IMG/VR virus record: IMGVR_UViG_3300037454_000475
Span: 32,001-96,000 of that record
Reading direction: 5' to 3' (one strand)
DNA: 64,000 nucleotides
From: a virus
Taxonomy: Duplodnaviria > Caudoviricetes
The notes beneath the pieces were generated by a model. The model searched no databases. It was not told the origin of the DNA and worked only from the letters and a program-made list of their open reading frames with translations. This document shows, piece by piece, positions 1 to 64,000 of the stretch. The first letter of the stretch is position 1; the number at the start of each line of letters is the position of its first letter. A program made the position numbers and the translations under genes.

Positions 1-641
1 CCATTGACGTATTTCCAATCCCATGGCCAACCGTAGATTTGATAATATGCCTCACCGGCGTGCTGTTTCTTGAACTCCTCACGTTCCTTCTCTATTCTCT
101 CCTGTTCGGCTTTGCTTTTCTCCCATTCGGCCTTGCGGCGGCGTTCCGCCTCTTCTTCCATTTTCTTTCGGATCTCCTCGGCACGCTTGTCGAATTTCTT
201 TTCGTAGCGTTCGTAATCACCGGTGAGAGATAGCGTTGGATTGGCATTGACCATCTTGTTACTGTCATTGAACACATTGCTCATCCATGTTTTCACATTG
301 GCGCTATCCAGTTTCGGGCGCAAGAGGTATTTAGGTGAGCATATAATGTCGATATCGGAGTATCCATTGGATTCATAATACTTGATGATATCCTTTTTCT
401 GCTTGAGGAAACAGGAGAACACGAACTTCTTAAAGTCATCCTCCGTTTTGAATCCGAGTTCGGCAGATATAACCGGGTCATACTTGAGTTCATCGGTCAT
501 GCGGTATGACCACCACTCCTTGCCATCACTGGTGTGATATTTCACCATGTAAAACAAGTACAATCCGCGGGGGTCGAAATTCCAATTATTTCTTCTTGTC
601 TGTACGTACATTTCGCTTATGTAATCATATAATGGTTTCAT
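1..641 (-). CDS. Hypothetical protein (3'-truncated by window), capsid-targeting-like N-terminus MKPLYDYISE
   Basis: Open frame from ATG at 641 runs off the window start; charged EK-rich segment. Confidence 0.7.
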   Translation of the reverse strand, partial: MKPLYDYISEMYVQTRRNNWNFDPRGLYLFYMVKYHTSDGKEWWSYRMTDELKYDPVISAELGFKTEDDFKKFVFSCFLKQKKDIIKYYESNGYSDIDIICSPKYLLRPKLDSANVKTWMSNVFNDSNKMVNANPTLSLTGDYERYEKKFDKRAEEIRKKMEEEAERRRKAEWEKSKAEQERIEKEREEFKKQHAGEAYYQIYGWPWDWKYVN

Positions 642-706
642 GAAAAACGGTATCATTTATTTCTTATATAATACCGTAAATAACGTATATAATAAAGACC
701 CGGGCG

Positions 707-1297
707 TTAAAAGCTCGGGTCAATATAGTGGCTCCAGTAACCAATCGCCAATGAACATCCATCATGGAGCTGTTGACCTTCCATGATCCAACGTCCACGC
801 TTACGGATCGTGAACACATCGTGGACGATCTGCAAGTCCTTACCAGTCATGGGAATGACCTCATAGTTACCGGCGTAGTAGTCGAGGCACTTGGTCGCGT
901 TCAGGTTCGTGCTGATACGGCGTGGAATTGGGTTACCAGCAGCGTCCTGACGGCCATCCTTGTAATACTCGACCTTGGTCACGGTGGCGGCACGGTGGTC
1001 GGTGTAGTAATATATGGTACACGGCATTCCAACCTCGATGGTGGGTGCATTGACGCGGAGCATCTCGTTGTACCATTCGGTAAATTCCTCCTTCGAGAGC
1101 ACATTGATGATATCATCATAGCGATAGTGCTCATTGTGCATAGCCTCATAAACGTAGGCGGCTGTCAGGAAGTGGTAGCGAACCTGCTCATAGAGGTCGT
1201 GCAGACGAGGAATGGTGTACTTCTTCTCGTATTCAGAGGTGAACTTGGCTTCGAGCTTGTCGATAACCGGGCTTGAGGTGTGAGTGTAATCTCTCAT
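707..1297 (-). CDS. Hypothetical protein
   Basis: ORF (likely start MRDYTH) just downstream of the GTTAA-N17-TTATATATAG motif. Confidence 0.75.
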   Translation of the reverse strand: MRDYTHTSSPVIDKLEAKFTSEYEKKYTIPRLHDLYEQVRYHFLTAAYVYEAMHNEHYRYDDIINVLSKEEFTEWYNEMLRVNAPTIEVGMPCTIYYYTDHRAATVTKVEYYKDGRQDAAGNPIPRRISTNLNATKCLDYYAGNYEVIPMTGKDLQIVHDVFTIRKRGRWIMEGQQLHDGCSLAIGYWSHYIDPSF

Positions 1298-1324
1298 GAT
1301 ATTCTCCTTTCCTGTTAATTTCAC

Positions 1325-1356
1325 CTATATATAAACAAGCCGGCCCAAATCTTAAC
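1325..1356 (-). promoter_or_regulatory. Putative phage promoter GTTAA-N17-TTATATATAG
   Basis: One of 7 copies with an exact 17-nt spacer. Confidence 0.75.
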
Positions 1357-1400
1357 GACCGGGCCGGCAAAAAATGTATAGTCCTTAAAAAAGTATGTGA

Positions 1401-2222
1401 TTACTTGGCGTTATCTTCAAAGTTATTAACGATTTCTTCAATCTTTTTAGCGGCTTGGGAAACCTTCTTGTAGTAATACATGGCGCTTTTGTCATCGTGA
1501 TATCCGTTCGAATGTGCGTACATGTGCATATCGTCAGTCATCTGTTTAACGAGATTGTTAAGGAGTTCCCATGTTTTGCTTACGCTGTAGTAAGAACCGT
1601 TACCTTCTTGCATTATGGATACGAACTTCGCAACGTATTTGTCAACAACGTTCTTGTAGATTTCCATTGTATCAGTATAGAGCTGACAGACCTTTTCCAA
1701 ACCCGGGTTGTGTAACTTGGCGAGTTCCTTTTCGTAACGCTTGAGATTATCGTTTTTGATCGTTTCGTAGTTCATAAGAGCGGTTGCTCCTTCTTTGGCT
1801 TCCCTACGGGATTGTTGAAGTTCACTACGGGTGAACTTGAGTGCATCCTTGATTTCATAAGCACCATCGGCATCATATGCGATTGAGCTGGCGGTAACGC
1901 CTTTATAGTATCCGTTTGAGGTCATGCATACATCGCAACCCCATGTGATACCACAGCAATCCATATCCTCGCCATTTTCGATGAACCAAATAAGGTAGCC
2001 GGGATCCTTACGGGCGCGCATGCGTTTCAAGGCCTCGTCTTTTGTAAGTTTCGTGATATCGTTATCGGTGACCTTATCCCACATTGGGAAACTACCATTT
2101 AGGTAATACGGATTGCTTTTGCGCACACTTGGTTTCAAGCTCATGAAGATTTTACGTAGTGCATCGCTTGCAAATGCTTCCGTCAATATGCTTTCTGTAA
2201 GAAATTCCTGTAGTGATTTCAT
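1401..2222 (-). CDS. Putative virion internal protein (MKSLQEFLTES)
   Basis: N-terminus resembles the T4 capsid-targeting sequence MKTYQEFIAE. Confidence 0.7.
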   Translation of the reverse strand: MKSLQEFLTESILTEAFASDALRKIFMSLKPSVRKSNPYYLNGSFPMWDKVTDNDITKLTKDEALKRMRARKDPGYLIWFIENGEDMDCCGITWGCDVCMTSNGYYKGVTASSIAYDADGAYEIKDALKFTRSELQQSRREAKEGATALMNYETIKNDNLKRYEKELAKLHNPGLEKVCQLYTDTMEIYKNVVDKYVAKFVSIMQEGNGSYYSVSKTWELLNNLVKQMTDDMHMYAHSNGYHDDKSAMYYYKKVSQAAKKIEEIVNNFEDNAK

Positions 2223-2273
2223 ATGCGTCATTTTCTTTACGTACTTTAATAATAAACACCGATGATCAAAAAT

Positions 2274-2300
2274 AAAAAAAAGGCCGGTCGAAACCGGCCC
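2274..2300 (-). terminator. Intrinsic terminator
   Basis: GGCCGGT-TTCG-ACCGGCC followed by a T8 run. Confidence 0.8.
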
Positions 2301-2331
2301 ATATCCGTTCACGAAAGAACGGCGGGGTATT

Positions 2332-2973
2332 TTACGGCCACTCACCCAACGGAGTACCAAGACGGGCGCCACCAATCATGTTATTCATGGCTTCAACCAT
2401 CTTTTCGTTGGTATCGTCCCAATCAACGATCTCACCGGTAGCGGCATCGACCACAAGAAGGCCAGGGCCGAAGATGTATTGACCATTTTCCGGGAAAGGA
2501 GGAGCGAGTACACGGCGGAAAGTCATGCGGCGATTGTTGAGAACTGCTCTGTAAGGTTCGATGATAATCATGCAGGAGTCAAAATCAACAGCATTGCGGG
2601 CATTCATTGGCATACATTCCATCCAATAGTCGTTCACAATAACAGTATCCGTAGTCATGTCTTCATTATGTTGGATCATGATACATGTGTCGTCGACTTG
2701 GAACACGGTTTGGATAGCCACCACATGGGCAGTCGGGATAGCCACCGCGGTATCGAACACGACATCGGCTTCGTAGAAGTTGAATTCCGGATATTGGCTG
2801 GCGATATAATCGTAATCGGCGATCACGACTTCATCGTAGTTATAACCAGTAGTTACCACTTCCGGCTCCGGAGTGTTATTACCGTTGTTGTTACTGTTGC
2901 ATCCACTGCAGGCGCTGAACATTAAGCATAGTGCGATAAGCATAATGCCGAGGAAACTTGTAATTTTCTTCAT
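2332..2973 (-). CDS. Putative lipoprotein
   Basis: MKK + hydrophobic stretch + lipobox FSAC. Confidence 0.75.
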   Translation of the reverse strand: MKKITSFLGIMLIALCLMFSACSGCNSNNNGNNTPEPEVVTTGYNYDEVVIADYDYIASQYPEFNFYEADVVFDTAVAIPTAHVVAIQTVFQVDDTCIMIQHNEDMTTDTVIVNDYWMECMPMNARNAVDFDSCMIIIEPYRAVLNNRRMTFRRVLAPPFPENGQYIFGPGLLVVDAATGEIVDWDDTNEKMVEAMNNMIGGARLGTPLGEWP

Positions 2974-3060
2974 GTTGCAAAAATTTATTTTGTGAATTTA
3001 GGTTGTTTTTATCAATGCTTAACTTTTATAAAATATGGAATTTTGAGAAAAGTTTAACAA

Positions 3061-3097
3061 AAAACAAAAAAAGGCGCTGATTGACTGGTTCAGCGCC
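3061..3097 (-). terminator. Terminator of the tRNA island
   Basis: GGCGCTGA...TCAGCGCC followed by a T7 run. Confidence 0.8.
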
Positions 3098-3131
3098 CGA
3101 AACCTTTGTAGGTCATTTACCTTTGGTAAAA

Positions 3132-3146
3132 GACAATATTGGGAGA
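3132..3146 (-). promoter_or_regulatory. Trailer complementary to the boxA leader (candidate processing stalk)
   Basis: TCTCCCAATATTGTC pairs with leader GACATATTGGGAGA (14 bp, one bulge). Confidence 0.55.
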
Positions 3147-3151
3147 AATTT

Positions 3152-3227
3152 TGGAGCGGATGATGGGACTCGAACCCACGATATCCTGCTTGGAAGGCAG
3201 GCGCAATAGCCGCTATGCGACATCCGC
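3152..3227 (-). tRNA. tRNA-Gly(TCC), CCA encoded
   Basis: Cloverleaf; CCTGC-CT TCC AA-GCAGG. Confidence 0.95.
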
Positions 3228-3334
3228 ATGGTCGAGGGGCTGCTCGGCGTCACGCCGCCCCCTCGTGAGTGTTCCTTGGTGTCTTACGGATTTACAGCTG
3301 ATTACCGAGGTAGCAAAGCACACTGAACAAGCCG

Positions 3335-3417
3335 CGGAGAGTGGAGGTCTCGAACCCCATACGTTGCCGTACCAACCGCCTTCCAAACGGCGTTGCCGCC
3401 TTGGCAATTCACTCTCC
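3335..3417 (-). tRNA. tRNA-Ser(GGA), 8/4 fold
   Basis: Acceptor GGAGAGTG/CACTCTCC, 4-bp T stem, long variable arm, G73. Confidence 0.85.
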
Positions 3418-3423
3418 ATAATG

Positions 3424-3495
3424 AGCCGCAAGCTGGATTTGAACCAGCGACCTCGTCCTTACCAAGGACGCGTTCCACCCCTGAACTATTACGGC
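3424..3495 (-). tRNA. tRNA-Thr(GGT)
   Basis: CGTCC-TT GGT AA-GGACG. Confidence 0.95.
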
Positions 3496-3656
3496 ATGTT
3501 GGACATCATTAAGAACTCTTTAGAATCCCGCATCCTCCTTTGTTTAAGTTCCTCCAGCCACATTGCAAGCTGTGCATGATCCAATCCGCATTCTTTATTG
3601 GAACATGTCGAAGCAACCTCGTTGGCATGTTGGATGGCTTCATCAAGAGTCATCAT
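3489..3656 (-). CDS. Small phage protein (MMTLDEAIQHANEVA...HAQLAMWLEELK)
   Basis: Resembles a common small phage protein family; stop codon overlaps the 5' end of tRNA-Thr. Confidence 0.7.
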   Translation of the reverse strand: MMTLDEAIQHANEVASTCSNKECGLDHAQLAMWLEELKQRRMRDSKEFLMMSNMP

Positions 3657-3673
3657 ACTGATATATTTATTTG

Positions 3674-3797
3674 TCGAGGCGAGAGGATTCGAACCTCCAA
3701 AACCACTAACGTGGCCCCATGGCTTTCCACTCGAGCAACTATAACCACGGCTCCCGGACCAACCCCGGGCGTGTATAACCAATTTCACTACGCCTCA
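3674..3797 (-). ncRNA. tRNA-like RNA with extra arms
   Basis: Acceptor TGAGGCG/CGCCTCG, D and T arms, three hairpins between them. Confidence 0.7.
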
Positions 3798-3802
3798 ATA
3801 AG

Positions 3803-3878
3803 GGTGAGTAGTCAGGTTCGAACTGACGATCTCCGGATCCACAATCCGGCGCATTGGACCAACTATGCTATACACACC
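3803..3878 (-). tRNA. tRNA-His(GTG)
   Basis: CCGGA-TT GTG GA-TCCGG; G-1:C73. Confidence 0.95.
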
Positions 3879-3885
3879 ATCTGTA

Positions 3886-4000
3886 ATGTCTATCGGGCAT
3901 CCCTCTTACCTTCAGGCCACCCACACCCGTTTGGTTGGACGGGTTGCCCTTGATGGATGGCCGGGGATTCGAACCCCTATTATTAGATTTCGATAAACAT
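3886..4000 (-). ncRNA. Circularly permuted tRNA-like RNA (Y-RNA/YrlA-like arm order)
   Basis: 10-bp terminal stem enclosing T arm, 9-bp acceptor-like helix, then D-like segment. Confidence 0.55.
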
Positions 4001-4002
4001 TG

Positions 4003-4074
4003 TGTTCCCGGGTGGGATCGAACCACCGACCTTCTCCACGTCAAGGAGATGTTCTCCCGCTAAACTACAGGAAC
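4003..4074 (-). tRNA. tRNA-Val(GAC)
   Basis: TCTCC-TT GAC GT-GGAGA. Confidence 0.93.
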
Positions 4075-4234
4075 ATTAGCAGATTTGGTTTAACGTATGC
4101 CGGAGTTCTGCCGGACTCCCACGGATGGGTTCCTCTCTTTTGCGGCTTATCCATCAGCCGTCATACCGGGCATCCTGACTTTCGGTATGCTTTACCCACG
4201 TTTTTACCAGTTATGGACGTTATCAGGTTGGTAG

Positions 4235-4306
4235 TGCTCCCGAGTGGATTTGAACCACTGACCTTCTGCATGTGACGCAGATGTTCTCCCCCTAAACTAC
4301 AGGAGC
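4235..4306 (-). tRNA. tRNA-Val(CAC)
   Basis: TCTGC-GT CAC AT-GCAGA. Confidence 0.92.
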
Positions 4307-4417
4307 ATGTTGCCTCGACACCTTTAAAGAACCAATCAACTATCGCGCGAATGTGATGGACAAGAAACACCCTGCAGCTGGCCGAGGCCTACTCCTCTGC
4401 GTATCGTTGTTCTCTTT

Positions 4418-4495
4418 TGGTGCTCCCGGCAGGATTCGAACCTGCGACCCCCTGAATGTAAATCAGGTGCGCTAAACCGGCTACGCTACGAAAGC
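4418..4495 (-). tRNA. tRNA-Val(TAC), CCA encoded
   Basis: CCTGA-TT TAC AT-TCAGG. Confidence 0.95.
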
Positions 4496-4500
4496 ATATG

Positions 4501-4634
4501 AAGGAACAGACCCTTTTGATACAGGTGCTTATTTGGTCATCTGTAGGACATTTCACTATCGGGCGGCTTATTTAGCACGTGGCCACCCTAACAACCACCA
4601 GCTCCTACAGCTGGTATTCTCCCCTACGGGTTCC
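4501..4634 (-). ncRNA. Structured spacer RNA with pseudoknot potential
   Basis: Closing AGGAAC/GTTCCT; CTGTAGGA/TCCTACAG and GTGCT/AGCAC loop pairings. Confidence 0.5.
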
Positions 4635-4638
4635 TCTG

Positions 4639-4712
4639 TACCGGCGGGTGGACTCGAACCACCGTCTCCTCCTTATGAGAGAGGCGCAAGAAACCACCTC
4701 CGCTACGCCGAT
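4639..4712 (-). tRNA. tRNA-Met/Ile2(CAT)
   Basis: CCTCT-CT CAT AA-GGAGG. Confidence 0.9.
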
Positions 4713-4716
4713 ATTT

Positions 4717-4815
4717 TGTGACCGGCCGGGCTCGAACCGACATCCCCCCAGCTCCTACCTGCTACAGTCGCACAGCGGTCTTACCGGGTCATCTAACCGA
4801 TTGAATCTACGTCAC
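4717..4815 (-). ncRNA. tRNA-like RNA, anticodon loop replaced by ~30-nt hairpin
   Basis: T arm GTCGG-TTCGAGC-CCGGC; acceptor GTGAC/GTCAC; AC stem CCCGG/CTGGG. Confidence 0.7.
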
Positions 4816-4817
4816 TG

Positions 4818-5004
4818 CGGTTCGGCTGGGGATCGAACCCTGCAATCTAACCCTACCATTGAAGAGTGATACTCATGTCCTTTGGTTGCCTACAACCGTA
4901 ACGGCGACTCTATAATCCGGACACTTTCAAAAATTAGTACTCCGCCGGTCACCCCGCGGCAACACCTTCAGTCAGGTTCGCATTTCCGTTTATGCTATCA
5001 AACC
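4818..5004 (-). ncRNA. tRNA scaffold with ~120-nt structured insert in the anticodon loop
   Basis: Acceptor GGTTTG/CGAACC, D stem GCAT/ATGC, AC stem AACCT/GGGTT, T loop TTCGATC. Confidence 0.7.
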
Positions 5005-5014
5005 ATGTTTAGTT

Positions 5015-5788
5015 TTAATTCAAAGGAATATACTTAAAATTACGGACTTTTAACGGTGTATCAAGCCTATTTGGACGAATTTTTGGATCATCGACATTGA
5101 TATCGATAATGAAATCCATCAAATATCCCTTTTGTGGATCTTTCAGGTTATTTGTAAGCATGTTGGTGTATTTCCTTGATACCGTTTTTGTGACAATTCC
5201 GTTGGCTTTGAACGTTATCTTATCCGGACGCCACTCACACTCATACTTGATCCAATTCTCGGTGGGGTCAAGAGGCTGGTCACATTTCGTGACATTCTTG
5301 GATCCGAGATGTTCATGCACCATTTTACGGTTGTTATAGTGTACATTGTATGTAGTACGCCATGACTTTCCGATCCACGGAAAATGGTTGGTGAAGTTTT
5401 GTAGATAATTTCCACCAGTGGTAAGCACCTCCATCACGTCAATCTCCGGAGGCCAATTCCCGGCGCCACTCAACCAACAAGCACAACCAACATTAAGTCC
5501 TTTTGGAATCATCACTTCAATGGAGAATGTGCCGTAATCAAAATGTTGTCTTGTACGTATCAGTGCTCTTTCAATTGTTGGATGATATACCTTACCATTC
5601 CAGTGTTTTACCTCCCTTGGATTTTCACGGTAATACAGGTGAATCTCGCCGTTTGGCATCCTTTTCACTACATCCTCGGAATCGCTATACCATGCATGTG
5701 GATAACTCGAATGAATTATTCTTCCACCATCCATTTCGCATGACCAGTCATATCCGCACCAATTGAATAAGCTCTTTTCCATATACAC
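5015..5788 (-). CDS. Glycoside hydrolase family 16
   Basis: Catalytic motif WPPEIDVME; YGTFSIEV and EWRPDKITF segments. Confidence 0.88.
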   Translation of the reverse strand: MYMEKSLFNWCGYDWSCEMDGGRIIHSSYPHAWYSDSEDVVKRMPNGEIHLYYRENPREVKHWNGKVYHPTIERALIRTRQHFDYGTFSIEVMIPKGLNVGCACWLSGAGNWPPEIDVMEVLTTGGNYLQNFTNHFPWIGKSWRTTYNVHYNNRKMVHEHLGSKNVTKCDQPLDPTENWIKYECEWRPDKITFKANGIVTKTVSRKYTNMLTNNLKDPQKGYLMDFIIDINVDDPKIRPNRLDTPLKVRNFKYIPLN

Positions 5789-5832
5789 AATGTTCTTTTA
5801 TCAAGAATAAGAAAAATGGCTATGGTTTATCA

Positions 5833-5987
5833 AAAAATCAATCCGCATCCAACACAATGCGCGACCATTCGTGTTGAAATTTCCCTTATCATTCGTCAAA
5901 CCTCACGTGCGACCTGACTCATTTACAGTTCCTGAACGCGCCCTTTTTCGCGAGGGCTCAAGGCCGTTGTGGAATGATTTAGATTTT
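5833..5987 (-). ncRNA. Structured spacer RNA with kissing-loop potential
   Basis: Multibranch fold; loops CGCGA and TCGCG are complementary. Confidence 0.5.
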
Positions 5988-6057
5988 GTTCCATACAGGG
6001 GCTCGAACCCATGACCTCCGGCTTACGCCAGCGTGCTGCCAATTACACCACATGAAT
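5988..6057 (-). ncRNA. Anticodon-less tRNA mimic (GTAA tetraloop)
   Basis: Normal D and T arms; CTGGC-GTAA-GCCGG. Confidence 0.75.
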
Positions 6058-6151
6058 TTTACGCCTATTGTTTATTCAGTACTAACCCTGCACGACTTTC
6101 CTTTCAATATCGTCAACGCCATCCTACTACCACGTGCAGGTGGGTTCGGCG

Positions 6152-6233
6152 CGGAGAATTGAGGTATCGATCCCCATACAAATGTACAGCACGCTTTCGA
6201 GACGGCTCCCTTCACCATCAGGGTTAATTCTCC
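6152..6233 (-). tRNA. tRNA-Ser(CGA), 8/4 fold
   Basis: Acceptor GGAGAATT/AATTCTCC; T arm GGGG-ATCGATA-CCTC. Confidence 0.85.
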
Positions 6234-6355
6234 AAATGATATACGTAAAAAACGGAGGATTTTCGATTCCTCACCTCCTCTCCATTGGCTGGGACTCCCG
6301 ATATGCCCCGTTAAGGATTTACTAACTACCTCCGGATTAACTTATTGATCGTGTG

Positions 6356-6436
6356 TACCCCTGGTGGGACTCGAACCCACACTCCGAAGAATTAGATCCT
6401 AAATCTAACGCGTACTGCCAATTTCGCCACAGAGGT
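6356..6436 (-). tRNA. tRNA-Leu(TAG)
   Basis: TTAGA-TT TAG GA-TCTAA; variable arm. Confidence 0.95.
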
Positions 6437-6580
6437 ATTTGAAAGTCCGGTTACAACGCTTACAGCGCTCCTTTGGAATTATCCATTGGTCTGTCACCTA
6501 CAAGACGCTTGGCGACTTGGGGAGGTTCAGGGTTTCTGATTCGTTGCGCTACTACAAACCCTTTTTCGCCGGACATTTTA

Positions 6581-6654
6581 TGGAGCCCAGTGACGGAGTC
6601 GAACCATCCCCAACAGTTTTGCAGACTGCCACCCCCCCGCAGAGCTTACTGGGC
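6581..6654 (-). tRNA. tRNA-Cys(GCA), CCA encoded
   Basis: GCAGT-CT GCA AA-ACTGT; U73. Confidence 0.92.
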
Positions 6655-6659
6655 TTATT

Positions 6660-6860
6660 TGTGGGTTTACAGTACCCACGGACTGTATGTTGCCGGGAGT
6701 CGTATTGAACCGTATTCGGGATTCGTGCACCTACCCAAATTTGTAAAACGGACAGCCATTAAAAATCCTTGAATATGCATCTCCAAGGCAATCGCCGGTA
6801 CGCCGCCGAAACGGGGACACTCCCGTAAGAACCGGTCTATAGCTGTTTTTGCCGACATTT
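6660..6860 (-). ncRNA. Structured spacer RNA ending in an H-type pseudoknot
   Basis: TACAGT/ACTGTA with GTGGGT/ACCCAC; long-range CGGGAGT/ACTCCCG. Confidence 0.5.
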
Positions 6861-6870
6861 ATTAGGCTTG

Positions 6871-6947
6871 AAACTTTAATCGGATTCGAACCGATAATAA
6901 CCCATTGATGCATCCGCGGGGCTGGTTTGCCGTTAGCCTATAAAGTT
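6871..6947 (-). ncRNA. tRNA-like RNA with aberrant anticodon arm
   Basis: Perfect acceptor AACTTTA/TAAAGTT and T arm ATCGG-TTCGAAT-CCGAT. Confidence 0.7.
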
Positions 6948-7042
6948 TTCCTCGTGTCATTTTACGCGTTTTTCTTACCTGTGGAAGAGCCTATACCCAA
7001 ATTGTACGTTATGGGCAGGATATGACACTACTGTACAAGTTT

Positions 7043-7117
7043 GCTGTGTAGGGGGATTCGAACCACCAACCGGCGGCTTTCCGGCCACCAGCTCTACCGT
7101 TGAGCATTACTACACAC
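7043..7117 (-). ncRNA. Anticodon-less tRNA mimic, copy 1
   Basis: TGTGTAG/CTACACA; AC arm GGTGGC-CGGAAA-GCCGCC. Confidence 0.75.
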
Positions 7118-7207
7118 ACTCGTCTACCATACGAGCGGCACATTCAATTTCAACCGGGGCGTATGTCCCGGCCACCGGCTGGTAGTACCGGTAAGAAACC
7201 TTCAATG
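7118..7207 (-). ncRNA. Kissing-loop RNA motif, copy 1
   Basis: Loops CTACCA and TGGTAG; stems covary with copy 2. Confidence 0.7.
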
Positions 7208-7209
7208 CG

Positions 7210-7283
7210 TCATCCCGCGGGGACTCGAACCCACGATTTCAAGAGTGAGAATCTTGTTTCCTAACCTGTTAGAAGACAGGACG
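7210..7283 (-). tRNA. tRNA-Glu(CTC)
   Basis: CAAGA-TT CTC AC-TCTTG. Confidence 0.92.
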
Positions 7284-7294
7284 ATAAATAATTG

Positions 7295-7382
7295 TTGCGG
7301 TCGTGGGAGTCGAACCCACTATCACTCCTCTCATGAAGCGGAGCGTTATCGGCGCGTCACCTTTCCGTTTAACTCCACCGCA
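7295..7382 (-). ncRNA. Aberrant tRNA-like RNA with CAT loop and insert between D and AC arms
   Basis: TGCGGT/ACCGCA; T arm GTGGG-TTCGACT-CCCAC; loop TT CAT GA. Confidence 0.6.
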
Positions 7383-7409
7383 CGGGACGCCTCCCGTAAT
7401 TACGTAATC

Positions 7410-7483
7410 GCTGTGTAGGAGGGCTCGAACCTCAACCGGCCGCGTCCCGCAGCCAGCTCTACCTGTTGAGACTTACTACACAC
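7410..7483 (-). ncRNA. Anticodon-less tRNA mimic, copy 2
   Basis: TGTGTAG/CTACACA; AC arm is an 8-bp stem with a GGA triloop. Confidence 0.75.
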
Positions 7484-7571
7484 ACTCGTCTACCACCGAG
7501 TGGCATTTTCCGGTTTCACCCGGGAACTCCGTCCCGGGGCTGAATGGTAGTTCAGTGAGAAACCTTCAACG
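7484..7571 (-). ncRNA. Kissing-loop RNA motif, copy 2
   Basis: CTGAA-CTACCA-TTCAG and ACTCG-GTGGTAGA-CGAGT. Confidence 0.7.
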
Positions 7572-7573
7572 CG

Positions 7574-7645
7574 TCATCCCGTGGGGGCTCGAACCCCAAT
7601 TCCAAGATCGAAAATCTTGTTTCCTACCTGTTAGAAGACAGGACG
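7574..7645 (-). tRNA. tRNA-Glu(TTC)
   Basis: CAAGA-TT TTC GA-TCTTG. Confidence 0.92.
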
Positions 7646-7754
7646 ATGACTGCCGCGGTTTTGATAAGGTAGGCCCGCGGAGAACCTCATACTACCCCGA
7701 GGCTTCACCAAATCGTGTCAGTTACTTCACTGGAGCACGCCCCCTCGGTTGTTG

Positions 7755-7826
7755 TAGTCGGTACGGGATTCGAACCCATGTGACAAGATTGAAAATCTTG
7801 TATCCTAACCTTTAGATGAACCGACC
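7755..7826 (-). tRNA. tRNA-Glu(TTC)
   Basis: CAAGA-TT TTC AA-TCTTG. Confidence 0.94.
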
Positions 7827-7884
7827 ATATGATTGATCATAATCGACCGTAATAATTTTTCTTCATGGCTTTAATGTTTCTTTG

Positions 7885-7967
7885 TACCCCGAGTGGGATT
7901 CGAACCCACACGCGCAAAGGCAACAGGGCTTAAATCTGTCATGTACTACCAATTTCATCACCGGGGC
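7885..7967 (-). tRNA. tRNA-Leu(TAA)
   Basis: Loop TT TAA GC; long variable arm. Confidence 0.92.
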
Positions 7968-8012
7968 TTATACCTCTATATGTAAAGCGCTTTACATTCC
8001 ACCATCCCGCAC

Positions 8013-8331
8013 AACTCTACAAGGAGCGTCTTTAACCTCTCACTCTTTAATTATCGACTTGTGGTTGCCTGCGGTAACTTCTTTGAGTTTGTTACCCTCA
8101 ATGTGTCCTTTTGCGCTTATCAAATTGCATGACACGTATGATAAATTATTTGACCACCCCATCGAGTATCAAACTCAACTTTTTATAACAGATTGGCTAT
8201 CAAGCATCTCGAGCTACTTTTTAGTTCTCTGTAACCTCCTCTTTCCATGGAAGCCGGTTTGGGGGGATGTAAGGCAGGTCAGGGACGACAGGGACACTGA
8301 CGGTTTAAGAGCCTCACGCTCCCCTGAAGTT
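8013..8331 (-). ncRNA. Candidate ~320-nt structured RNA
   Basis: Long closing helix CAGGGGAGCGT/ACGCTCCTTG plus TCTTAAACC/GGTTAAAGA. Confidence 0.55.
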
Positions 8332-8339
8332 TGACCTTG

Positions 8340-8414
8340 TCGGATAGGCAGGATTCGAACCTGCGACCTCATGATCCCAAATCACGTGTGCTAACCTGAC
8401 TGCACCACTATCCG
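8340..8414 (-). tRNA. tRNA-Pro(TGG)
   Basis: CGTGA-TT TGG GA-TCATG. Confidence 0.95.
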
Positions 8415-8453
8415 GTACCACCGGCTTTTTCCAGGGAAACCGGTTCGAACCCA

Positions 8454-8955
8454 TACGCAACGTCAAGACGGTACCACCCGGGCGTTGTTAGGGAGGTGAT
8501 TCCTCCTCACCCGATCATTGTGAACCCGTAAGTGGGACTCCTTCTCCCATCAAACAGGTGGCTTGCCGAGTTACCAAGCAACGATCGAATCCTCGGAGCT
8601 CCTTAATACTGGCGAGCTGACCAAAAAGCCCCTTGCTACAGGCGGGCCGACCGACTCAACTTCATGTAACTTTTTCAGGGTGTGAGCGAACCCACAGGTT
8701 TATTTCCAGTCCTGTATCTGTCGATAAGGTTTGGCCGGCCGGATTCAGTTCCGGACTCGCGCTCCTTATCAGTTACGGAAGTTTTGCCCCACCGGCCGAA
8801 TATTCGCGGGAACTGGTGTGCTGCCCCGGCATCTCGGCGGGGATCGTTGTTGCGTTCCGGCGTGTGGTCGGCAGGGCTCGAAAAGGATTATTCGGCATCC
8901 CGTTGGCCAAACTGGAACCTATTTGGTCTGTGGGGGTACCATCACGATCTGCATA
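8454..8955 (-). ncRNA. Candidate large (~500 nt) structured RNA
   Basis: GC-rich, no credible ORF; terminal helices TATGCAG/TTGCGTA and GATGGTACC/GGTACCGTC. Confidence 0.6.
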
Positions 8956-8963
8956 ACCTTTTG

Positions 8964-9035
8964 TGGACACATGTGGGATTCGAACCCCTCCGTCTCCGTG
9001 CAAGGGAGAAGTGCTACCGTTACACTACATGGCCC
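8964..9035 (-). tRNA. tRNA-Ala(TGC), atypical acceptor
   Basis: TCTCC-CT TGC AC-GGAGA; G3:U70; bulged U, 8-bp acceptor. Confidence 0.85.
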
Positions 9036-9206
9036 ATTTGAAAAATTGGGTTCTTTTGTCGTCCTCCCGAGGTGTTCCGGAACCTTCATATACCCCTTGG
9101 GATACTGCCCGATTACAGAACTTCGATATACCCACGGCGCCATGGGAACCTGAAGGCTCGTTACGGATCAGGGTTGAACCCAAAACAATCCAAACCGCTT
9201 TTCACG

Positions 9207-9289
9207 TGACCTTGGCCGGACTCGAACCGGCACGGGTTTCCCCATAAGTCCCTCAAACTTACGCGTGCTGCCAATTTCGCCACAAGGCC
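9207..9289 (-). tRNA. tRNA-Leu(GAG)
   Basis: TAAGT-TT GAG GG-ACTTA. Confidence 0.94.
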
Positions 9290-9394
9290 ATACGTGGGAA
9301 CGTGTCCCACTTTCTATCTCTATTTATCTCGTGCTCGGAGTACGGAGCGAGCCCCTGTCGTTAATCACCATCCTTACCGTAAATGGCGATTTAG

Positions 9395-9482
9395 TAGCGG
9401 GAGGAGGATTCGAACCTCCGACCTCCTTTTGGGAAGTACTGGCTTATGAGACCAGCGAGATAGTCCACTTCTCTACCCCGCG
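9395..9482 (-). tRNA. Initiator-like tRNA-Met(CAT) with long variable arm
   Basis: CGCGGGG 5' strand with 1:72 mismatch; variable hairpin ACTTCC-CAAAA-GGAGGT. Confidence 0.85.
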
Positions 9483-9496
9483 ATGTGTTTTTAATG

Positions 9497-9653
9497 TGGC
9501 CCCTCAAGGATTCGAACCTCGTACGCTTTCCAAAGCAGGGGCTCTTTGGAGTTTAATATCGAAAAACTCCTCGGGATCTAAAACGCATGACTTTCACATG
9601 ATAGCCCAAGAGCTCTGTTGGGATATATAATAATCACCAGTCGTTAAGGGGCA
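9497..9653 (-). ncRNA. tRNA-like acceptor/T domain with ~110-nt branched arm and no D stem
   Basis: GCCCCT/AGGGGC; CGAGG-TTCGAAT-CCTTG. Confidence 0.7.
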
Positions 9654-9679
9654 ATTACTCCCTGTAGTTAGGTGAACTG

Positions 9680-9753
9680 TGGTCCCGGGAGGATTCGAAC
9701 CTCCGACCTGCTGATTATGAGTCAGCTGCTCTAACCTGCTGCGCTACAAGACC
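9680..9753 (-). tRNA. tRNA-Ile2/Met(CAT)
   Basis: GCTGA-CT CAT AA-TCAGC; Ile-like acceptor. Confidence 0.92.
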
Positions 9754-9913
9754 GAAGGATAATGTCCTTGTTTTCCGGCGAGAGGAGGCGCTTTGCAAAG
9801 ATTTTTGGACGTAATAACATCCAGTCCGGAGCTCCTCAAGGAACGGTATTATACGGTGCACCGAACGCAGATTTACATGGAATTAACCAATACGGCGTAC
9901 AAGCGACATTATT

Positions 9914-10047
9914 GCGGGGAGAACAGGATTCGAACCCATCTTATTTACGGCCTATGAACTTACTTTACCGGTATTAGCTCTTCCCGGTGTTTCTTTTCAA
10001 ATCCAACCTAACGGATAAAAGCCGGCCTCACGTTAGGAGCATCCCCA
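9914..10047 (-). ncRNA. tRNA-like acceptor/T domain with unrelated interior
   Basis: TGGGGA/TCCCCG; ATGGG-TTCGAAT-CCTGT. Confidence 0.55.
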
Positions 10048-10064
10048 ATATTTGTTTCCGGCAT

Positions 10065-10142
10065 TGGTTGCGGGAACCGGATTCGAACCGGTGTGGAACG
10101 GCTTATGAGACCGTGCTGGAACCATCTCCAGTCTATCCCGCA
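10065..10142 (-). tRNA. tRNA-Met(CAT), CCA encoded
   Basis: ACGGT-CT CAT AA-GCCGT; TGCGGGA/TCCCGCA. Confidence 0.9.
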
Positions 10143-10150
10143 ATAAATAG

Positions 10151-10267
10151 GTGCTTGGGTTGGACTCGCACCAACAACCTTCCGGTCTCATCCGGAGGCT
10201 CTACATAACCGCGGTGGTATTGATCAGATACCTGCTGACATCATGCCCCTATTTGAGCTACCAAGCT
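10151..10267 (-). ncRNA. tRNA-like RNA with ~50-nt D-loop insert and 6-nt anticodon loop
   Basis: D stem GCTC/GAGC; TCCGG-ATGAGA-CCGGA; T loop TGCGAGT. Confidence 0.7.
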
Positions 10268-10790
10268 ACGCATGTGCACTGCGCTTTTGATTGTTTGGTG
10301 TATTAACGCCACACCGGCGTATTGGACGCCGATCAGATGACCGCATCGGCGCGCGGACTCTTGCTGTTAACGCAATAGTTGCAACGACCTTTCATGATTA
10401 GACTTTGCCTTCGTCGTCCCGGCGCCGTCCCTACTGGATCTGTTGGAGTCTGTCCCACTTCCGTTCCGTTCCTGTAAGAGTATCGAACATCCGTGGTAAG
10501 CCGTCTTTCGGGAACCAAATATGTTTATCGCTTCCGGCATTGCATCGGCCCTCTCTTTGTGAATATATGGTCGTCTTTGGGCTTCTTGGCGGATTGGCTG
10601 GATGTTATCGCCTTTTCGGCCACGTGATCTTTCACAGCATCAGCGCCTTTCAATCCTGATGGTTTCCTGTTACATCGGGTGCCTATCATTTCAGCTACCT
10701 TTCATTTCGGCAGGAGTTAATTGAGGGGCGGACACGGGTCGGCCCAGGGCGGCAAAAGCCGCGGAATTACTCCACCCAGTTTAATCACAA
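10268..10790 (-). ncRNA. Candidate large (~520 nt) structured RNA
   Basis: Non-coding interval between tRNA elements, many short stems with purine-rich/GAAA loops. Confidence 0.5.
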
Positions 10791-10867
10791 TGGTGGACAC
10801 AGAAGGGCTTCGAACCCTCGACCTCCTGACTGCCAGTCAGGCGTTCTACCAACTGAACTACTGGCCC
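10791..10867 (-). tRNA. tRNA-Ala(GGC), CCA encoded
   Basis: CCTGA-CT GGC AG-TCAGG; G3:U70; bulged U in acceptor. Confidence 0.92.
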
Positions 10868-10952
10868 ATAACATTCTCGGATGTTTTCTCCTTTATCTTA
10901 TCACAAGACCAATTTCAGGTCAACTACCACTTGCAAATCTAACTCTTTGTTT

Positions 10953-11031
10953 GCGCGCGGGGAGGTTGTCGATCCTCCGTCTTCCGTGAATGCTTTGATA
11001 AACACACTTCGGTTCTTTGTTGAGCTCGCGG
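10953..11031 (-). ncRNA. Degenerate tRNA-like element
   Basis: T-like arm GGAGG-ATCGACAA-CCTCC; D-like GCTC...GAAC. Confidence 0.35.
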
Positions 11032-11187
11032 ATGGCATTTTATGGCTCCAATTCACCGGCGGGGTCATGACTCCCCAATGGCTGTCCGTTATATTTCTAT
11101 GGTTTAATCTTTCAACCTCCGAGGTCGTTCGGCGTTCCTCTGTAGGTTTTTTAATGCGCGCTAACCTACTTAATTATTGTGTGTTTG

Positions 11188-11260
11188 TCGGGTTAGGTGG
11201 GCTCGAACCACCGACCTATCGCGTATCAGGCGAGTGCTCTACCAACTGAGCTACAACCCG
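11188..11260 (-). tRNA. tRNA-Ile(GAT)
   Basis: Loop CT GAT AC; canonical D and T arms. Confidence 0.94.
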
Positions 11261-11534
11261 GTGAGGCGGATGGAATCACTTCTTTCCGCCAATCTCATGG
11301 ATACGACCAATCACTTTCCGTTTATTCGGTACTGTCAGGTGTTGGGTCGATTACTTCCACCACCCTACTGGCAGCGATCTCCTGATTTCAGCATATAGCA
11401 AACCGGTGAGTTTTGGGCCGCTTTCGGCCACGGGTGTGATTTAGTAACGTGAAATCGTATCCGTATATCTTTACCGCCCATTATACAAAGTTCCGTTCAG
11501 GTGGTTAACCATCCCTTCCAGCGATATGTGGCGG

Positions 11535-11573
11535 ATAAGAATCAATCAAATGTCTCCCAATATGTCAAAGAAC
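11535..11573 (-). promoter_or_regulatory. rrn-like leader with boxA (copy 2)
   Basis: GTTCTTTGACATATTGGGAGACATTTGATTGATTCTTAT, identical to 18909-18947. Confidence 0.75.
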
Positions 11574-11610
11574 GTTGTTCTTTGTTGTTGGAACCTTGTT
11601 CCTTCAACAC

Positions 11611-11642
11611 CTATATATAATAAACACCGCTGATTTATTAAC
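11611..11642 (-). promoter_or_regulatory. Putative phage promoter GTTAA-N17-TTATATATAG
   Basis: Exact motif upstream of the boxA leader. Confidence 0.8.
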
Positions 11643-11668
11643 AAGGAAATTGAAAAAAAAATCGCTTG

Positions 11669-11739
11669 AGGCTCTTACTGGACTCGAACCAGTGTCTGTT
11701 GACTACGAAACAACTATTCTACCCCTAAACTAAAAAGCC
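11669..11739 (-). tRNA. tRNA-Thr(CGT)
   Basis: Loop TT CGT AG. Confidence 0.9.
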
Positions 11740-11824
11740 ATGGACGGGGTTTTTGTTATTTTCTCATCGAGTGTTAGCCCCCGAAACTCATAACTCGATA
11801 AAGTTGGGCGCTACCCAACACGCG

Positions 11825-11896
11825 GCGTATGTGCGGTGCTCGAACCCGCCAACAGGAGATTTGGTCCCCTCGCTCGCCATCTTGCGTTACATACTC
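11825..11896 (-). ncRNA. tRNA-like RNA / pseudo-tRNA with 5-nt loop
   Basis: GTATGT/ACATAC; AGGGGA-CCAAA-TCTCCT; T loop TTCGAGC. Confidence 0.6.
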
Positions 11897-11982
11897 ATAT
11901 GCGGTTAATTACTCCGCACGGGTACCCTCTCTTTCTCTTTCAATACCGCGTCCGATATTTACTCATACTCAAGTCAGGTCTG

Positions 11983-12063
11983 TACCCCGAGAGGGACTCG
12001 AACCCTCACCCTTTCGGACTGGGTTTTGAAGCCAGCGCGTCCTGCCAATTTCGCCACCGGGGT
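11983..12063 (-). tRNA. tRNA-Leu(CAA)
   Basis: Loop TT CAA AA; variable arm. Confidence 0.93.
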
Positions 12064-12241
12064 GTAAATAGGATTTCCTCTTATACTACCCATGAGGGAA
12101 ACCCAAAAAGCTAACATGCACGTACACATACGATTACGTGACCCATCGGTGTCCCATATCCATCACCGAAGCGATGCACAGAGGGTGTGAGCAGCTGTAC
12201 GATCCCAAGTACTGACCGGTACTTCGTTGGGCTTTCATGTC

Positions 12242-13201
12242 TTATATCTTCCCGTTAAACGGGTTCGGTATTCCGTAAATTTTGTAGATCAAATGATCAT
12301 TTATATCAAATGGGTTACCATACAACTTCGAGTACCTAAATATGCAATCGTTCTTGTATTTTTCAAACATTTCATCGGTATAGGTAAGTTCCTTGTACTT
12401 CTCCCTAAAATCCATGGCAGCTTTCCAATCAAGATCCCGGATATCCTCAACCGGATCATCCATAACCGTTAACAAACCTTCAAAATAATTGAATGTGGAA
12501 GCTGATGTCAGTATATGTTTACCCATACAGATGTTCTCAAATATGCGAACCACATTTTGTGAAATTGCGGTATCCGATTCCGGGTTATGAGGTACGTCCA
12601 AAATAAATTTGGTGTTGTACACAACATCCTTGATTTCGTTGGGTCTCAATCCTTCGATACAATAAAATGACTTATCAATAAGTTTGATTTCATCAAAATA
12701 TTTTTTTCTCGAACTTGATGCTTGACCAAAAAATCCAAGATTATAATCATAATCCCCGGAATTTCCGATGTGCTCTGATTGATTGTAAAATCTTAATGGC
12801 ATCCACTTGAGCTTGTTCCATTGATTTGGGAGGAGTTCCTTGTAATACTCAAAGGATTCCAGCCACAAAAGCCATATTTCATCAACATCCTGCAACCATT
12901 CATCTTCCATGTACGGCATAACCCAATACGGTGAATGTTCGGTTTCAAGTAATATCAACTTATTGTATCTCGCCTTTATTTCCTTGAGATCGTACAAATT
13001 GATTGGTTGGGTTGGATATGGCTTTATGTCAAACGGAGCTTTTTTCGAATCAAACCGATCAATACATGGCCAATTGAATATGAGTGTCCCTTGTGGTTCG
13101 GTTTCATCATAGTGCTCAAGGATCATATCCCGAACGCTTGTGATATCCGAATTGAAGAATACACTAATATTTTTGCCACGTTGCAAATAGTTGATCTTCA
13201 T
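12242..13201 (-). CDS. Putative glycosyltransferase (YkvP/CgeB-like, GT-B)
   Basis: Start MKINYLQRG; C-terminal FFGQ...SR, KFILDV, NVVRIFENICMG pattern. Confidence 0.6.
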   Translation of the reverse strand: MKINYLQRGKNISVFFNSDITSVRDMILEHYDETEPQGTLIFNWPCIDRFDSKKAPFDIKPYPTQPINLYDLKEIKARYNKLILLETEHSPYWVMPYMEDEWLQDVDEIWLLWLESFEYYKELLPNQWNKLKWMPLRFYNQSEHIGNSGDYDYNLGFFGQASSSRKKYFDEIKLIDKSFYCIEGLRPNEIKDVVYNTKFILDVPHNPESDTAISQNVVRIFENICMGKHILTSASTFNYFEGLLTVMDDPVEDIRDLDWKAAMDFREKYKELTYTDEMFEKYKNDCIFRYSKLYGNPFDINDHLIYKIYGIPNPFNGKI

Positions 13202-13217
13202 ATGTTTGCTTTTTATT

Positions 13218-13288
13218 GCACAACCTGTGAGGAATTGAACCTCAACCCCCGGCCGCGCCGGTGCTCTATACCGTGAGCTACAGGTGTA
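13218..13288 (-). ncRNA. Anticodon-less tRNA mimic (3-nt loop)
   Basis: CCGGC-GCG-GCCGG; canonical D and T arms. Confidence 0.75.
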
Positions 13289-13442
13289 CTTCCGAATCGC
13301 ACGGAATGCGGTTCCTTCAGGAGCCGGTAACTCTGTTTCCACCAGTTGGGTCAGGAACATACCCCCGCCTATTGCTACCAAGACGGCTAATCCCTTCTCT
13401 TTTATATCGCCCGGTAGGGAACGTGCTATCACATGTGAAAAG

Positions 13443-13513
13443 TTGTCCCGTCGGGATTCGAACCCAAAATTACAGATCCAAAATCTGTCGTGTTACCGTT
13501 ACACTACGAGACA
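13443..13513 (-). tRNA. tRNA-Gln(TTG)
   Basis: ACAGA-TT TTG GA-TCTGT; U1-A72. Confidence 0.95.
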
Positions 13514-13626
13514 ATAGTAACCCAACCTACCTCAACTTCTATTTTGCTTCATTGGCATCCTGAACCTCCGGAGAGTGGAACTTAAACCCTTTCACTGGTC
13601 TTTCAACCTTCTATCGGTTGGGTTTG

Positions 13627-13698
13627 TTGTTCTAACTGGATTCGAACCAATTCCTCCTGATCCAGGGTCAGGTGTACTACCGGATATACTATGGAACA
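13627..13698 (-). tRNA. tRNA-Gln(CTG)
   Basis: CCTGA-CC CTG GA-TCAGG (C33). Confidence 0.9.
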
Positions 13699-13740
13699 AT
13701 CAACTTTGGTATAATATATGAAACCTTTACAAGAATTTCG

Positions 13741-14139
13741 TTATTCAACAATATTTATTCGGCAATTGCAGTTCTCATAAGATATCTTACCATCTCCATT
13801 TTCAAGTATGTAATAATAATCATCCTGTGTTATTTCCAACCCTTTGAATCTGCATTGGTTGCCTCTGTGATCAATGACTTGTTTTCCAAGGTTATATTTC
13901 ACATATTCACATATTGGCTTCATATTTCCGCATCCGGATCTTTCGATTTGTGAATCAACAAAATCTTCCGGTTTGGTAAGTTGAAGGCTGTAACCAATAG
14001 TGCTGAAATACGATGGAGTAAATAGTCCCAATCTTGTAAATATGCGGAACCATATACTTTCATACCAATCAAGCATCTGCTTTATGGATTTGAATCGTAT
14101 TGTGTAATGAAATGGTAACCTTAAACGCATATACCGCAT
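13741..14139 (-). CDS. Hypothetical protein
   Basis: 132-aa AT-rich ORF co-oriented with the island. Confidence 0.65.
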   Translation of the reverse strand: MRYMRLRLPFHYTIRFKSIKQMLDWYESIWFRIFTRLGLFTPSYFSTIGYSLQLTKPEDFVDSQIERSGCGNMKPICEYVKYNLGKQVIDHRGNQCRFKGLEITQDDYYYILENGDGKISYENCNCRINIVE

Positions 14140-14156
14140 ATACCATATTTTATTTG

Positions 14157-14231
14157 CCCGAACGAACGGTTACGATCCGTCTATTTTACCGGAGTGACAG
14201 TCCGGTTCCTCACCAAGAGGCCTACGCTCGG
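14157..14231 (-). tRNA. tRNA-Asp(GTC), atypical T loop
   Basis: CCGGA-CT GTC AC-TCCGG; T loop ATCGTAA; G73. Confidence 0.8.
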
Positions 14232-14290
14232 ATAGAACCACGCTTTATTTTTGTCATTGTATGATGAAGCATGGGTGAACATCACATGCG

Positions 14291-14446
14291 TGGGTATGGG
14301 TGGAATTGAACCTTGAACAACGCCGTTACTCCTGTCTTACTTGCCGCGGATTTTCGTACAGTTTCTCAACGCCGTAAACCTAACCCTCTAAATAAGAGGA
14401 ACCTCCCTCACTGGAGGCCCCGCTACCGTTACGGGGTTACATACCC
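14291..14446 (-). ncRNA. tRNA-like RNA with 6-bp D stem, 6-nt AC loop and ~70-nt insert before the T loop
   Basis: GGGTATG/CATACCC; CCCCGT/GCGGGG; CCTCC-AGTGAG-GGAGG. Confidence 0.7.
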
Positions 14447-14452
14447 ATATGT

Positions 14453-14526
14453 TGGCAGGGGTGGATGGAATCGAACCACCAACTACGGTTTTGGAGACCG
14501 GCATTATACCGTTTAACTACACCCCT
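14453..14526 (-). tRNA. tRNA-Trp(CCA), CCA encoded
   Basis: Loop CT CCA AA; G73. Confidence 0.95.
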
Positions 14527-14620
14527 ATACGTGTACCATTCACCATGTTCGAACGGTACCAATGTCACCACAACTCTATTGTTTCACCATTATGTCCGGA
14601 GCGGTGGGAGAAGACACGCG

Positions 14621-14693
14621 TGGGAAGGAGTGGAGTCGAACCACTATCTTCGGATTTTCAGTCCGCCGCATAGACCTGCTTTGCTACCTTCCC
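14621..14693 (-). tRNA. tRNA-Phe(GAA)
   Basis: Loop CT GAA AA. Confidence 0.94.
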
Positions 14694-14700
14694 ATATATG

Positions 14701-14783
14701 CGGAGAGCAGAGGAATCGAACCTCATACGTTGCCGTACACACAATTTAGCAGAATGGTTCCTTGCCTGAAGGATTTACTCTCC
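14701..14783 (-). tRNA. tRNA-Ser(GCT), 8/4 fold
   Basis: GGAGAGTA/TGCTCTCC; GAGG-TTCGATT-CCTC; 5-bp D stem. Confidence 0.85.
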
Positions 14784-14792
14784 ATTAAGAAA

Positions 14793-15071
14793 AAACCGAG
14801 TAAGAATTGATGATCACGAAGACCTCGAATTACATGGCGAGCTACGGACTGGAGAAACGGCGGCTGGTTACGCCGATTGCATTACCACGTAGGGTTTTAC
14901 CTCCTGTTGCGTTGCGCGTATGGCTCCTCACGGACAAGACCCTTTCGGGGTACCAACACTCTTCACGGAGCTGACGGTCTGCCTTCGGCTACCGGCGCCT
15001 ACATGCACGCTTATTCCGGAATTACACGTACACTTACCTCCGACACTACTGGGTGGCCCTATACTCGGTTT
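14793..15071 (-). ncRNA. Candidate ~280-nt structured RNA
   Basis: 10-bp closing stem AAACCGAGTA/TACTCGGTTT; several GNRA-like hairpins. Confidence 0.6.
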
Positions 15072-15089
15072 AACCGAATGAACGGTTTG

Positions 15090-15166
15090 TGGAGCAGATG
15101 ACGGGGTTCGAACCCGCAAACCTCCTGCTTGGCAAGCAGGCTATCTACCAATTGATATACATCTGC
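15090..15166 (-). tRNA. tRNA-Gly(GCC), CCA encoded
   Basis: CCTGC-TT GCC AA-GCAGG. Confidence 0.95.
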
Positions 15167-15351
15167 ATGGATGCAAGTCGCTAACGTTCTCTCGAAACCT
15201 CACTTGCGAACCCGGCCGTGGTTCATGGTTTTGGCTGATCTACCTCCTCACAGCTGGCGCCCGGATTATATGGCAAATCCGGGTTAGCCCCGTTTTACTC
15301 CGCCGGGAAGCACTTATTGTCTCCGGCCCCCGGTCGCTTAACGGTACAGCG

Positions 15352-15433
15352 TTGGAAGGGAGGGATTCGAACCCCCGAACCCAATGGGAGTGGATTTACA
15401 GTCCACCGCGTTTAACCACTTCGCTACCTTCCA
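15352..15433 (-). tRNA. tRNA-Tyr(GTA)
   Basis: GTGGA-CT GTA AA-TCCAC; variable arm. Confidence 0.95.
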
Positions 15434-15576
15434 ATGTTTGGAACTAATGAAGCTGTGTCAACTTTCATTCTTCATCCGAGTTAAAGAATTATCTGTCATT
15501 TAACTAATGTGACCATTGTATTCAAGGCGCCCGGCCACTATCCTCGGTTTTTGTACTTCATGTCATTGTCCCATTG

Positions 15577-15672
15577 TGCCGCCGGTAGGGCTCGAACCTA
15601 CTTACTGCTAAAGTCCACTACGAAAATTTGTTAAAGCAGATCGGTTTTACAGACCGGTTCCGTTACGTCGGC
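15577..15672 (-). ncRNA. D-armless tRNA-Tyr(GTA)-like RNA with ~40-nt variable arm
   Basis: Only TAACGGA between acceptor and AC arm; loop CT GTA AA; T arm GTAGG/CCTAC. Confidence 0.75.
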
Positions 15673-15680
15673 ATTATAAT

Positions 15681-15812
15681 AACTCCCATATTACTTGGCT
15701 GTATACCCTATAGGAACGTGCGTTGTTTGGAGTCGAACCAAATTCAGTAACAGCATCACTTGACAAATGCTTCGCGCACTACCTTTCCAGTTTATACAGC
15801 ATGAAAGGAATT
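15681..15812 (-). ncRNA. Long hairpin RNA with embedded T arm
   Basis: GCTGTATA/TATACAGC, GTGCG/CGCAC, TTTGG-TTCGACT-CCAAA. Confidence 0.55.
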
Positions 15813-15813
15813 G

Positions 15814-15885
15814 AGCCGATGGAGGGATTCGAACCCCCGACCAACTGATTACAAAACAGTAGCGCTACCACTGCGCCACATCGGC
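15814..15885 (-). tRNA. tRNA-Thr(TGT)
   Basis: Loop TT TGT AA. Confidence 0.94.
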
Positions 15886-15892
15886 TTATCTG

Positions 15893-15966
15893 TCTCCCTG
15901 GAGGGACTCGAACCCCCAACCTTATGATCCGTAGTCATGCGCTCTATCCAATTGGGCTACAGGGAG
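15893..15966 (-). tRNA. tRNA-Arg(ACG)
   Basis: Loop CT ACG GA; A20. Confidence 0.94.
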
Positions 15967-16054
15967 GAGTTTGAAGAGTTACTACGCTACCCTTCGAAGC
16001 TGTTCCAACGGTGCCTTATCAGGCAGCGATGGCCATTTTTGATCTATTGCCGTT

Positions 16055-16140
16055 TGGCGGAGAATTGAGGTATCGATCCCCATACAGAATGTACAGCACG
16101 TTTTCAAGACGGCTCCCCTCACCATCAGGGTTAATTCTCC
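16055..16140 (-). tRNA. tRNA-Ser(TGA), 8/4 fold, CCA encoded
   Basis: Paralog of 6152-6233; loop CT TGA AA. Confidence 0.87.
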
Positions 16141-16142
16141 AA

Positions 16143-16540
16143 TGGAGCCGCTTTCGAGTGATCCCGGACACTACCCCGGCGGGCGCGGCATACCCATATG
16201 TGTTTGTGCGATTGTATCCTATAAAAGGTGGGTGAGAACTACGCCCTCACCCGTGGCTGTGCTTCGGTGCCTAACTTTAGGCAGCGATAGCCATTTCAGT
16301 ACGTGCGCCAGTTATTGCGCGGACACCATCTCTTTTGTTCCTTCGGCCGCTGTCAAAACCAAACACCCCCATATGAGAAGGTTTATACGATACCTACAAA
16401 CGTTTGGGGACACCGTATGGCATCGATCCACCACCGATTTTTACGAAATCGGAAACGTCTTTAATTGGCGAAAGAGTGGAGGTGACGGGAGTCGAACCCG
16501 TGTCCAAACGGATTATCTAACAAAATACAAACGATTGTGC
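16143..16540 (-). ncRNA. ssrA: Circularly permuted (two-piece) tmRNA; tag (A)GARTEMAIAA
   Basis: Acceptor piece ...GGACACGGGTTCGACTCCCGTCACCTCCA (ends 16477) precedes GGGGGTGTTTGGTTTTGAC (starts 16370); G3:U70; ATAACT then tag ORF 16309-16277. Confidence 0.9.
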
Positions 16541-16544
16541 CATG

Positions 16545-16618
16545 CGGTGTTGAAGGGGCTCGAACCCTCGACCTCCGCCGTGACAGGGCGGCATTCTAAC
16601 CAGCTGAACTACAACACC
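16545..16618 (-). tRNA. tRNA-Asp(GTC)
   Basis: CCGCC-CT GTC AC-GGCGG. Confidence 0.96.
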
Positions 16619-16626
16619 ATATAGAA

Positions 16627-16719
16627 ATCCAACTCAAAAATCCGTAGACGTGGGGGTGAAAAAGGAAAGGAGGTGACCCACAAGCCGTTCGTTCGGCATC
16701 GGATTAAAACCTGTTGGAT
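16627..16719 (-). ncRNA. Structured small RNA with anti-Shine-Dalgarno loop
   Basis: ATCCAAC/GTTGGAT, AATCCG/CGGATT, GTGGG/CCCAC enclosing TCACCTCCTTTCC. Confidence 0.6.
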
Positions 16720-16741
16720 ACTGCGGACGCAGTGGTTTTTG

Positions 16742-16814
16742 CGGGATCAGAAGGAATCGAACCTTCAACCTACGGATTAACAGTCCGGTGCTCTACCGAT
16801 TGAGCTATGAACCC
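16742..16814 (-). tRNA. tRNA-Asn(GTT)
   Basis: Loop CT GTT AA; G73. Confidence 0.94.
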
Positions 16815-16874
16815 ATATTTTGCAGATTTTATTGTCAGCTGGTAACGTCTGCAAACCTTACTGACAACCTTTCG

Positions 16875-16948
16875 CGGGGGAGGTGGGGATCGAACCCACG
16901 ACCATGTGCTTAACGGGCACCCGCTACGACCAACCGAGCTCCTCCCCC
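16875..16948 (-). tRNA. tRNA-Asn(GTT), atypical (G8, C33)
   Basis: Loop CC GTT AA. Confidence 0.85.
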
Positions 16949-16959
16949 ATTATTAAAAG

Positions 16960-17032
16960 TACCACCGGTGGGATTCGAACCCACAACCTCACGGTTAAGA
17001 GCCGCGAGCTCTGCCAATTGAGCTACGGAGGT
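16960..17032 (-). tRNA. tRNA-Lys(CTT)
   Basis: CGCGG-CT CTT AA-CCGTG. Confidence 0.94.
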
Positions 17033-17112
17033 ATGATGATCGGATATTGTAGCATTAGGTACAAGTGCACCCTGAGGCATGTTTCACCTCGGATCTCGGC
17101 ATATCCGATTTG

Positions 17113-17185
17113 TGCTCCCGGTGGGACTCGAACCCACAACTCCCACATTAAAAGTGTGGTACTCTGCCAGTTGAGTTACGAAAGC
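17113..17185 (-). tRNA. tRNA-Lys(TTT)
   Basis: CCACA-CT TTT AA-TGTGG. Confidence 0.95.
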
Positions 17186-17236
17186 CTACTGTTTACCTGA
17201 TTTGTCGTCTTCCACGACAGTGCGTTTTCGTCTCAT
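17186..17236 (-). CDS. Leader mini-ORF MRRKRTVVEDDKSGKQ
   Basis: A-rich start context; paralog of 17345-17404; TAG stop abuts tRNA-Lys. Confidence 0.5.
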   Translation of the reverse strand: MRRKRTVVEDDKSGKQ

Positions 17237-17278
17237 GTTATTAATTTTTTATTTGTTTCAGTTTAAGTGTGACTTAAT

Positions 17279-17354
17279 TGGTGCTCCCGCAGGGACTCGA
17301 ACCCTGAACTCCCGGAGTAAAAGTCCGGTACTCTACCAATTAAGTTACGAGAGC
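17279..17354 (-). tRNA. tRNA-Lys(TTT), CCA encoded
   Basis: CCGGA-CT TTT AC-TCCGG. Confidence 0.95.
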
Positions 17355-17404
17355 CAACGTTTACCTGATTTACCGTCCTTTACGGCTTTACGTTTTCGTC
17401 TCAT
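17345..17404 (-). CDS. Leader mini-ORF MRRKRKAVKDGKSGKRWLS
   Basis: A-rich start context; stop lies inside tRNA-Lys. Confidence 0.5.
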   Translation of the reverse strand: MRRKRKAVKDGKSGKRWLS

Positions 17405-17444
17405 AGCTTAAATGTTTATTTGATTGTTGTTCGCCCTTTAATTA

Positions 17445-17838
17445 AAAACACCCTACGAACGTTGTACTCGGCAACCTCGGATATTGTGGAGGGCCCATCC
17501 ACGGTTTTGACCAGCTAAAGTTTGATGGTGCTTGGTATCCCAATCTCCACTTGCTCGCCTGCGGATGGCGGATGCCGCTGTGGCCCGGCAACTGGCAACG
17601 GAGTACCCATCCGATCAGGGCCGTGCTGTTCCTTGGCCAACACGGATACCATTTAGACCTCCAATAGTTATCGAAACCTGAAGTATCCACCTACCATCAG
17701 GGGAAGTTTGCAACCTTCCCGGGAATCCAGTTTCAACCTCCCGTCCTTTACACCACCTCGCGCATTTCACGGATCAGCCTTCTCCGGAGTTGCCTTCGCT
17801 CTCACGGCCGCGTGGTTCCACGGATTGGAGTATTGTTT
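17445..17838 (-). ncRNA. Candidate ~390-nt structured RNA
   Basis: GC-rich non-coding interval with multiple hairpins. Confidence 0.4.
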
Positions 17839-17841
17839 CTG

Positions 17842-18009
17842 TGATCTCGGTGGGAGTTGAACCCACATTACCATAATCGTTTGCTTTACCACTGCAATGG
17901 TGGGGCGACTAACACGCGTTGTCGCGCTGTCCTCCCCCAAACTTTCAGGTACTACCACTATATCCCAGTGTGAATCTGTTGCAGCATCATCTCTTTGGAG
18001 TACGAGACC
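17842..18009 (-). ncRNA. tRNA scaffold with multiple inserts
   Basis: GGTCTCG/CGAGATC; GTGGG-TTCAACT-CCCAC; expanded D region and extra hairpin. Confidence 0.7.
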
Positions 18010-18020
18010 TTTTAAATATG

Positions 18021-18157
18021 CACCAAGACGAGGATTCGAACCTCGGCCTCAATGTCCTCTCGGGCATTGTATTCTGTCCTCTTTCCATCGTGGCAACTCC
18101 GGCCGGCTGTACAACCAGCTTATTGGTCTTACCACGACTTCATCTAACTACCTTGAT
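18021..18157 (-). ncRNA. tRNA scaffold with ~65-nt D-loop insert and GAGA-capped anticodon arm
   Basis: ATCAAGG/TCTTGGT; CAATGCCC-GAGA-GGACATTG; CGAGG-TTCGAAT-CCTCG. Confidence 0.7.
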
Positions 18158-18341
18158 TGATTGATTATTTCCCTCACTCATCAACCGGTGGTGATTCGCG
18201 ACTCACCACCCGACCCTATTTGCCGGTTCAAACTCTACCGGTGTCGGCTGATTACGTTACGCGGGAGAAGCTACCTCCCTGGAAGGTACTCTACCTTCCC
18301 AAACAGAATTGTTTGTTATGAATGAGTTATTTCCTCAACTT

Positions 18342-18414
18342 GTGGATTGGTGGGATTCGATACCCACATCACGCGGTTGCATACGACCGGAATATTACTT
18401 ATACTTACAATCCA
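18342..18414 (-). ncRNA. tRNA-like RNA with 8-nt T and AC loops
   Basis: TGGATTG/CAATCCA; GTGGG-TATCGAAT-CCCAC. Confidence 0.65.
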
Positions 18415-18720
18415 TCGGCCTCGAGATTACCATACGTTTCTCCTGTTGGCTGTGCACACCAACAACTCCCCTACGGACGCCATCCTCTGTACTCTGTTGA
18501 CTTTCGGTTTACTGCAGCACCTACATGGTCCAACGTTTCCGTGACTTTACGCGACTGGCTCTTGTGAGAAGACCTCGTTATTATCGGACGCTTTTGCATC
18601 GATTCTTTGTCCGATTGCCTCTTAACCTTGTGTTACGCCTGTGTTCCGGTGGCCGGAGTGGTATCTCCCAATCGAGCTTTTGTACCACTGCTAACACTGC
18701 TCTGAAGAGATTCAAACTTG

Positions 18721-18793
18721 AGCGAAGAATGGGACTCGAACCCACGATCTCGACCTTGGCAAGGTCATATTCTACCAACTGAACTACCTTCGC
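18721..18793 (-). tRNA. tRNA-Gly(GCC)
   Basis: Loop TT GCC AA. Confidence 0.95.
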
Positions 18794-18908
18794 ACCGTGG
18801 GGAGGCGATATCTCATCTACCTCCCCGTATATCTTGATCAGCCTTTGACCCACGGTTAATATTCCAGTGAAGGGCAAACCGCATATTATTTCAGGTTGTT
18901 TCGGCTGA

Positions 18909-18947
18909 ATAAGAATCAATCAAATGTCTCCCAATATGTCAAAGAAC
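18909..18947 (-). promoter_or_regulatory. rrn-like leader with boxA (copy 1)
   Basis: 39-bp identity with 11535-11573; preceded by a GGAAC/GTTCC hairpin. Confidence 0.75.
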
Positions 18948-18992
18948 CCTTGTTTTATGTTGGTTGGAACGTTTTATCGTTCCTTTCAACGT

Positions 18993-19024
18993 CTATATAT
19001 AATCAACCTCCTGCGAAACTTAAC
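18993..19024 (-). promoter_or_regulatory. Putative phage promoter GTTAA-N17-TTATATATAG
   Basis: Exact motif. Confidence 0.8.
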
Positions 19025-19091
19025 ACTCTATCGAAACTTTTTTGAAACTTTTTTGTTTTTTGTTCATTTGCAAGTATTTATAATAGGTATT

Positions 19092-19123
19092 AAAAAAGGT
19101 CATCCGTTTTTGCGAATGACCTT
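19092..19123 (-). terminator. Attenuator terminator upstream of the tRNA island
   Basis: AAGGTCATTCG-CAAAAA-CGGATGACCTT followed by a T run. Confidence 0.85.
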
Positions 19124-19149
19124 CTTGTGTGGGGGTTATATTTCAAATT

Positions 19150-19158
19150 GTCATTCGC
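19150..19158 (-). promoter_or_regulatory. Antiterminator strand GCGAATGAC
   Basis: Perfect 9-bp complement of the terminator 5' arm GTCATTCGC; starts 6 nt after the leader stop. Confidence 0.7.
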
Positions 19159-19164
19159 CTTCTT

Positions 19165-19287
19165 CTATCCCCCTTGCTTGGCATCATAGCCGCAAAATCC
19201 TTCATTACCGAGTACAATGGCGGTATTCATGGCTGCTGGGCGGCTCCATGATTGTTTCAATGTCATTGTATGTAGGGATAAATTCAT
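19165..19287 (-). CDS. Putative attenuator leader peptide (40 aa, all 20 amino acids)
   Basis: MNLSLHTMTLKQSWSRPAAMNTAIVLGNEGFCGYDAKQGG then TAG; A-rich start context. Confidence 0.7.
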   Translation of the reverse strand: MNLSLHTMTLKQSWSRPAAMNTAIVLGNEGFCGYDAKQGG

Positions 19288-19354
19288 CGAATGATTTTTA
19301 ATTCTTTCTAATATGGATAATAGGACAGGTTTTTTAAGTTTTTAACTTTTTTGC

Positions 19355-19396
19355 AAAAAAATAATGGAGACCATTGCTGATCCCCATTATATTTTT
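19355..19396 (-). terminator. Terminator after the OmpA gene
   Basis: ATAATGGGGA...TCTCCATTAT followed by a T run. Confidence 0.65.
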
Positions 19397-19412
19397 GATC
19401 TCCGTGGTTTCG

Positions 19413-20468
19413 TTATTCACGGGTGATCGTTGCGCACCTTGAAAGCTCAACAGTGTCATAGGCATCCAACTTCGTGGTAACCTGAATGTTGGTATACCCA
19501 TTCTGCTCAAGGATGGCTTTCACTGCGGCGGCACGGGCGTTAGCCAAATCGGAGTTGTAATTCTCGGTTCCGGTCTTCGTATCGGCGGATCCAACAATCA
19601 CGATGTTGGCGTTCTTGTCAACATTGGCCATAAAGATATCCAAACGCTGCATCTCCGTGGTAGTAATGGTTGAGCTATTCTTTGCGAAGGTAAGAAGTGT
19701 GTTGTTGGTGTTCACCTCAACAATCTTCTCAACAATCTTTTCGACAATAACGGTATCTCTCTCCACCTCACGGTTCATACATCTCATGCATTCATCGTAC
19801 ATGGTGTAAAGCTCCGAGTATTGCTGGTCGGTATACGTCTTATCGCAGATCACGAAGTTATGGGAACCGGTCTTATTTGACTTAAATCGATAAGCCACGC
19901 CGATGTTGGCCTGAAGATCCGCATGCTTTACCATTGGTTCGATGTGACGGGACTGGAGGATTTCGTGAGATACGACTTGAGGTGTAAACGTAATGTACCA
20001 AGCGCGTTCTTTACCTAAATTGAAATCAAATTCGAGGCCGGCGTTCAATGATATATCGTTGGGGTTACTTGAGTTGAACATATGATCCCATCCGATACCG
20101 GTTACGGTTTGAATTTCAAAAATCCTTGGTTGGCCTTTGTACCCGGCAAACAAATTCATTAGGTTGAACTTGACGTTTCCGTTCAAATTCGTTGCACTGA
20201 TGGCAAAACCGTCCTCGAAGTTAGGTCTCATGTATCCAACCAACGAAAACCCGGTGATAGGGGTAACGTTCTTGCCAAGTTCAAGACCGGCGTTCCAGTC
20301 CAAGGTATTGAACTCAAAATTATCGTAGTTGGAAACAGGGTTGTGAATGGCACCGCCATTGATGCCAACATACATGTTGGAAAAAACACCACCGCGTTCA
20401 ACGGTTTGAGCATTTGTGATTGTGAAAGCCATAAACAAGGCGATCATCAAAGAAATAATTTTCTTCAT
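19413..20468 (-). CDS. OmpA-family outer membrane protein (Bacteroidales type)
   Basis: Signal peptide, beta-barrel region, C-terminal F..NS...GSAD..G...YN..L...RA..V motif. Confidence 0.9.
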   Translation of the reverse strand: MKKIISLMIALFMAFTITNAQTVERGGVFSNMYVGINGGAIHNPVSNYDNFEFNTLDWNAGLELGKNVTPITGFSLVGYMRPNFEDGFAISATNLNGNVKFNLMNLFAGYKGQPRIFEIQTVTGIGWDHMFNSSNPNDISLNAGLEFDFNLGKERAWYITFTPQVVSHEILQSRHIEPMVKHADLQANIGVAYRFKSNKTGSHNFVICDKTYTDQQYSELYTMYDECMRCMNREVERDTVIVEKIVEKIVEVNTNNTLLTFAKNSSTITTTEMQRLDIFMANVDKNANIVIVGSADTKTGTENYNSDLANARAAAVKAILEQNGYTNIQVTTKLDAYDTVELSRCATITRE

Positions 20469-20696
20469 AGTGATTTAATTTTTTATTACGATTAAAGTTT
20501 ATTTGTAAGGTATGTTATAAAATAGAAAAAGTTTTCAGGATTTTTCAATAAACATTGTGTTTATCGAGCACTTCCATAACCAAGTTTTCCGTAACATGCT
20601 CTGAACGAGCAATTTCTGCAATCGTGCATGGCTCGTTTATATACATATATATTATACTGTCGATCTGATCCCTGGTGAGATCCTTATAATTTGATA

Positions 20697-20972
20697 TCAT
20701 GGTTTGGCCTTTTTTCTTTGTATGTGATAAACATATAGGAGTTCAATCCGGTTATTTCCGTATCGCCTTATGTATAAATCCGCCAAATCTCCGGTCTTAC
20801 GTCTCCTGAATGATATCCGATAGTCCTCGAAAAATTCAACGGTGGAATTATCGCAGATATAATCCAAATCCTCCCCGAGATATTCGATATCCGGATTGTC
20901 ATTTGTTTTCACCACCTCCTGTAATTCCGGTAGCGTATACTTCTTTCCAAATAACCGGACTTTTTCCTTCAT
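20697..20972 (-). CDS. Hypothetical protein
   Basis: 91-aa ORF tightly coupled to the upstream gene. Confidence 0.7.
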   Translation of the reverse strand: MKEKVRLFGKKYTLPELQEVVKTNDNPDIEYLGEDLDYICDNSTVEFFEDYRISFRRRKTGDLADLYIRRYGNNRIELLYVYHIQRKKAKP

Positions 20973-20973
20973 A

Positions 20974-21651
20974 TTATTTCCACTCGATCAGCTCATGGCC
21001 GTTATCAGTGTCCAGTACAAAAGCCTTACGGCAATCCAAACAAGCGAACTCGTTGGTGATTATAGGGTTTTCCATTTGCTGGGTATGCCCGAAGATTTGA
21101 TATAATCCTTCGATCTTGGAAGAATCATAGTATTCATCCACATCCCCCCATACACAACTGCCACATTTTTCCCAGCCACCTCTATACGGGGATACCTGCA
21201 TCAATGCGTTGTACATTTCGGGGGACATATTGGCGATGTCACAATTCAATAAATCCTCGATGGTGAGGTTATTTGCCTGCAACCATAACGGAAGTACACC
21301 GGAATGGGAGAATAGGATATCACCATCTTTATGGGCGAGCTTGAGGTTCATCCGGACAAGGTATCCGTGGATCTCATCCTTATGATAACGGTCAAATCTG
21401 TCCGCCATGTTACCCATAATATAATTACCATCGTGGTTACCGAATAGGCATACCACCTTATCCGGATGGGTTTCTATGAACGGAACAAGATTATCACGGA
21501 GACGGTGACGGGATGTATCCGTGCTTACTTGGAAGGTATATGGGTCGTGATAATCGCCCAAGAATATGACCTTGTCAAATTCATCAATGTGTTCGCATGG
21601 TTTCATCCAAAAATCACGGCCATGCACATCCGGTATAACGAGTATTTTCAT
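20974..21651 (-). CDS. Calcineurin-like metallophosphoesterase
   Basis: DVHG, GDYHD, GNHD, HSG and FGHT motifs. Confidence 0.92.
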   Translation of the reverse strand: MKILVIPDVHGRDFWMKPCEHIDEFDKVIFLGDYHDPYTFQVSTDTSRHRLRDNLVPFIETHPDKVVCLFGNHDGNYIMGNMADRFDRYHKDEIHGYLVRMNLKLAHKDGDILFSHSGVLPLWLQANNLTIEDLLNCDIANMSPEMYNALMQVSPYRGGWEKCGSCVWGDVDEYYDSSKIEGLYQIFGHTQQMENPIITNEFACLDCRKAFVLDTDNGHELIEWK

Positions 21652-21908
21652 ATCTTTTTGAGTTTGCGTCCATAATAATTATCCATATAACGGAGTTCCG
21701 GAAACAACCTGTAAAAACGTTTCCACGTGGATCTGCCGCGTTTCAGTGACGGAATCCGGATGGAAAACGGAGTATGCCGTCCGTAATGCCAGTCGGCGGG
21801 ATCCGGAACAAACCGGGGACGGTCTTTGTCGGAACTATTATTAAAGTATCCGTTGTTGTCCTTGTATACCGGTTTGGGCATCCGCTTATATTTCCAATAG
21901 TCTCTCAT
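21648..21908 (-). CDS. Hypothetical basic protein
   Basis: ATGA overlaps with both neighbours. Confidence 0.7.
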   Translation of the reverse strand: MRDYWKYKRMPKPVYKDNNGYFNNSSDKDRPRFVPDPADWHYGRHTPFSIRIPSLKRGRSTWKRFYRLFPELRYMDNYYGRKLKKI

Positions 21909-22294
21909 TGGGTTCTTTCCGTGAGTTCGTACACGACTCCGTCAATAACGATGGTTTTCTTTCCGGTGGAATCCTCCGTGACATCCTGTTCCTCCGGTTC
22001 CGGCGAATTGATGATTGCCGCATGAATCGTATCGTCCAGCTCGTATTCATTCCATACCCACCCCGGGAGGCTATCGATGCAACAGTCGTAACGTTTACCG
22101 TTCGCGGTTTTTGTCAACTGAAGCGTGCAGATGTATCCATCTTCCGTGAGGTACCTCGTTTTACTCCTTACACTAAATCCATCATATACGTTGAGGACTT
22201 CAGTTACATCCTGCCTTTCCGTCATGCGTTTTTCGGAATTTCCACAGGCGATCATCGCCAAACACAGTGCGATACAAATCAATAATTTCTTCAT
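21905..22294 (-). CDS. Putative lipoprotein
   Basis: MKKLLICIALCLAMIAC lipobox. Confidence 0.75.
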   Translation of the reverse strand: MKKLLICIALCLAMIACGNSEKRMTERQDVTEVLNVYDGFSVRSKTRYLTEDGYICTLQLTKTANGKRYDCCIDSLPGWVWNEYELDDTIHAAIINSPEPEEQDVTEDSTGKKTIVIDGVVYELTERTQ

Positions 22295-22343
22295 TTCTTT
22301 AAGGTTTAGTTGTTAGTACTTTATAATATCTTCGATTTTCACC

Positions 22344-23204
22344 TTATTCTTCAGATCTTTGTTCGGATAAAACTTGTTCGCCTTGGGTTATCTCCTCCTC
22401 ACCTTCGATATTGTTGTCATATAGGAATGAACGGGACTTGGCCCTGGAGAATGCATATAGCACTGCATGGATTTTTAACTCCTCATATGTTTTTAATTCC
22501 GGATGTTCCTTCTTGGCATGCTCGAGGTTGATTGCATATTGGAAAATGGAATAGTCCACAGTATCCGGTTTGACCTGTTTGAATGTTTCCACGTTTTGAC
22601 ATCCGAGGAGGTGTACCTTTTTGCCGCACTGGCGGGCATAATTCATCATCTTACGGAACTCGTCCCGGTAAAGATGCCAATCCCTTGTCATGGCAAGACC
22701 ACCAATGGCAAGTTTGTCATATAGGTCACTCTCACAAAGACGCTTCCAGTACTCGAATCCTTGGTGCATTTTGAAAACCGGAGTCGGATACCGGCCGGTA
22801 ATCTCCTTGATTTCGTCACGGAGGTAATTCTTGGGCGAAAGAAGATCTTCATCCTTACGGAAATACTCATTATCGAGTTCAAACATCTCACATGGTTTGA
22901 CCACGCGGAGAAGTGCAAGGAATTTACGCCTCATTTTCTCACATGCTTGGTGGAACTTTTCACTATCCGCACCGTATTTGTTTTGAAGCTTGTAAAGGGT
23001 AAAACCTCCGGAGTCGAGATACAAACGTTCCTGACCAACAGTATCATATATGACCTTTGCGGCGTTCTTCGGCATATCCACGGTGGAAATCAATACGGCA
23101 TTATCAAATGTTTTCAAAAGTGTAGGGAGAACCTGTTTCCACCTACCTTTTGAACCACAGGAATATACGAGTCCGCCACCCAGTCCGTATACTAATTTAT
23201 GCAT
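22344..23204 (-). CDS. TGT-fold transglycosylase (DpdA-like)
   Basis: LYLDSGGF, LAIGGL, VHLLG and DTVD motifs of the TGT superfamily. Confidence 0.75.
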   Translation of the reverse strand: MHKLVYGLGGGLVYSCGSKGRWKQVLPTLLKTFDNAVLISTVDMPKNAAKVIYDTVGQERLYLDSGGFTLYKLQNKYGADSEKFHQACEKMRRKFLALLRVVKPCEMFELDNEYFRKDEDLLSPKNYLRDEIKEITGRYPTPVFKMHQGFEYWKRLCESDLYDKLAIGGLAMTRDWHLYRDEFRKMMNYARQCGKKVHLLGCQNVETFKQVKPDTVDYSIFQYAINLEHAKKEHPELKTYEELKIHAVLYAFSRAKSRSFLYDNNIEGEEEITQGEQVLSEQRSEE

Positions 23205-23341
23205 ATTTATTTTGTTTTCTTTTCAGTTTTATCCGGATCCTTCTTGCCTTGTTTGATTTCAAACAACCATTTTTCCGGATTGAGGAAACTTTTTATCATT
23301 TCCACGTAGTTTGAGAGATTAACTGGCATGGTGTTTTTAAT

Positions 23342-23854
23342 TTATTCAACGGCAACATAGTTACCATTATCATCAAGCGGTGAACCGGCGGCACCCTTAA
23401 TAAGGTCTTCCAATTCCGCCTTGTTATCCTTGAACGAGGACATGCCGAGTTTCTTCATCATCGGATCAACATTTCCGGTCTCGGACACCATGCGGTCAAC
23501 GGCGGAATAATTCCAACGGGAATATTCTCCGACCCGGTTATCCGCGATAACAAACCCACGGATTTCATCATCCGTCATTCCCCATACCTTGATGACCCAC
23601 TCATGGGTTTGTCCGAGAAGACGCAAGGCTTTAAGACGGGTGTGTCCGGTGAGGATGATATTATTTTCTCCGGTTGCCGTGATGGGACATATATATCCGT
23701 ACATCTTGATGGATTCCGCCACCATCTTCGCGGATTCATTGTTATGACGGGGGTTGCCGGAATACGGAACCAAATCATCAAGGTTCATCCACACAAGCTC
23801 GAGTTTGCGCTGTGGAATTTCAACAAAGACCGGCTTTTTATCATTTTTTGCCAT
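23342..23854 (-). CDS. ParB/Srx N-terminal domain protein
   Basis: LVPY..NPR, SIK.YG..PI, GHTRLKA and IADNR motifs. Confidence 0.88.
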   Translation of the reverse strand: MAKNDKKPVFVEIPQRKLELVWMNLDDLVPYSGNPRHNNESAKMVAESIKMYGYICPITATGENNIILTGHTRLKALRLLGQTHEWVIKVWGMTDDEIRGFVIADNRVGEYSRWNYSAVDRMVSETGNVDPMMKKLGMSSFKDNKAELEDLIKGAAGSPLDDNGNYVAVE

Positions 23855-23930
23855 ATACTATAGGGTTTCTTTCATATCTATCACAATATATATAATCCGA
23901 CAAAATTTTTCCATATTCCGGAAAAATAAA

Positions 23931-24011
23931 AAAATTTGCGCTCTAAACGCAAATCTTTTTTGTCCTTCATAATTTATCACGGGACTCGAGAAAAGCGATT
24001 AGGGCGCAAAT
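23931..24011. repeat. Imperfect long palindrome
   Basis: ATTTGCGCTCTAA ... TTAGGGCGCAAAT arms around an ATAATTTATCA loop. Confidence 0.6.
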
Positions 24012-24032
24012 ATGATATGTTTATGCGGATTT

Positions 24033-24623
24033 TTACGGCTCATCCACAGGGGTTGGTTTGGAATCCGGCTCCGCCGTGGAATCCGATACCACAATATCTT
24101 CATCTTGATTTGTTACCACCGGCTCATGACGGTTGCGTTTCAACATATTGACCACCATGGAGGTCATGCATAGGGCAACCACCGGGAGGATAGCTCCTGT
24201 AATGTACGAAATCATTACGTAATTATAGTCGGGGTTTGGTGACTGGACAAAGAATAACACCGATTTTGTGAAATAATCAATTTGATCGGTATTGTGCATA
24301 ATCATGTAACGATATGATGAGAACACATTACCAAGAATTTGAACGATAGTCAATATGGCCATCAAAATCCATGGAAGGGTTTTCTTATCGTCCTTGTCAG
24401 TATTTGTAAGAATCGAGAATAATACACCGGCCTGTCCAATTTCAAATGCAATGGCGAGGATCACAGCGAGCCAACCAGGATTGGATAGACCGAAAAATGC
24501 AATTGCGTGGTATGTGGATACGAATGCAATAGCTGCGTAAAGCACTATAAACAACCACAAAAAGGTTTTATTAAATGTCTTATTTGTTTCCAATGTATTC
24601 AATGTTTTTTTATAAAAATTCAA
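24033..24623 (-). CDS. Multi-pass membrane protein
   Basis: About 4 hydrophobic helices. Confidence 0.75.
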   Translation of the reverse strand: MNFYKKTLNTLETNKTFNKTFLWLFIVLYAAIAFVSTYHAIAFFGLSNPGWLAVILAIAFEIGQAGVLFSILTNTDKDDKKTLPWILMAILTIVQILGNVFSSYRYMIMHNTDQIDYFTKSVLFFVQSPNPDYNYVMISYITGAILPVVALCMTSMVVNMLKRNRHEPVVTNQDEDIVVSDSTAEPDSKPTPVDEP

Positions 24624-24816
24624 CCGTTAACTTTGAGGTATTTTCACCTATCTTTACGATACGTGTCCCCGTATTGACTAAATATATCAATTCGGAACCG
24701 GAATGTTCAACTCCAACCACAGTACCGGTAACGTCCAGTTTTACGATACAGTCGGAGGTAAACCTTACCTTCTTACCGATAAACAGGGATCGTATGTAGT
24801 CCTTATATAATAACAT
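24610..24816 (-). CDS. Hypothetical protein
   Basis: TAATG-coupled small ORF. Confidence 0.6.
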   Translation of the reverse strand: MLLYKDYIRSLFIGKKVRFTSDCIVKLDVTGTVVGVEHSGSELIYLVNTGTRIVKIGENTSKLTVEFL

Positions 24817-25889
24817 TAGGCCCAATACATATATTCATAGAGATATGTGGCCCAGTTCGAGAAGGCCGTGGCTATGTAATTTTGGTTACCGGAAACTTTC
24901 CCTTCGATGATATATGTGAGGGATTGTATTAAAGCCTCAATCATCTTATGGTAACGGATTTGCGATTCGGCATCCAATGTGTTACAACCACAATCTGCGA
25001 ATGGGTCTATGATTTTACTACCCAATGGAAGACCAACCTTGAGAATACCGTTAAGGTATTTTTTCATTTCCACGCAGATCTCCACCTGATCCATCCAATA
25101 ATTCACGTTGGAGAATACTTCCACCATGTAATTATATATGGCATTGCGATACATTTGAAGTGGATTACATCCGGCAACCGGAGTTACACCAACACCTTGT
25201 ACTCCGCCGTTACATCCACATCCGGCGGAAAGTGGAAGAGTTGCAAGATTTATGCGTTTATCCTTGGTTGTCGCAACAAGTACATTATCCTGCATATAGT
25301 TGGAAAAACCGGAAAGGATCTTTGTCGTGGCATCTTCAAGGTTTTGTTTGTAATATGTGAGCATTGTGATCAACATATCCGGATTGTCCCAGTTATTGAC
25401 GACCGGTGTATTGGCCAACAGGATACTTGCAAGCCATGTGCGAAATACCTTGAGTTCTTCGATGGTGATATCATCATCCGGTGTAAACTCATTGAGATAA
25501 TCGTATTTGATTTTATCGTTTTGAAGGATACTCAACGTACGAACTTGATCAATCCATATACGGAGGTCGTCAAATTTGAGTAGATTTTCCACCGCCACGG
25601 TTCCGATTTCAACATTCACGTAGTTCAATTCATCACCCGGGTTAAATGGGTCTCCGGTTGGGATAGAACCATTGTTATCCGCCATCGGCAATATATGTGT
25701 CCAATGAATTGCATACGCATATTTATTGCGAAGCATGTTGTTGAAATAATCACAGAAGTTATTGATGGAAAATTCCACAAATGGAGAACCACTCTTCCAT
25801 ACGTAGTTATCATCCACTATTTCTGCATATCCGGCTTCAACGAGAACATCCGGAGTCATTACGATATCTTGAAACTTAACTATATTCAT
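24816..25889 (-). CDS. Hypothetical (probably structural) protein
   Basis: 357-aa ORF downstream of the tape-measure-like gene; CGC motifs. Confidence 0.75.
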   Translation of the reverse strand: MNIVKFQDIVMTPDVLVEAGYAEIVDDNYVWKSGSPFVEFSINNFCDYFNNMLRNKYAYAIHWTHILPMADNNGSIPTGDPFNPGDELNYVNVEIGTVAVENLLKFDDLRIWIDQVRTLSILQNDKIKYDYLNEFTPDDDITIEELKVFRTWLASILLANTPVVNNWDNPDMLITMLTYYKQNLEDATTKILSGFSNYMQDNVLVATTKDKRINLATLPLSAGCGCNGGVQGVGVTPVAGCNPLQMYRNAIYNYMVEVFSNVNYWMDQVEICVEMKKYLNGILKVGLPLGSKIIDPFADCGCNTLDAESQIRYHKMIEALIQSLTYIIEGKVSGNQNYIATAFSNWATYLYEYMYWA

Positions 25890-25913
25890 ATTATTGACTT
25901 TATTTCATTTACA

Positions 25914-28900
25914 TTACGGTGCCATCTTAACTTGAACCTTACCGTCCGATATCACCTTGTTAACCTTTGAGGTCAAATCATTTATTGCCCTTATGACATT
26001 ATCAAGGTCACTCTTTGTAAGTTGATTCTTATTAACCGGTTGAGGCTCTCTCTTTTCATTGACTCCAGCGGAACCGGATGGTTGAGATATAACATCTCCG
26101 GCAACTGCAACATTGAAGTCTTTCTTATTAACATCATCAAGTGCACCGGTGAGTTTTTCAAGTGCCTCAAGAAGGTCTTCATTAATGGCATGGGCAAGTT
26201 CCTTGAAATTACCATTGATGGACTTCGATAATCCCTCAATGTGTTTCATCAAATCACTTGCGGTCTTGAGTTTATCAAGGTTGACTGAATCAACTGTTTT
26301 AAGAAGACCAACCGTTTCCTTCACATTGTTTTGGAAGTTCTTGGCTGAATTATCATTAATCTTCGATACATTGGTCAATGAAGCGGCAACACGTTCAAAT
26401 ACAACCAACGAACCCTTCTTGACCACCTCCATCCTGTCAGGATCGAGATCTGCAAGAGGAGATACAATACCAAAGATTACACCTTCAAATGCAGGTTTGA
26501 TGGATTCCGTATCAACGCCGGATAGCTTATCATTATACAAATCAATGATATCGGTAATCGGTTGTTTGATCGTATTGAGAACACGGGAAATCTTATAACC
26601 TTGTTCGTCAGCCTTTTTGACATAATCCATGGCGGTATCACTATCGGCAATCCATGCAATTGCTTTGATAGGACACATGATCAAATCATACACGGTGCTT
26701 GTGATCTTACCCTGATTCTTATTAATGTACTCTGCAAGGTTTATGTACTCGACTGCAACGTCCTGTCCGTACGTAGGCGAATTTGGATCAGTATCACGTG
26801 CCCATTTCGAAGCCATGCGGCCTCCGGCAAGAGCCTTAACAAGATCCATGATATTACCGAGACCCTTAATGGCATCCATGGCAATGCCGAGTTTCTTCAT
26901 ATTCCTTTTCGATATATCGGAAAGTTGATCCTGCATTCTTTCATCACCAAGGATGTTGACAACACTAAAAAGCATCTTTTCGGCCATTGCCATTGCCTGA
27001 TTGAAGTCCTGTTGCGTCATCTTACGCCATTTCTTCGGTGTACCATTTTCATTGAAGTCCTCTGCAGTGTTGCAATCAGGTACTATCAAGCTGGAAAGGT
27101 TTTTAAGGGTTTCACCCAAACCACCAACCACGGCGATGATCTCACCGAGACGTTCCATCTTCTTCTTCGTACTACGTGAAATATTATCAAGTGCATCCTC
27201 CGATATTGGGTTGACAACAAACGAACCTACGGAGCCCAATGATAATGTTACACGTTCCTCTCCAAACAATGCACAGAAGAACTCAAGCATCGAACCAGCG
27301 GTCAATGAGGCATTGGCGAGATCCTCCGCGGTCATCATACGCCATTTCTTCGGTGTGCCATTTTCGTTGAAGTCATCCGGGCCCATGGCATCCGGAACGG
27401 TAAGTGAGGACATATTCTTGAGTGTTTCCGCCATACCGCCAACCACAGCCACAATTTCACCAAGACGGGCGACTTTCTTCTTGGTACCACGGGAAAGGTT
27501 GTCGAGGACGGCCATACTAATCGGGGTGATGGTTACCTGTGATCCGGCAAATTCCATGGTGGTTGGGGAATCAGCGAATATGTTGGCGAAGAACGCAAGT
27601 ATGGAACCGGCGTTAACTGCAGCATTTCTAAAGTCATCACTTGACATTACGTTGAATCCTTTAGGTTTACCATCTTCAGTAAATCCTTTATCAGGATCAG
27701 GTATCATCAAGGACGATATATTTTGAAGGCTGACCGCCATACCACCGACTGCGGCAACAATATCACCAAGACGCTCAATCTTACGGCGTGTGCTACGGGA
27801 GATCTTATCAAGAGCAGCCATATTAAGTGGTTCAACCGTTGCTTTTGAACCTCCAAATATAACCTCCGTTGCCTCCTCGGCGAACAAACCAGTAAAGAAT
27901 GAAAGGATAGCGGATGCATTTTGAGCGGCTGACATAAAGTCCTCGGACTTCATCAATAGATACCCTTTAGGTCTTCCCTCTTCGGTGAATCCTTTATCAG
28001 GATCCGGCATCTTCAATGAAGCAATATGTTGAAGCGTGTCCGCCATATTCGATACATGACCGACAATCCTCGAAAGTAGTCTAATCTTAAATGTTGTCTT
28101 CAAACTTATCTTATCGAGAGCAGCCAAATCACAAGGAACCACCGTGAATTTGGCTCCATCACCAAGTTCGAAATCAACTTGTTCTTCACCAAACATGGCT
28201 GAAGTCATACCAAGGATGACTGCGGCATTTTGAGCAGCGGCCATAAAGTCCTCGGACTTCATTTGTTTATATCCTTTCGGATTACCTTTTTCATCAAATC
28301 CCTTATCAGGATCCGGCATGTTCAATGAAGCAATATGTTGAAGGATATCTGCGATCTTTCCAATGGAGCACGTGATGGTTGCAAGTTCGGTCACTCTACC
28401 AACATACGATGCCATTTTTATCGGGTTTGGAAGATCAGCAATATAACCAAATAAGCTCTTGCCGTCTTTATCCTCCTTCGTAAATGCCTTAATCGGTAAT
28501 GAGATTATTGCTGCAACCTCATCCGGATCTTTAAGACCGGCAGCTTTGACTGCCATAGCAGCCTTTGCCGTATTCTTAACGACTTCGGATAACAAGAGAG
28601 CAACAACTATCAATGAACTCATAGCAGCCATACCAAGACCAAATGCAATTGCTTGTGGGCCGGCAAGTAACATACCGGATGCAATGGTCATTGCACCAAC
28701 GGCAACCATGATAAGGGCCATGATACCGGTCACTTCGAGGATCTCAAGTGGAGGTGCAATAGATGCTGCTTTCGCGAGGTTCTTCATTACAATGGACATT
28801 AAGAACGCAATACCGGCAATTACTGCCACACCGATGGCGCCTTGCATAATTTGTGATTGAAGAACACCGGCCAATACGGCAATACCACCAACGGCCACCA

Positions 28901-31706
28901 TCACAAGAGCCATAATGCCAACAACTTCAAGGAGTTCGAGAGGATCTGCGGTATTGGCTATTTCCGCAAGCACATATACAACAGCGGCCATTGCGGCGGC
29001 AAACAATACCACGATCAACATGGCCTTCCAGCCTTTTTCTATGGTCTTACTTGCACGGGCAATCAAATATACTGCACCAACAAGGACAGCAAGTAATAGG
29101 GTTACCGTAAGTACCGGTTCCCAGTTAACCGTGAGCAATCCTCCAACATACACCATCAACATAGCGACTCCGGCAAGGATCGCAACTGCAAGTGCAATGT
29201 ATAGGAGTTCCTTGGCTCCACTTTCTATCCACTTCTTTGCCAATGATAATAGCAAGCAGGAACCCACAAGTACAAGGAGATATGCGGATATTATAAGCAT
29301 GTTCTCCCAGTTGGCTGTGATATATTGTCCAACAACTGCCATCAACATAGCAACGCCGGCGAGGATGGCAACTGCAAGTGCAATGTATAGGAGTTCCTTG
29401 GCTCCCTCGTGTATTATCTTTTTAGCCAATGCCAATAGCAAGCAGGAACCTACAAGTACAAGGAGATATGCGGATACTATAAGCATACTCTCCCAGTTGG
29501 CTGCAATAAATTGACCGGTTAATGCCATTAACAATGCCGTGGTCGATAGTATGAGCATTGCCAATGCCATATCTTTGAGGACTTTTCCTCCTTCTTTCAC
29601 GTTCTTGGAGATCAGGCTTATAAGAACCATCAATCCAACTATTGCGAGTGTGGCCACAACGGCAACCGCTATTAATGGAGCGGCTATCATAAAGGTCAAT
29701 CCAACAATTACAAGGCTTCCAACAAACAAGAGCAAGCTTACTGACATTTGGTTGAATGTCTTCGAAGCTGTATTGATATCCTTTTGTTTATCCGCAACTA
29801 CCGAATATATACGCATAAGTCCTTTAATGACCAACGATAAGGTAAATACGGTAAGTATGGATATTGCGATCAATGGAGTGGCCAAAGCAATAAGTGAAAC
29901 ACTACCCACTATAATGAGCAAGCTCGAGGCCATTTGTTTAAGGGCCTTCGATGCTGCATTAATATCACTTTCTTTGTTGGCTACATTGGAATATATACGT
30001 AGAAGTCCTTTGATGACAAATGATAATGTGAATACAGTGATCAATGACACCATGACGAACGGGGTTGCCAAGCTGATAAGTGAAACACTACCAACAATGG
30101 CAAGTAAGCTCGATGCCATTTGTTTAAGAACCTTCGAAGCCGTACTGATATCTCCCTCTTTATTGGCCACATTGGAATATATGTGGAGGAGACCTTTAAT
30201 AACCAACGATAGTGCAACCACCGTGATCATCGACACTATAACGAACGGGGTTGCCAAGCTGATAAGTGAAACACTACCAACAATGGCAAGTAAGCTCGAA
30301 GTTAGCTGTTGGATAACCTTTGATGTTGTGTTGATGTTACCTTCATTATCGGCAATCATCGAATATACACCCAAAATACCTTTGATGGTCATCTTCAAGG
30401 CAACCGTGGTGAGTATGGATAATACAACGAACGGGGTTGCCAAGCTGATAAGTGAAATACCTCCAACGATGGTAAGCAAGCTCGAGGTTAGCTGTTGGAT
30501 AACCTTTGATGTTGTGGTGATGCTACCTTCATTATCGGCAATCATCGAATATACATTCATGATACCTTGGATGGCCATCTTCAAGGCAACTGTGGTGAGC
30601 ATGGATAACACAACAAACGGGGTTGCCAAGCTGATAAGCGAAATACCTCCAACGATGGTAAGCAAGCTCGAGGTCAATTGATTAATGACATTGGATGCCG
30701 TACCGATACCGGATGCATTTTCTGCAATCATTGAGTATACGTTTACGATACCATTGACGGCAAACTTCAAGGCAACTACTGTAATCATGGATAACATGAC
30801 GAATGGAAATGCCAAACTAATAAGTGCAACACTTCCAACAATTGTGAGTAAGCTTAATGCCATCTGCCCAATGGTCTTCGAAGCAGCATTGATATCTTTC
30901 TCATTGCTGGCAATCATTGAATATATGTTCAAGATACCATTGATTGCGAACTTCAAGGCAACCACTGCGATTAGTGACAACATCACAAATGGGAATGACA
31001 AGCTAATAAGCGAGATACTTCCGATAATCAAAAGCAAACTCGAGGACATCTGCTTGAATGCAACCGCAGATTGAATGATTTGTTGTTGCTTACTGGAAGC
31101 ATTTGAATATATGGTTATGATGTTATCGACAACCAATGACAAAACCTTAACAGCAAGTACAGCCAACGTCACTACCGGGAGAGAAGCACCAAGCACAACA
31201 GCCATTTTCGTAAGATCATTGGTTGTTGGTGCCACTTGTTTGAGTATTTTAGTGCCATCAATGAGGGATTTTGCCTTGTCTTTATCCCCAATTTTTTCAA
31301 GCATTGGTATTACACCTTTAGGGTTTTTGCTTGAATCTCCAAACATCAAATCCATAAGACGGTTAACGGAATGTTTTGCCATACGGATTTGAGCACCATT
31401 AATCTTATTAATGTTGGAGATCACGGTAACAAGTGTATCGAATGCTTGGGTTGTGGATGCCAGTGTTTTTGACGCCTCCGCAGATTTACCAATATCGTAT
31501 GAATTCATCTTATCAAGCGATTTATATATGGTATCAACCGCGGTATCTATGGCCTTCGATGCAGAGGTAATCGTTTTTACCAAGTTTTTATCTATACCAC
31601 TATTCACAATAACCTTAACCAATAGAGCAGAGGACTCCACTTGGGCTTGAAATATAGCAAATAGATTATTGCTGTTTGGAATATTATTGTGTTTTTTGCT
31701 TGGCAT
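25914..31706 (-). CDS. Tape-measure-like protein (1930 aa)
   Basis: Helical, hydrophobic 62-aa repeats (186-bp period) then ~102-105-aa repeats. Confidence 0.7.
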   Translation of the reverse strand: MPSKKHNNIPNSNNLFAIFQAQVESSALLVKVIVNSGIDKNLVKTITSASKAIDTAVDTIYKSLDKMNSYDIGKSAEASKTLASTTQAFDTLVTVISNINKINGAQIRMAKHSVNRLMDLMFGDSSKNPKGVIPMLEKIGDKDKAKSLIDGTKILKQVAPTTNDLTKMAVVLGASLPVVTLAVLAVKVLSLVVDNIITIYSNASSKQQQIIQSAVAFKQMSSSLLLIIGSISLISLSFPFVMLSLIAVVALKFAINGILNIYSMIASNEKDINAASKTIGQMALSLLTIVGSVALISLAFPFVMLSMITVVALKFAVNGIVNVYSMIAENASGIGTASNVINQLTSSLLTIVGGISLISLATPFVVLSMLTTVALKMAIQGIMNVYSMIADNEGSITTTSKVIQQLTSSLLTIVGGISLISLATPFVVLSILTTVALKMTIKGILGVYSMIADNEGNINTTSKVIQQLTSSLLAIVGSVSLISLATPFVIVSMITVVALSLVIKGLLHIYSNVANKEGDISTASKVLKQMASSLLAIVGSVSLISLATPFVMVSLITVFTLSFVIKGLLRIYSNVANKESDINAASKALKQMASSLLIIVGSVSLIALATPLIAISILTVFTLSLVIKGLMRIYSVVADKQKDINTASKTFNQMSVSLLLFVGSLVIVGLTFMIAAPLIAVAVVATLAIVGLMVLISLISKNVKEGGKVLKDMALAMLILSTTALLMALTGQFIAANWESMLIVSAYLLVLVGSCLLLALAKKIIHEGAKELLYIALAVAILAGVAMLMAVVGQYITANWENMLIISAYLLVLVGSCLLLSLAKKWIESGAKELLYIALAVAILAGVAMLMVYVGGLLTVNWEPVLTVTLLLAVLVGAVYLIARASKTIEKGWKAMLIVVLFAAAMAAVVYVLAEIANTADPLELLEVVGIMALVMVAVGGIAVLAGVLQSQIMQGAIGVAVIAGIAFLMSIVMKNLAKAASIAPPLEILEVTGIMALIMVAVGAMTIASGMLLAGPQAIAFGLGMAAMSSLIVVALLLSEVVKNTAKAAMAVKAAGLKDPDEVAAIISLPIKAFTKEDKDGKSLFGYIADLPNPIKMASYVGRVTELATITCSIGKIADILQHIASLNMPDPDKGFDEKGNPKGYKQMKSEDFMAAAQNAAVILGMTSAMFGEEQVDFELGDGAKFTVVPCDLAALDKISLKTTFKIRLLSRIVGHVSNMADTLQHIASLKMPDPDKGFTEEGRPKGYLLMKSEDFMSAAQNASAILSFFTGLFAEEATEVIFGGSKATVEPLNMAALDKISRSTRRKIERLGDIVAAVGGMAVSLQNISSLMIPDPDKGFTEDGKPKGFNVMSSDDFRNAAVNAGSILAFFANIFADSPTTMEFAGSQVTITPISMAVLDNLSRGTKKKVARLGEIVAVVGGMAETLKNMSSLTVPDAMGPDDFNENGTPKKWRMMTAEDLANASLTAGSMLEFFCALFGEERVTLSLGSVGSFVVNPISEDALDNISRSTKKKMERLGEIIAVVGGLGETLKNLSSLIVPDCNTAEDFNENGTPKKWRKMTQQDFNQAMAMAEKMLFSVVNILGDERMQDQLSDISKRNMKKLGIAMDAIKGLGNIMDLVKALAGGRMASKWARDTDPNSPTYGQDVAVEYINLAEYINKNQGKITSTVYDLIMCPIKAIAWIADSDTAMDYVKKADEQGYKISRVLNTIKQPITDIIDLYNDKLSGVDTESIKPAFEGVIFGIVSPLADLDPDRMEVVKKGSLVVFERVAASLTNVSKINDNSAKNFQNNVKETVGLLKTVDSVNLDKLKTASDLMKHIEGLSKSINGNFKELAHAINEDLLEALEKLTGALDDVNKKDFNVAVAGDVISQPSGSAGVNEKREPQPVNKNQLTKSDLDNVIRAINDLTSKVNKVISDGKVQVKMAP

Positions 31707-31782
31707 ACTTTTCTACTATAATTGATTATTTTTATAATAATCCTCAACATGCAGCTTGTAGAGATAATAAAACAAATAACAT

Positions 31783-33969
31783 ATGAAACATTTGGATTTC
31801 AATAAAGGTTTTATAAAAGAGTCAGCCCAAACCCCGGAAACGATCAATGAGTTCTTTGGTACCTTGCTTGTATGTGGTGTCCTTGGTGCTTATTGTTCGA
31901 TGGGGGTACTCTCCGTATTTAAGAAGCTCGGTGGTCTTCGTAATGAACTTGTGGATTTGCGTCAAAAACGTTTATCTGCCAAAAATGAAAGAATGAAACA
32001 AAAGTACGAACTTGAGATAGAGAAACATAAATATAAGCTTTTGAAGGCTGGGTACTCTACTGATGAAATCGATGATATCATAAAAACTGGCAAAACAAAT
32101 GTTGGTGACGAAAAGGAGGAAAAAGAACTACGCAGTTTGTTGAAGAAGAAAAAAGCCGATTTGAGTCCAAAAGAACTTGCCCGTATCAAGGAATTATCGG
32201 ATAGAGTTGAAATCGACAATGTGTTGACCGATAAGGAACAGGAGGCATTGAAATCATTAACCGGTGGTGATACAGATCCGCAAGAACCACAAACACCTCA
32301 ACTCACTGCTGGTGATAAGGAAAAACTCGACAAAGAGGCAGAAGAGATTAAAACCCAACGTAATAAGTCACTTAAACTTATGATGGCTTATGAAAATACC
32401 GTCAAACAGTTGCCGGAAGGCCCTGACAAGGATAAACATTCAAAACATCTTGAATCATTAACAAAAGTTATGAGTGGTTCGGGTTCTCCTGAAGATATTG
32501 AAGTTGTTGAAAAATTTTCCAAAGAATCATTGACACCTGAAGGTCAAAAAATCGCCGAGCAGGTTGAAAAGAGCGCCGAAAAGATTTCCGATGAAGACGT
32601 TGAAAAATGGAAGAAGGAAAAAGGTATCACAGACGATGGATTAGTCAAAACAATGAAAACCGTGGCAAAAGAAAATCCAAAACTTCTCGGAGAACCTAAA
32701 AAAGAACCTGAAAAGGAACCTGAAAAAGAACCTGAAAAAGAACCTGAAAAAGAACCTGAAAAAGAACCTGAAAAAGAACCTGAAAAAGAACCTGCTAAAA
32801 AGGAGGGTGATCCAAAGGAACCTGAAGGTGGTGAACCAAAGAAGGTTGAACCGGAAGAATTCAAAGATCCTGACGGCACGGTATATAAAAAGGACGAAAA
32901 CGGTAAGTGTACAATGACCACAGCCGATGGTGATTCCACAGAAATCGAGCCGGAGGAATTTGAAAAGCAAAAGAAGGCCAACGAAGAACCCGAAGAAGAT
33001 GACGCCAAGGATGGCGATGAACGTACGGATAATGATGATGACCTTGAGGATGAAAAGTTTGATACGAAGGGTGGAAAAGCAACACTTTCGGACAAACAAG
33101 ATCCCCGTAAAGTGTTCAAACAACGTACGTATAAACGTGGCAACAAGACATTTAGAACAAAATCATATTACAGCAAACGTGGGGTCGCCATATCAAAGGA
33201 TGAATTCAAAGAACGTGTTGCTAATTGGGAAAAGAAAAACAAAAAAGACAAAGTGGAAAACAGCTCTTTCAAGGGTTCTCCGTGGACAATGACCCGTCTA
33301 TGTGAAACAAGGAAACCGGCCCCAGTAATGGAAGCCGAGCAGGGTTCCGACATGGAATCCATATGCAAGGAACGACTTGTATATATCAAATTTGTAATGG
33401 ATACCACAACGAATAGCGTTGAAAAAGTAAAGATGGAACGTATGTATAACGCCATCTATAACTGCTGTTTCGATGCCAATGGTAAAGCCCGTTCCATGGA
33501 AGACCTTTATAACTACCTCAATGATACCATGATCGAAAACAAGGGTGAGGTTCCGGGTCTTCCAACCAACGATCAAGTGGTCAATATTGATGATAAATGC
33601 AAGGCATGGAGGAAAATCTCACCGGATAAATTTGATGCCTATATGGCACGTCTCAACAAGGAACTCCTTGATAAAACTGGTACTAAAAAAACCGATAAGG
33701 CAAAAGATATTCTTTCACCGGATGGCGAGGATTCAAGTACCAGTGCACTCGATAAGATCCGTGATCTTTCGACCAAATATGGTTTCACTAACATCCTTGG
33801 CCTTGAGCCTTCACGCAAAGCATCCAAAGAGGATGATGAAAAGAAGGATGAGGTAAATAAACAGGAAAAGGATGGATCGCCAAAAGCTGATTCCAAGGAT
33901 TCCAAGGATGTAAAAGCAGATGACGTATCGCCGGAACAAGTTGATAAAATTGTTGGTGTATCCAAATAA
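31783..33969 (+). CDS. Highly charged protein with KEPE repeats, possible head internal/scaffold protein
   Basis: 728 aa; I/L-x-E sites near the N-terminus; E/K/D-rich. Confidence 0.75.
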   Translation: MKHLDFNKGFIKESAQTPETINEFFGTLLVCGVLGAYCSMGVLSVFKKLGGLRNELVDLRQKRLSAKNERMKQKYELEIEKHKYKLLKAGYSTDEIDDIIKTGKTNVGDEKEEKELRSLLKKKKADLSPKELARIKELSDRVEIDNVLTDKEQEALKSLTGGDTDPQEPQTPQLTAGDKEKLDKEAEEIKTQRNKSLKLMMAYENTVKQLPEGPDKDKHSKHLESLTKVMSGSGSPEDIEVVEKFSKESLTPEGQKIAEQVEKSAEKISDEDVEKWKKEKGITDDGLVKTMKTVAKENPKLLGEPKKEPEKEPEKEPEKEPEKEPEKEPEKEPEKEPAKKEGDPKEPEGGEPKKVEPEEFKDPDGTVYKKDENGKCTMTTADGDSTEIEPEEFEKQKKANEEPEEDDAKDGDERTDNDDDLEDEKFDTKGGKATLSDKQDPRKVFKQRTYKRGNKTFRTKSYYSKRGVAISKDEFKERVANWEKKNKKDKVENSSFKGSPWTMTRLCETRKPAPVMEAEQGSDMESICKERLVYIKFVMDTTTNSVEKVKMERMYNAIYNCCFDANGKARSMEDLYNYLNDTMIENKGEVPGLPTNDQVVNIDDKCKAWRKISPDKFDAYMARLNKELLDKTGTKKTDKAKDILSPDGEDSSTSALDKIRDLSTKYGFTNILGLEPSRKASKEDDEKKDEVNKQEKDGSPKADSKDSKDVKADDVSPEQVDKIVGVSK
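32692..32793 (+). repeat. 12-bp tandem repeat AAAGAACCTGAA (about 8 copies)
   Basis: Directly visible; encodes (KEPE)n. Confidence 0.95.
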
Positions 33970-33981
33970 CCAATAACTACG

Positions 33982-34020
33982 AAAAAGAAAAGGGTCTCCG
34001 CGGAGACCCTTTTTTGTTTT
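33982..34020. terminator. Bidirectional terminator
   Basis: AAAAGGGTCTCC-GC-GGAGACCCTTTT between convergent genes. Confidence 0.85.
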
Positions 34021-34028
34021 ATGGAGGT

Positions 34029-34592
34029 TCATTCCGCCTCCTTGATCACATCCTTTACCTTGAATGGCCCGGCAAGTAGTTTGAATCGGTCGATAATCAT
34101 ATCTACTGTCCACCCGGCAAGGAATACCGGATCGGATGCCGGAAATGCGGTTTCCACATATTCCCAACTTTCCACATAGTAACTATCCGGCCCATGAGGA
34201 ATGTGGAGGTTTTTGACAGTGATTTTTGACGCGGAAATGTCGATCTGTGCATGGAACTTCTCCATGAACCATTCCAATACTTGTATGTATGATGGACGGG
34301 CAAAACGATGTCGGATGATAAAGTTATCCGGGTAATTGATGAATTTACCGTTACCGCACATCTCCCAATTGCTGTTACGGCATTCCCATTGGCTGCGTTC
34401 CGGGGTACCTTCCGGATAATCGGCAAAATCATCTTCATTATGGAAGTATGTTTCACATGGAACATTAAATCCATAATCAAATAGTAAATCACCGATGTCG
34501 TAATTCACATACCCGTTGGTGAAATCACAATCCGAAATCCCCTTATGGGCGCGGTCTCTGATTATAAGGCTTTTTAACTGACTGATATTCAT
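34029..34592 (-). CDS. Hypothetical protein
   Basis: 187-aa ORF. Confidence 0.75.
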   Translation of the reverse strand: MNISQLKSLIIRDRAHKGISDCDFTNGYVNYDIGDLLFDYGFNVPCETYFHNEDDFADYPEGTPERSQWECRNSNWEMCGNGKFINYPDNFIIRHRFARPSYIQVLEWFMEKFHAQIDISASKITVKNLHIPHGPDSYYVESWEYVETAFPASDPVFLAGWTVDMIIDRFKLLAGPFKVKDVIKEAE

Positions 34593-34604
34593 AATGTTAA
34601 TAAT

Positions 34605-34820
34605 TTATTGTTCGATGAAATCCACATCATCCCATGTAAGATCCGCGATACGGACCAATGCACGGTGTTTATGGTCAATAGATTCAATTTTACAATAATC
34701 ATTATGACCACAATGTGTAATGTTCATTTCGAGGACGTAATACAGTCTGTCCGGGTATTCATCCCAACGAACCATCTCGCCAACTTTAATTTCCTGTGTA
34801 GGATTCAAATGCTCATACAT
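34605..34820 (-). CDS. Hypothetical protein
   Basis: 71-aa ORF in operon. Confidence 0.65.
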   Translation of the reverse strand: MYEHLNPTQEIKVGEMVRWDEYPDRLYYVLEMNITHCGHNDYCKIESIDHKHRALVRIADLTWDDVDFIEQ

Positions 34821-34855
34821 AAGTTATAGGTATTTCGATAATTGTTCCGTGGTCA

Positions 34856-35104
34856 TTAGATAAAAAAGTATTTGTTAATCGAATCACGAAGAGTTTTCTT
34901 GACGTTTTCGTCCGTGGCACCACACCCGGCAATATATCCGTCAAGCCAAATACCTCCCAGCGCTATTGACATTGCATTCTTTTGACCGGCATTGGCCTTT
35001 ACGCCTTCTGTAACAGCCATTTCGATCAAATCAAAAGCTTTTTCGTTATCCACACCGGCATAGTCTCCTTTAATGTAGATACCCAAAGAATCTATCTTAT
35101 TCAT
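34856..35104 (-). CDS. Hypothetical protein
   Basis: First gene after the promoter motif. Confidence 0.7.
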   Translation of the reverse strand: MNKIDSLGIYIKGDYAGVDNEKAFDLIEMAVTEGVKANAGQKNAMSIALGGIWLDGYIAGCGATDENVKKTLRDSINKYFFI

Positions 35105-35131
35105 TTGTAAAATTATTAATCGGTTTTTCAA

Positions 35132-35163
35132 TTATATATAAAGGAACTTGATGAAATATTAAC
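35132..35163 (-). promoter_or_regulatory. Putative phage promoter GTTAA-N17-TTATATATAA
   Basis: Motif with one mismatch. Confidence 0.7.
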
Positions 35164-35173
35164 AGGAAACATT

Positions 35174-35656
35174 ATGCCACACGATATAAAAAAGATACGG
35201 CCAAATCAGCGATATAAAGGAGGTCAAATCAACCCGGCGTCCTGTCGTAAACTATATGAATCACAGAAGACTCGGCCGATTATATATAGATCCTCGTATG
35301 AACGGGATTTTATCTATTGGTTGGAGCATTCCCCGAGAATTGTGCATTGGGGTAGTGAATGCGTTGGGATCCAATATACCAACCTACGGGATGGTACAAC
35401 ACATACGTATTATCCGGATTATATCATGGACATGTATAATGACCAACACGATCCATCAAAAGGTATTACCACAATACTTGTTGAAATTAAGCCATACAAT
35501 CAAACCAAAGCACCGGATCCTACGCTACCGCGAGACTCATACGCATGGAATGAGTATGTGAAGAATATCTCAAAATGGCGAGCTGCCGCGGAATTTGCCA
35601 AGCAGAACAATATGCTTTTTAAGATCTTTACCGAGAGGACTATATCAAGGCTGTAA
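35174..35656 (+). CDS. Head completion nuclease (T4 gp4 / TnsA-N-like)
   Basis: YRSSYER, WGSE, YYPD, VEIKP..QT, KW.AA and TE motifs. Confidence 0.88.
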   Translation: MPHDIKKIRPNQRYKGGQINPASCRKLYESQKTRPIIYRSSYERDFIYWLEHSPRIVHWGSECVGIQYTNLRDGTTHTYYPDYIMDMYNDQHDPSKGITTILVEIKPYNQTKAPDPTLPRDSYAWNEYVKNISKWRAAAEFAKQNNMLFKIFTERTISRL

Positions 35657-35694
35657 AAATTCGATTTTTGCGCGTTTATTTGCGATATAACAAG

Positions 35695-35758
35695 AGATCT
35701 CCTCCGCCCCTATATAGTTATTCGGGACGGAGGAGATCTCCTTTTATATGCGAGTTTT
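35695..35758. repeat. Dispersed palindromic element, copy A
   Basis: AGATCTCCTCC...GGAGGAGATCT; inverted copy at 53037-53100. Confidence 0.85.
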
Positions 35759-36288
35759 TAATTTATTGGCTCCGCTGTTTTGAAACTAACTAACCATTGA
35801 CGAGATATATTAAGGTCAAGACGTTCGGCAAATCCCCACCCGTATGGATAATGGCCGAATACATCAAGTCCTACGGCACCACTATCGAGATCATGGGTGA
35901 TTCCTTCGTATCCATATTCCTTGCATGCCCTGGCATATGCACTATCGCATGATTTTTCGCCAAAAGGATCCTGTTTAAGGCTTCGGGTATAGTTCATGTA
36001 TGCATAATCAAGAACCCCTTGTAGGAACGCGGCGTATTGACGCTTGTTTTTTATTACAAATTCATACTTCATTGAGCCATTCATGTATACGTTAACCAAA
36101 TCCCGAACATTACTGAATGATTGTACGGGGCCGGTCTTGAGGATGTTGTAATAAAGAATTTGCACCTCTTCCCAACGCTTATCCTCGGTTTTGTATACAT
36201 ATTTCTCCTTCTTTTTGAATAAGGACTTGAGTTTACCAAAGGCATCTTTGATGCCCTCATTAACTATGTACGAATATAAGTCTTTCAT
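35758..36288 (-). CDS. Putative internal virion protein (MKDLYSYIVNE)
   Basis: CTS-like N-terminus. Confidence 0.7.
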   Translation of the reverse strand: MKDLYSYIVNEGIKDAFGKLKSLFKKKEKYVYKTEDKRWEEVQILYYNILKTGPVQSFSNVRDLVNVYMNGSMKYEFVIKNKRQYAAFLQGVLDYAYMNYTRSLKQDPFGEKSCDSAYARACKEYGYEGITHDLDSGAVGLDVFGHYPYGWGFAERLDLNISRQWLVSFKTAEPIN

Positions 36289-36300
36289 AATCAATACTTT

Positions 36301-36636
36301 TTATAAATGAAGCACATTAAGATACAGATTGAATATATCTGCGTTTAATGTGTACGCCTGCTTGCATGCAAACACCGCTATTCTACGAACAAGTTTTTTC
36401 TCATCATTGGTAAGGTTTATCTTTCCGGTCTTGGAGAACTTGTCATATAATGGAGTGAGAAGGGATTTTTCATGGTCATCCATAAAGAGCGGAAAATTCT
36501 TCATATTGGGACAATACTTTTCAACCCACGTGGTTGTATCGGGATCGACCAATGATCCCAATAAATCACGTAATGTGGCAATGTCCCGATCCTCCCACTT
36601 AAATGACTCATTCAAATATTCGTATAATGGTTTCAT
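36301..36636 (-). CDS. Putative internal virion protein (MKPLYEYLNES)
   Basis: CTS-like N-terminus. Confidence 0.7.
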   Translation of the reverse strand: MKPLYEYLNESFKWEDRDIATLRDLLGSLVDPDTTTWVEKYCPNMKNFPLFMDDHEKSLLTPLYDKFSKTGKINLTNDEKKLVRRIAVFACKQAYTLNADIFNLYLNVLHL

Positions 36637-36650
36637 ATCGTTCGTTTTAT

Positions 36651-37184
36651 TTAGAAGTCAAACATTACGACTCGGCCATCCTTTGTTTCACCAAGGTTCT
36701 TCAATGCAAAATCACCAAGACCGGCACGATCACCACATATTTGGGAGAGTTCGTATTTGAGATGTGTAAGGAAATGAACGGTATCTTTCACAATACCTCT
36801 GATCGCCCATCGGATATCCATGCAGTCACCTTCTTCCGGAGTGTACCACAAGTGTCCGTCATATACCAACTGATATATTGTATCCGGTCCGGATTTTGGA
36901 AATGGTACCTGTTGGGAGGTCTTGTATATGGATTTGCATTTCGATGTGTTTGGGGTACAATCTTCACGGATAATATAATCATCCCCCACCTCGAATACCC
37001 TTGGGAGAGCCTCGATCTCGACACCCATTTGGCATGCCTGATATAGGAGTTGCCATGGAAGAGGTACCCTGCCTCGTTTGAAGACCTTTTTTACACGGCC
37101 ATCACCAAGGTCGAATACCTCCCCTTCTTCACCTTTACCAAGTGACTTGAATGATTCTTCTATGTATGTGTATAACGACTGCAT
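36651..37184 (-). CDS. Protein-kinase-like fold protein with CTS-like start (MQSLYTYIEES)
   Basis: LGKGEEGEV G-loop, VKK, GDFALKN catalytic loop, MFDF. Confidence 0.7.
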   Translation of the reverse strand: MQSLYTYIEESFKSLGKGEEGEVFDLGDGRVKKVFKRGRVPLPWQLLYQACQMGVEIEALPRVFEVGDDYIIREDCTPNTSKCKSIYKTSQQVPFPKSGPDTIYQLVYDGHLWYTPEEGDCMDIRWAIRGIVKDTVHFLTHLKYELSQICGDRAGLGDFALKNLGETKDGRVVMFDF

Positions 37185-37495
37185 TACTTGAGGCGGGTAA
37201 TATAACCCCAACTATCTTTATACACCTCACCGGGTTTAAGTTTCGCAAGTTTTGCCGCAACTTCTTCCGTTTCTCCGGCCCATTGGGTGTATCCTTCAAT
37301 ATCGCTTGTGGATATGATGTCAATTTCACCGGCATTATCATCATACATGACGTAAAGCTGGTCTGCGCGAACGTTTGATATCGGGAGGACTTCTGTTGAG
37401 CTTTCCTCATGCTTTTGAATTTTGCCATTGCAACGAAATGAACTTTCATTTACTTGGCCGAGATTTTCAATTATTGCATCTTTAAGGTCTTTCAT
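37184..37495 (-). CDS. Putative internal virion protein (MKDLKDAIIE)
   Basis: CTS-like N-terminus. Confidence 0.7.
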   Translation of the reverse strand: MKDLKDAIIENLGQVNESSFRCNGKIQKHEESSTEVLPISNVRADQLYVMYDDNAGEIDIISTSDIEGYTQWAGETEEVAAKLAKLKPGEVYKDSWGYITRLK

Positions 37496-37511
37496 TGGTT
37501 TATGTTTTGTT

Positions 37512-37877
37512 TTATTCAATGGTGTATCCATCTATGTAGTCATTATCCGTCTCCCCTTCATTATCACATGAAAGTGATATCGTGACATCATTCTCCTTGT
37601 TTTTGAACCATCCTTCACCTACATTGGTTCCGTTTCCGGTTATCTCAATGAATTTCCACTTTCCTGGTAGAATTGAATTTAGGTATTTTTCGGCGGATGC
37701 TCTTTCAGCCTTGTCGGATTCAGCCCAGTTGAAAAACCAAGCATCAATCGATTTATCGGATATACATTTTTCAAGTGCGGAGCGGACTTTCTCCACAAAG
37801 GCATCCCGGTTTGAAGACTCAGTTACCCCGTTTACATGATCCAATGATTCGTTTAAAAAATCTTTCAAGTCCTTCAT
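37512..37877 (-). CDS. Putative internal virion protein (MKDLKDFLNES)
   Basis: CTS-like N-terminus. Confidence 0.7.
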   Translation of the reverse strand: MKDLKDFLNESLDHVNGVTESSNRDAFVEKVRSALEKCISDKSIDAWFFNWAESDKAERASAEKYLNSILPGKWKFIEITGNGTNVGEGWFKNKENDVTISLSCDNEGETDNDYIDGYTIE

Positions 37878-37878
37878 A

Positions 37879-38562
37879 TTACAATGCGTCAATGTATTTT
37901 TGGTAACCGGGTTCCTCCAACACAATACCAACAAATGCGTTGGAACCGTCCATCTCATATTTCTTGATAATCTTTTTGGCCATGGTATTGCCGTATTTCC
38001 TTACAAGATAATGTTTTGCAATTTCATCGGCCTTATCGTATTGGTCTCCACCGTCCATCCAATCGTAAAACATTTCTTGGGTCATACCCATTTGCTCAAG
38101 GTGTCTTGGCACGGTGCCATATTCATCGATATCCTTGCTTTCAAACAAAGGTTCCGGCGAATTATTGAACGCCCAGCATGCAATGTTTAGCACATCAATC
38201 ATTTGGGTGAGATCAAGGCCGCGTTGATTGAAGAAATCAAGATCTTGAGGCGTGAGATCCCTGTTTTTCCTGTTATATTCATCGAATGACCCTTGTTTGA
38301 GTTTGAAACGGTAATGCACCATACGGGTAGCGCGCCAGCTTGGACACTCAACCTCCAACATATTTGTATCATAATTGAATGCAAATGTTGCCTCGTTAAA
38401 GGCTTTGTCGTAATTATGGGATCCGCTGAATTGTTCCCATTCACTACCAAATAATCCAGGGCGGTATATTACTGTCCTACCTTTATAAGCACATGGAGTC
38501 TTCTGTTTGGATGTAGGAGTGGACTCCAACATACTTGTAAGATGTTCTTGAAGTGATTTCAT
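37879..38562 (-). CDS. Putative internal virion protein (MKSLQEHLTSMLES)
   Basis: CTS-like N-terminus; shares FNNSPEP.F motif with its neighbour. Confidence 0.75.
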   Translation of the reverse strand: MKSLQEHLTSMLESTPTSKQKTPCAYKGRTVIYRPGLFGSEWEQFSGSHNYDKAFNEATFAFNYDTNMLEVECPSWRATRMVHYRFKLKQGSFDEYNRKNRDLTPQDLDFFNQRGLDLTQMIDVLNIACWAFNNSPEPLFESKDIDEYGTVPRHLEQMGMTQEMFYDWMDGGDQYDKADEIAKHYLVRKYGNTMAKKIIKKYEMDGSNAFVGIVLEEPGYQKYIDAL

Positions 38563-38575
38563 ATTGTTTTATCGC

Positions 38576-39064
38576 TTATTTGTAAATTTGTGGGCCTTTA
38601 GGTGATGTTTTAAAAATTGGCTCCGGTGAGTTGTTAAAGAAGTAACAAACAAACCACGCCATTTTTTCGGCGACATCTGCACCAAATTTATTCTTCGCCT
38701 TGGGTGGAATCTTGAGATCCTTAACGGTTAACCCGTTAGGCTTGTTTTGATAATCGTGATAAGTAACGAGGTCGTCTGCCACCTTAAAATCGTAGCTCAC
38801 TGTTCCGGTATTATATGGGTCATCCATCACCGGGGTAACAAGGCTGATCTTCTTATCGTCATAATACATCACGATTTTGACATAGTCGAACTCTTCGTCA
38901 TCTGTGCTTACATCCATGCCAATTTCATCGAATCTCTCCTTGGTGATCCGATCACACTTGTCAAAATTGAAACGATATGTGGCGGCATGAGTTCTTTCGT
39001 TAAGTTCCCAATATTGTGCACCTTCATTAAGGGTTTCAACAAGATGTTCCTGAAGTGATTTCAT
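38576..39064 (-). CDS. Putative internal virion protein (MKSLQEHLVE)
   Basis: Paralog of 37879-38562. Confidence 0.75.
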   Translation of the reverse strand: MKSLQEHLVETLNEGAQYWELNERTHAATYRFNFDKCDRITKERFDEIGMDVSTDDEEFDYVKIVMYYDDKKISLVTPVMDDPYNTGTVSYDFKVADDLVTYHDYQNKPNGLTVKDLKIPPKAKNKFGADVAEKMAWFVCYFFNNSPEPIFKTSPKGPQIYK

Positions 39065-39136
39065 ATTGTGTTGTTTGTATTTTTCCTTTTAATAATACTC
39101 ATATGGTTATATAAACAATATTTGAGCATGTTAACA

Positions 39137-40003
39137 TTAGATGGTATTTGGTTGGAAGAAATAATCAGCTGCGTGGTTATTCGTAATCCATTCCCTGATA
39201 CGATCGAGCTCCTCGGAAGCCGGATCGGAATATGCTGAAACATTGATTTCAACGCCACCCGGGTATTTGAATGTAAACGTACCGTATATTTGGGCAAGTG
39301 CGGCCTTCACGCTACATATACAGTAACGTTTGAACATATGGCTATTATACAAATCCTGCAGGCGGACTCTCTTCCATGTGTCGATAACTATATTGGAACC
39401 CTTACTATCACCAATGATGGTGAGTTTTTTGGAGTATTCATTGAAATTATATGAAAGGGTCGGTTCAAGGGTTTGTTTGAAGGTATCAATCTCATACATA
39501 CCGATCACAACATCCGATAATTTGAATCCACTAACTCCATTGAACGCTCCACCCACTCCAGCGGCACCTCCACCACCGATACTTCCGAGACCACCAAATG
39601 TGGCATATGATGACATCATCATACGTTCGATGGAGAAATCTCCAAGGTTTCCGTACATGGTTTCGGAGGATCTATAGCATCCTTGAACAGCCATAATTTG
39701 TACCGGAAGTTGGATTATCTTATTGAATGTGTTACCTTTACAGAGCTCGGAGTTTGGTATGAAATAAAATCGTTGCTCAACCGCACTGTCATCATTTTCC
39801 CAAAAATACCCGGCAGCATCCAGTATAATTGCCGGGATACGTTCCAAAGGTATAGGAGATGGGAGTACACAGGATTGGGTAACTGCGTTTATAACGCTTT
39901 GCATAAATTGCATATCGACTTCATCCTCCCAAGAAGCTGTATCAACCCTGTTGTTATGTTCATTATATTCTTTCGGGATAAATCCGGTTGGTCCTGATTC
40001 CAT
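39137..40003 (-). CDS. Neck protein (T4 gp13-like)
   Basis: C-terminal ...KYPGGVEIN...ASEEL pattern. Confidence 0.75.
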   Translation of the reverse strand: MESGPTGFIPKEYNEHNNRVDTASWEDEVDMQFMQSVINAVTQSCVLPSPIPLERIPAIILDAAGYFWENDDSAVEQRFYFIPNSELCKGNTFNKIIQLPVQIMAVQGCYRSSETMYGNLGDFSIERMMMSSYATFGGLGSIGGGGAAGVGGAFNGVSGFKLSDVVIGMYEIDTFKQTLEPTLSYNFNEYSKKLTIIGDSKGSNIVIDTWKRVRLQDLYNSHMFKRYCICSVKAALAQIYGTFTFKYPGGVEINVSAYSDPASEELDRIREWITNNHAADYFFQPNTI

Positions 40004-40034
40004 GGTTATTATTTCAATTCTTTTATAAAATAAT

Positions 40035-40057
40035 AAAAGGCTCCGGTGGGAGCCTTT
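40035..40057. terminator. Intrinsic terminator
   Basis: AAAGGCTCC-GGTG-GGAGCCTTT. Confidence 0.75.
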
Positions 40058-40077
40058 AGATTGATATTTATGTGTTT

Positions 40078-41580
40078 TTAATACTTCTTACCACCACGTA
40101 GGGATTGAAGTTTCATTTGTTCCTTAATCATACGTTCGGCTTGGGCATCATCATCAACATCCTCGAATACCTTGGCCACCGTGACAAAAGAACGGATGGA
40201 AATTTCCATTTTTGATTTACTACCGGCAAGATCCTCGAGGTATTTAAGGGCTTTGAACTTGGCATCCACGGAGAGTTTGTTCGGCATAATTGCCGGCATA
40301 ATACTCTTAACCAACCCAAGACATTCTTCCACGGTAAATTCAAGGTCACAAATAAGACCACGGTTACGGATTGCCGTATCGATTTGACCGGCATTACGGT
40401 TTGTAATGATAATCATTGAACCCTCGGTGATGAATGATTTTGGATAGGTGTGTAATTCTCCACCACCACGCACGACCATAACGCCACAAATTTCCTGATC
40501 CTCATAAGGGAGGCTCATGTATTCCTCTTCGGACATTATTGGTGGTTTCGAGGTGCCATAACTAACAATACGTTCATCGCTGGAATCGGTTGCAGCCTTA
40601 ATAAGATTGATGATGGTTTCATCCGTCAATACATCATCGGCATCATCGCAAATAAGAATATCGCCTTCATGACGGAAATGGAACAAGTCCATATAAAACG
40701 CCAAGGCGGTTTCCTTACCTTTAATGACTTTGAAGTTGCGGCCGGAAGATTTCACTTTCTGCATAACCCGATAGGTCTTACCTACACCCGGGGCGCCACA
40801 AATAAGAACACTGGGTTGGAGACCTTTCAAGACCATACTAACGTAATGTTCCATGTCACTGAAACGTTCCTCCGGTGTGGCACGTTGTTCAAATTCATCC
40901 TCCTGTGCCCGGTATTCACCACTATCTCCTTCAACATTAACGGATACGCCTGAACGAACTGATATTTTGGCCTCCTGATATTGGCGATCTATATCGTCAA
41001 ATTCAGCTTGTAAACTGGTGATATCCTTTCCTTTTTTCTTCCAATCATGAATACGATGGCGGAGAAGTTCACGCTGTTTCTTGAGGGCATCAATATTGTC
41101 CTCATTGATGGCGAAAAAACCAGCTCCTTCGTTTAATGATTCATAGAGCTGATGTTCATTGAACCACTTACGAATATCATTTGCGTCCATTTTCGTTTTG
41201 CCGGAGACAACATCACGTACCAATGGAAGAACTTGGACAAGTGGAATACCATTGACATTACAGCTTACGTCAAATTTGCATTTACCACCTTCGGTAAGTA
41301 AAAGAAGGATTTTCGCAGCCTCATTGGTAAACATCACACCATCAAGCTCGGTCGATTTACCTTGCTTCCAAAGGAAATATGCTCCTTTCATGGTTTGACA
41401 TGAGTAAGCAAAATATCCGTAATATTTAATTCCTTCCACAGTGAGGTTGCTTATATCCTTACGGATAAAGATATGGCTCTTCTTGAGGTAATTTTGAATG
41501 GTCGTCGTGGCCTCCTGAAATTGGCCGTTGGCGATTGCCTCATTTACTGTGTTTGTTATGTAGTATCGGAGGTCTATCAT
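40078..41580 (-). CDS. AAA+ ATPase
   Basis: Walker A GAPGVGKT, Walker B ILICDD, sensor IITN, arginine finger AIRNR. Confidence 0.88.
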   Translation of the reverse strand: MIDLRYYITNTVNEAIANGQFQEATTTIQNYLKKSHIFIRKDISNLTVEGIKYYGYFAYSCQTMKGAYFLWKQGKSTELDGVMFTNEAAKILLLLTEGGKCKFDVSCNVNGIPLVQVLPLVRDVVSGKTKMDANDIRKWFNEHQLYESLNEGAGFFAINEDNIDALKKQRELLRHRIHDWKKKGKDITSLQAEFDDIDRQYQEAKISVRSGVSVNVEGDSGEYRAQEDEFEQRATPEERFSDMEHYVSMVLKGLQPSVLICGAPGVGKTYRVMQKVKSSGRNFKVIKGKETALAFYMDLFHFRHEGDILICDDADDVLTDETIINLIKAATDSSDERIVSYGTSKPPIMSEEEYMSLPYEDQEICGVMVVRGGGELHTYPKSFITEGSMIIITNRNAGQIDTAIRNRGLICDLEFTVEECLGLVKSIMPAIMPNKLSVDAKFKALKYLEDLAGSKSKMEISIRSFVTVAKVFEDVDDDAQAERMIKEQMKLQSLRGGKKY

Positions 41581-41594
41581 GGTGTTCCTGTTTT

Positions 41595-41978
41595 TTAGTA
41601 TTGGCTATTGATGAAATCGGTGAGTTCCTTGGTAAACTCCGGGGTCTTACGGGCTTTTCCGTATTTCTCATAGAATTTCATCACGGTTGGAACGATATCC
41701 GCCTTACGTTTTATGACAACTTCATCCTTGTCGTTTTTCCATGCGGTGATTACACCGGTTTTATCATCATAGTGGAACGAACAGAATACGCCGCCAAAAG
41801 CATCGGTTTCGATGGCGACAAGTTTAAAACCATAATCGGGGTAATCTTTCACATCCACCTGACATTCAAGTTTCTTGGCAATATCCTTACACAAGTCAAC
41901 GAATACATTGAAGTCCTTAAATAGACCACGTGATTCATTGGTAAGGGATTCGGTCAAATGTTCCTGAAGGGATTTCAT
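41595..41978 (-). CDS. Putative internal virion protein (MKSLQEHLTES)
   Basis: CTS-like N-terminus. Confidence 0.72.
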   Translation of the reverse strand: MKSLQEHLTESLTNESRGLFKDFNVFVDLCKDIAKKLECQVDVKDYPDYGFKLVAIETDAFGGVFCSFHYDDKTGVITAWKNDKDEVVIKRKADIVPTVMKFYEKYGKARKTPEFTKELTDFINSQY

Positions 41979-42006
41979 AATCGCTACTTTATTTCCATTA
42001 AATAAT

Positions 42007-42029
42007 AAAAGGCCTCCGTAGAGGCCTTT
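42007..42029. terminator. Intrinsic terminator
   Basis: AAAGGCCTC-CGTA-GAGGCCTTT. Confidence 0.75.
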
Positions 42030-42061
42030 ACCGAGGAATTTATGCTATCTTGCATGGGCTC

Positions 42062-42931
42062 TTATACACCACGTTTGTCGCCCCACAAACGGATATGAAG
42101 GCGATCGGCGAACCTCCAGCCTCGTTCGATACAAACCTTGGCGGCTTCGAGGCCGTTTTTGTTGATTTGATCGGCTGTAACACCTTCGGGCATCAACATG
42201 ATATCTTCGGGATATATGGTTTTACCCATCTTACGGAGGGTGTCCACTAACTCATCGATATCCTTCACTGATTCCGGGCCGGAGTAGACGAACTTCAATT
42301 GGAAATCCTGCATATCCATCATGGCTGCAATAGCATCGGGATTGTAGCGGGTCTTGTTGAGTTTTTCAACTTCAGCCTTTGTGAAGGTTTTCGATACCAC
42401 CTTACCATCATGTGTGTAGTAATATGGTTTGTCGGGAACCGGCATTGAAGTTGACAGCTTGGGCGAAATGCTGTACAAATCAACAACTTGCTTGATTGGG
42501 CCGAAAGTGCCGTTTGTTTCAATGGTGATACGATAATCCATATCGTTTATACATCCAATGTATTCGATAAGATCATCAAGTTCCTCACCGAACATTAACG
42601 GTTCTCCGCCGGTAAAAACGATGTCAATGATATTTGGGTTCTTTTGAAGCATGGTGACCACGTCATCCTTACTGTATTTGCCCTTTTCCGGGCTAAATGA
42701 GGAGTATGCGGTGTCACACACGGTGTTCTTAAAGCAACAACGAAGGTTGCATCCGGATATCCTAACGAACAGGCTGGGCATACCAACGTATTTACCTTCA
42801 CCCTGGAGTGAGACAAATAAGTCAACAATGTTGAGTCTATCACACAAACGTGCGAGTTCTTCCGGTTCCTTATTACGTCTCTTCACTGGGGTTGACATGT
42901 CCAGTTCTTCGTGTTTTTCGTGTTTTTTCAT
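42062..42931 (-). CDS. queE: 7-carboxy-7-deazaguanine synthase (radical SAM)
   Basis: SLQGEG, GCNLRC...CDT, TGGEP, IETNG, SPK and RLH..LWG motifs. Confidence 0.93.
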   Translation of the reverse strand: MKKHEKHEELDMSTPVKRRNKEPEELARLCDRLNIVDLFVSLQGEGKYVGMPSLFVRISGCNLRCCFKNTVCDTAYSSFSPEKGKYSKDDVVTMLQKNPNIIDIVFTGGEPLMFGEELDDLIEYIGCINDMDYRITIETNGTFGPIKQVVDLYSISPKLSTSMPVPDKPYYYTHDGKVVSKTFTKAEVEKLNKTRYNPDAIAAMMDMQDFQLKFVYSGPESVKDIDELVDTLRKMGKTIYPEDIMLMPEGVTADQINKNGLEAAKVCIERGWRFADRLHIRLWGDKRGV

Positions 42932-42946
42932 ACTGTGGAACTTTTT

Positions 42947-43576
42947 TTATCTCCAGTCGTTATCTTGACCTGTAGGATTTGCTTTTACCTGATTGTACGG
43001 CGAATATTCCGGGTTAATGGTTGCGTTGGGGTTTGCAAGAAGGAGAGCGAGGTCTCCACTGATATCCTCCTTGACGGCATCACTCAAACCAATGCGGTAG
43101 AAGTTGTTCTTATCCCACATGGTATCAAGATCCGCCTCGCAACAATGAGCGTATCCGGATTCGGTTTCATGGTAGATAACACCACAACAATGAAGATTCT
43201 TATCTTCGCCATTGATCTTGGCTGTGTGACGGATGATGTGGTTGATCGCGTCCATGAAGAATAACGAAAGCATCTCGGCTGTTGGATTGAATGGAAGGGC
43301 AATCCAGCGATCACTGTCGGAAATGATATTGCTGATATAACTGGGGTCATCCTTATCCCAATACACAAAACAGTGATCGAACATATCGATGAACTGTTTG
43401 ACCGTACCTTTCATCAAACCAAAATCATAAAGCATTCCTGCCTTGTCAAGGTGTGTACCTTCGAGAAGAACCTCGATGACCGCACTATGACCATGCATTG
43501 AATGCGAGCAACGTTTGGATGAACAATTACGGACGATATGTCCCATTTCCACCCTGTACTTTTTGCGTATAATCAT
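42947..43576 (-). CDS. queD: 6-carboxytetrahydropterin synthase
   Basis: GH...C....HGH, DFG, FDH, NPTAE and ET motifs. Confidence 0.92.
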   Translation of the reverse strand: MIIRKKYRVEMGHIVRNCSSKRCSHSMHGHSAVIEVLLEGTHLDKAGMLYDFGLMKGTVKQFIDMFDHCFVYWDKDDPSYISNIISDSDRWIALPFNPTAEMLSLFFMDAINHIIRHTAKINGEDKNLHCCGVIYHETESGYAHCCEADLDTMWDKNNFYRIGLSDAVKEDISGDLALLLANPNATINPEYSPYNQVKANPTGQDNDWR

Positions 43577-43622
43577 TTTGTTGTACTTTAATTTAATTAA
43601 TATATTAAAGGTCAAAGTAAGT

Positions 43623-44132
43623 TTACTTGTATGCCTTAACCGTGGTAGCGATCACGCTGTTTTCTGCATCCGGGTACTTTTCCTTGACCTTGGCGATGAT
43701 ATCCTTCATAAATGGCATGATGTTACCATTGAAGGCGTGGTCTGTCATAGCCTTAATCTTGAGGAAATTTTCAACCACACACTTGGTTTCCTCCTCGATC
43801 TGTTCCTTCGTAGGGCCTTTAGCTGAATCCGGGAGAAGACTGAAAATGATATCAGCTTCCCCGAGTTCATCAGCGGCACGCTGTTGCTCACCGGCGTTTT
43901 TATAGATGTCAGCGGCTTTCTTGCGTTTGGCGATCATATCTTTCAGGATGGCAATTTCCTGATCGTCAGTAGGGATGTGGGTGGCATTATATCCGGCAGT
44001 TGCAAGCTCGGTTTTGACTGCACGGAATACCTCGAGGGTTATCTTGATACTTTCCTCCTCGATCAAATTGCTTGCGTGTGCTTTGTCCTTGATTGCGTTT
44101 GCAATCAATTCGTCAATTTTTTCGTGAATCAT
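43623..44132 (-). CDS. GatB/YqeY domain protein
   Basis: IL..MI.KR......Y..AG....A..E..E.......LP pattern. Confidence 0.85.
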   Translation of the reverse strand: MIHEKIDELIANAIKDKAHASNLIEEESIKITLEVFRAVKTELATAGYNATHIPTDDQEIAILKDMIAKRKKAADIYKNAGEQQRAADELGEADIIFSLLPDSAKGPTKEQIEEETKCVVENFLKIKAMTDHAFNGNIMPFMKDIIAKVKEKYPDAENSVIATTVKAYK

Positions 44133-44144
44133 GGTTGTTTTGTT

Positions 44145-44441
44145 TTATTTGGTTATTTCATCTGTGTATTTGTTGATAGGTGTTGCATTTTTCCATACCT
44201 CTTGAGGGGTAAGTCCGAGATCCGGTCTGTACCAAAGGGGGTTCACGGTGACCACCTGATGTACAGTGATATGTCCATCTTCTTCAAGATGGCAATGAAC
44301 ATTTACATTGGTCACTGTATTTGGACCTCCCCAAAAATCGAAGATATCACCAAGCGAGAACTTCCAGTCAATTGGGAACTGCCCAATGATGTAGGTTTGG
44401 TGTGTTTCGGGATCATCCCATCTGAATTGTACAACGTTCAT
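44145..44441 (-). CDS. Hypothetical protein
   Basis: ATGA-coupled to the sigma factor gene. Confidence 0.65.
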   Translation of the reverse strand: MNVVQFRWDDPETHQTYIIGQFPIDWKFSLGDIFDFWGGPNTVTNVNVHCHLEEDGHITVHQVVTVNPLWYRPDLGLTPQEVWKNATPINKYTDEITK

Positions 44442-45100
44442 AGCAGATCCTCCAATTCTTCGCAAAGAGCCTCATCACTACGGATGGCAGCAATGATACG
44501 TTGATTGACGTAAGTGATTGCCGCGCTGGACACCTTGTACTGTTTTGCGATCTGCGTGCGGGGGACATCATCCTGCTCACCCAAGCCGAATGTTTGGAAG
44601 AAAATATCCGTATCCCGTTTTGAAAAACGGCTTGACACAAAGATACGGATGTGTTCCAATGCAGCCCCAACGGAAATCTTATCCGGGTCTACGGAAGGTT
44701 CCGGAATATTCCAGTGTTCATCACCATCCGAATCCGTCTTGGAAACGATTGGTTGATAAATGTAGGTGGGGCGACCTTCGGCCTTGGCCTTCTTCTGTTG
44801 ATAGTTTGAGAAGGTTACGATGTGGCCCTCACGGTTGGTACCGTTCATGATGAAGTAATAAATACGGTATGCCGCATACTGGAGGAATGACTGACCGGAA
44901 TCCGGCTTGTAAGTATTCATGGCGTCTGCCAATCCTTCAAAACCGAAGCCGATGATGTCATCGTAAGTCAACGGGGTTTTGTCCTTGTTTTGGTTAGCAA
45001 TCTTGTAGACCAACGGTGTATACTGGCGAGCATACTCTTCGCGTTCTGCCTGTGTGGTTGGTCGGTGAAACTGAATACTTTGGTTTCCCTTTTTATTCAT
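44438..45100 (-). CDS. RNA polymerase sigma-70 family factor
   Basis: Region 2 PLVYKIA...DDII..G.EGL..A...Y.P..G.SF..YA; region 4 HTH. Confidence 0.9.
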   Translation of the reverse strand: MNKKGNQSIQFHRPTTQAEREEYARQYTPLVYKIANQNKDKTPLTYDDIIGFGFEGLADAMNTYKPDSGQSFLQYAAYRIYYFIMNGTNREGHIVTFSNYQQKKAKAEGRPTYIYQPIVSKTDSDGDEHWNIPEPSVDPDKISVGAALEHIRIFVSSRFSKRDTDIFFQTFGLGEQDDVPRTQIAKQYKVSSAAITYVNQRIIAAIRSDEALCEELEDLL

Positions 45101-45142
45101 ATGGATATGTATTAGAGTTAATGCCTGATGTTTGATATTCTT

Positions 45143-45174
45143 CCATATATAAATGAACCTCGAAATAAATTAAC
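45143..45174 (-). promoter_or_regulatory. Putative phage promoter GTTAA-N17-TTATATATGG
   Basis: Motif with one mismatch, upstream of the sigma gene. Confidence 0.7.
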
Positions 45175-45212
45175 AAAAAATTCCGAGGTTTATTGTGTGA
45201 TTGGATAAAACC

Positions 45213-45764
45213 TTATCCTTTAATGGGTTTGTTTGGAATGCTACATATGATCTCCCAAGGAAATACATTCATGTTGATTCCGCTTGCAAACTTACACACC
45301 ATACAGGTTTTTATACCATACGGACAAGTCGGGCAGGACATTTCCAATTGCCGTGCCGTGCAATCACATGACATTGGTGATTGTGGCAATTCTATGGTTT
45401 TTGGTTCCGGCTCCGGTTCGACCTTCTTTTGTGAATCTTCTCCGGATGAAAATTGCTGACGCATACATTCCATGAGTTTTTTGCATTCGTCAATATTCTT
45501 GATAAGCCAGTCGCTGTACTTGATTATTTCCAACCGGATGTTATCGCCACATTTCTCCTGAAATTCCGCTTGTTTCTTCTTGGCGGTTTCCCATATCATT
45601 GGAACCGGTGTACCTTTATCCAAGGCGTATTCACCAACTCCCTTTTTAACGACATTTACACTGCCACCCATAATGATGTAGTGGTCTCTCTTAATGCCGG
45701 ATTCCCTTTTTAATTCGTCTTCGAATGATTTAAGGGCTTCTTTTACATCTTCGTATGTTCTCAT
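45213..45764 (-). CDS. Hypothetical protein with Cys-rich C-terminus
   Basis: CxC and CxxC clusters. Confidence 0.7.
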   Translation of the reverse strand: MRTYEDVKEALKSFEDELKRESGIKRDHYIIMGGSVNVVKKGVGEYALDKGTPVPMIWETAKKKQAEFQEKCGDNIRLEIIKYSDWLIKNIDECKKLMECMRQQFSSGEDSQKKVEPEPEPKTIELPQSPMSCDCTARQLEMSCPTCPYGIKTCMVCKFASGINMNVFPWEIICSIPNKPIKG

Positions 45765-45853
45765 GTCAATTATTCTGATTAAAAACCATTGATTCAATAA
45801 AATATATTGTTTGGCACCGGTATTTTTAATATGACGAATAAAAATATCCTGAT

Positions 45854-46474
45854 ATGAATTTAAGCCTTGCTCCGCGATTTGATCAGTTTAGGTTTGTAAT
45901 CCCAAAGGATTATATACCAACGGAGGTTCTCAATAAATATGACAGAATACTCGCCAAAAACCCAAGCACGTTCATGAGTGCAATCGATTACCTTAATGAG
46001 TCCATCAAAGGTATCTCATTACCGGCAATAGAAAACATCATTGTTGAACAGCCGCAGGTTTCCCATAATACGATGAAAGAAAATGGCTCGCTTCTTGGTA
46101 AGATCAATATAGAGCCATCTCATCCCAATGTGACCTTATCTTCCGAAAATATCCTTTCCAAGATAAACAATACGTTTACGGTTACATTCCGCCAAAATCA
46201 AGGTTTGTATAACTACTTCATGTTATATGAGAGTATATTTCATAGGTACATGAAGCCGGAACTATACCACCAAAACGATAATGAAGTATTTGACGTTGTT
46301 TTCTTGGATGAGGATAGTTTGCCGGTGTCCCGGATGATGTTATATCAGCCGGAATTTAATGGCATATCGGGTTTGGAGTTTTCGTATGATAAGGTTGAAC
46401 GCCAAACAGACACATTTGATGTCGTGTTTACCTTCAACAACATTGATTTTGATTTCATCCCGGGTAAACAATAA
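45854..46474 (+). CDS. Tail tube terminator / tail completion protein (T4 gp3-like)
   Basis: FRF.IP, F.VTF.....L.NY, ISGLEF...TF.V.F tail-tube-fold pattern. Confidence 0.6.
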   Translation: MNLSLAPRFDQFRFVIPKDYIPTEVLNKYDRILAKNPSTFMSAIDYLNESIKGISLPAIENIIVEQPQVSHNTMKENGSLLGKINIEPSHPNVTLSSENILSKINNTFTVTFRQNQGLYNYFMLYESIFHRYMKPELYHQNDNEVFDVVFLDEDSLPVSRMMLYQPEFNGISGLEFSYDKVERQTDTFDVVFTFNNIDFDFIPGKQ

Positions 46475-46490
46475 ATTCAAAGAACTTAAT

Positions 46491-46520
46491 AAAAAAGGCC
46501 CTCGCGGGCCTTTTCTTTTT
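46491..46520. terminator. Bidirectional terminator
   Basis: AAAAGGCCC-TCGC-GGGCCTTTT between convergent genes. Confidence 0.85.
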
Positions 46521-46534
46521 CGCGGTTTGTGGAG

Positions 46535-47743
46535 TTACTGTACAAACTCGAGGATGCACTTGACATTGACCTTGCGCAAAACATCATGCTCGATCTTGTA
46601 GGGCTCAACGTGTTGCATTTGGCCAACGTCCTTGTTGTAACGGACGAGTTCGTTGAATCCGGAGACTCTGACCTTACATGGGCCGGGGTGATATCCAGTG
46701 AGTTCCTCCTTCGCAACAGGAACCATACCAGTGACTCCAATGCTCGGGATCTCCACGAAGACGCCTGTCTTGTTTTGTGTGCGGCATACGCCGGTAATGT
46801 TGCCATCGTAGACGATCTTGACCTGTTCCTTCCAAGCCTTGTTGTCCTCGCAGTAATCCTTGAACATTTGGATAATGTTAAGGTCACCGAGGAAACGGAG
46901 GTATTCCTTGACGGAACATGCCACAGTGACATTGGTGGTACCCGGCTTGACAGCGAGGTTTGTGACGAACGTATCCACGTCCTTGCCATCCCACTTTTCG
47001 AAATCGGACTCGATGTTAAGTGTGATCTGTGAGCCCGGGATGAACGCCTGCATGTACATATCCTTACCGCAGAAGTCGGAGACGTTGTCGATGCGGATGT
47101 TACCAATGTAACCGGCGCGCATGTGTTGAAGGCCGCTGACCCTGGTGGTGATCGGGTGCTTCACGTTGGCTTGGATGTTGACGAGGTTGTTGATACTGGC
47201 GATGAAATCGTCCAACATGGGCTGCAACGGATCCACATAGACATTGTTGGCGTCCTTGGACATAACCTTCACCTTCACCGGATCCTTCGGAATGAATTTC
47301 TTGAAGTTCGGGAACTGGTGGAGATTCACCGTGGATACGATGGTCTCCTTGTAGGTATCCTGCTCGAACACAACACCTTTTTTGGTGATGGCCACGATAC
47401 GGAGTTCAACGACATCGCCCGGTTGGAGATCCACACAGGTGATACTTTGTAGGTGTTCCATGTTTTTCTTGGAGCCGAAAACCTTGTCCTCACCATAAAC
47501 GGCTGCGAAAGATTCCGCGATGGACTCGTTGCGGTGGAGGTTGCTGGTTTCTCGGATACGTTGCATGTCGTTTGAGGAGGTTGTCCAATCGAATCCCGGA
47601 GCGCCTTCGTCACCAAGGTTCCTGACTTTTTCGAGGGCATTCAATGCGCGATTTTTACGCGTGCTTGCAACAAATTCCTCATGTGAGCGGCGAGGCCCGC
47701 TGTGACGTGAATTGGCCGGAGAGGCCACTTGATTTTTACTCAT
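46535..47743 (-). CDS. Ribosomal protein S1-like (about 3 S1/OB domains)
   Basis: GDVVELRIVAI...GV, AFIPGSQI, GVFVEI...VTGMVP; C-ending codon bias. Confidence 0.8.
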   Translation of the reverse strand: MSKNQVASPANSRHSGPRRSHEEFVASTRKNRALNALEKVRNLGDEGAPGFDWTTSSNDMQRIRETSNLHRNESIAESFAAVYGEDKVFGSKKNMEHLQSITCVDLQPGDVVELRIVAITKKGVVFEQDTYKETIVSTVNLHQFPNFKKFIPKDPVKVKVMSKDANNVYVDPLQPMLDDFIASINNLVNIQANVKHPITTRVSGLQHMRAGYIGNIRIDNVSDFCGKDMYMQAFIPGSQITLNIESDFEKWDGKDVDTFVTNLAVKPGTTNVTVACSVKEYLRFLGDLNIIQMFKDYCEDNKAWKEQVKIVYDGNITGVCRTQNKTGVFVEIPSIGVTGMVPVAKEELTGYHPGPCKVRVSGFNELVRYNKDVGQMQHVEPYKIEHDVLRKVNVKCILEFVQ

Positions 47744-47845
47744 TCAAAAATTGTTAGAGGGTTAAACATATGTGAATTATGATTAAAAATATCAAATCCT
47801 CAAATGCTTTTAACCGAGGATTTGATATTTTTTCTTTTTCATGGG

Positions 47846-48649
47846 TTATTTGTCTTGATCCGTATTGGAATAGTATGCGTTTCTAATGGATCTCTTCGTG
47901 ATATTTGTGCATACATTATCACCGTTATTCGGGGTGAATAACCATTTGATGTAACTTGGATTGTTTTTACAAACATCCACCACCGGATATTCCTTGAACT
48001 TACCGATACGGAAACGGAGGACTCCGTCCTTATCCGTATATACGAAACCTTCAGGGGAGGTTCTCATCATATCCGTGACATAATCGTTTGATTCCTTGAT
48101 GATTTCCACACCGGTTTCCGCATCGATTGCCGTACCATGGGCTTTGAGTTGTGCCATGTATACATCAATCGTGGCATCCACATCTGCGCTGGAATCATGG
48201 GCGTTTTCGAAATCCCGGCCGTAGTAACGGCGGTATGCATCGCCAAGTTTGTTGGAGTTCACGCGGCGTTCGATGTCGAATGAATCAATAAACGAGTGTT
48301 TTTCAAATTGGGCATCAAGGCCTTCACGCTCGAACTCCCTCTGTAAGAAGCAGATATCGAACGAACTTCCGTTATACGTAAGGATCGGAAGGTCACCAAT
48401 GAGTTCCATAAGTTCCGGAAATACCTCGCGGAGGGACACACCATTTTCACGGATGAACTCCTCGGAAAGGTTATGGACGGCTTGGGCGTCCGGATTGATT
48501 TTCCATGTGCCGGATGGGAGAATGTACTTGTTTAATGAGGCGATGCGTTGACCAGTTTCACTGTCGAATACTTTACAAGATAATTGGATAACTCGGTCGG
48601 TGTTTTTGTTGAGACCGGTGGTTTCCGTATCAATACATGCGATTTTCAT
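47846..48649 (-). CDS. DEDDh 3'-5' exonuclease (Pol III epsilon-like)
   Basis: IDTETTG, YNGSSFD and AHDSSADV motifs. Confidence 0.93.
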   Translation of the reverse strand: MKIACIDTETTGLNKNTDRVIQLSCKVFDSETGQRIASLNKYILPSGTWKINPDAQAVHNLSEEFIRENGVSLREVFPELMELIGDLPILTYNGSSFDICFLQREFEREGLDAQFEKHSFIDSFDIERRVNSNKLGDAYRRYYGRDFENAHDSSADVDATIDVYMAQLKAHGTAIDAETGVEIIKESNDYVTDMMRTSPEGFVYTDKDGVLRFRIGKFKEYPVVDVCKNNPSYIKWLFTPNNGDNVCTNITKRSIRNAYYSNTDQDK

Positions 48650-48657
48650 GGTTTGTA

Positions 48658-49089
48658 TTATTTTGTTACCGATTGTTCCTCTCTATCATCACCGGTACCA
48701 TGCAGTGTGCCGGTTTCAACTCTTTTCTTACACTTGGCGAGGTTTTGATATGCCACTTCCGAAAGTTTCATGCCCAAACTATCAGCAATGGCTGCGATGT
48801 ACCAAAGGGTATCCCCAAGTTCCTTGCGGATGCCATCAAGTTCCTCGTACTTGAACATCCTACGGGCGGCGGCAATAATCAAATCATCCTTGGAAATTTT
48901 GGTACCTACATTGGCATTATTGATTTCCATGGCGAATTTATAGTAATTATCACGCCAAAACTTTTTGAGTTTATCCAGTACCTCACCGGCCTCACCGGAC
49001 AATCCGAGGGCGTAATAAAAGGGGTTATCCGGACAATCTTTGGAAAGGATGGCATCTCGTTGATAGCGGTCAAGTGTTAACTCGTTCAT
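48658..49089 (-). CDS. MazG-like NTP pyrophosphohydrolase
   Basis: LGLSGEAGEV, ELGD.LWY, NL.K...R and G.GD.R motifs. Confidence 0.92.
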   Translation of the reverse strand: MNELTLDRYQRDAILSKDCPDNPFYYALGLSGEAGEVLDKLKKFWRDNYYKFAMEINNANVGTKISKDDLIIAAARRMFKYEELDGIRKELGDTLWYIAAIADSLGMKLSEVAYQNLAKCKKRVETGTLHGTGDDREEQSVTK

Positions 49090-49165
49090 AACTGTAATGT
49101 TTGAAAGAATATATGAAAAAAGCCCCTCATTTTAATGAGAGGCTTCATGGGGCTACAAATATGGA

Positions 49166-49552
49166 TCATCTCACCATAACCACCCAGTTATTTTGAGTGT
49201 TCCAAAACTTTTCGGTTCGTATAACGGTTACAATATCGATCTGTAGTTTGTCAGGAGCGGTACCTCTATGAAGTACACATACGATATTTAGGTCAGTATT
49301 GCCATCCCGCACAATAAACCGGTCGTCTATATTTATATGATCATTAACTATATCCTCAAGAATCTTCTCGGATGCTTTACGGACGGTTTCGATGATTTCA
49401 TCATCGGAGATAAACCCTCGATTATCCGACCCATGGCGGCTTTGACGTTCACTGGCGTGAAATGTTTTGGAAATATTGATATCAAATTCCACCTTCTTTG
49501 AGAAGCTACCAATGGGTTTGGCCTCATTAATGTATTCAATAAGTGTTTTCAT
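49166..49552 (-). CDS. CTS-bearing protein with HAxER motif (possible RNase fold)
   Basis: MKTLIEYINE; KTFHASERQSR; C-terminal IVTV strand. Confidence 0.65.
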   Translation of the reverse strand: MKTLIEYINEAKPIGSFSKKVEFDINISKTFHASERQSRHGSDNRGFISDDEIIETVRKASEKILEDIVNDHINIDDRFIVRDGNTDLNIVCVLHRGTAPDKLQIDIVTVIRTEKFWNTQNNWVVMVR

Positions 49553-49621
49553 TTATCAAAATTTGTTTCGTGTTAATCATTATTATAATAACAGGTTTTA
49601 TCCTAAAGAAATGAATTCAAT

Positions 49622-50062
49622 ATGTTTCTTAATTCGTTATTAAAGAAGAAACCCCAAATATTTTCGAGCGTTCTTGGTGAAAATATTATTCATCTCGGTG
49701 CTCAAACCTTCCGTATGCCATCATGGGCGGCATATACGGTATATAGAGTAAGTAAATCGCATATTGCACGACCGGATCTTATTTCCCGTATCATGTATGG
49801 GACGGAAATATACGGGGATTTTTTATGCAAGGTTAATGGCATATCAAATCCATTTGAGATCAACGAGGACGATGTTTTAATCATTCCGAACCTTAATAAT
49901 ATGGGTGATTTCATGATGGAGGATAGTTTTAACGATACGCTGGTGGAGGATGATAGTAAGCCAAAACCAAAAACAAAGAAGGAGAAACGTAAGGCTAATG
50001 AAGCCGTTGTTGGTGATACCCGATTTAAGATTGATAAAGAAAACCATGTAATTATTTACTAA
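49622..50062 (+). CDS. Baseplate wedge / LysM-like protein (T4 gp53-like)
   Basis: RPDLIS..MYG...L...NGI.NPF.....L.IP. Confidence 0.75.
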   Translation: MFLNSLLKKKPQIFSSVLGENIIHLGAQTFRMPSWAAYTVYRVSKSHIARPDLISRIMYGTEIYGDFLCKVNGISNPFEINEDDVLIIPNLNNMGDFMMEDSFNDTLVEDDSKPKPKTKKEKRKANEAVVGDTRFKIDKENHVIIY

Positions 50063-51414
50063 TGATAGAAGTAAAACAAGATCATAAACTACAATTTCCA
50101 ACCATCGAGGTTCCAAAGTATAACGAATTGGATGATGAGGGAGCTAACATTGCAAGACAAACCAATATAGAAGGTGTGCTTGTACCGCTTTTCCGTTTCA
50201 ACAACCTCACCATCACATTCGAAATGGTTCGTATGATGAAGTTGACCTGTGATAGGGTTCCGGAAATTCGTATTGAAATCAAGGATTTCCTTGATTTGAT
50301 TAAGATTATGGATTCTCCGGGTTTGGATAATATCCTTTATATGCAAATCATACCTCCTTTTGATGATGCGTATAAGAAGATAGAACTTGCGTTTTATATC
50401 ACAAGTACGAATATCATTGGCAACATAGTTACCTTGGAAGGTACTTACTATGTCCCTAAATTATTCGATACCGTTATGAAACCGTATGGTATGATCACAT
50501 CATATGAGCTTTTTAACAACATATCGAATGATTATTCATTGGGATTTTGTTCCAATGTTGATGATTCCCCGGATGAAAGGTATGTGTATAATCCGAATAA
50601 GCCGGTTATGGAATTTATGAATGATGAGGTGGAATTTTCCGGCGAAAAGGAACATGTATTTACGTGGTGGATCGATTTTTGGAATAACATAAACTTTGTG
50701 GATCTTTTCAAGGAATACACGGAGATATGTTCCGATGAAGATATGCAAATATGGATATCCGATACGTTTAAGTCAACCGATAACGAGGAGAATAAGCCTT
50801 ACCAACAAATTGCGGCATTTAGTAACCATCCGGCATTCGTATCGTCACCAATGTATATATCCGACTACCGGCCGGTTTCCCAATCCGCCCTTATCACCGA
50901 TTGCAATTTTGAAACATATTCCATGGAGGATTTGGAGGCATCATCCACACTCATCCAAGATGGAGATGTCCATAATGATGTGTTTACAAAATACAGATAT
51001 GGTGGTGAGGTATTCGGAGATTTTAATTACTTATCCCAGCGGGCATGCCGTGATATGTTTCTCAATAAGGTCAATTCCCAATGTATCGAGGTGACCATTA
51101 AAGTGCCAATGCTTGGTTTGATTAAAGGTGATCATGTAAATGTATGGTGGTATGATATCGGTAATCAAACTGCAAAAAACATAGATACTTCGGATATCGA
51201 ATCAAATGTGGCACTACCGGAGGATCCGGAAAATAGCAGGGAAGGTGATGTGCCAATTGTTATCAACAAAACCATTTCCGGTCAATATTATATAGTTGAT
51301 ATCGAATTCAATTATATAGGTGGTATGTGTTGGGAAAATAAATACGTGTTAAGCCGTTCCGCGGAAAATATCCAACGTATAAATCCACCATCAAATGAAT
51401 CGTTTATGAGTTAA
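50062..51414 (+). CDS. Putative baseplate hub / tail protein
   Basis: Coupled to the gp53-like gene; C-terminal SGQYYI..I. Confidence 0.55.
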   Translation: MIEVKQDHKLQFPTIEVPKYNELDDEGANIARQTNIEGVLVPLFRFNNLTITFEMVRMMKLTCDRVPEIRIEIKDFLDLIKIMDSPGLDNILYMQIIPPFDDAYKKIELAFYITSTNIIGNIVTLEGTYYVPKLFDTVMKPYGMITSYELFNNISNDYSLGFCSNVDDSPDERYVYNPNKPVMEFMNDEVEFSGEKEHVFTWWIDFWNNINFVDLFKEYTEICSDEDMQIWISDTFKSTDNEENKPYQQIAAFSNHPAFVSSPMYISDYRPVSQSALITDCNFETYSMEDLEASSTLIQDGDVHNDVFTKYRYGGEVFGDFNYLSQRACRDMFLNKVNSQCIEVTIKVPMLGLIKGDHVNVWWYDIGNQTAKNIDTSDIESNVALPEDPENSREGDVPIVINKTISGQYYIVDIEFNYIGGMCWENKYVLSRSAENIQRINPPSNESFMS

Positions 51415-51415
51415 T

Positions 51416-53029
51416 ATGAGTACGTTACAATTAGGAAATAAGGACTATCAATCATTATACAACGTCCGGGAAGCATACCGTAGAGCCGGAGGTCATTCGG
51501 ATACATATGCCGGAAAGTTCAACCGTTTTGATAACCCCAATACGTATTTTTTCCGTATATTTTTTGATTTCCATAAGGGATTGCTCGATTATGAACATGA
51601 CCTTGGCAGGGCAAACGCCGATTTGGGTTACGAAACCATTTGGGATAGAAACACATATATCGCTAATTCCGCACTTAACTATTTGGTAATCAATAATGAA
51701 TGGGAACGTGCGGATATGTTAAGGGAGTTCATCCATCTCATATCGAATATAAATACGTATTCACCGTGGTATTTTGCTGAAATCGAAGGTCTCGGTGAGA
51801 TGCTTAATAGGACTGAATTTACATCCGAAGCATTTGCATTGCCCGAAATAAAGGCAATTAATATCAAATGTCTCCCGGATTCCTTCGATAACCGCATTGG
51901 TACCTTAATTGATTTATACAGGGCAATCTGCTACTCATATCAATTACATAAGGAAATCATCCCGGCCAACCTTCGTAGGTTTGATATGTATGTATACATA
52001 TTTGCCGCCAATACCCGTGGTATACATACGTTACACAAATACGTTGAAGGTGCGGATAATATTGAATCGAAAGAGCCGGTGGAGGAGAAATTTGCAACGT
52101 TTGATCAGCATTTGATTGAAGTTGATGATGATGGTTGGGTAACCAAACGTAATAATGATGCACCATACCTTACATCCTCGAAACTTATCCAGCTTTCCGG
52201 ATGTGAAATTGATTTGAACGCATCGATATCCGGATACCAGGGCGTTAAAAATGATGAAGGATTCATACAGGAATACACCATACCAATCAAGGTGCGTACC
52301 GTGATGGAACAGCGTTATAATGAATTTCTTTTGAAACGTATTGGTGACTTTGTTGTTGCCGATATGGATTTACCCGGCTCGAACGAGGAATCCGCAGGGG
52401 AGAATCGTAACCCGATATATGATAGCGATACGGCAAACCAAGCAGCAATGTTATCGCTTGAACTCAACGACCGACTTGATGAACATTTGATGAGACGAGG
52501 TATCGCAGTACCTAATCGTGGTCATGAAGAAGAATATGAATCATATAAGGAACTCCATGAAGCATCAATGCTTAATAGTAGTAAATATCGCGATCAACAT
52601 AAAACCTCTCTTCTTGATCCATGGCTTAATATGGGTAAGCAAAAACTCGACCGTCTCACCGAGCAGGCAAATCAAATGGTTAATGCCGGTAAATCCGCCC
52701 TCGAAAGCTGGACTAATATGAGTAAACTTAATGAATCCCTTGTTGGAGGTGCAAACAGTTTGATAGACCGGCTTATGTGGGGTAATTTATTCAGGCCAAA
52801 CATACAAAGTACTGTGAATGATGTATCACAGAAATTGTCCAGTGTATCCTCCGGTAATGTGATAAATCAACTTACCCGTAAAGGATGGTCTCATGAGGAT
52901 CGTACCTCACCAAGCCGTCCCGGTCAGTTAAATCAAAACCTATCACAATCGAGTAATAGTGTTTTGGGTAATCGTAAATACACCGGCAATCCTCCCGGTG
53001 GAAATATATTTGGACCAAAAACTGAATAA
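51416..53029 (+). CDS. Putative structural (tail/baseplate) protein
   Basis: 537-aa ORF in structural operon. Confidence 0.6.
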   Translation: MSTLQLGNKDYQSLYNVREAYRRAGGHSDTYAGKFNRFDNPNTYFFRIFFDFHKGLLDYEHDLGRANADLGYETIWDRNTYIANSALNYLVINNEWERADMLREFIHLISNINTYSPWYFAEIEGLGEMLNRTEFTSEAFALPEIKAINIKCLPDSFDNRIGTLIDLYRAICYSYQLHKEIIPANLRRFDMYVYIFAANTRGIHTLHKYVEGADNIESKEPVEEKFATFDQHLIEVDDDGWVTKRNNDAPYLTSSKLIQLSGCEIDLNASISGYQGVKNDEGFIQEYTIPIKVRTVMEQRYNEFLLKRIGDFVVADMDLPGSNEESAGENRNPIYDSDTANQAAMLSLELNDRLDEHLMRRGIAVPNRGHEEEYESYKELHEASMLNSSKYRDQHKTSLLDPWLNMGKQKLDRLTEQANQMVNAGKSALESWTNMSKLNESLVGGANSLIDRLMWGNLFRPNIQSTVNDVSQKLSSVSSGNVINQLTRKGWSHEDRTSPSRPGQLNQNLSQSSNSVLGNRKYTGNPPGGNIFGPKTE

Positions 53030-53036
53030 ACCGCGC

Positions 53037-53100
53037 AAAACTCGCGTATAAACGGCGATCTCCTCCGTCCCGAATAACTATATAGGGGTGGAGGAGATCT
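53037..53100. repeat. Dispersed palindromic element, copy B
   Basis: Near-identical inverted copy of 35695-35758, also at a convergent junction. Confidence 0.85.
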
Positions 53101-53136
53101 TTTATTAGGGAAAGGAAAAATGAGCTTAAATCGAAT

Positions 53137-53988
53137 TTAATTCGCAGGGTATTTGCGGGCGAAGATACGTTCCGCCCATTCCTTGATTTCCTCTTCGGTC
53201 TTTTCGGGGGCCTTTTCACGGCACCAGTCAAGCAGACCGGGCATCTTGGATTCCTTGAACGCGTTGTATTTTATCTGCTTCTCGTCCAAGATGTCATTGG
53301 TGTTCACCTTGGTGAAGGGGTACACACTGGTCAGTGCCTCGGTATCTTCAGGGTTGGTCTCGAGGATCGCAGTGAGTTGACACGAGATAGCCTTCATGGC
53401 CTCGTCCGTATCAAGGTACGCGGGGTTGATGAAGTGAATCACGTTGTCCTCACCGAGTACCTTGGCAACGATGTGGTAACCTCTGTTACGGTACACCCAC
53501 GGGCCATCCTGCTCCTTGACCAGTTCAAGGAGGGTACCGGCACCACGGTACTTACGACCACGGTTAACCATGACAGGGAGGTTCAGTTCACGGCCGATCA
53601 TATTGACGACCGGAAAATCCGGAATGTAGTGGGGGAGGTTCGTGAGGTCATGAACCACGGAGTCGAGGTATGAGTTCCAACGGTCGTTGACGAACTTGTT
53701 ATACACCTCATCGGAGATATATCCGGCTTCATGGGCATCCGGAACCATCATACGAAGGTATGAGCCGAAGTAGGGACATGCACCGGCGGTTGTCCAGCTA
53801 TCACTCGTCTGCTCGCCGGTTTCCGCATTAAGGTACCAAAACGTGCAATAGTCATCCTCATAGAGGCCGCGATAATTGAGCCCTATAAGATACAGGTTAT
53901 CCTCGGATTTGACCTTGGGGCACTCGCTTGAGCAACTGCAACCGTATAACTTGAAGATTTCGTGAGCGATGTAATTGGACTTGTTCAT
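53137..53988 (-). CDS. Hypothetical protein
   Basis: 283-aa ORF with its own promoter motif. Confidence 0.8.
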   Translation of the reverse strand: MNKSNYIAHEIFKLYGCSCSSECPKVKSEDNLYLIGLNYRGLYEDDYCTFWYLNAETGEQTSDSWTTAGACPYFGSYLRMMVPDAHEAGYISDEVYNKFVNDRWNSYLDSVVHDLTNLPHYIPDFPVVNMIGRELNLPVMVNRGRKYRGAGTLLELVKEQDGPWVYRNRGYHIVAKVLGEDNVIHFINPAYLDTDEAMKAISCQLTAILETNPEDTEALTSVYPFTKVNTNDILDEKQIKYNAFKESKMPGLLDWCREKAPEKTEEEIKEWAERIFARKYPAN

Positions 53989-54025
53989 CTTGATAGGATT
54001 TAGGGGTTAATGATTCAATTTTCAC

Positions 54026-54057
54026 CTATATATAACTGGGTGTGCCGGTATGTTAAC
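54026..54057 (-). promoter_or_regulatory. Putative phage promoter GTTAA-N17-TTATATATAG
   Basis: Exact motif. Confidence 0.8.
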
Positions 54058-54079
54058 AAATTATTTTGAAAATTTGTAA

Positions 54080-54388
54080 TTACATGGTTTCCGGCTTGCC
54101 ATTAATAAGCCGGTATCCGGCCTTGGCCATCAACTTGTTGAATTTTTCGATATCGGTATCGGAGGCCTTTTTAACATCGCGATCCTCCGGATGGAACCAA
54201 TTTGCACCCAAGGGGCTGAACATCCATTCCCACGAGTTTCCGCCTTTATGGCAGTCACATGAACTCGTGATTCTATCCTCGAGGATTTCATCGATGATCA
54301 ATATGGCATCGTATTCCAGGCAAGTGATCCTGACATAATCTCTGCTCTTGAATCCGGAAAGTTTGGTAGTGGGGTTAGTGTTACTCAT
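54080..54388 (-). CDS. Hypothetical protein
   Basis: 102-aa ORF with its own promoter motif. Confidence 0.75.
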   Translation of the reverse strand: MSNTNPTTKLSGFKSRDYVRITCLEYDAILIIDEILEDRITSSCDCHKGGNSWEWMFSPLGANWFHPEDRDVKKASDTDIEKFNKLMAKAGYRLINGKPETM

Positions 54389-54426
54389 CTTGATATGGTT
54401 TTAAGGGTTATTTATTCATTTTCCAC

Positions 54427-54458
54427 CTATATATAAAGGGGATCGTTAGCATCTTAAC
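54427..54458 (-). promoter_or_regulatory. Putative phage promoter GTTAA-N17-TTATATATAG
   Basis: Exact motif. Confidence 0.8.
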
Positions 54459-54511
54459 AATCCCCTTTGAATTTTTTGAAAATGTTGGATTTACAATTCA
54501 CGAATCATAAA

Positions 54512-55606
54512 TTAAAATGGTAAATCCATAAATAATTGTTCCACCGGCTCCGTGTGCGAGGCGAGAACTTTATAATTATTACGAAGGTAATCAAGATCGG
54601 CCACCGTATACTCGTCCTTATGTCCATTCATCGCCAACTGGTATTTACGGGGGATTTGCTCCTTGCTAAGCCTCACGAGGGACATATTGTAATCAAACAT
54701 TTCTATTAAGTTATCCATATTATAAGGACAATCATGTAGGCGAGGAATTGAACGTAATGCGTTAAGGATCAAAACCTTATTCTTTTTGAAATCATCTATG
54801 GTTTTGATATGGAGCTCCTCCTTGATCTTATTCCATTCCTTTTGGGATACCGTATTGGTTATGGTTTTACCGGTTTTTGTTTGATGCTCCACCCGGATCA
54901 ATGCCTTGATATTATCCCCGTGGTCACCACATACGACTTTTGACATGATGATATCATCCGGATTGATATAGGTGCATTTACCAACACGTTTACATATTTC
55001 TTCGATGAATGGATCAACCGTATCGAAGTTCATGAGAATATCCATATCTGTGTTCTGCATGGATTCCGGGAGGAATATGCCGGATTTATCATTAAACCAT
55101 ATAGTCCACGCATTCGTTGCCGGGTCTTTTTGAATCAACTGCTTGAGGTCGGCATCGGTAGTCCATATAATACAATTCGTACCTACATGATTCAGGTATT
55201 TACTCCAATACCAACACCAATCATCACCCTCGATGAGTTTTTCCGTAACACATGTGATATTATTGGCTTTAAAGTTTTGACAGATGGTTTTAAGTGCATC
55301 CCACACATAATTCCATGCAACCTCCTCGTTTACAACCCTATTACCTTTGTATTCTTCGTGGATTACTGATGGTTTTGGAAGTGTACGGCGCCATGAGCCA
55401 CCATCCTGAACCATCATGATATTATCGATATGAGGCCCCCAATAACTTATGATTTTGTTAATTGATTGTGCAATAAAGTCGATCATATCATTTTTAGCCT
55501 GTTCAAGATATTCCGGTGCAAGAGATTTTGAGAAGTCACCCATTTTGACGCCAAGCCGGCTCATTAAAAGCCAGTTGCCATCAATTATAAGTGTACAATT
55601 ATTCAT
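54512..55606 (-). CDS. 5'-3' exonuclease / T4 RNase H-like (FEN/PIN fold)
   Basis: IIDGN, SWR, YKGNR, EGDD, DADL.QL and GD.GDNI motifs. Confidence 0.92.
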   Translation of the reverse strand: MNNCTLIIDGNWLLMSRLGVKMGDFSKSLAPEYLEQAKNDMIDFIAQSINKIISYWGPHIDNIMMVQDGGSWRRTLPKPSVIHEEYKGNRVVNEEVAWNYVWDALKTICQNFKANNITCVTEKLIEGDDWCWYWSKYLNHVGTNCIIWTTDADLKQLIQKDPATNAWTIWFNDKSGIFLPESMQNTDMDILMNFDTVDPFIEEICKRVGKCTYINPDDIIMSKVVCGDHGDNIKALIRVEHQTKTGKTITNTVSQKEWNKIKEELHIKTIDDFKKNKVLILNALRSIPRLHDCPYNMDNLIEMFDYNMSLVRLSKEQIPRKYQLAMNGHKDEYTVADLDYLRNNYKVLASHTEPVEQLFMDLPF

Positions 55607-55720
55607 ATCTGATTGATTTATTTTGCTTAAACGTAAATAAATATATAAAACAAGCCATAGCGTTTAACCATGGCTTGTGTTATATGCTACCTTAACCAAT
55701 TGGGAAAGATTATGTTATGG

Positions 55721-57757
55721 TCATTGTAACCATACGAAATACGGGTTGTCAATAACTGACATTACCGAACACATATATGCATGGTACGGTGTATTGTAAT
55801 TTCCACGGGCGTTATCACATATATACTTGTTCGAGCACCATCCCCAATATTTGGTGAATTTATTTTGGAAATCACAAAGTTTCTTATATTGTTCGAATGG
55901 CATAATCATCGTATTGTTGATCAATGCCATACCCGGTACCGCAAGATTATTGTTTTGGAGAAATTCGGTCACCTCTTTCCTATATCCCATGCAATTTTCG
56001 GGGTTCTCGATCACACCTATTTTTGGAATAACAGTCATGTTGAGATCAAGCGCATATCGTAGGTATTGTTTGATATTTTCCTCCGAAAAAAGCACGGATA
56101 ATGTGGCCGCATATTGTTTTTGTTCCTCGACAGATACCTTGGTTACTGCATATTCAAGGGGAACACCAATATTGATAACTATAGGATCCTGAATGTTTTT
56201 CCTTACTACATGGGGCTCACCACCCATTGCGATATTAAAATAGTTGTAATTATATGCGTGGTGTACGAGGAATGAAAAATCATATTGGGGTTCCGGGGTT
56301 ATGGATTCATCATGCTCCAGTTCATTTTTATCTATACCACATATATGTGTTTCCGTGAGGAAACAATTTGAATTATTAAGAATATTTAGACATATCTTGG
56401 CGATAACGCTGTTGATATAATCATTACCATCAAGCATAAACCAATTGAGAAACACGTCGGGATGGAAGGAATAATTCATCTTCATGCCATGTTTTTCGAG
56501 GAATATTTGTTCTTTTTCGGTCAGCGAAGGTAGGGTATCAGTGAAATAATTCAAATTTTGATTCCAAAACCAAAAAGCCCATCCATCACTACCGGGTTGG
56601 GCGTCCCCACCGGCATGGCCTCGGAGGTATTTATGGAAATAAAAATCACTGATGTTTCTTAAAAGGAAATGTTTAACATATACGCCTTGGGACATAAAAT
56701 CCTCCTCGGAAATGTATAAAAGACTTTCCTTCGTAATAGGATTATTATTGTAATCATTCTCACGGACTTCATAATTAGGGGAATCTAATTGCGAATCCAA
56801 TTCCCATGCAAAGTGCTCATTCATTTGAAGCCTATATCCCGGCTTGTATATGCTTTTACACCAGTTATGAATATATTCACAACGGCAATTTTTCCTTGTA
56901 TTAAATGGGAGTAATTTATCATTTACCTCCCATATAGGTTTGTCGGATGGTTTATCATCACCGGAGGTTGCATAACAATGCCATTGTAACAATACACCAA
57001 AGCGATCCGGGTCGGTACATTTATCTTGCAAGAACTTCTTGATATTGTTGTATTTATATGTTTCATTAAACCAAATAAATTCATCAATGTCAATAACTGC
57101 GAGCCATTTGAACGGTACCGTATAATAAAACTCATTGTACATCGCATTTTGTAAACCGGATTTATCCCTGAAGTTAACCAAACAAACCTTACCTTCATTG
57201 ATATACTCCGAAAGGATTTCATCGTAGGTCTCGTTGGGATCATCGTTATTGTCAAACAAATAAACCTTATCGAATCCTATATGGAGGTGGTAGGCCACCC
57301 AATCCTTTATGTAGTGTTTTTCTTGTTTGGCGATACCCAATACCACATACTCCTTTGATAATTTATCGTATTCCTCCAACGTATAGTTATTGGTTATGAA
57401 AAGGGGATATCCTTCGGCATGTGAAATGATGTATCCAACATTGATTATATGTTGAACTGCCAAACTACCATGATTTTTTTCGGTCAAGGTAGTATTCTCC
57501 TTGAATTTTTGTTCAAGTAGTTTGAGGAAATCATCCGGAAATTCATCCATATACACAGATACACCCTGCTGTGTCCTTGAAAAGATATCCATTATAATAT
57601 CAGCTCGTTTAACCGGATCTTGAGGTGACTCCGTAAATATGATATTTTGGTATTGAATTATGGTATCGATATTTAGCTCGTCATTATAGGCGATTTCAAT
57701 ATTACGTCCCGGGATACCATTATCCCTATACGTATTGAAAAACTCGCATATCGTCAT
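55721..57757 (-). CDS. Glycosyltransferase (GT2/GT92-like domain)
   Basis: AKQE..YIKDWVAYH..IGFD..YLFDN; WLAVIDIDEF. Confidence 0.85.
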   Translation of the reverse strand: MTICEFFNTYRDNGIPGRNIEIAYNDELNIDTIIQYQNIIFTESPQDPVKRADIIMDIFSRTQQGVSVYMDEFPDDFLKLLEQKFKENTTLTEKNHGSLAVQHIINVGYIISHAEGYPLFITNNYTLEEYDKLSKEYVVLGIAKQEKHYIKDWVAYHLHIGFDKVYLFDNNDDPNETYDEILSEYINEGKVCLVNFRDKSGLQNAMYNEFYYTVPFKWLAVIDIDEFIWFNETYKYNNIKKFLQDKCTDPDRFGVLLQWHCYATSGDDKPSDKPIWEVNDKLLPFNTRKNCRCEYIHNWCKSIYKPGYRLQMNEHFAWELDSQLDSPNYEVRENDYNNNPITKESLLYISEEDFMSQGVYVKHFLLRNISDFYFHKYLRGHAGGDAQPGSDGWAFWFWNQNLNYFTDTLPSLTEKEQIFLEKHGMKMNYSFHPDVFLNWFMLDGNDYINSVIAKICLNILNNSNCFLTETHICGIDKNELEHDESITPEPQYDFSFLVHHAYNYNYFNIAMGGEPHVVRKNIQDPIVINIGVPLEYAVTKVSVEEQKQYAATLSVLFSEENIKQYLRYALDLNMTVIPKIGVIENPENCMGYRKEVTEFLQNNNLAVPGMALINNTMIMPFEQYKKLCDFQNKFTKYWGWCSNKYICDNARGNYNTPYHAYMCSVMSVIDNPYFVWLQ

Positions 57758-57763
57758 ATTGTA

Positions 57764-59116
57764 TTAATTTAATTTTTTTGGTATGATCATGTTTTCATCG
57801 GAACCCCAAAGCGCGGGAGAAAGTTGATCCCAATATTTCTCCCAATTATCCCGTTGTGAATCCGTGGAATTATGATAACAATATTCAAAATAATCACTGA
57901 ATAGTATTTTGGATTCATAAATACATGCCTTATGGGTGTTCCACATATATTTGGATATCATCATACCACGTTGCGGCATATATAATATTGCTATATCTTT
58001 TCCTTCACCAGGGTTTCTCATCATCACATCCCACGTCCGGTTATTTACCATATTTACAAGGCGGGTATTTTTTCCTCCGTATATGGTTGTTTGAACCTGT
58101 GATTCATCAACCCATGGTTCATCCTTGAAAATACCATCAATCACATCACGTTGGTGCTGTGTAAATCCATGGAAGTTATTTACAACCCACCGACCGGCTT
58201 CCCAACGACCTATATTGGTCACCATATTGGTCAATTCAATTACTTCGTAATTTGAATTAATAAACGGTTCCATCAAGGCGTCCGTGAAATCTTTTTTAAT
58301 TTGTATACTACCATCAACCCACAAGAATACATCGGATTCTATGAATTCGAATGGATGGTATTTGACGTAAAAGGATTTCGCATAACCACTCATCCCGTCA
58401 AAAAACGAATCAACCAATTTAACTTTCCATGTTGATGATGTGAGGTTGGGGTTATCCGTGACCACAACATACTCAACATCACTCCTTGGATTTTGGACTT
58501 CACGAATTAACTCATAATTCCCAAATATGGCGGTAAGCACTGCGTATTTGTATTTGGTTGATTTACATTCATGTACATTGAGAAATGTTTTGGTTTCAAC
58601 CGGATTCATACATATACCAAGAAACCATTCAAATTCCTCATATTTCATATCAAGTGCATCCTTCACATTATAGCAGGCACTTTGGTCATCTCCTTTCCTT
58701 ATAACACCCAAACCATACGAGCAATCCCAAAGCAGGTTAAATTGGTATCCTTCACAGCATTGCCTATATTTAATGAATGACCGGATCTCCGGATTGTCAA
58801 ATTCCTTATAATATGGGAACATCCAATCAACCAATATAAAACCGGACTCACTTAATATACCAATACTTGCGTTGATGATATCGAATAGATTTTCATTTGT
58901 ACCATGGATATCTATGTATATGATATCCGGTTTCCCATCCCTTACCATCATAACGTATCGTTCAATATCATTCATGGTATGAACCTCAAGATATGATGTT
59001 AAGTCAAATTTTCTCATTAACTCATGGATTACGTCTTGGACAGGGATGCCGGGTATCCATAATTTATTAGGATCTTGGTCTCTTTTTGTGTTGAAACACA
59101 CCCTGATGTAATTCAT
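57764..59116 (-). CDS. Methyltransferase-like N-terminus + DUF616-like glycosyltransferase
   Basis: DIIYID.H...G.ILVD; TAIFGNYE, VTDN, K..P, LWVDGS. Confidence 0.72.
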   Translation of the reverse strand: MNYIRVCFNTKRDQDPNKLWIPGIPVQDVIHELMRKFDLTSYLEVHTMNDIERYVMMVRDGKPDIIYIDIHGTNENLFDIINASIGILSESGFILVDWMFPYYKEFDNPEIRSFIKYRQCCEGYQFNLLWDCSYGLGVIRKGDDQSACYNVKDALDMKYEEFEWFLGICMNPVETKTFLNVHECKSTKYKYAVLTAIFGNYELIREVQNPRSDVEYVVVTDNPNLTSSTWKVKLVDSFFDGMSGYAKSFYVKYHPFEFIESDVFLWVDGSIQIKKDFTDALMEPFINSNYEVIELTNMVTNIGRWEAGRWVVNNFHGFTQHQRDVIDGIFKDEPWVDESQVQTTIYGGKNTRLVNMVNNRTWDVMMRNPGEGKDIAILYMPQRGMMISKYMWNTHKACIYESKILFSDYFEYCYHNSTDSQRDNWEKYWDQLSPALWGSDENMIIPKKLN

Positions 59117-59209
59117 AACAATACGTTTATTTGATGTATAAAAAATATGCCAGTCCTAAACGTATTTTAGTCGTTATCCCATTATTTTTATATAAAATAA
59201 ATTTATATT

Positions 59210-61060
59210 GTGGCAAGTATATTTACACATAATGAGTCATTTGATAACATTGGAAGTAAAATGATGATATCAAATCCTGAATGGGATCAATCAGCCAATC
59301 AGGAACTCAATACATATCGTTCATACAATCCGATTGCCCTCGTGGTGGAACCTATTTTTCACAGTCCGGATGAGGATGATGTTGATTATATGCCGTTTTC
59401 CTCAAAAACTCCGGGTAAACAATTTGAAGGTCGCCATTCGTTGTTTAATGCCGTTAATGCAGTTGGTAACGACCTAAAATATCAGGTTGCATTGAATGTA
59501 CCCCTCTTGGATTGTCCGGAAGTTCGTGATGAGATCAGACGTAAATCCGATTGTTCCGTTAAGGCTCTTGTGGATGCATCCGCTCGTGGTGAAATGGGTA
59601 GGGCTGTGTATACGTATGCAGACTTTATGTTCTGTAAGCATTTAGGACGCATCTCCAACAACTATCTCATCACCCTACGTAGGTTTCCGCAACCACCGGG
59701 TGACCACATTAATTTCACCCTTGAAAACGAATATAATGAACACCTCCCTGATATTGGTAGGTTGGTCACTTGGATGGGTACCCCGGGTAATGATATGGCG
59801 AATATATTGAAGTATTCGGTTAAATTACCATATAAGGAGATGAAAGCCAATGTTCAAACGGCACAAGCCAATGCAGATAATAGTGGTGGATTCCTCGGTG
59901 GTATCATGAATCTTGGATCCAACGCATATAGGCAAGGTATGTTAAATGGATCCGCCGGTACAAGGGCGATAGATTCGATCAAAGCAGCATTGTCTCCATT
60001 TGGTGGTGCATTTGCAAACAATCTTCAAGGCCCACCGGATACGTCATGGGCATACCATAAAGACGACAATAAGGTTTGGGGCCCCGTGGATACTATCACA
60101 AAAACATACTATCGTCAAGGAGCAGAAGATGGTGGTATTGAATTTGAACAAAATATTCAGCTTGTTTTTGATTACGAACTTCGTAGTTTTAATGGCATCA
60201 ATCCACGAGCTGCTTTCCTTGATCTTCTTGGTAATATTCTTGCAGTGACGTATACGAATGCATCGTATTGGGGTGGTGCCGTACGTGGAACCGGTGCAGC
60301 CCAATCCAACGTATTTGCCAACCTTCCGATATTCCATATGAAGGAGCCGTTGACATTCGCAGGTGTTCAGGATTCAATTTTCGATACTGTGGGGCAGATT
60401 GGTGCCCACTTTAACAACGGTAACCCGATTAATAACCTTAAAGATGCCATGAATGCCATGGGTAACCTTTTGAAAGGTGCACTTACTGGTGTTACAGCCG
60501 GCTTGTTAAACTCGCTTGGCCGTCCTCAAAAGAACGCCCTTAACTCCATGTTGAATTTTGCCCCAACCGGTATGTGGCATCTTATGGTTGGTAATCCAAA
60601 ACACCCGATTATGTCAATGGGTAATATGTTCCTCGATGGATGTACAATCGAGCATTACGGCCCGCTGGGATTTGATGATTTCCCAACAGGTATTCGTGTG
60701 AATATCACACTGAAACATGGTATGCCACGAGACAACCTTAAAATCGAGCAAATGTATATGAACGGTGACTACCGCATATATCAACCACTTGGAGACCGGG
60801 TATATGAGGCTTGGGAAAATGCGGAGGAGATAAATTCAAGTAATTCAGGTGAAACAAATGATGTTTCAAGGGTTACTGATCAGGTGGATAACCAAGAAAA
60901 TGATCTTGAAACCACGGAGGTCGCGAATGCCAAGCAAACAAGTACCAGCAAACGTTTGATGAAATACTTTGGTACTGATAACAAGACCTCCATTATAATT
61001 GCCGGTGAGGAGGGATACCTTGGTTCGAATAAACCAAAAGATGTTACGGGTAAACTTTAA
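59210..61060 (+). CDS. Putative baseplate/tail structural protein
   Basis: 616 aa; C-terminal F.TG..VNITL tail-tube-like pattern. Confidence 0.6.
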   Translation: MASIFTHNESFDNIGSKMMISNPEWDQSANQELNTYRSYNPIALVVEPIFHSPDEDDVDYMPFSSKTPGKQFEGRHSLFNAVNAVGNDLKYQVALNVPLLDCPEVRDEIRRKSDCSVKALVDASARGEMGRAVYTYADFMFCKHLGRISNNYLITLRRFPQPPGDHINFTLENEYNEHLPDIGRLVTWMGTPGNDMANILKYSVKLPYKEMKANVQTAQANADNSGGFLGGIMNLGSNAYRQGMLNGSAGTRAIDSIKAALSPFGGAFANNLQGPPDTSWAYHKDDNKVWGPVDTITKTYYRQGAEDGGIEFEQNIQLVFDYELRSFNGINPRAAFLDLLGNILAVTYTNASYWGGAVRGTGAAQSNVFANLPIFHMKEPLTFAGVQDSIFDTVGQIGAHFNNGNPINNLKDAMNAMGNLLKGALTGVTAGLLNSLGRPQKNALNSMLNFAPTGMWHLMVGNPKHPIMSMGNMFLDGCTIEHYGPLGFDDFPTGIRVNITLKHGMPRDNLKIEQMYMNGDYRIYQPLGDRVYEAWENAEEINSSNSGETNDVSRVTDQVDNQENDLETTEVANAKQTSTSKRLMKYFGTDNKTSIIIAGEEGYLGSNKPKDVTGKL

Positions 61061-61114
61061 GAAAAAACACCGCAAAAAATCATATTATAAAATATAAAGA
61101 AAACTTATTTGAAC

Positions 61115-64000
61115 ATGGGAGGTAACACTAATAGCATATCCGAATGCCTTGCACAGATGGTGAATTTAACAAAGAAAAATCTCGCCATTCTTAAAGCAGT
61201 CAACGAGGCATTTTATACGAAAAGGGATCATCTCGCAGTGGTTGTTAATGATGAAACCTTCGTAATACCTTCGTTTATATCATTGGAATCCCGAATAGAA
61301 TCCCTTGAACATAATCTCGAAAACATAGTTAATGCTCCTCTTACCGGAGAAGCATTCACATATTTCGATGGTACAACCCAACGTCTCGAATTATCAGGAT
61401 ACCATACCGCTCCGGCGCATGTTGATATTCAACCAGTTACAAGATATGGTGTGGAGACAAACAATATCTTCAAAGATTTTATGAGTCCAAACCCATTCGT
61501 TAAGATTGATATGCAGTCGATTCCTAACAATATCAAACATGCAGTGGTTCGTAAGATATCAATCCACGAACTTGCCACCGGTTTACGCGATGCCATTGAG
61601 GGATTATCGGATGATGGAATGGTTGATTTCGCCGATGTCGAAAAGATACTCTATGCATATAGAGAAGGAGAGGATTACACCGTATATGATACTGTCCGCC
61701 GCTTACCAATCCGTAAAGGGGTTGCCCAAGGTGAGTATGAAATCGTTGATATCATCGATAACTACCAAGACGCCAATTTTGATGAGTTCTATGAACTTGA
61801 ATTGAATACCGATTTGGTATATTTCATCAATAACGGTACTATCCAAAAGGATATCAAGGTGGGCGACACGTTGGTTACCTATACCGACAAAGTTATGCTT
61901 GAGGTTATGGATATCAACTACGTCAAACGTACCATTGTTGTAAAAGTTACACAAGGTGCGTATGCAGATTTGCAGGATAAAACCTCCGGTAATCCTTCCC
62001 TATACAAACTCAAATATTATAAGGAGGAAACCGATATCAATAGCACAAAATACCTCAACATACCACTCGAAGAGGATCCATATGTGGTTATTTTCGTGGC
62101 CCCGGTTAATGACACAACGAATACGAGGGCTCCGTGGGGTAAGGGTATATTCATATCGACTGATAAACTCGTCATGGATGTTGATGGTGAAGATGTATCG
62201 TTCCGGGATTACTACAACAAATATGTGAATAACGTGGGTGATGCATTGATGGGTATTACCTCCATGATGGATGATGACCAACAGGTTTCCCGTCTCACCC
62301 CGGCCCAATTTGAACTGATTAAATCCATCAGGCCGGTTATTAATAAGGATATTATCGAGGTTACCCAAATCAACAGACACCTTAACGATACGAAATCCAT
62401 CAAGACGATTCGTAATTTGTATAACCAAAAATCCCAATACAAGATGGAGTTGGATACCATCCAACGCAGTATCGATCAGATCAATAAGGAGCTTTCCGAA
62501 CTTTCATTTGATGATACCAAAAACTCACGTACTGTTTACGAAACCCAACTTTCCGAATACAACCAAAAGAAGATCGAACTTGTTGACGCAATCAATAAGA
62601 TCATACAGGAGATCTCCATCAACGCCAATAACTCGGAAACACCGATAGAAAATGCAAAATACCGCATACGTGGTTTCATTCCAACCATATTGCAGGAAAT
62701 CAACGGCAGCATCCCGGATTATGTTGAGGTTATAAAGATTGATGTTGAATACCGTTATAAGAACAAATCAAGCTTTACCGGTAACGCTCAAACATTTAAC
62801 GATTATGTATTTTCGGACTGGAACAAAATGTCCTCCATATACAGGAGAAGGGTTCCAAAATACGAGAACAACATGTACAAGTATGAATGGGAGGCCGATA
62901 ACGGTGATACGAATAACCCATCATATAACCAAATTGATATCCCGATCACACAGGGTGAAATCGTTGATATCCGTGTTCGTTTCATCTATAATCTCGGATA
63001 CCCATTTGCAGAGGTTAGTTCCGATTGGAGTGCCATATACACGCAGGAATTTCCGGTTGAGTTCTCCAAGAATGTCGAGATCCTTGATATCATCGCAGAG
63101 AATAACGATGAAATCAAAACCAAACATTTTGAAAGTATCCTCGAACAAAAAGGTATCATCGACCACATTGAGGATGGTATTCAGGATCAAACGATCAAGT
63201 ATCTCCATAAAGCGGAACACATTGCCAGTGGTTTTGTCACGGCAGAACGTAGGGTGATTCCGCTTGATGCAAAACTTCATGATTTTGATGAGTCCATCGA
63301 ATATCTAAAGTCCGAGGTATTTGGTGTGGCCTCGACCAACCTCCTTGTCACCTTGAGTGATAACAATAACAACATAATGCTCAAGCCGGATATTATCAAT
63401 AAGTTCCACACCATCAGCTTCAAGGATGCTATCAGTCATTCAAATGTGGTCAATTTTGGTAGTGCCGCAAGTCCTCAAAACGCAGCTATCTCACAACTTA
63501 CATTGACGTTGTATAACAATGGGGCATATGACATGAAACTTCACAGCCTCTTCCCTGGTTCGTCAAAACAATTATTGAATCCAAATGCAGATAACACAGT
63601 ATTCCCAATAAGTGAATATGCTGCAAATGAATCCATCTATATGATGCTTGACTCTAAAGAAGGGGATAATCTTTACACAGCCCAAAGGTATAACCAATTC
63701 CTTTATTTCCGCCGCATGCTTACGGATGTCATGGGTAATCCTGCATTGTATCAATCCGGTGACATCAGTTCGATATTTGTATCGGATGACAATATTGAGG
63801 ACACCGGTGTCCCAACGAAAAAACTTCTTGGCAATGGAAATAACGTTATAGAAGTTTCCGATGATTACGCAACGATAGCCAATTTGATGAAAACCGCAAA
63901 TAACAACGGTAGATTTGCTTGTTTATACCCATACATCGGTTCAGTTGCTTCGATATGTAACGACACAGGTGATACGTTTACGGTATTGGCACCCGGTGAA
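61115..64000 (+). CDS. Large structural protein (partial, over 960 aa)
   Basis: Frame from ATG 61115 appears open to the window end; coiled-coil segment. Confidence 0.8.
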   Translation, partial: MGGNTNSISECLAQMVNLTKKNLAILKAVNEAFYTKRDHLAVVVNDETFVIPSFISLESRIESLEHNLENIVNAPLTGEAFTYFDGTTQRLELSGYHTAPAHVDIQPVTRYGVETNNIFKDFMSPNPFVKIDMQSIPNNIKHAVVRKISIHELATGLRDAIEGLSDDGMVDFADVEKILYAYREGEDYTVYDTVRRLPIRKGVAQGEYEIVDIIDNYQDANFDEFYELELNTDLVYFINNGTIQKDIKVGDTLVTYTDKVMLEVMDINYVKRTIVVKVTQGAYADLQDKTSGNPSLYKLKYYKEETDINSTKYLNIPLEEDPYVVIFVAPVNDTTNTRAPWGKGIFISTDKLVMDVDGEDVSFRDYYNKYVNNVGDALMGITSMMDDDQQVSRLTPAQFELIKSIRPVINKDIIEVTQINRHLNDTKSIKTIRNLYNQKSQYKMELDTIQRSIDQINKELSELSFDDTKNSRTVYETQLSEYNQKKIELVDAINKIIQEISINANNSETPIENAKYRIRGFIPTILQEINGSIPDYVEVIKIDVEYRYKNKSSFTGNAQTFNDYVFSDWNKMSSIYRRRVPKYENNMYKYEWEADNGDTNNPSYNQIDIPITQGEIVDIRVRFIYNLGYPFAEVSSDWSAIYTQEFPVEFSKNVEILDIIAENNDEIKTKHFESILEQKGIIDHIEDGIQDQTIKYLHKAEHIASGFVTAERRVIPLDAKLHDFDESIEYLKSEVFGVASTNLLVTLSDNNNNIMLKPDIINKFHTISFKDAISHSNVVNFGSAASPQNAAISQLTLTLYNNGAYDMKLHSLFPGSSKQLLNPNADNTVFPISEYAANESIYMMLDSKEGDNLYTAQRYNQFLYFRRMLTDVMGNPALYQSGDISSIFVSDDNIEDTGVPTKKLLGNGNNVIEVSDDYATIANLMKTANNNGRFACLYPYIGSVASICNDTGDTFTVLAPGE

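Follow-up and report, generated by a model that had tools for sequence, protein, structure and literature searches.

A duplicated RNA module with two invariant complementary loops, placed between tRNA-Glu and an anticodon-less tRNA-like structure in a phage tRNA island

The DNA analysed here, referred to as the window, is a stretch of 64,000 nucleotides that corresponds to bases 32001-96000 of a 105,290-bp IMG/VR virus record, itself about 58% complete according to CheckV. From 3.1 to 18.8 kb of the window there is a tRNA island, a single minus-strand block in which ARAGORN identifies 39 genes, one of them a permuted tmRNA (16277-16524, Rfam search), and which contains about 15 further T arms without an ARAGORN call, that is, non-canonical tRNA-like elements. 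A GH16-like gene is also located inside the island, at 5015-5788. Outside the island, coding density under the standard code is high, open reading frames of at least 150 amino acids covering 88%; reading TAG as a sense codon adds almost nothing, and TAG recoding is likewise not indicated in L009 and L010, two phage contigs that are discussed below. Family matches were obtained for almost none of the window proteins, and comparison of the neighbouring open reading frames with PHROGs and Pfam returned nothing RNA-related. The partial phage record carries no gene for an RNA ligase, RtcB or a CCA-adding enzyme, any of which could have served to circularise the RNA or to modify its 3' end, and no match to TROVE (Ro60/Rsr) or DUF2828 was found in its 105 kb (about 58% of the genome, and an Rsr protein of the host could serve).

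Within the island lie two minus-strand units, A (7283..7044) and B (7645..7411), each running from a tRNA-Glu through a middle RNA of about 93 nt to an anticodon-less tRNA-like structure (TLS). The two align at 85% column identity, and the duplicated module of the original prediction is real, at these positions and on this strand. In unit A, a tRNA-Glu(CUC) occupies 7283..7210 (minus strand; Rfam RF00005, 41.5 bits); ARAGORN misses it in the window and calls its orthologue as tRNA-Glu(ctc) in three related contigs (L097, L102 and L105). In unit B, the corresponding gene is a tRNA-Glu(UUC) at 7645..7574 (minus strand), which ARAGORN does call and which scores 50.2 bits with Rfam. The middle RNA is 93 nt long in copy A (7209..7117, minus strand), where it was delimited by a script check of the pairs, a minimum free energy (MFE) fold, alifold and pair counts, and 91 nt long in copy B (7573..7483, minus strand), which has the same architecture. 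The TLS follows at 7116..7044 in copy A, below the Rfam threshold for tRNA, and at 7482..7411 in copy B, again on the minus strand; ARAGORN calls neither.

The fit between these elements is tight. In all nine copies of the middle RNA that we could examine, it starts 1 nt past the discriminator of tRNA-Glu (in copy A the discriminator is an A, followed by one base and then by helix P0), and it ends 0 nt before the acceptor stem of the TLS in the nine copies, except in L105, where 3 nt intervene. A scan of the unit revealed no excess of promoters or terminators inside it, although the sigma-70 consensus that was used makes this result weak evidence.

The middle RNA is built in the order P0, P1 (enclosing HP1 and HP2), P1', P0' and HP3, and thus consists of a three-way-junction domain followed by a hairpin. 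On the minus strand of copy A, P0 pairs 7208..7205 with 7141..7138 and P1 pairs 7200..7195 with 7151..7146, while HP1, HP2 and HP3 occupy 7192..7174, 7172..7153 and 7137..7117. A script check finds every stem pair that had been proposed from the sequence present and pairing, in agreement with MFE folds, and these folds add P0 (GCRU/RUGC), an outer helix of 4-5 bp that was missing from the earlier list of stems. The loop of HP1, CUACCA (7185..7180 in A and 7550..7545 in B, minus strand), is complementary over 6 bp to that of HP3, UGGUAG (7129..7124 in A and 7495..7490 in B, minus strand), and a simple duplex of the two would have a stability of about -7.2 kcal/mol. Relative to copy A, copy B has its HP1 stem rewritten to CUGAA/UUCAG with both complementary loops retained, and its HP2 reads CCCGGGA/UCCCGGG with a different loop; in the B type the whole HP2 loop is replaced and the adjacent HP1 loop is untouched. 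The strands of the junction comprise 0-3 unpaired nucleotides and vary between copies, as does the purine-rich internal loop between P0 and P1. On one strand, P0 directly adjoins HP3 (G5-C77 beside C78-G98 in alignment A7, described below). The motif was not recognised when first noticed, and Rfam indeed has no family for it: searches of the whole window at gathering thresholds, and of 6900-7800 at E<=10, gave only tRNA and chance-level matches.

The TLS retains several hallmarks of tRNA, namely a 7-bp acceptor stem, a GGUUCRA T loop and the GG of the D loop. In copy A the acceptor stem is UGUGUAG/CUACACA, the D arm GCUC-AACGGUA-GAGC and the T loop UUCGAAU. The site of the anticodon arm is taken up by a 6-bp stem capped by CGGAAA in TLS-A and by a stem of 6-7 bp capped by GGA/GGGAC in TLS-B, so a 7-nt anticodon loop with U33 is absent from both, in line with the anticodon-less tRNA of the original prediction. 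Across copies the caps are 3-6 nt long and differ from one another (CGGAAA, CCGAAA, CCAAAG, UGAA(G) and GGA/GGGAC). Against the Rfam tRNA model, TLS-A reaches 18.9 bits (E 0.53) where the gathering score is 29, and TLS-B is not reported at E<=10. Pairing in alignment A7 is 100% for the acceptor stem, 92.5% for the T stem and 82.5% for the D stem. Other features depart from a standard tRNA or differ between copies: the connector from acceptor to D stem is 4 nt instead of 2, the discriminator may be G or A, and acceptor/T stacks of both 7/4 and 7/5 occur. The acceptor stem carries U3-A70 and no G3:U70 pair. A search for a parent tRNA turned up no convincing candidate, and there is no particular likeness to the tRNA(CUA) of relatives. 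A hairpin of 5-7 bp abuts the acceptor stem in TLS-A, in TLS-B and in a third TLS of the island (13222..13290). In the module, this hairpin is HP3, which adjoins the acceptor stem in eight of nine copies, with G(-1) paired in all of them. Among the 39 canonical tRNAs of the island, by comparison, most have at least three unpaired leader bases, and weak pairing is predicted within 1 nt of position -1 in three.

Searches for homologues recovered seven further full copies and one TLS-only fragment at the end of a contig, all in very close relatives of the window phage. A pair of JGI metagenome contigs carries the module, L098 belonging to the strain of the window and L097 being a two-copy variant, and contigs sharing a GH16-like gene of at least 90% identity yielded homologous modules in L096, L102, L103, L104 and L105/L106. 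The module is retained in every relative whose contig covers the region. At 60-80% identity in the GH16-like protein, the gene sits outside any tRNA island and no homologous modules were found; a 1930-aa protein, used as an alternative marker, identified no relatives.

The original prediction had proposed a covariance model, and two were built, one from copy A (R1) and another from ten aligned sequences (R2). True members score 160-204 bits with R2 and everything else at most 45 bits. The best non-member, at 45 bits, is a tRNA-Asn with an upstream hairpin, and the non-member matches in general are tRNAs with upstream hairpins. Neither model found a member in more distant phages bearing the leader that we call C-type (G001, G002 and G004; see below) or in others. 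Pattern and similarity searches gave a comparable picture. A conserved 22-mer has no match in IMG/VR, and the 76 matches to a pattern of P1 plus both loops were all judged random, being without the flanking stems and the T loop. The TLS pattern matched nothing in IMG/VR and two contigs in the JGI metagenomes. A pattern for the HP3/TLS junction had no match in IMG/VR and one among 185,579 species genomes, in a marine gammaproteobacterium, which the covariance model rejected. A blastn comparison with 50,697 phage records returned only a 63-bp tRNA-like match. The RNA family is real, and within the reach of these searches it is limited to a single narrow clade of large, uncultivated phages.

The distribution of copies among these relatives bears on the history of the module. 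L102 and L105 each possess one module only, which comes immediately after tRNA-Glu(CUC), and the second copy, behind tRNA-Glu(UUC), is present only in the sublineage comprising the window, L098, L104 and L097. We take the ancestral state to be one copy after tRNA-Glu(CUC), and copy B to be a recent duplication within this sublineage. In copy B of L097, HP1 and HP2 are of the A type and the TLS is of the B type, a combination that indicates gene conversion. Middle RNA and TLS invariably occur as a pair, and the duplication took in both.

To assess the secondary structure we used a model-guided alignment (A7) of 10 rows, nine of which include the middle RNA. Standard pairs make up 96.6% of its pair cells, against 33-45% when the partners are slid by 1-3 columns; nine pairs are altered on both sides, and the observed covariation score was reached by none of 500 shuffles. 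Four of the six HP1 pairs have changed on both sides, by way of at least three separate variants (the B type, L102 and L105). HP3 is closed by U-A, G-C or A/G, and two pairs of the stem that replaces the anticodon arm of the TLS are altered on both sides. RNAalifold, run on an independent MAFFT alignment of nine copies, recovers P0, P1, HP1, HP2 and HP3. As all copies come from closely related phages, the independent events are few, the main ones being the divergence of A type from B type, the L102 type and the L105 type. The claim that the two copies give direct evidence of selection on structure needs to be divided: selection on secondary structure is upheld by the standard pairs, the both-sided changes and the shuffles taken together, whereas the window by itself offers essentially one comparison, A against B.

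The two complementary loops behave differently from the stems. CUACCA and UGGUAG are invariant in all nine copies while their closing pairs vary, so that complementarity, the loss of which in homologues would have counted against the proposed structure, is conserved in every homologue found. None of the 12 loop-loop columns is variable, whereas outside the two loops variation is seen in 14 of the 24 unpaired columns and in 19 of the 58 columns of the stems; the invariance of the loops among unpaired columns has a hypergeometric p of about 5e-4, a value that ignores relatedness. The six loop-loop pairs never vary, and there is accordingly no covariation for the kissing helix itself. Because the 12 loop columns are invariant amid variable unpaired columns and stems, we read the pattern as a constraint that would act on the loop sequences themselves, beyond their mutual complementarity.

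The same island holds a second combination of leader and TLS, at 13432..13222, in which an unrelated structured leader of about 145 nt (the C-type leader) accompanies the TLS at 13222..13290, likewise anticodon-less and with a sealed anticodon arm. Three IMG/VR phage contigs that are distant in other respects (L009, L010 and L100) share this leader at about 95% identity; a genuine tRNA with anticodon CUA comes after it in L009 and L010, and a truncated TLS in L100. The helices of the leader are supported by compensatory changes. All close relatives of the window keep this leader together with a TLS of variable cap. An Rfam search of 13150-13520 at E<=10 gave only tRNA and chance-level matches. 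We considered whether the C-type leader shares a CUACC/GGUAG device with the middle RNA and rejected this, as CUACC is replaced in L100 and alifold pairs the segment elsewhere. That the leader is kept whichever tRNA-shaped element follows best fits a leader with a function of its own and a downstream element that is its handle.

What might the module do? Two suggestions made at the outset, that the middle RNA is a processing signal or that it is the 5' domain of a tRNA mimic, correspond to the two leading readings. The one we favour, tentatively and at somewhat short of an even chance, is that a stable small RNA is excised from a polycistronic tRNA transcript by RNase Z and RNase P, with loop-loop pairing locking its fold and the TLS serving as a processing handle. 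RNase Z would cut behind the discriminator of tRNA-Glu and RNase P in front of the TLS, and the two cuts would release a middle RNA of about 93-95 nt with its 5' end in helix P0 and its 3' end in HP3. Since P0 and HP3 are contiguous, they could stack as one nicked helix that joins both cleavage sites and buries the new ends. The 6-bp pairing of the HP1 and HP3 loops would then tie the three-way-junction domain back onto the P0/HP3 helix, giving a compact, nuclease-resistant fold locked by this contact. The TLS keeps the acceptor stem, the T arm and the GG of the D loop but has no anticodon loop, which points to a role mainly as a processing or stability handle. UGGUAG is a common motif of tRNA D loops, and the strictness with which both loops are conserved suggests that they meet a partner whose own sequence is fixed, whether a protein, a tRNA D loop or an ACCA 3' end.

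Excision is favoured by the position of the edges of the middle RNA, 1 nt after one processing site and 0 nt (3 nt in L105) before the other, and, weakly, by the lack of a promoter or terminator excess (sigma-70 consensus) within the unit. The five helices, backed independently by alifold and pair counts, and the contrast between 12 of 12 invariant loop-loop columns and 14 of 24 variable columns among the other unpaired positions also count in its favour, as does the TLS, which conserves its acceptor stem and its T and D arms but lets the cap that replaces the anticodon loop change freely. The sister leader, maintained whichever RNase P substrate follows, points the same way, and there are precedents in T4 RNAC/RNAD, MALAT1/mascRNA and the tRNA-spacer small RNAs of E. 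coli. Three observations sit less well with this reading. A stable hairpin abutting position -1, with G(-1) paired, makes an unfavourable substrate for bacterial RNase P, and such a hairpin, which the canonical tRNAs of the island lack, is found at all three TLSs, where it could block cleavage. RNase P would need no more than an acceptor/T minihelix; that compensatory changes also preserve the D arm and the sealed stem hints at a role of the TLS in its own right. Lastly, if mutual complementarity were all that mattered, it would remain unexplained why the loops do not covary when the stems do. The abutting hairpin may either seal the 3' end of a released leader or keep RNase P from cutting, so that the two domains remain connected.

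The second of these possibilities leads to the main rival, a serious though rather unlikely one in our judgement, in which the middle domain and the TLS stay joined as a composite RNA of about 170 nt, with the abutting hairpin preventing cleavage by RNase P. The TLS would here be a functional 3' domain, given a CCA end and perhaps aminoacylated, or recognised by the ribosome or by tRNA-binding proteins, and the kissing-loop domain would be the effector or regulatory part, a logic comparable to that of tmRNA, YrlA and the tRNA-like ends of plant viruses. The adjoining of HP3 and acceptor stem in eight of nine copies with G(-1) always paired, the lack of such hairpins at the canonical tRNAs of the island, the compensatory maintenance of the D arm and sealed stem, and the joint occurrence and joint duplication of the two parts all argue for it. 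In L105/L106, however, HP3 and the acceptor stem are separated by 3 inserted nucleotides, which speaks against a fixed geometry between the domains, and the variable discriminator and the 7/4 or 7/5 stack speak against a conserved aminoacylation identity; nor is there a G3:U70 pair, or a gene for a TROVE/Ro protein or CCA-adding enzyme in the partial phage record. A reading in which the TLS alone is the product that matters is distinctly unlikely. It would then be a non-decoding decoy or sponge that takes up a tRNA-binding factor of the host (a defence nuclease, for instance, or an enzyme of tRNA modification or processing), and the middle RNA would be nothing more than a structured spacer that helps the tRNA-shaped RNAs on either side to fold and be processed. 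The roughly 15 extra T arms without an ARAGORN call, the sealed anticodon arm that recurs at 13222..13290 and the conserved structure of the TLS would all suit such a decoy, but five helices preserved by compensatory changes, together with two complementary loops that never vary, would not be expected of a mere spacer, the other spacers of the island are not conserved in this manner, and a decoy for an anticodon nuclease should have retained its anticodon loop.

Three further explanations carry less weight. Pairing of the loops between molecules, so as to assemble dimers, rings or A/B heteromers, appears very improbable to us: the loops are identical in copies A and B and hence cross-compatible, strict invariance without covariation is expected where many molecules must stay compatible, and RNA-only kissing-loop assemblies are known for phage-associated RNAs (PMC12286853); against this, intramolecular pairing is kinetically favoured and looks sterically feasible (we estimate about 19 bp for HP1, the kissing helix and HP3 beside about 14 layers for P0, internal loop and P1), most relatives have a single copy, and there is no similarity to the pRNA, ROOL or GOLLD models. 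That the middle RNA is a self-cleaving ribozyme, as was suggested at first, or a ligand-sensing riboswitch is hardly credible. A compact three-way junction with a tertiary loop-loop contact does also occur in the hammerhead and other small ribozymes, but no family or model, whether of riboswitches or of small ribozymes such as hammerhead, twister, pistol, hatchet and HDV-like, scores even at E<=10, the junction strands are of 0-3 nt and variable, leaving no conserved unpaired core (the only strictly conserved unpaired bases are those of the two mutually pairing loops), and no protein gene lies downstream for a riboswitch to regulate. We give almost no credence to the functionless decay of duplicated tRNA genes and spacers. 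The very narrow distribution and a TLS that cannot decode would be in keeping with decay, which is at odds with the compensatory changes in HP1, HP2, HP3 and the anticodon-arm stem of the TLS, with 96.6% of pair cells being paired, with loops that are invariant amid variable neighbours and with the retention of the module in every relative that covers the region.

A more far-reaching proposal, and something of a long shot, is that the module founds a new class of 'tRNA-handled' phage RNAs, in which the kissing-loop domain, released or joined, acts on the tRNA machinery of the host through its two invariant loops, each a sequence-specific tool, or in which the loops assemble RNA-only multimers. 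The loops would then act as an ACCA-containing mimic of the tRNA 3' end and as a UGGUAG mimic of a D loop or of a CCA-binding element, and what they capture or compete for would be the D loops or CCA ends of tRNAs, RNase P or a defence protein directed at tRNA. If this is so, a structured leader with a tRNA-shaped handle would be a general phage design, since the sister module pairs another leader with either an amber-suppressor tRNA or a disarmed look-alike. If, instead, the excision that we favour is correct, phages use the tRNA-processing enzymes of their hosts as a general route to stable small RNAs, the same trick as that of MALAT1 in animals and of engineered tRNA scaffolds; if the two domains remain joined, the module is a new tRNA mimic with an effector domain from a bacterial virus. 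The narrow distribution limits the present weight of the finding. Even so, at least some of the spacers in tRNA islands, which are usually ignored, are selected, well-folded RNAs coupled to non-decoding, tRNA-shaped elements, and this compact system of about 170 nt bears on why the island holds some 15 more non-canonical tRNA-like RNAs.

How does the module compare with known systems? The closest working analogue of the proposed logic is eukaryotic. In MALAT1 and MEN-beta, a structure that protects the 3' end lies directly upstream of a tRNA-shaped, non-decoding mascRNA, which recruits RNase P (and RNase Z). The phage module resembles MALAT1/mascRNA (Rfam RF01684) in having a structured element upstream of a tRNA-shaped handle, and differs in that the former is nuclear and its upstream element a triple helix, whereas the phage element is a kissing-loop domain whose cleavage is only proposed. 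Membership of the mascRNA family itself is rejected: with a gathering score of 42.5, the Rfam model reaches 17.5 and 14 bits here, no better than chance. Small RNAs with ends made by tRNA enzymes include 3'ETS-leuZ and ITS-metZW of E. coli and the tRNA-miRNA units of the herpesvirus MHV68. These too are embedded in tRNA or tRNA-like transcripts, but they act by linear base-pairing or as miRNA hairpins, unlike a kissing-loop domain; we know of none among them that has a kissing-loop three-way-junction domain, or, in bacteria, a dedicated anticodon-less handle. With tmRNA the module shares an anticodon-less tRNA-like domain joined to a structured, pseudoknotted RNA, but it is without G3:U70 and without a tag reading frame, and its TLS has a full D arm; no tmRNA model matches the module, the only match being a 17-nt T-arm fragment at 7303-7319. 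The pRNA of phi29 is likewise a phage RNA of similar size with a tight three-way junction and two mutually complementary loops. In pRNA, however, pairing of the loops is intermolecular and builds a ring at the packaging motor, and the loop topology differs, one of the loops of the present RNA lying outside the junction; there is no Rfam match to a phi29-type pRNA, and the present phage is a large one of about 180 kb without a known phi29-like packaging system.

Two bacterial and phage precedents remain. Y RNAs of the YrlA type combine a tRNA-like domain with a second module, and some are cut by RNase P and receive CCA (PMC4201824). The likeness extends to the T arm, the D arm, an acceptor-like stem and the non-decoding character of the tRNA-like domain, but the ends of YrlA lie in the Ro-binding stem and its 'acceptor' is an internal hairpin, whereas the acceptor stem of the phage TLS carries the 3' end; no Y RNA family matches in Rfam (6900-7800, E<=10), and no GNCGAA motif was seen on reading the middle RNA. 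The tRNA region of phage T4 yields two stable RNAs of unknown role, RNAC and RNAD (described in passages of PMC3014915 and PMC9697503). As small stable phage RNAs beside a tRNA cluster they are the closest phage precedent, compared here by description only; they belong to another host and phage lineage, and those passages of PMC3014915 and PMC9697503 make no mention of a kissing-loop/TLS architecture. Taken together, these comparisons place the module in a general kind that is known, a stable RNA in a tRNA operon coupled to a tRNA mimic, and mark its sequence family as new to Rfam and to the literature searched.

The tRNA island is rich in non-canonical tRNA-shaped RNAs. It also holds a second kind of module in which a tRNA-shaped element follows a structured leader, on the minus strand at 13222-13432. 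The ~145-nt leader of this module is shared, at about 95% identity, by the window phage and three IMG/VR contigs that are distant in other respects; in these contigs the module lies at 9996-10215 (L009), 9996-10214 (L010) and 1825-2044 (L100). The element 3' of the leader is an anticodon-less tRNA-like structure (TLS) in the window phage and L100, and a genuine amber-suppressor tRNA(CUA) in L009 and L010. We saw no sign of TAG recoding in three phages carrying the leader (the window phage, L009 and L010), and a comparison of the second module (window 13150-13520) with Rfam gave no match.

The conserved leader RNA and TLS are overlapped by the 5' end of an ORF listed as 396 aa (12242-13432, minus strand). 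Its true start probably lies near 13203 (ATGAAGATC...), which would give a product of ~319 aa; this shorter form matches a gene call in the close relative L104 (2747-3706), and another close relative, L102, has no counterpart of the gene at the corresponding place. Pfam and PHROG searches with the ORF returned no match.

Further elements lie around the two kissing-loop module copies, A and B. Between the copies, on the minus strand at 7300-7395, is an odd tRNA-like element whose T arm reads GUGGG-UUCGACU-CCCAC and whose acceptor stem is UGCGGU/ACCGCA; it also has an 11-nt loop that includes CAU, and its counterpart in the close relative L097 is at 690-790. On the 5' side of the copy B tRNA-Glu, a hairpin, GGUAG-(19 nt)-CUACC, is followed by AAAACCGCGGCAGUCAU (7655-7700, minus strand), the words GGUAG and CUACC, known from the kissing loops, here forming a stem. 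The same hairpin is found in L097 (790-835), where it stands upstream of copy A too. A terminator-like hairpin with a U tract (6767-6788, minus strand), still within the island, lies some 250 nt downstream of copy A.

The loop word of HP3 in the middle RNA, UGGUAG, is the common D-loop/D-stem motif of ~11 island tRNAs. Apart from the two HP1 loops, the island has CUACCA in the RNA sense at a single further site, where tRNA-Val ends at its 3' side (4229-4234). Window-wide, the two hexamers together are over-represented, with 37 sites where 19.9 are expected.

Some 15 more minus-strand elements between 3343 and 18045 have a T arm and no ARAGORN call, for example those at 18045, 17866, 15742, 15601, 14725, 9939, 9521, 7319, 6895, 4741, 3978, 3698 and 3359. 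Long inserts or unusual arms are seen in many of them.

Also within the island is a GH16-like (beta-glucanase fold) gene (5015-5788, minus strand). Many large phage contigs, of up to 400 kb, carry homologues with 60-80% identity to it outside tRNA islands, and the gene therefore moves between contexts. Finally, the island contains a permuted, two-piece tmRNA gene (16186-16566, minus strand), also present in relatives, which matches the Rfam family tmRNA_permuted (63.1 bits) and for which ARAGORN gives the tag GARTEMAIAA.

Follow-up and report, generated by a model that had tools for sequence, protein, structure and literature searches.

A conserved leader ORF and candidate ribosome-dependent attenuator upstream of a phage tRNA island

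In a full trp-type attenuator, a 1:2 helix is needed. Conservation of the peptide sequence is unusual in classical leader peptides of this kind. A second group of attenuators is found in Firmicutes upstream of antibiotic-resistance genes (bmrB-bmrCD and vmlR of B. subtilis, lmo0919 of Listeria) that are induced by ribosome-targeting drugs; these attenuators reportedly sense general translation stress, as is said to have emerged from the Term-seq work of Dar et al. in 2016. To our knowledge, the control of phage tRNA-island expression is largely unknown. The current view is that these islands offset host tRNA depletion and the action of anticodon nucleases (PMC10264068, PMC11464382, PMC11555353). 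A search of the published literature found neither a leader peptide containing all amino acids nor a leader attenuator of tRNA operons.

We analyzed a 64,000-nucleotide stretch (the window) of a 105-kb IMG/VR virus record that is estimated to be 58% complete and whose source is a rumen phage. Upstream of its tRNA island is a module resembling the trpL, hisL, thrL, pheL and ilv leaders, in that a short, probably translated leader precedes a strand common to a predicted antiterminator and an intrinsic terminator. As in trpL-type attenuators, a ribosome at the leader stop would cover the 5′ strand of the antiterminator.

Leader unit, tRNA operon and their promoter-like sites

All elements of the leader unit and the tRNA operon lie on the minus strand of the window. 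The gene directly upstream of the leader unit (20468-19413) encodes an OmpA-like protein (Pfam OmpA) with a signal peptide, and is divided from the unit by its own intrinsic terminator (19390-19361; 13-pair stem and T run). A putative promoter follows (19345-19317; TTAAAA-17 nt-TATTAT), then an A-rich leader of ~23 nt and the leader ORF (protein P0001; 19287-19165). We confirmed the earlier note's description of this ORF: it has 40 codons plus TAG, all 20 residues (11 of them occurring once) and 31 distinct sense codons. Segment 1 (TCATTCG; 19294-19288) lies just 5′ of the start codon and can pair with segment 2 in the minimum free energy (MFE) fold. Segment 2 (GCGAATGAC; 19158-19150), the 5′ strand of the predicted antiterminator, begins 6 nt past the leader stop. 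It is separated by a 28-nt spacer from segment 3 (GGTCATTCGC; 19121-19112), which is common to antiterminator and terminator; within this spacer, and so in the antiterminator loop, is a CCCCC run (19135-19131) complementary to GGGGG at the end of the ORF. After a 6-nt loop comes segment 4 (CGGATGACC; 19106-19098), the terminator strand that pairs with segment 3. These two segments (hairpin 19121-19098) and a T6 tract (19097-19092) form the intrinsic terminator. As had been claimed from the sequence, GCGAATGAC is fully complementary to GTCATTCGC, which lies in the 5′ arm of this hairpin. The whole element spans about 230 nt and is self-contained.

Downstream of the terminator are a second promoter-like site (GTTAAG ... 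TTATATATAG; 19024-18993), a GGAAC/GTTCC hairpin (18983-18966), a boxA-like leader (18947-18909), assigned to boxA by resemblance only, and the tRNA island (18793-3152). The island contains 39 tRNA/tmRNA genes by default ARAGORN and 49 by relaxed ARAGORN, including a permuted tmRNA. The boxA leader and tRNA genes that the earlier note had placed here were thus recovered. A second copy of the promoter-like site, the hairpin and the 39-nt boxA-like leader, at about 11640-11535, precedes the second tRNA block. The promoter copy is near 11640-11610; the similarity starts at the -35 element, and no leader ORF precedes it. In all lineages described below, the hexamers of the tRNA-operon promoter-like site are conserved and its spacer is variable. 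The tRNA operon therefore appears to have its own conserved promoter downstream of the terminator, and read-through transcripts from the leader unit can only supplement those from this promoter. A caveat to this effect had been raised from the sequence, and it holds for the conserved site at 19024-18993; the other site proposed then (TATAAATA at 19082-19075) was rejected because it is not conserved in the lineages. The share of read-through in tRNA-operon output may be small.

The signal peptide and lipoprotein-like N-terminus of neighboring ORFs, together with A-rich leaders lacking SD sequences, suggest a host in the Bacteroidota.

Several other features of the island and its surroundings were observed. 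Several of the 49 tRNA-like genes found by relaxed ARAGORN have odd anticodon loops. The permuted tmRNA (RF04321, 63 bits) is at window positions 16277-16524 (minus strand), and its tags are variants of GAR..AIAA. It is conserved in L045 (11711-12006), L033 (6978-7357), L038 (7753-8130) and L028 (8005-8381). A stretch of 1.37 kb within the island (17355-18719, minus strand) is without a canonical tRNA or an Rfam match at E up to 1. It has three T-arm-like motifs (about 18349-18378, 18017-18053 and 17845-17878) and one odd tRNA-like element by relaxed ARAGORN (18020-18094), and may be tRNA-derived structured RNA. In the most distant relative, L047, the anticodon loop of one tRNA is 8 nt long (ctag; 17304-17376), and a tRNA-Phe has anticodon AAA (10654-10728). 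In L037, two tandem copies of the tRNA-operon promoter and GGAAC hairpin follow the leader unit (1550-1600 and 1700-1745). A 286-aa protein encoded 3 kb upstream of the leader (22344-23204, minus strand) matched PHROG phrog_887 (E 9e-13), which is annotated as queuine tRNA-ribosyltransferase; all relatives carry a syntenic homologue (287-293 aa).

Conservation and coding signature of the leader ORF

Homologues of the leader peptide were collected from several sources. The first peptide search gave 2 clusters, and 2 metagenome loci were added. An exhaustive profile search of 1.84 billion representatives gave 4 further proteins, and a profile search of 90% clusters gave additional clusters; a third profile search with the leader peptide gave none. 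Searches of viral contigs, genome contigs and a phage collection through neighboring proteins or DNA motifs found no relatives, and a scan with the hairpin pattern returned unrelated palindromes only. The resulting set comprises 11 protein clusters with 31 distinct variants (39-49 residues, measured from the common start Met) and DNA from 15 lineages. The family consists of uncultured large phages with contigs up to 276 kb.

The order of elements was the same in 15/15 lineages: promoter-like site, ORF, segment 2, spacer, segments 3 and 4, T run and A-rich stretch, and then the promoter-like site GTTAAG ... TTATATATAG, the GGAAC/GTTCC hairpin, the boxA-like CTTTGACATAT motif and tRNA genes. The gene upstream of the module varies by lineage, and may encode an OmpA-like protein, a 54-aa protein, an 81-aa protein or a metallophosphatase. 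Thus, the module travels with the tRNA island and not with its upstream neighbor. Regardless of the upstream gene, both hexamers of the leader-unit promoter-like site are conserved across lineages and its spacer is variable. An OmpA-like gene between a 51-aa gene and the leader was seen only in the window's lineage and L026; in L027, L028 and L029, the leader directly follows other genes. The OmpA-like gene looks like a moron insertion carrying its own terminator. At the extreme start of a 2.2-kb contig (L032, 1-159), the 52-aa variant P0004 has a 12-codon duplication of the leader, which is probably an assembly artefact at the contig end. The leader peptide matched no family in Pfam or PHROG. 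An Rfam scan of 17300-19450 at E up to 1 gave tRNA matches plus one sub-threshold match overlapping a tRNA gene, so no known Rfam leader or riboswitch family matches the module.

Conservation of the leader ORF was a check proposed in the earlier note, and comparison of the relatives bore it out. Pairwise dN/dS was 0.17-0.37, with dS up to 0.8. Indels were codon-sized: Phe31 is lost in L026, one codon is added after Gln38, and two are added in P0010. In the ten closer lineages, variable columns numbered 12, 9 and 19 at the first, second and third codon positions. The start Met is invariant; the internal Met used by the record's own gene call (P0003) is not. Residues W14, E29 and Y34 of the peptide are invariant, H6, T7, G30 and F31 are nearly so, and the C-terminal residues beside the stop are the most variable part. 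The leader ORF is evidently conserved and evolves as a coding sequence, which indirectly indicates that it is translated. Such conservation of the peptide (dN/dS about 0.2) would suit either a micro-protein with a function of its own or a nascent peptide that acts through its sequence.

We also weighed the possibility that the ORF is a chance frame in non-coding spacer, with coincidental amino acid content and complementarity, in the light of the frequency of the all-20 property. As a control proposed in the earlier note, we computed this frequency for stop-free 40-codon windows of the 64-kb DNA: 87 of 34812 (0.25%) had all 20 residues. The property is rare, and these 87 occurrences are the one point in favor of a chance frame. 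In windows of the long proteins encoded by this DNA, the frequency was 0.12% for 40 residues, 1.1% for 45 and 2.3% for 49. Among the 96 ATG ORFs of 36-44 aa in the window, the leader ORF was the only one with all 20. At least 31 distinct codons were found in 2.4% of 40-codon windows of real genes. Taken alone, the all-20 property in a single 64-kb window could be due to chance; because its rarity was spotted post hoc, the test must rest on relatives. The comparative data contradict a chance frame, since homologues occur in 11 clusters, dN/dS is well below 1, indels are codon-sized and the helices are conserved. We consider such a frame extremely improbable.

Two mutually exclusive helices and the position of the leader stop

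Helix statistics were obtained from an alignment of 14 lineages (A4). Helix 2:3 (antiterminator) can be paired in 126/126 cells. In L037, an AU pair is replaced by GC through a compensatory double change (segment 2 GCGGATGAT, segment 3 GTCATCCGC), and L047 has a GU pair at the same position. A double change of the L037 type was matched by 29/500 shuffles, and the covariation rests on that single change. Helix 3:4 (terminator) can be paired in 98.4% of cells. Four of its pairs vary on the segment 4 side only, by wobble-compatible steps, and 8/10 columns of segment 3 are invariant; a fixed segment 3 with a varying segment 4 is expected if segment 3 must suit two partners. Segment 2 is nearly invariant and its flanks are variable, with 19/28 spacer columns changing. 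This near-invariance extends to lineages in which segment 2 is non-coding (the window, L026, L045 and L047). A 9-bp terminator stem followed by T6-T8 is present in all lineages. By sequence comparison, helices 2:3 and 3:4 are mutually exclusive, with segment 3 in common, and the capacity for both is kept in all 14-15 lineages.

Calculated dG ranged from -9.6 to -11.2 kcal/mol for helix 2:3 and from -7.2 to -12.2 kcal/mol for helix 3:4, with -12.2 in the window. The two helices are thus of comparable energy, and helix 2:3 was the more stable in seven lineages; in this half of the lineages, the terminator can therefore win only when segment 2 is blocked.

These data bear on the simplest alternative, in which the leader is a stand-alone micro-protein gene, its terminator insulates the operon promoter, and the 2:3 pairing serves mRNA 3′-end stability or is a by-product. 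Such a gene would account well for a unit having its own promoter-like site and terminator, for a peptide under purifying selection with conserved blocks in order, and for the separate promoter of the operon downstream. It leaves unexplained, however, why segment 2 is invariant where non-coding and covaries with segment 3, and why helix 2:3 has a stability equal to or above that of the terminator it excludes; the peptide's failure to match a Pfam or PHROG family also counts against it. We regard a stand-alone gene as a possible but rather unlikely explanation.

For a ribosome-dependent switch, the position of the leader stop is of particular interest. In each of the 14 lineages, the stop codon starts within a range of -13 to +9 nt relative to the first nucleotide of segment 2. 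Three contexts were found: TAG or TAA 5-9 nt before segment 2, TGA within segment 2, and TAG 4 nt after it. With the stop on or beside the antiterminator strand, a terminating ribosome would favor the terminator. The placement is partly forced, because TGA belongs to segment 2 and the spacer is AT-rich.

Folding was performed on transcripts ended after segment 3, the stage at which the choice of helix is made. Without a ribosome, the predicted P(2:3) was 0.97-1.00 in 13/14 lineages. A ribosome footprint centered on the stop reduced it to 0.00 in 10 lineages; the remaining four kept values of 0.15-0.49, and in three of these the stop lies 8-9 nt upstream of segment 2. Folding with a masked ribosome, as suggested in the earlier note, thus gave the anticipated effect for a footprint at the stop codon; however, results with a sliding mask differed between lineages. 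When the full leader was folded at equilibrium under such a mask, the window sequence favored the terminator except with the mask at codons 37-39, and L028 and L029 favored the antiterminator. Sliding-mask folding serves here only to show two near-isoenergetic states, and was not taken as support for an effect of stalling at any codon.

Two further helices are less well kept. The long-range 1:2 helix and an adjoining 9-bp helix, the latter linking the two ends of the ORF, are present in the MFE fold of the window sequence. Across lineages, 76% of their cells can be paired, vs 41-55% in slid controls, and on the basis of the 76% value the 1:2 helix was not counted as a conserved element. The GGGGG/CCCCC helix is not kept in L033, from which both runs are absent.

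The same RNA switch could also be operated by a sequence-specific regulatory nascent peptide with TnaC/SecM-like logic, in which the ribosome would stall itself near the stop in response to a ligand or state and hold segment 2 covered or uncovered. The conservation of the peptide, with its three invariant and four nearly invariant residues, is unusually strong for a leader, and the stop adjoins segment 2. On the other side, the residues beside the stop are the most variable ones, and no known arrest motif was recognized in the leader peptide. Self-stalling of this kind seems quite improbable to us.

Amino acid composition of the leader and proposed mechanism

The leader ORF has no codon run and no enrichment for one or more sensed amino acids. 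Its composition had been read as matched to the island. The four Leu codons are indeed all different and correspond to island tRNA-Leu anticodons TAA, TAG, CAA and GAG. The claim that the three Ser codons are readable by island tRNAs was borne out in part. Default ARAGORN found zero tRNA-Ser genes in the window; relaxed ARAGORN found Ser(GGA) at 3334-3417 and Ser(GCT) at 14700-14783 (minus strand), both syntenic with clear tRNA-Ser genes of relatives and both scoring under the ARAGORN default threshold and the Rfam gathering score. However, neither default nor relaxed ARAGORN found a tRNA in the island that reads TCA by Watson-Crick pairing, i.e., no Ser(UGA). Overall, 30/31 leader codons are readable, vs about 87-92% of all sense codons. 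This is unremarkable, since the island reads about 53-56 of 61 sense codons by hand count, and the claimed match between leader codons and island tRNAs was not upheld. Nor does the leader content track the island tRNA set in two relatives. The L045 leader is without Cys and Pro, and its island has tRNA-Cys (16723-16798) and tRNA-Pro (16132-16206). In L047 the leader contains the full set of 20, yet over the next 10 kb downstream default ARAGORN detected no tRNA for Cys, Pro, His, Val, Met or Tyr.

Retention of all 20 residues was then evaluated in the relatives. All 20 are kept in 25/31 variants and in 9/12 deep lineages. Cys is missing from P0022 (32 contigs), P0018 and P0034, Cys and Pro from P0017, Arg from P0026, and Ile from P0032. 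Some residues that occur once were relocated: Phe in L026; Pro in the L028/L029 clade and P0011; His, Cys and Pro in P0012; and Arg and Val in P0014. In conservative simulations, the changed branches and columns were held fixed and the derived residues alone were redrawn. On the tree, 25 or more all-20 tips arose with a probability of 0.001 under phage frequencies or BLOSUM-conditional draws, and of 0.012 under uniform draws. When the 12 deep lineages were taken as independent, 9 were observed to have all 20 vs 5.2-6.3 expected (P = 0.0009 with phage frequencies, 0.003 with the derived-residue composition of the family, and 0.03 with uniform draws). The outcome of these simulations depends on an alignment that is short and a tree that is poorly resolved.

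The outcome was weaker when only sensor-competent codons were counted. These exclude roughly the last five codons of TGA-type leaders, where a stalled ribosome already covers segment 2. Their number is notably constant, at 38-41 per lineage. P0012 lacks Cys in this part, and P0014 lacks Arg and Val; all 20 residues are then kept in 23/31 variants and 7/12 deep lineages, with P from 0.035 (phage frequencies) to 0.22 (uniform). The expectation that relatives keep 20/20 was therefore borne out only in part, more for the whole peptide (25/31 variants, P 0.001-0.03) than for its sensor-competent part. Selection to keep all 20 amino acids is, on this comparison, weakly to moderately supported. We read the all-20 composition as a true tendency whose cause is uncertain, and not as a strict requirement.

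We propose that the module is a ribosome-dependent attenuator, through which transcripts from its own promoter enter the tRNA operon when translation lags; we put the chances of this reading at about even. In this mechanism, a short unit with its own promoter would be transcribed immediately upstream of the tRNA operon. Nascent segment 3 would pair with segment 2 (9 bp, about -10 kcal/mol) and block the terminator, so that antitermination would be the default and the transcript would continue through the operon promoter and boxA-like leader into the tRNA genes. A ribosome that has completed the leader of 39-49 codons and reached the stop codon would cover segment 2; segment 3 would then pair with segment 4, and transcription would terminate at the T tract. 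Read-through would be a sign that the leader, in which almost all amino acids are represented, is translated slowly or not at all, and would add to the output of the operon promoter. The attenuator logic claimed in the earlier note is retained here as regards the coding ORF, the exclusive helices and the stop geometry, but not as regards the match of codons to the island. We infer the activity of the promoter, the coupling of transcription to translation, and the direction and size of the effect.

Compatible with this attenuator, the leader may in addition be a selected probe of all aminoacyl-tRNAs. Shortage or cleavage of any tRNA would then delay the ribosome, free the antiterminator and raise expression of the whole tRNA set. 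We consider this extension unlikely. If it is true, decoding and tRNA supply would form a feedback loop triggered by starvation or by host anticodon nucleases. If the all-20 composition is selected, the leader would be the first leader-peptide sensor that is general and not amino acid-specific. More broadly, a translated leader and switch before a tRNA island would directly link the decoding speed of ribosomes to transcription of tRNA genes. Natural variants include three stop positions, Cys-less leaders and one compensatory pair; with these and its small, self-contained form, the element is directly testable with reporters.

The module differs from trpL-type attenuators in several respects. 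The phage leader is without a codon run for one or a few amino acids, and most of its residues occur once or twice. The regulated genes would be phage tRNAs and not biosynthetic enzymes, and a second promoter separates the attenuator from the operon. Further differences are the weakness of the 1:2 helix and the conservation of the peptide sequence. With the attenuators of bmrB-bmrCD, vmlR and lmo0919, the module shares a leader ORF without a diagnostic codon run. In those systems, a stall anywhere upstream is said to free the antiterminator, so that read-through reports general impairment of translation, and the same would hold here. The target is different, being a phage tRNA island. By analogy, the logic of the phage module appears closest to that of these general-translation-stress attenuators.
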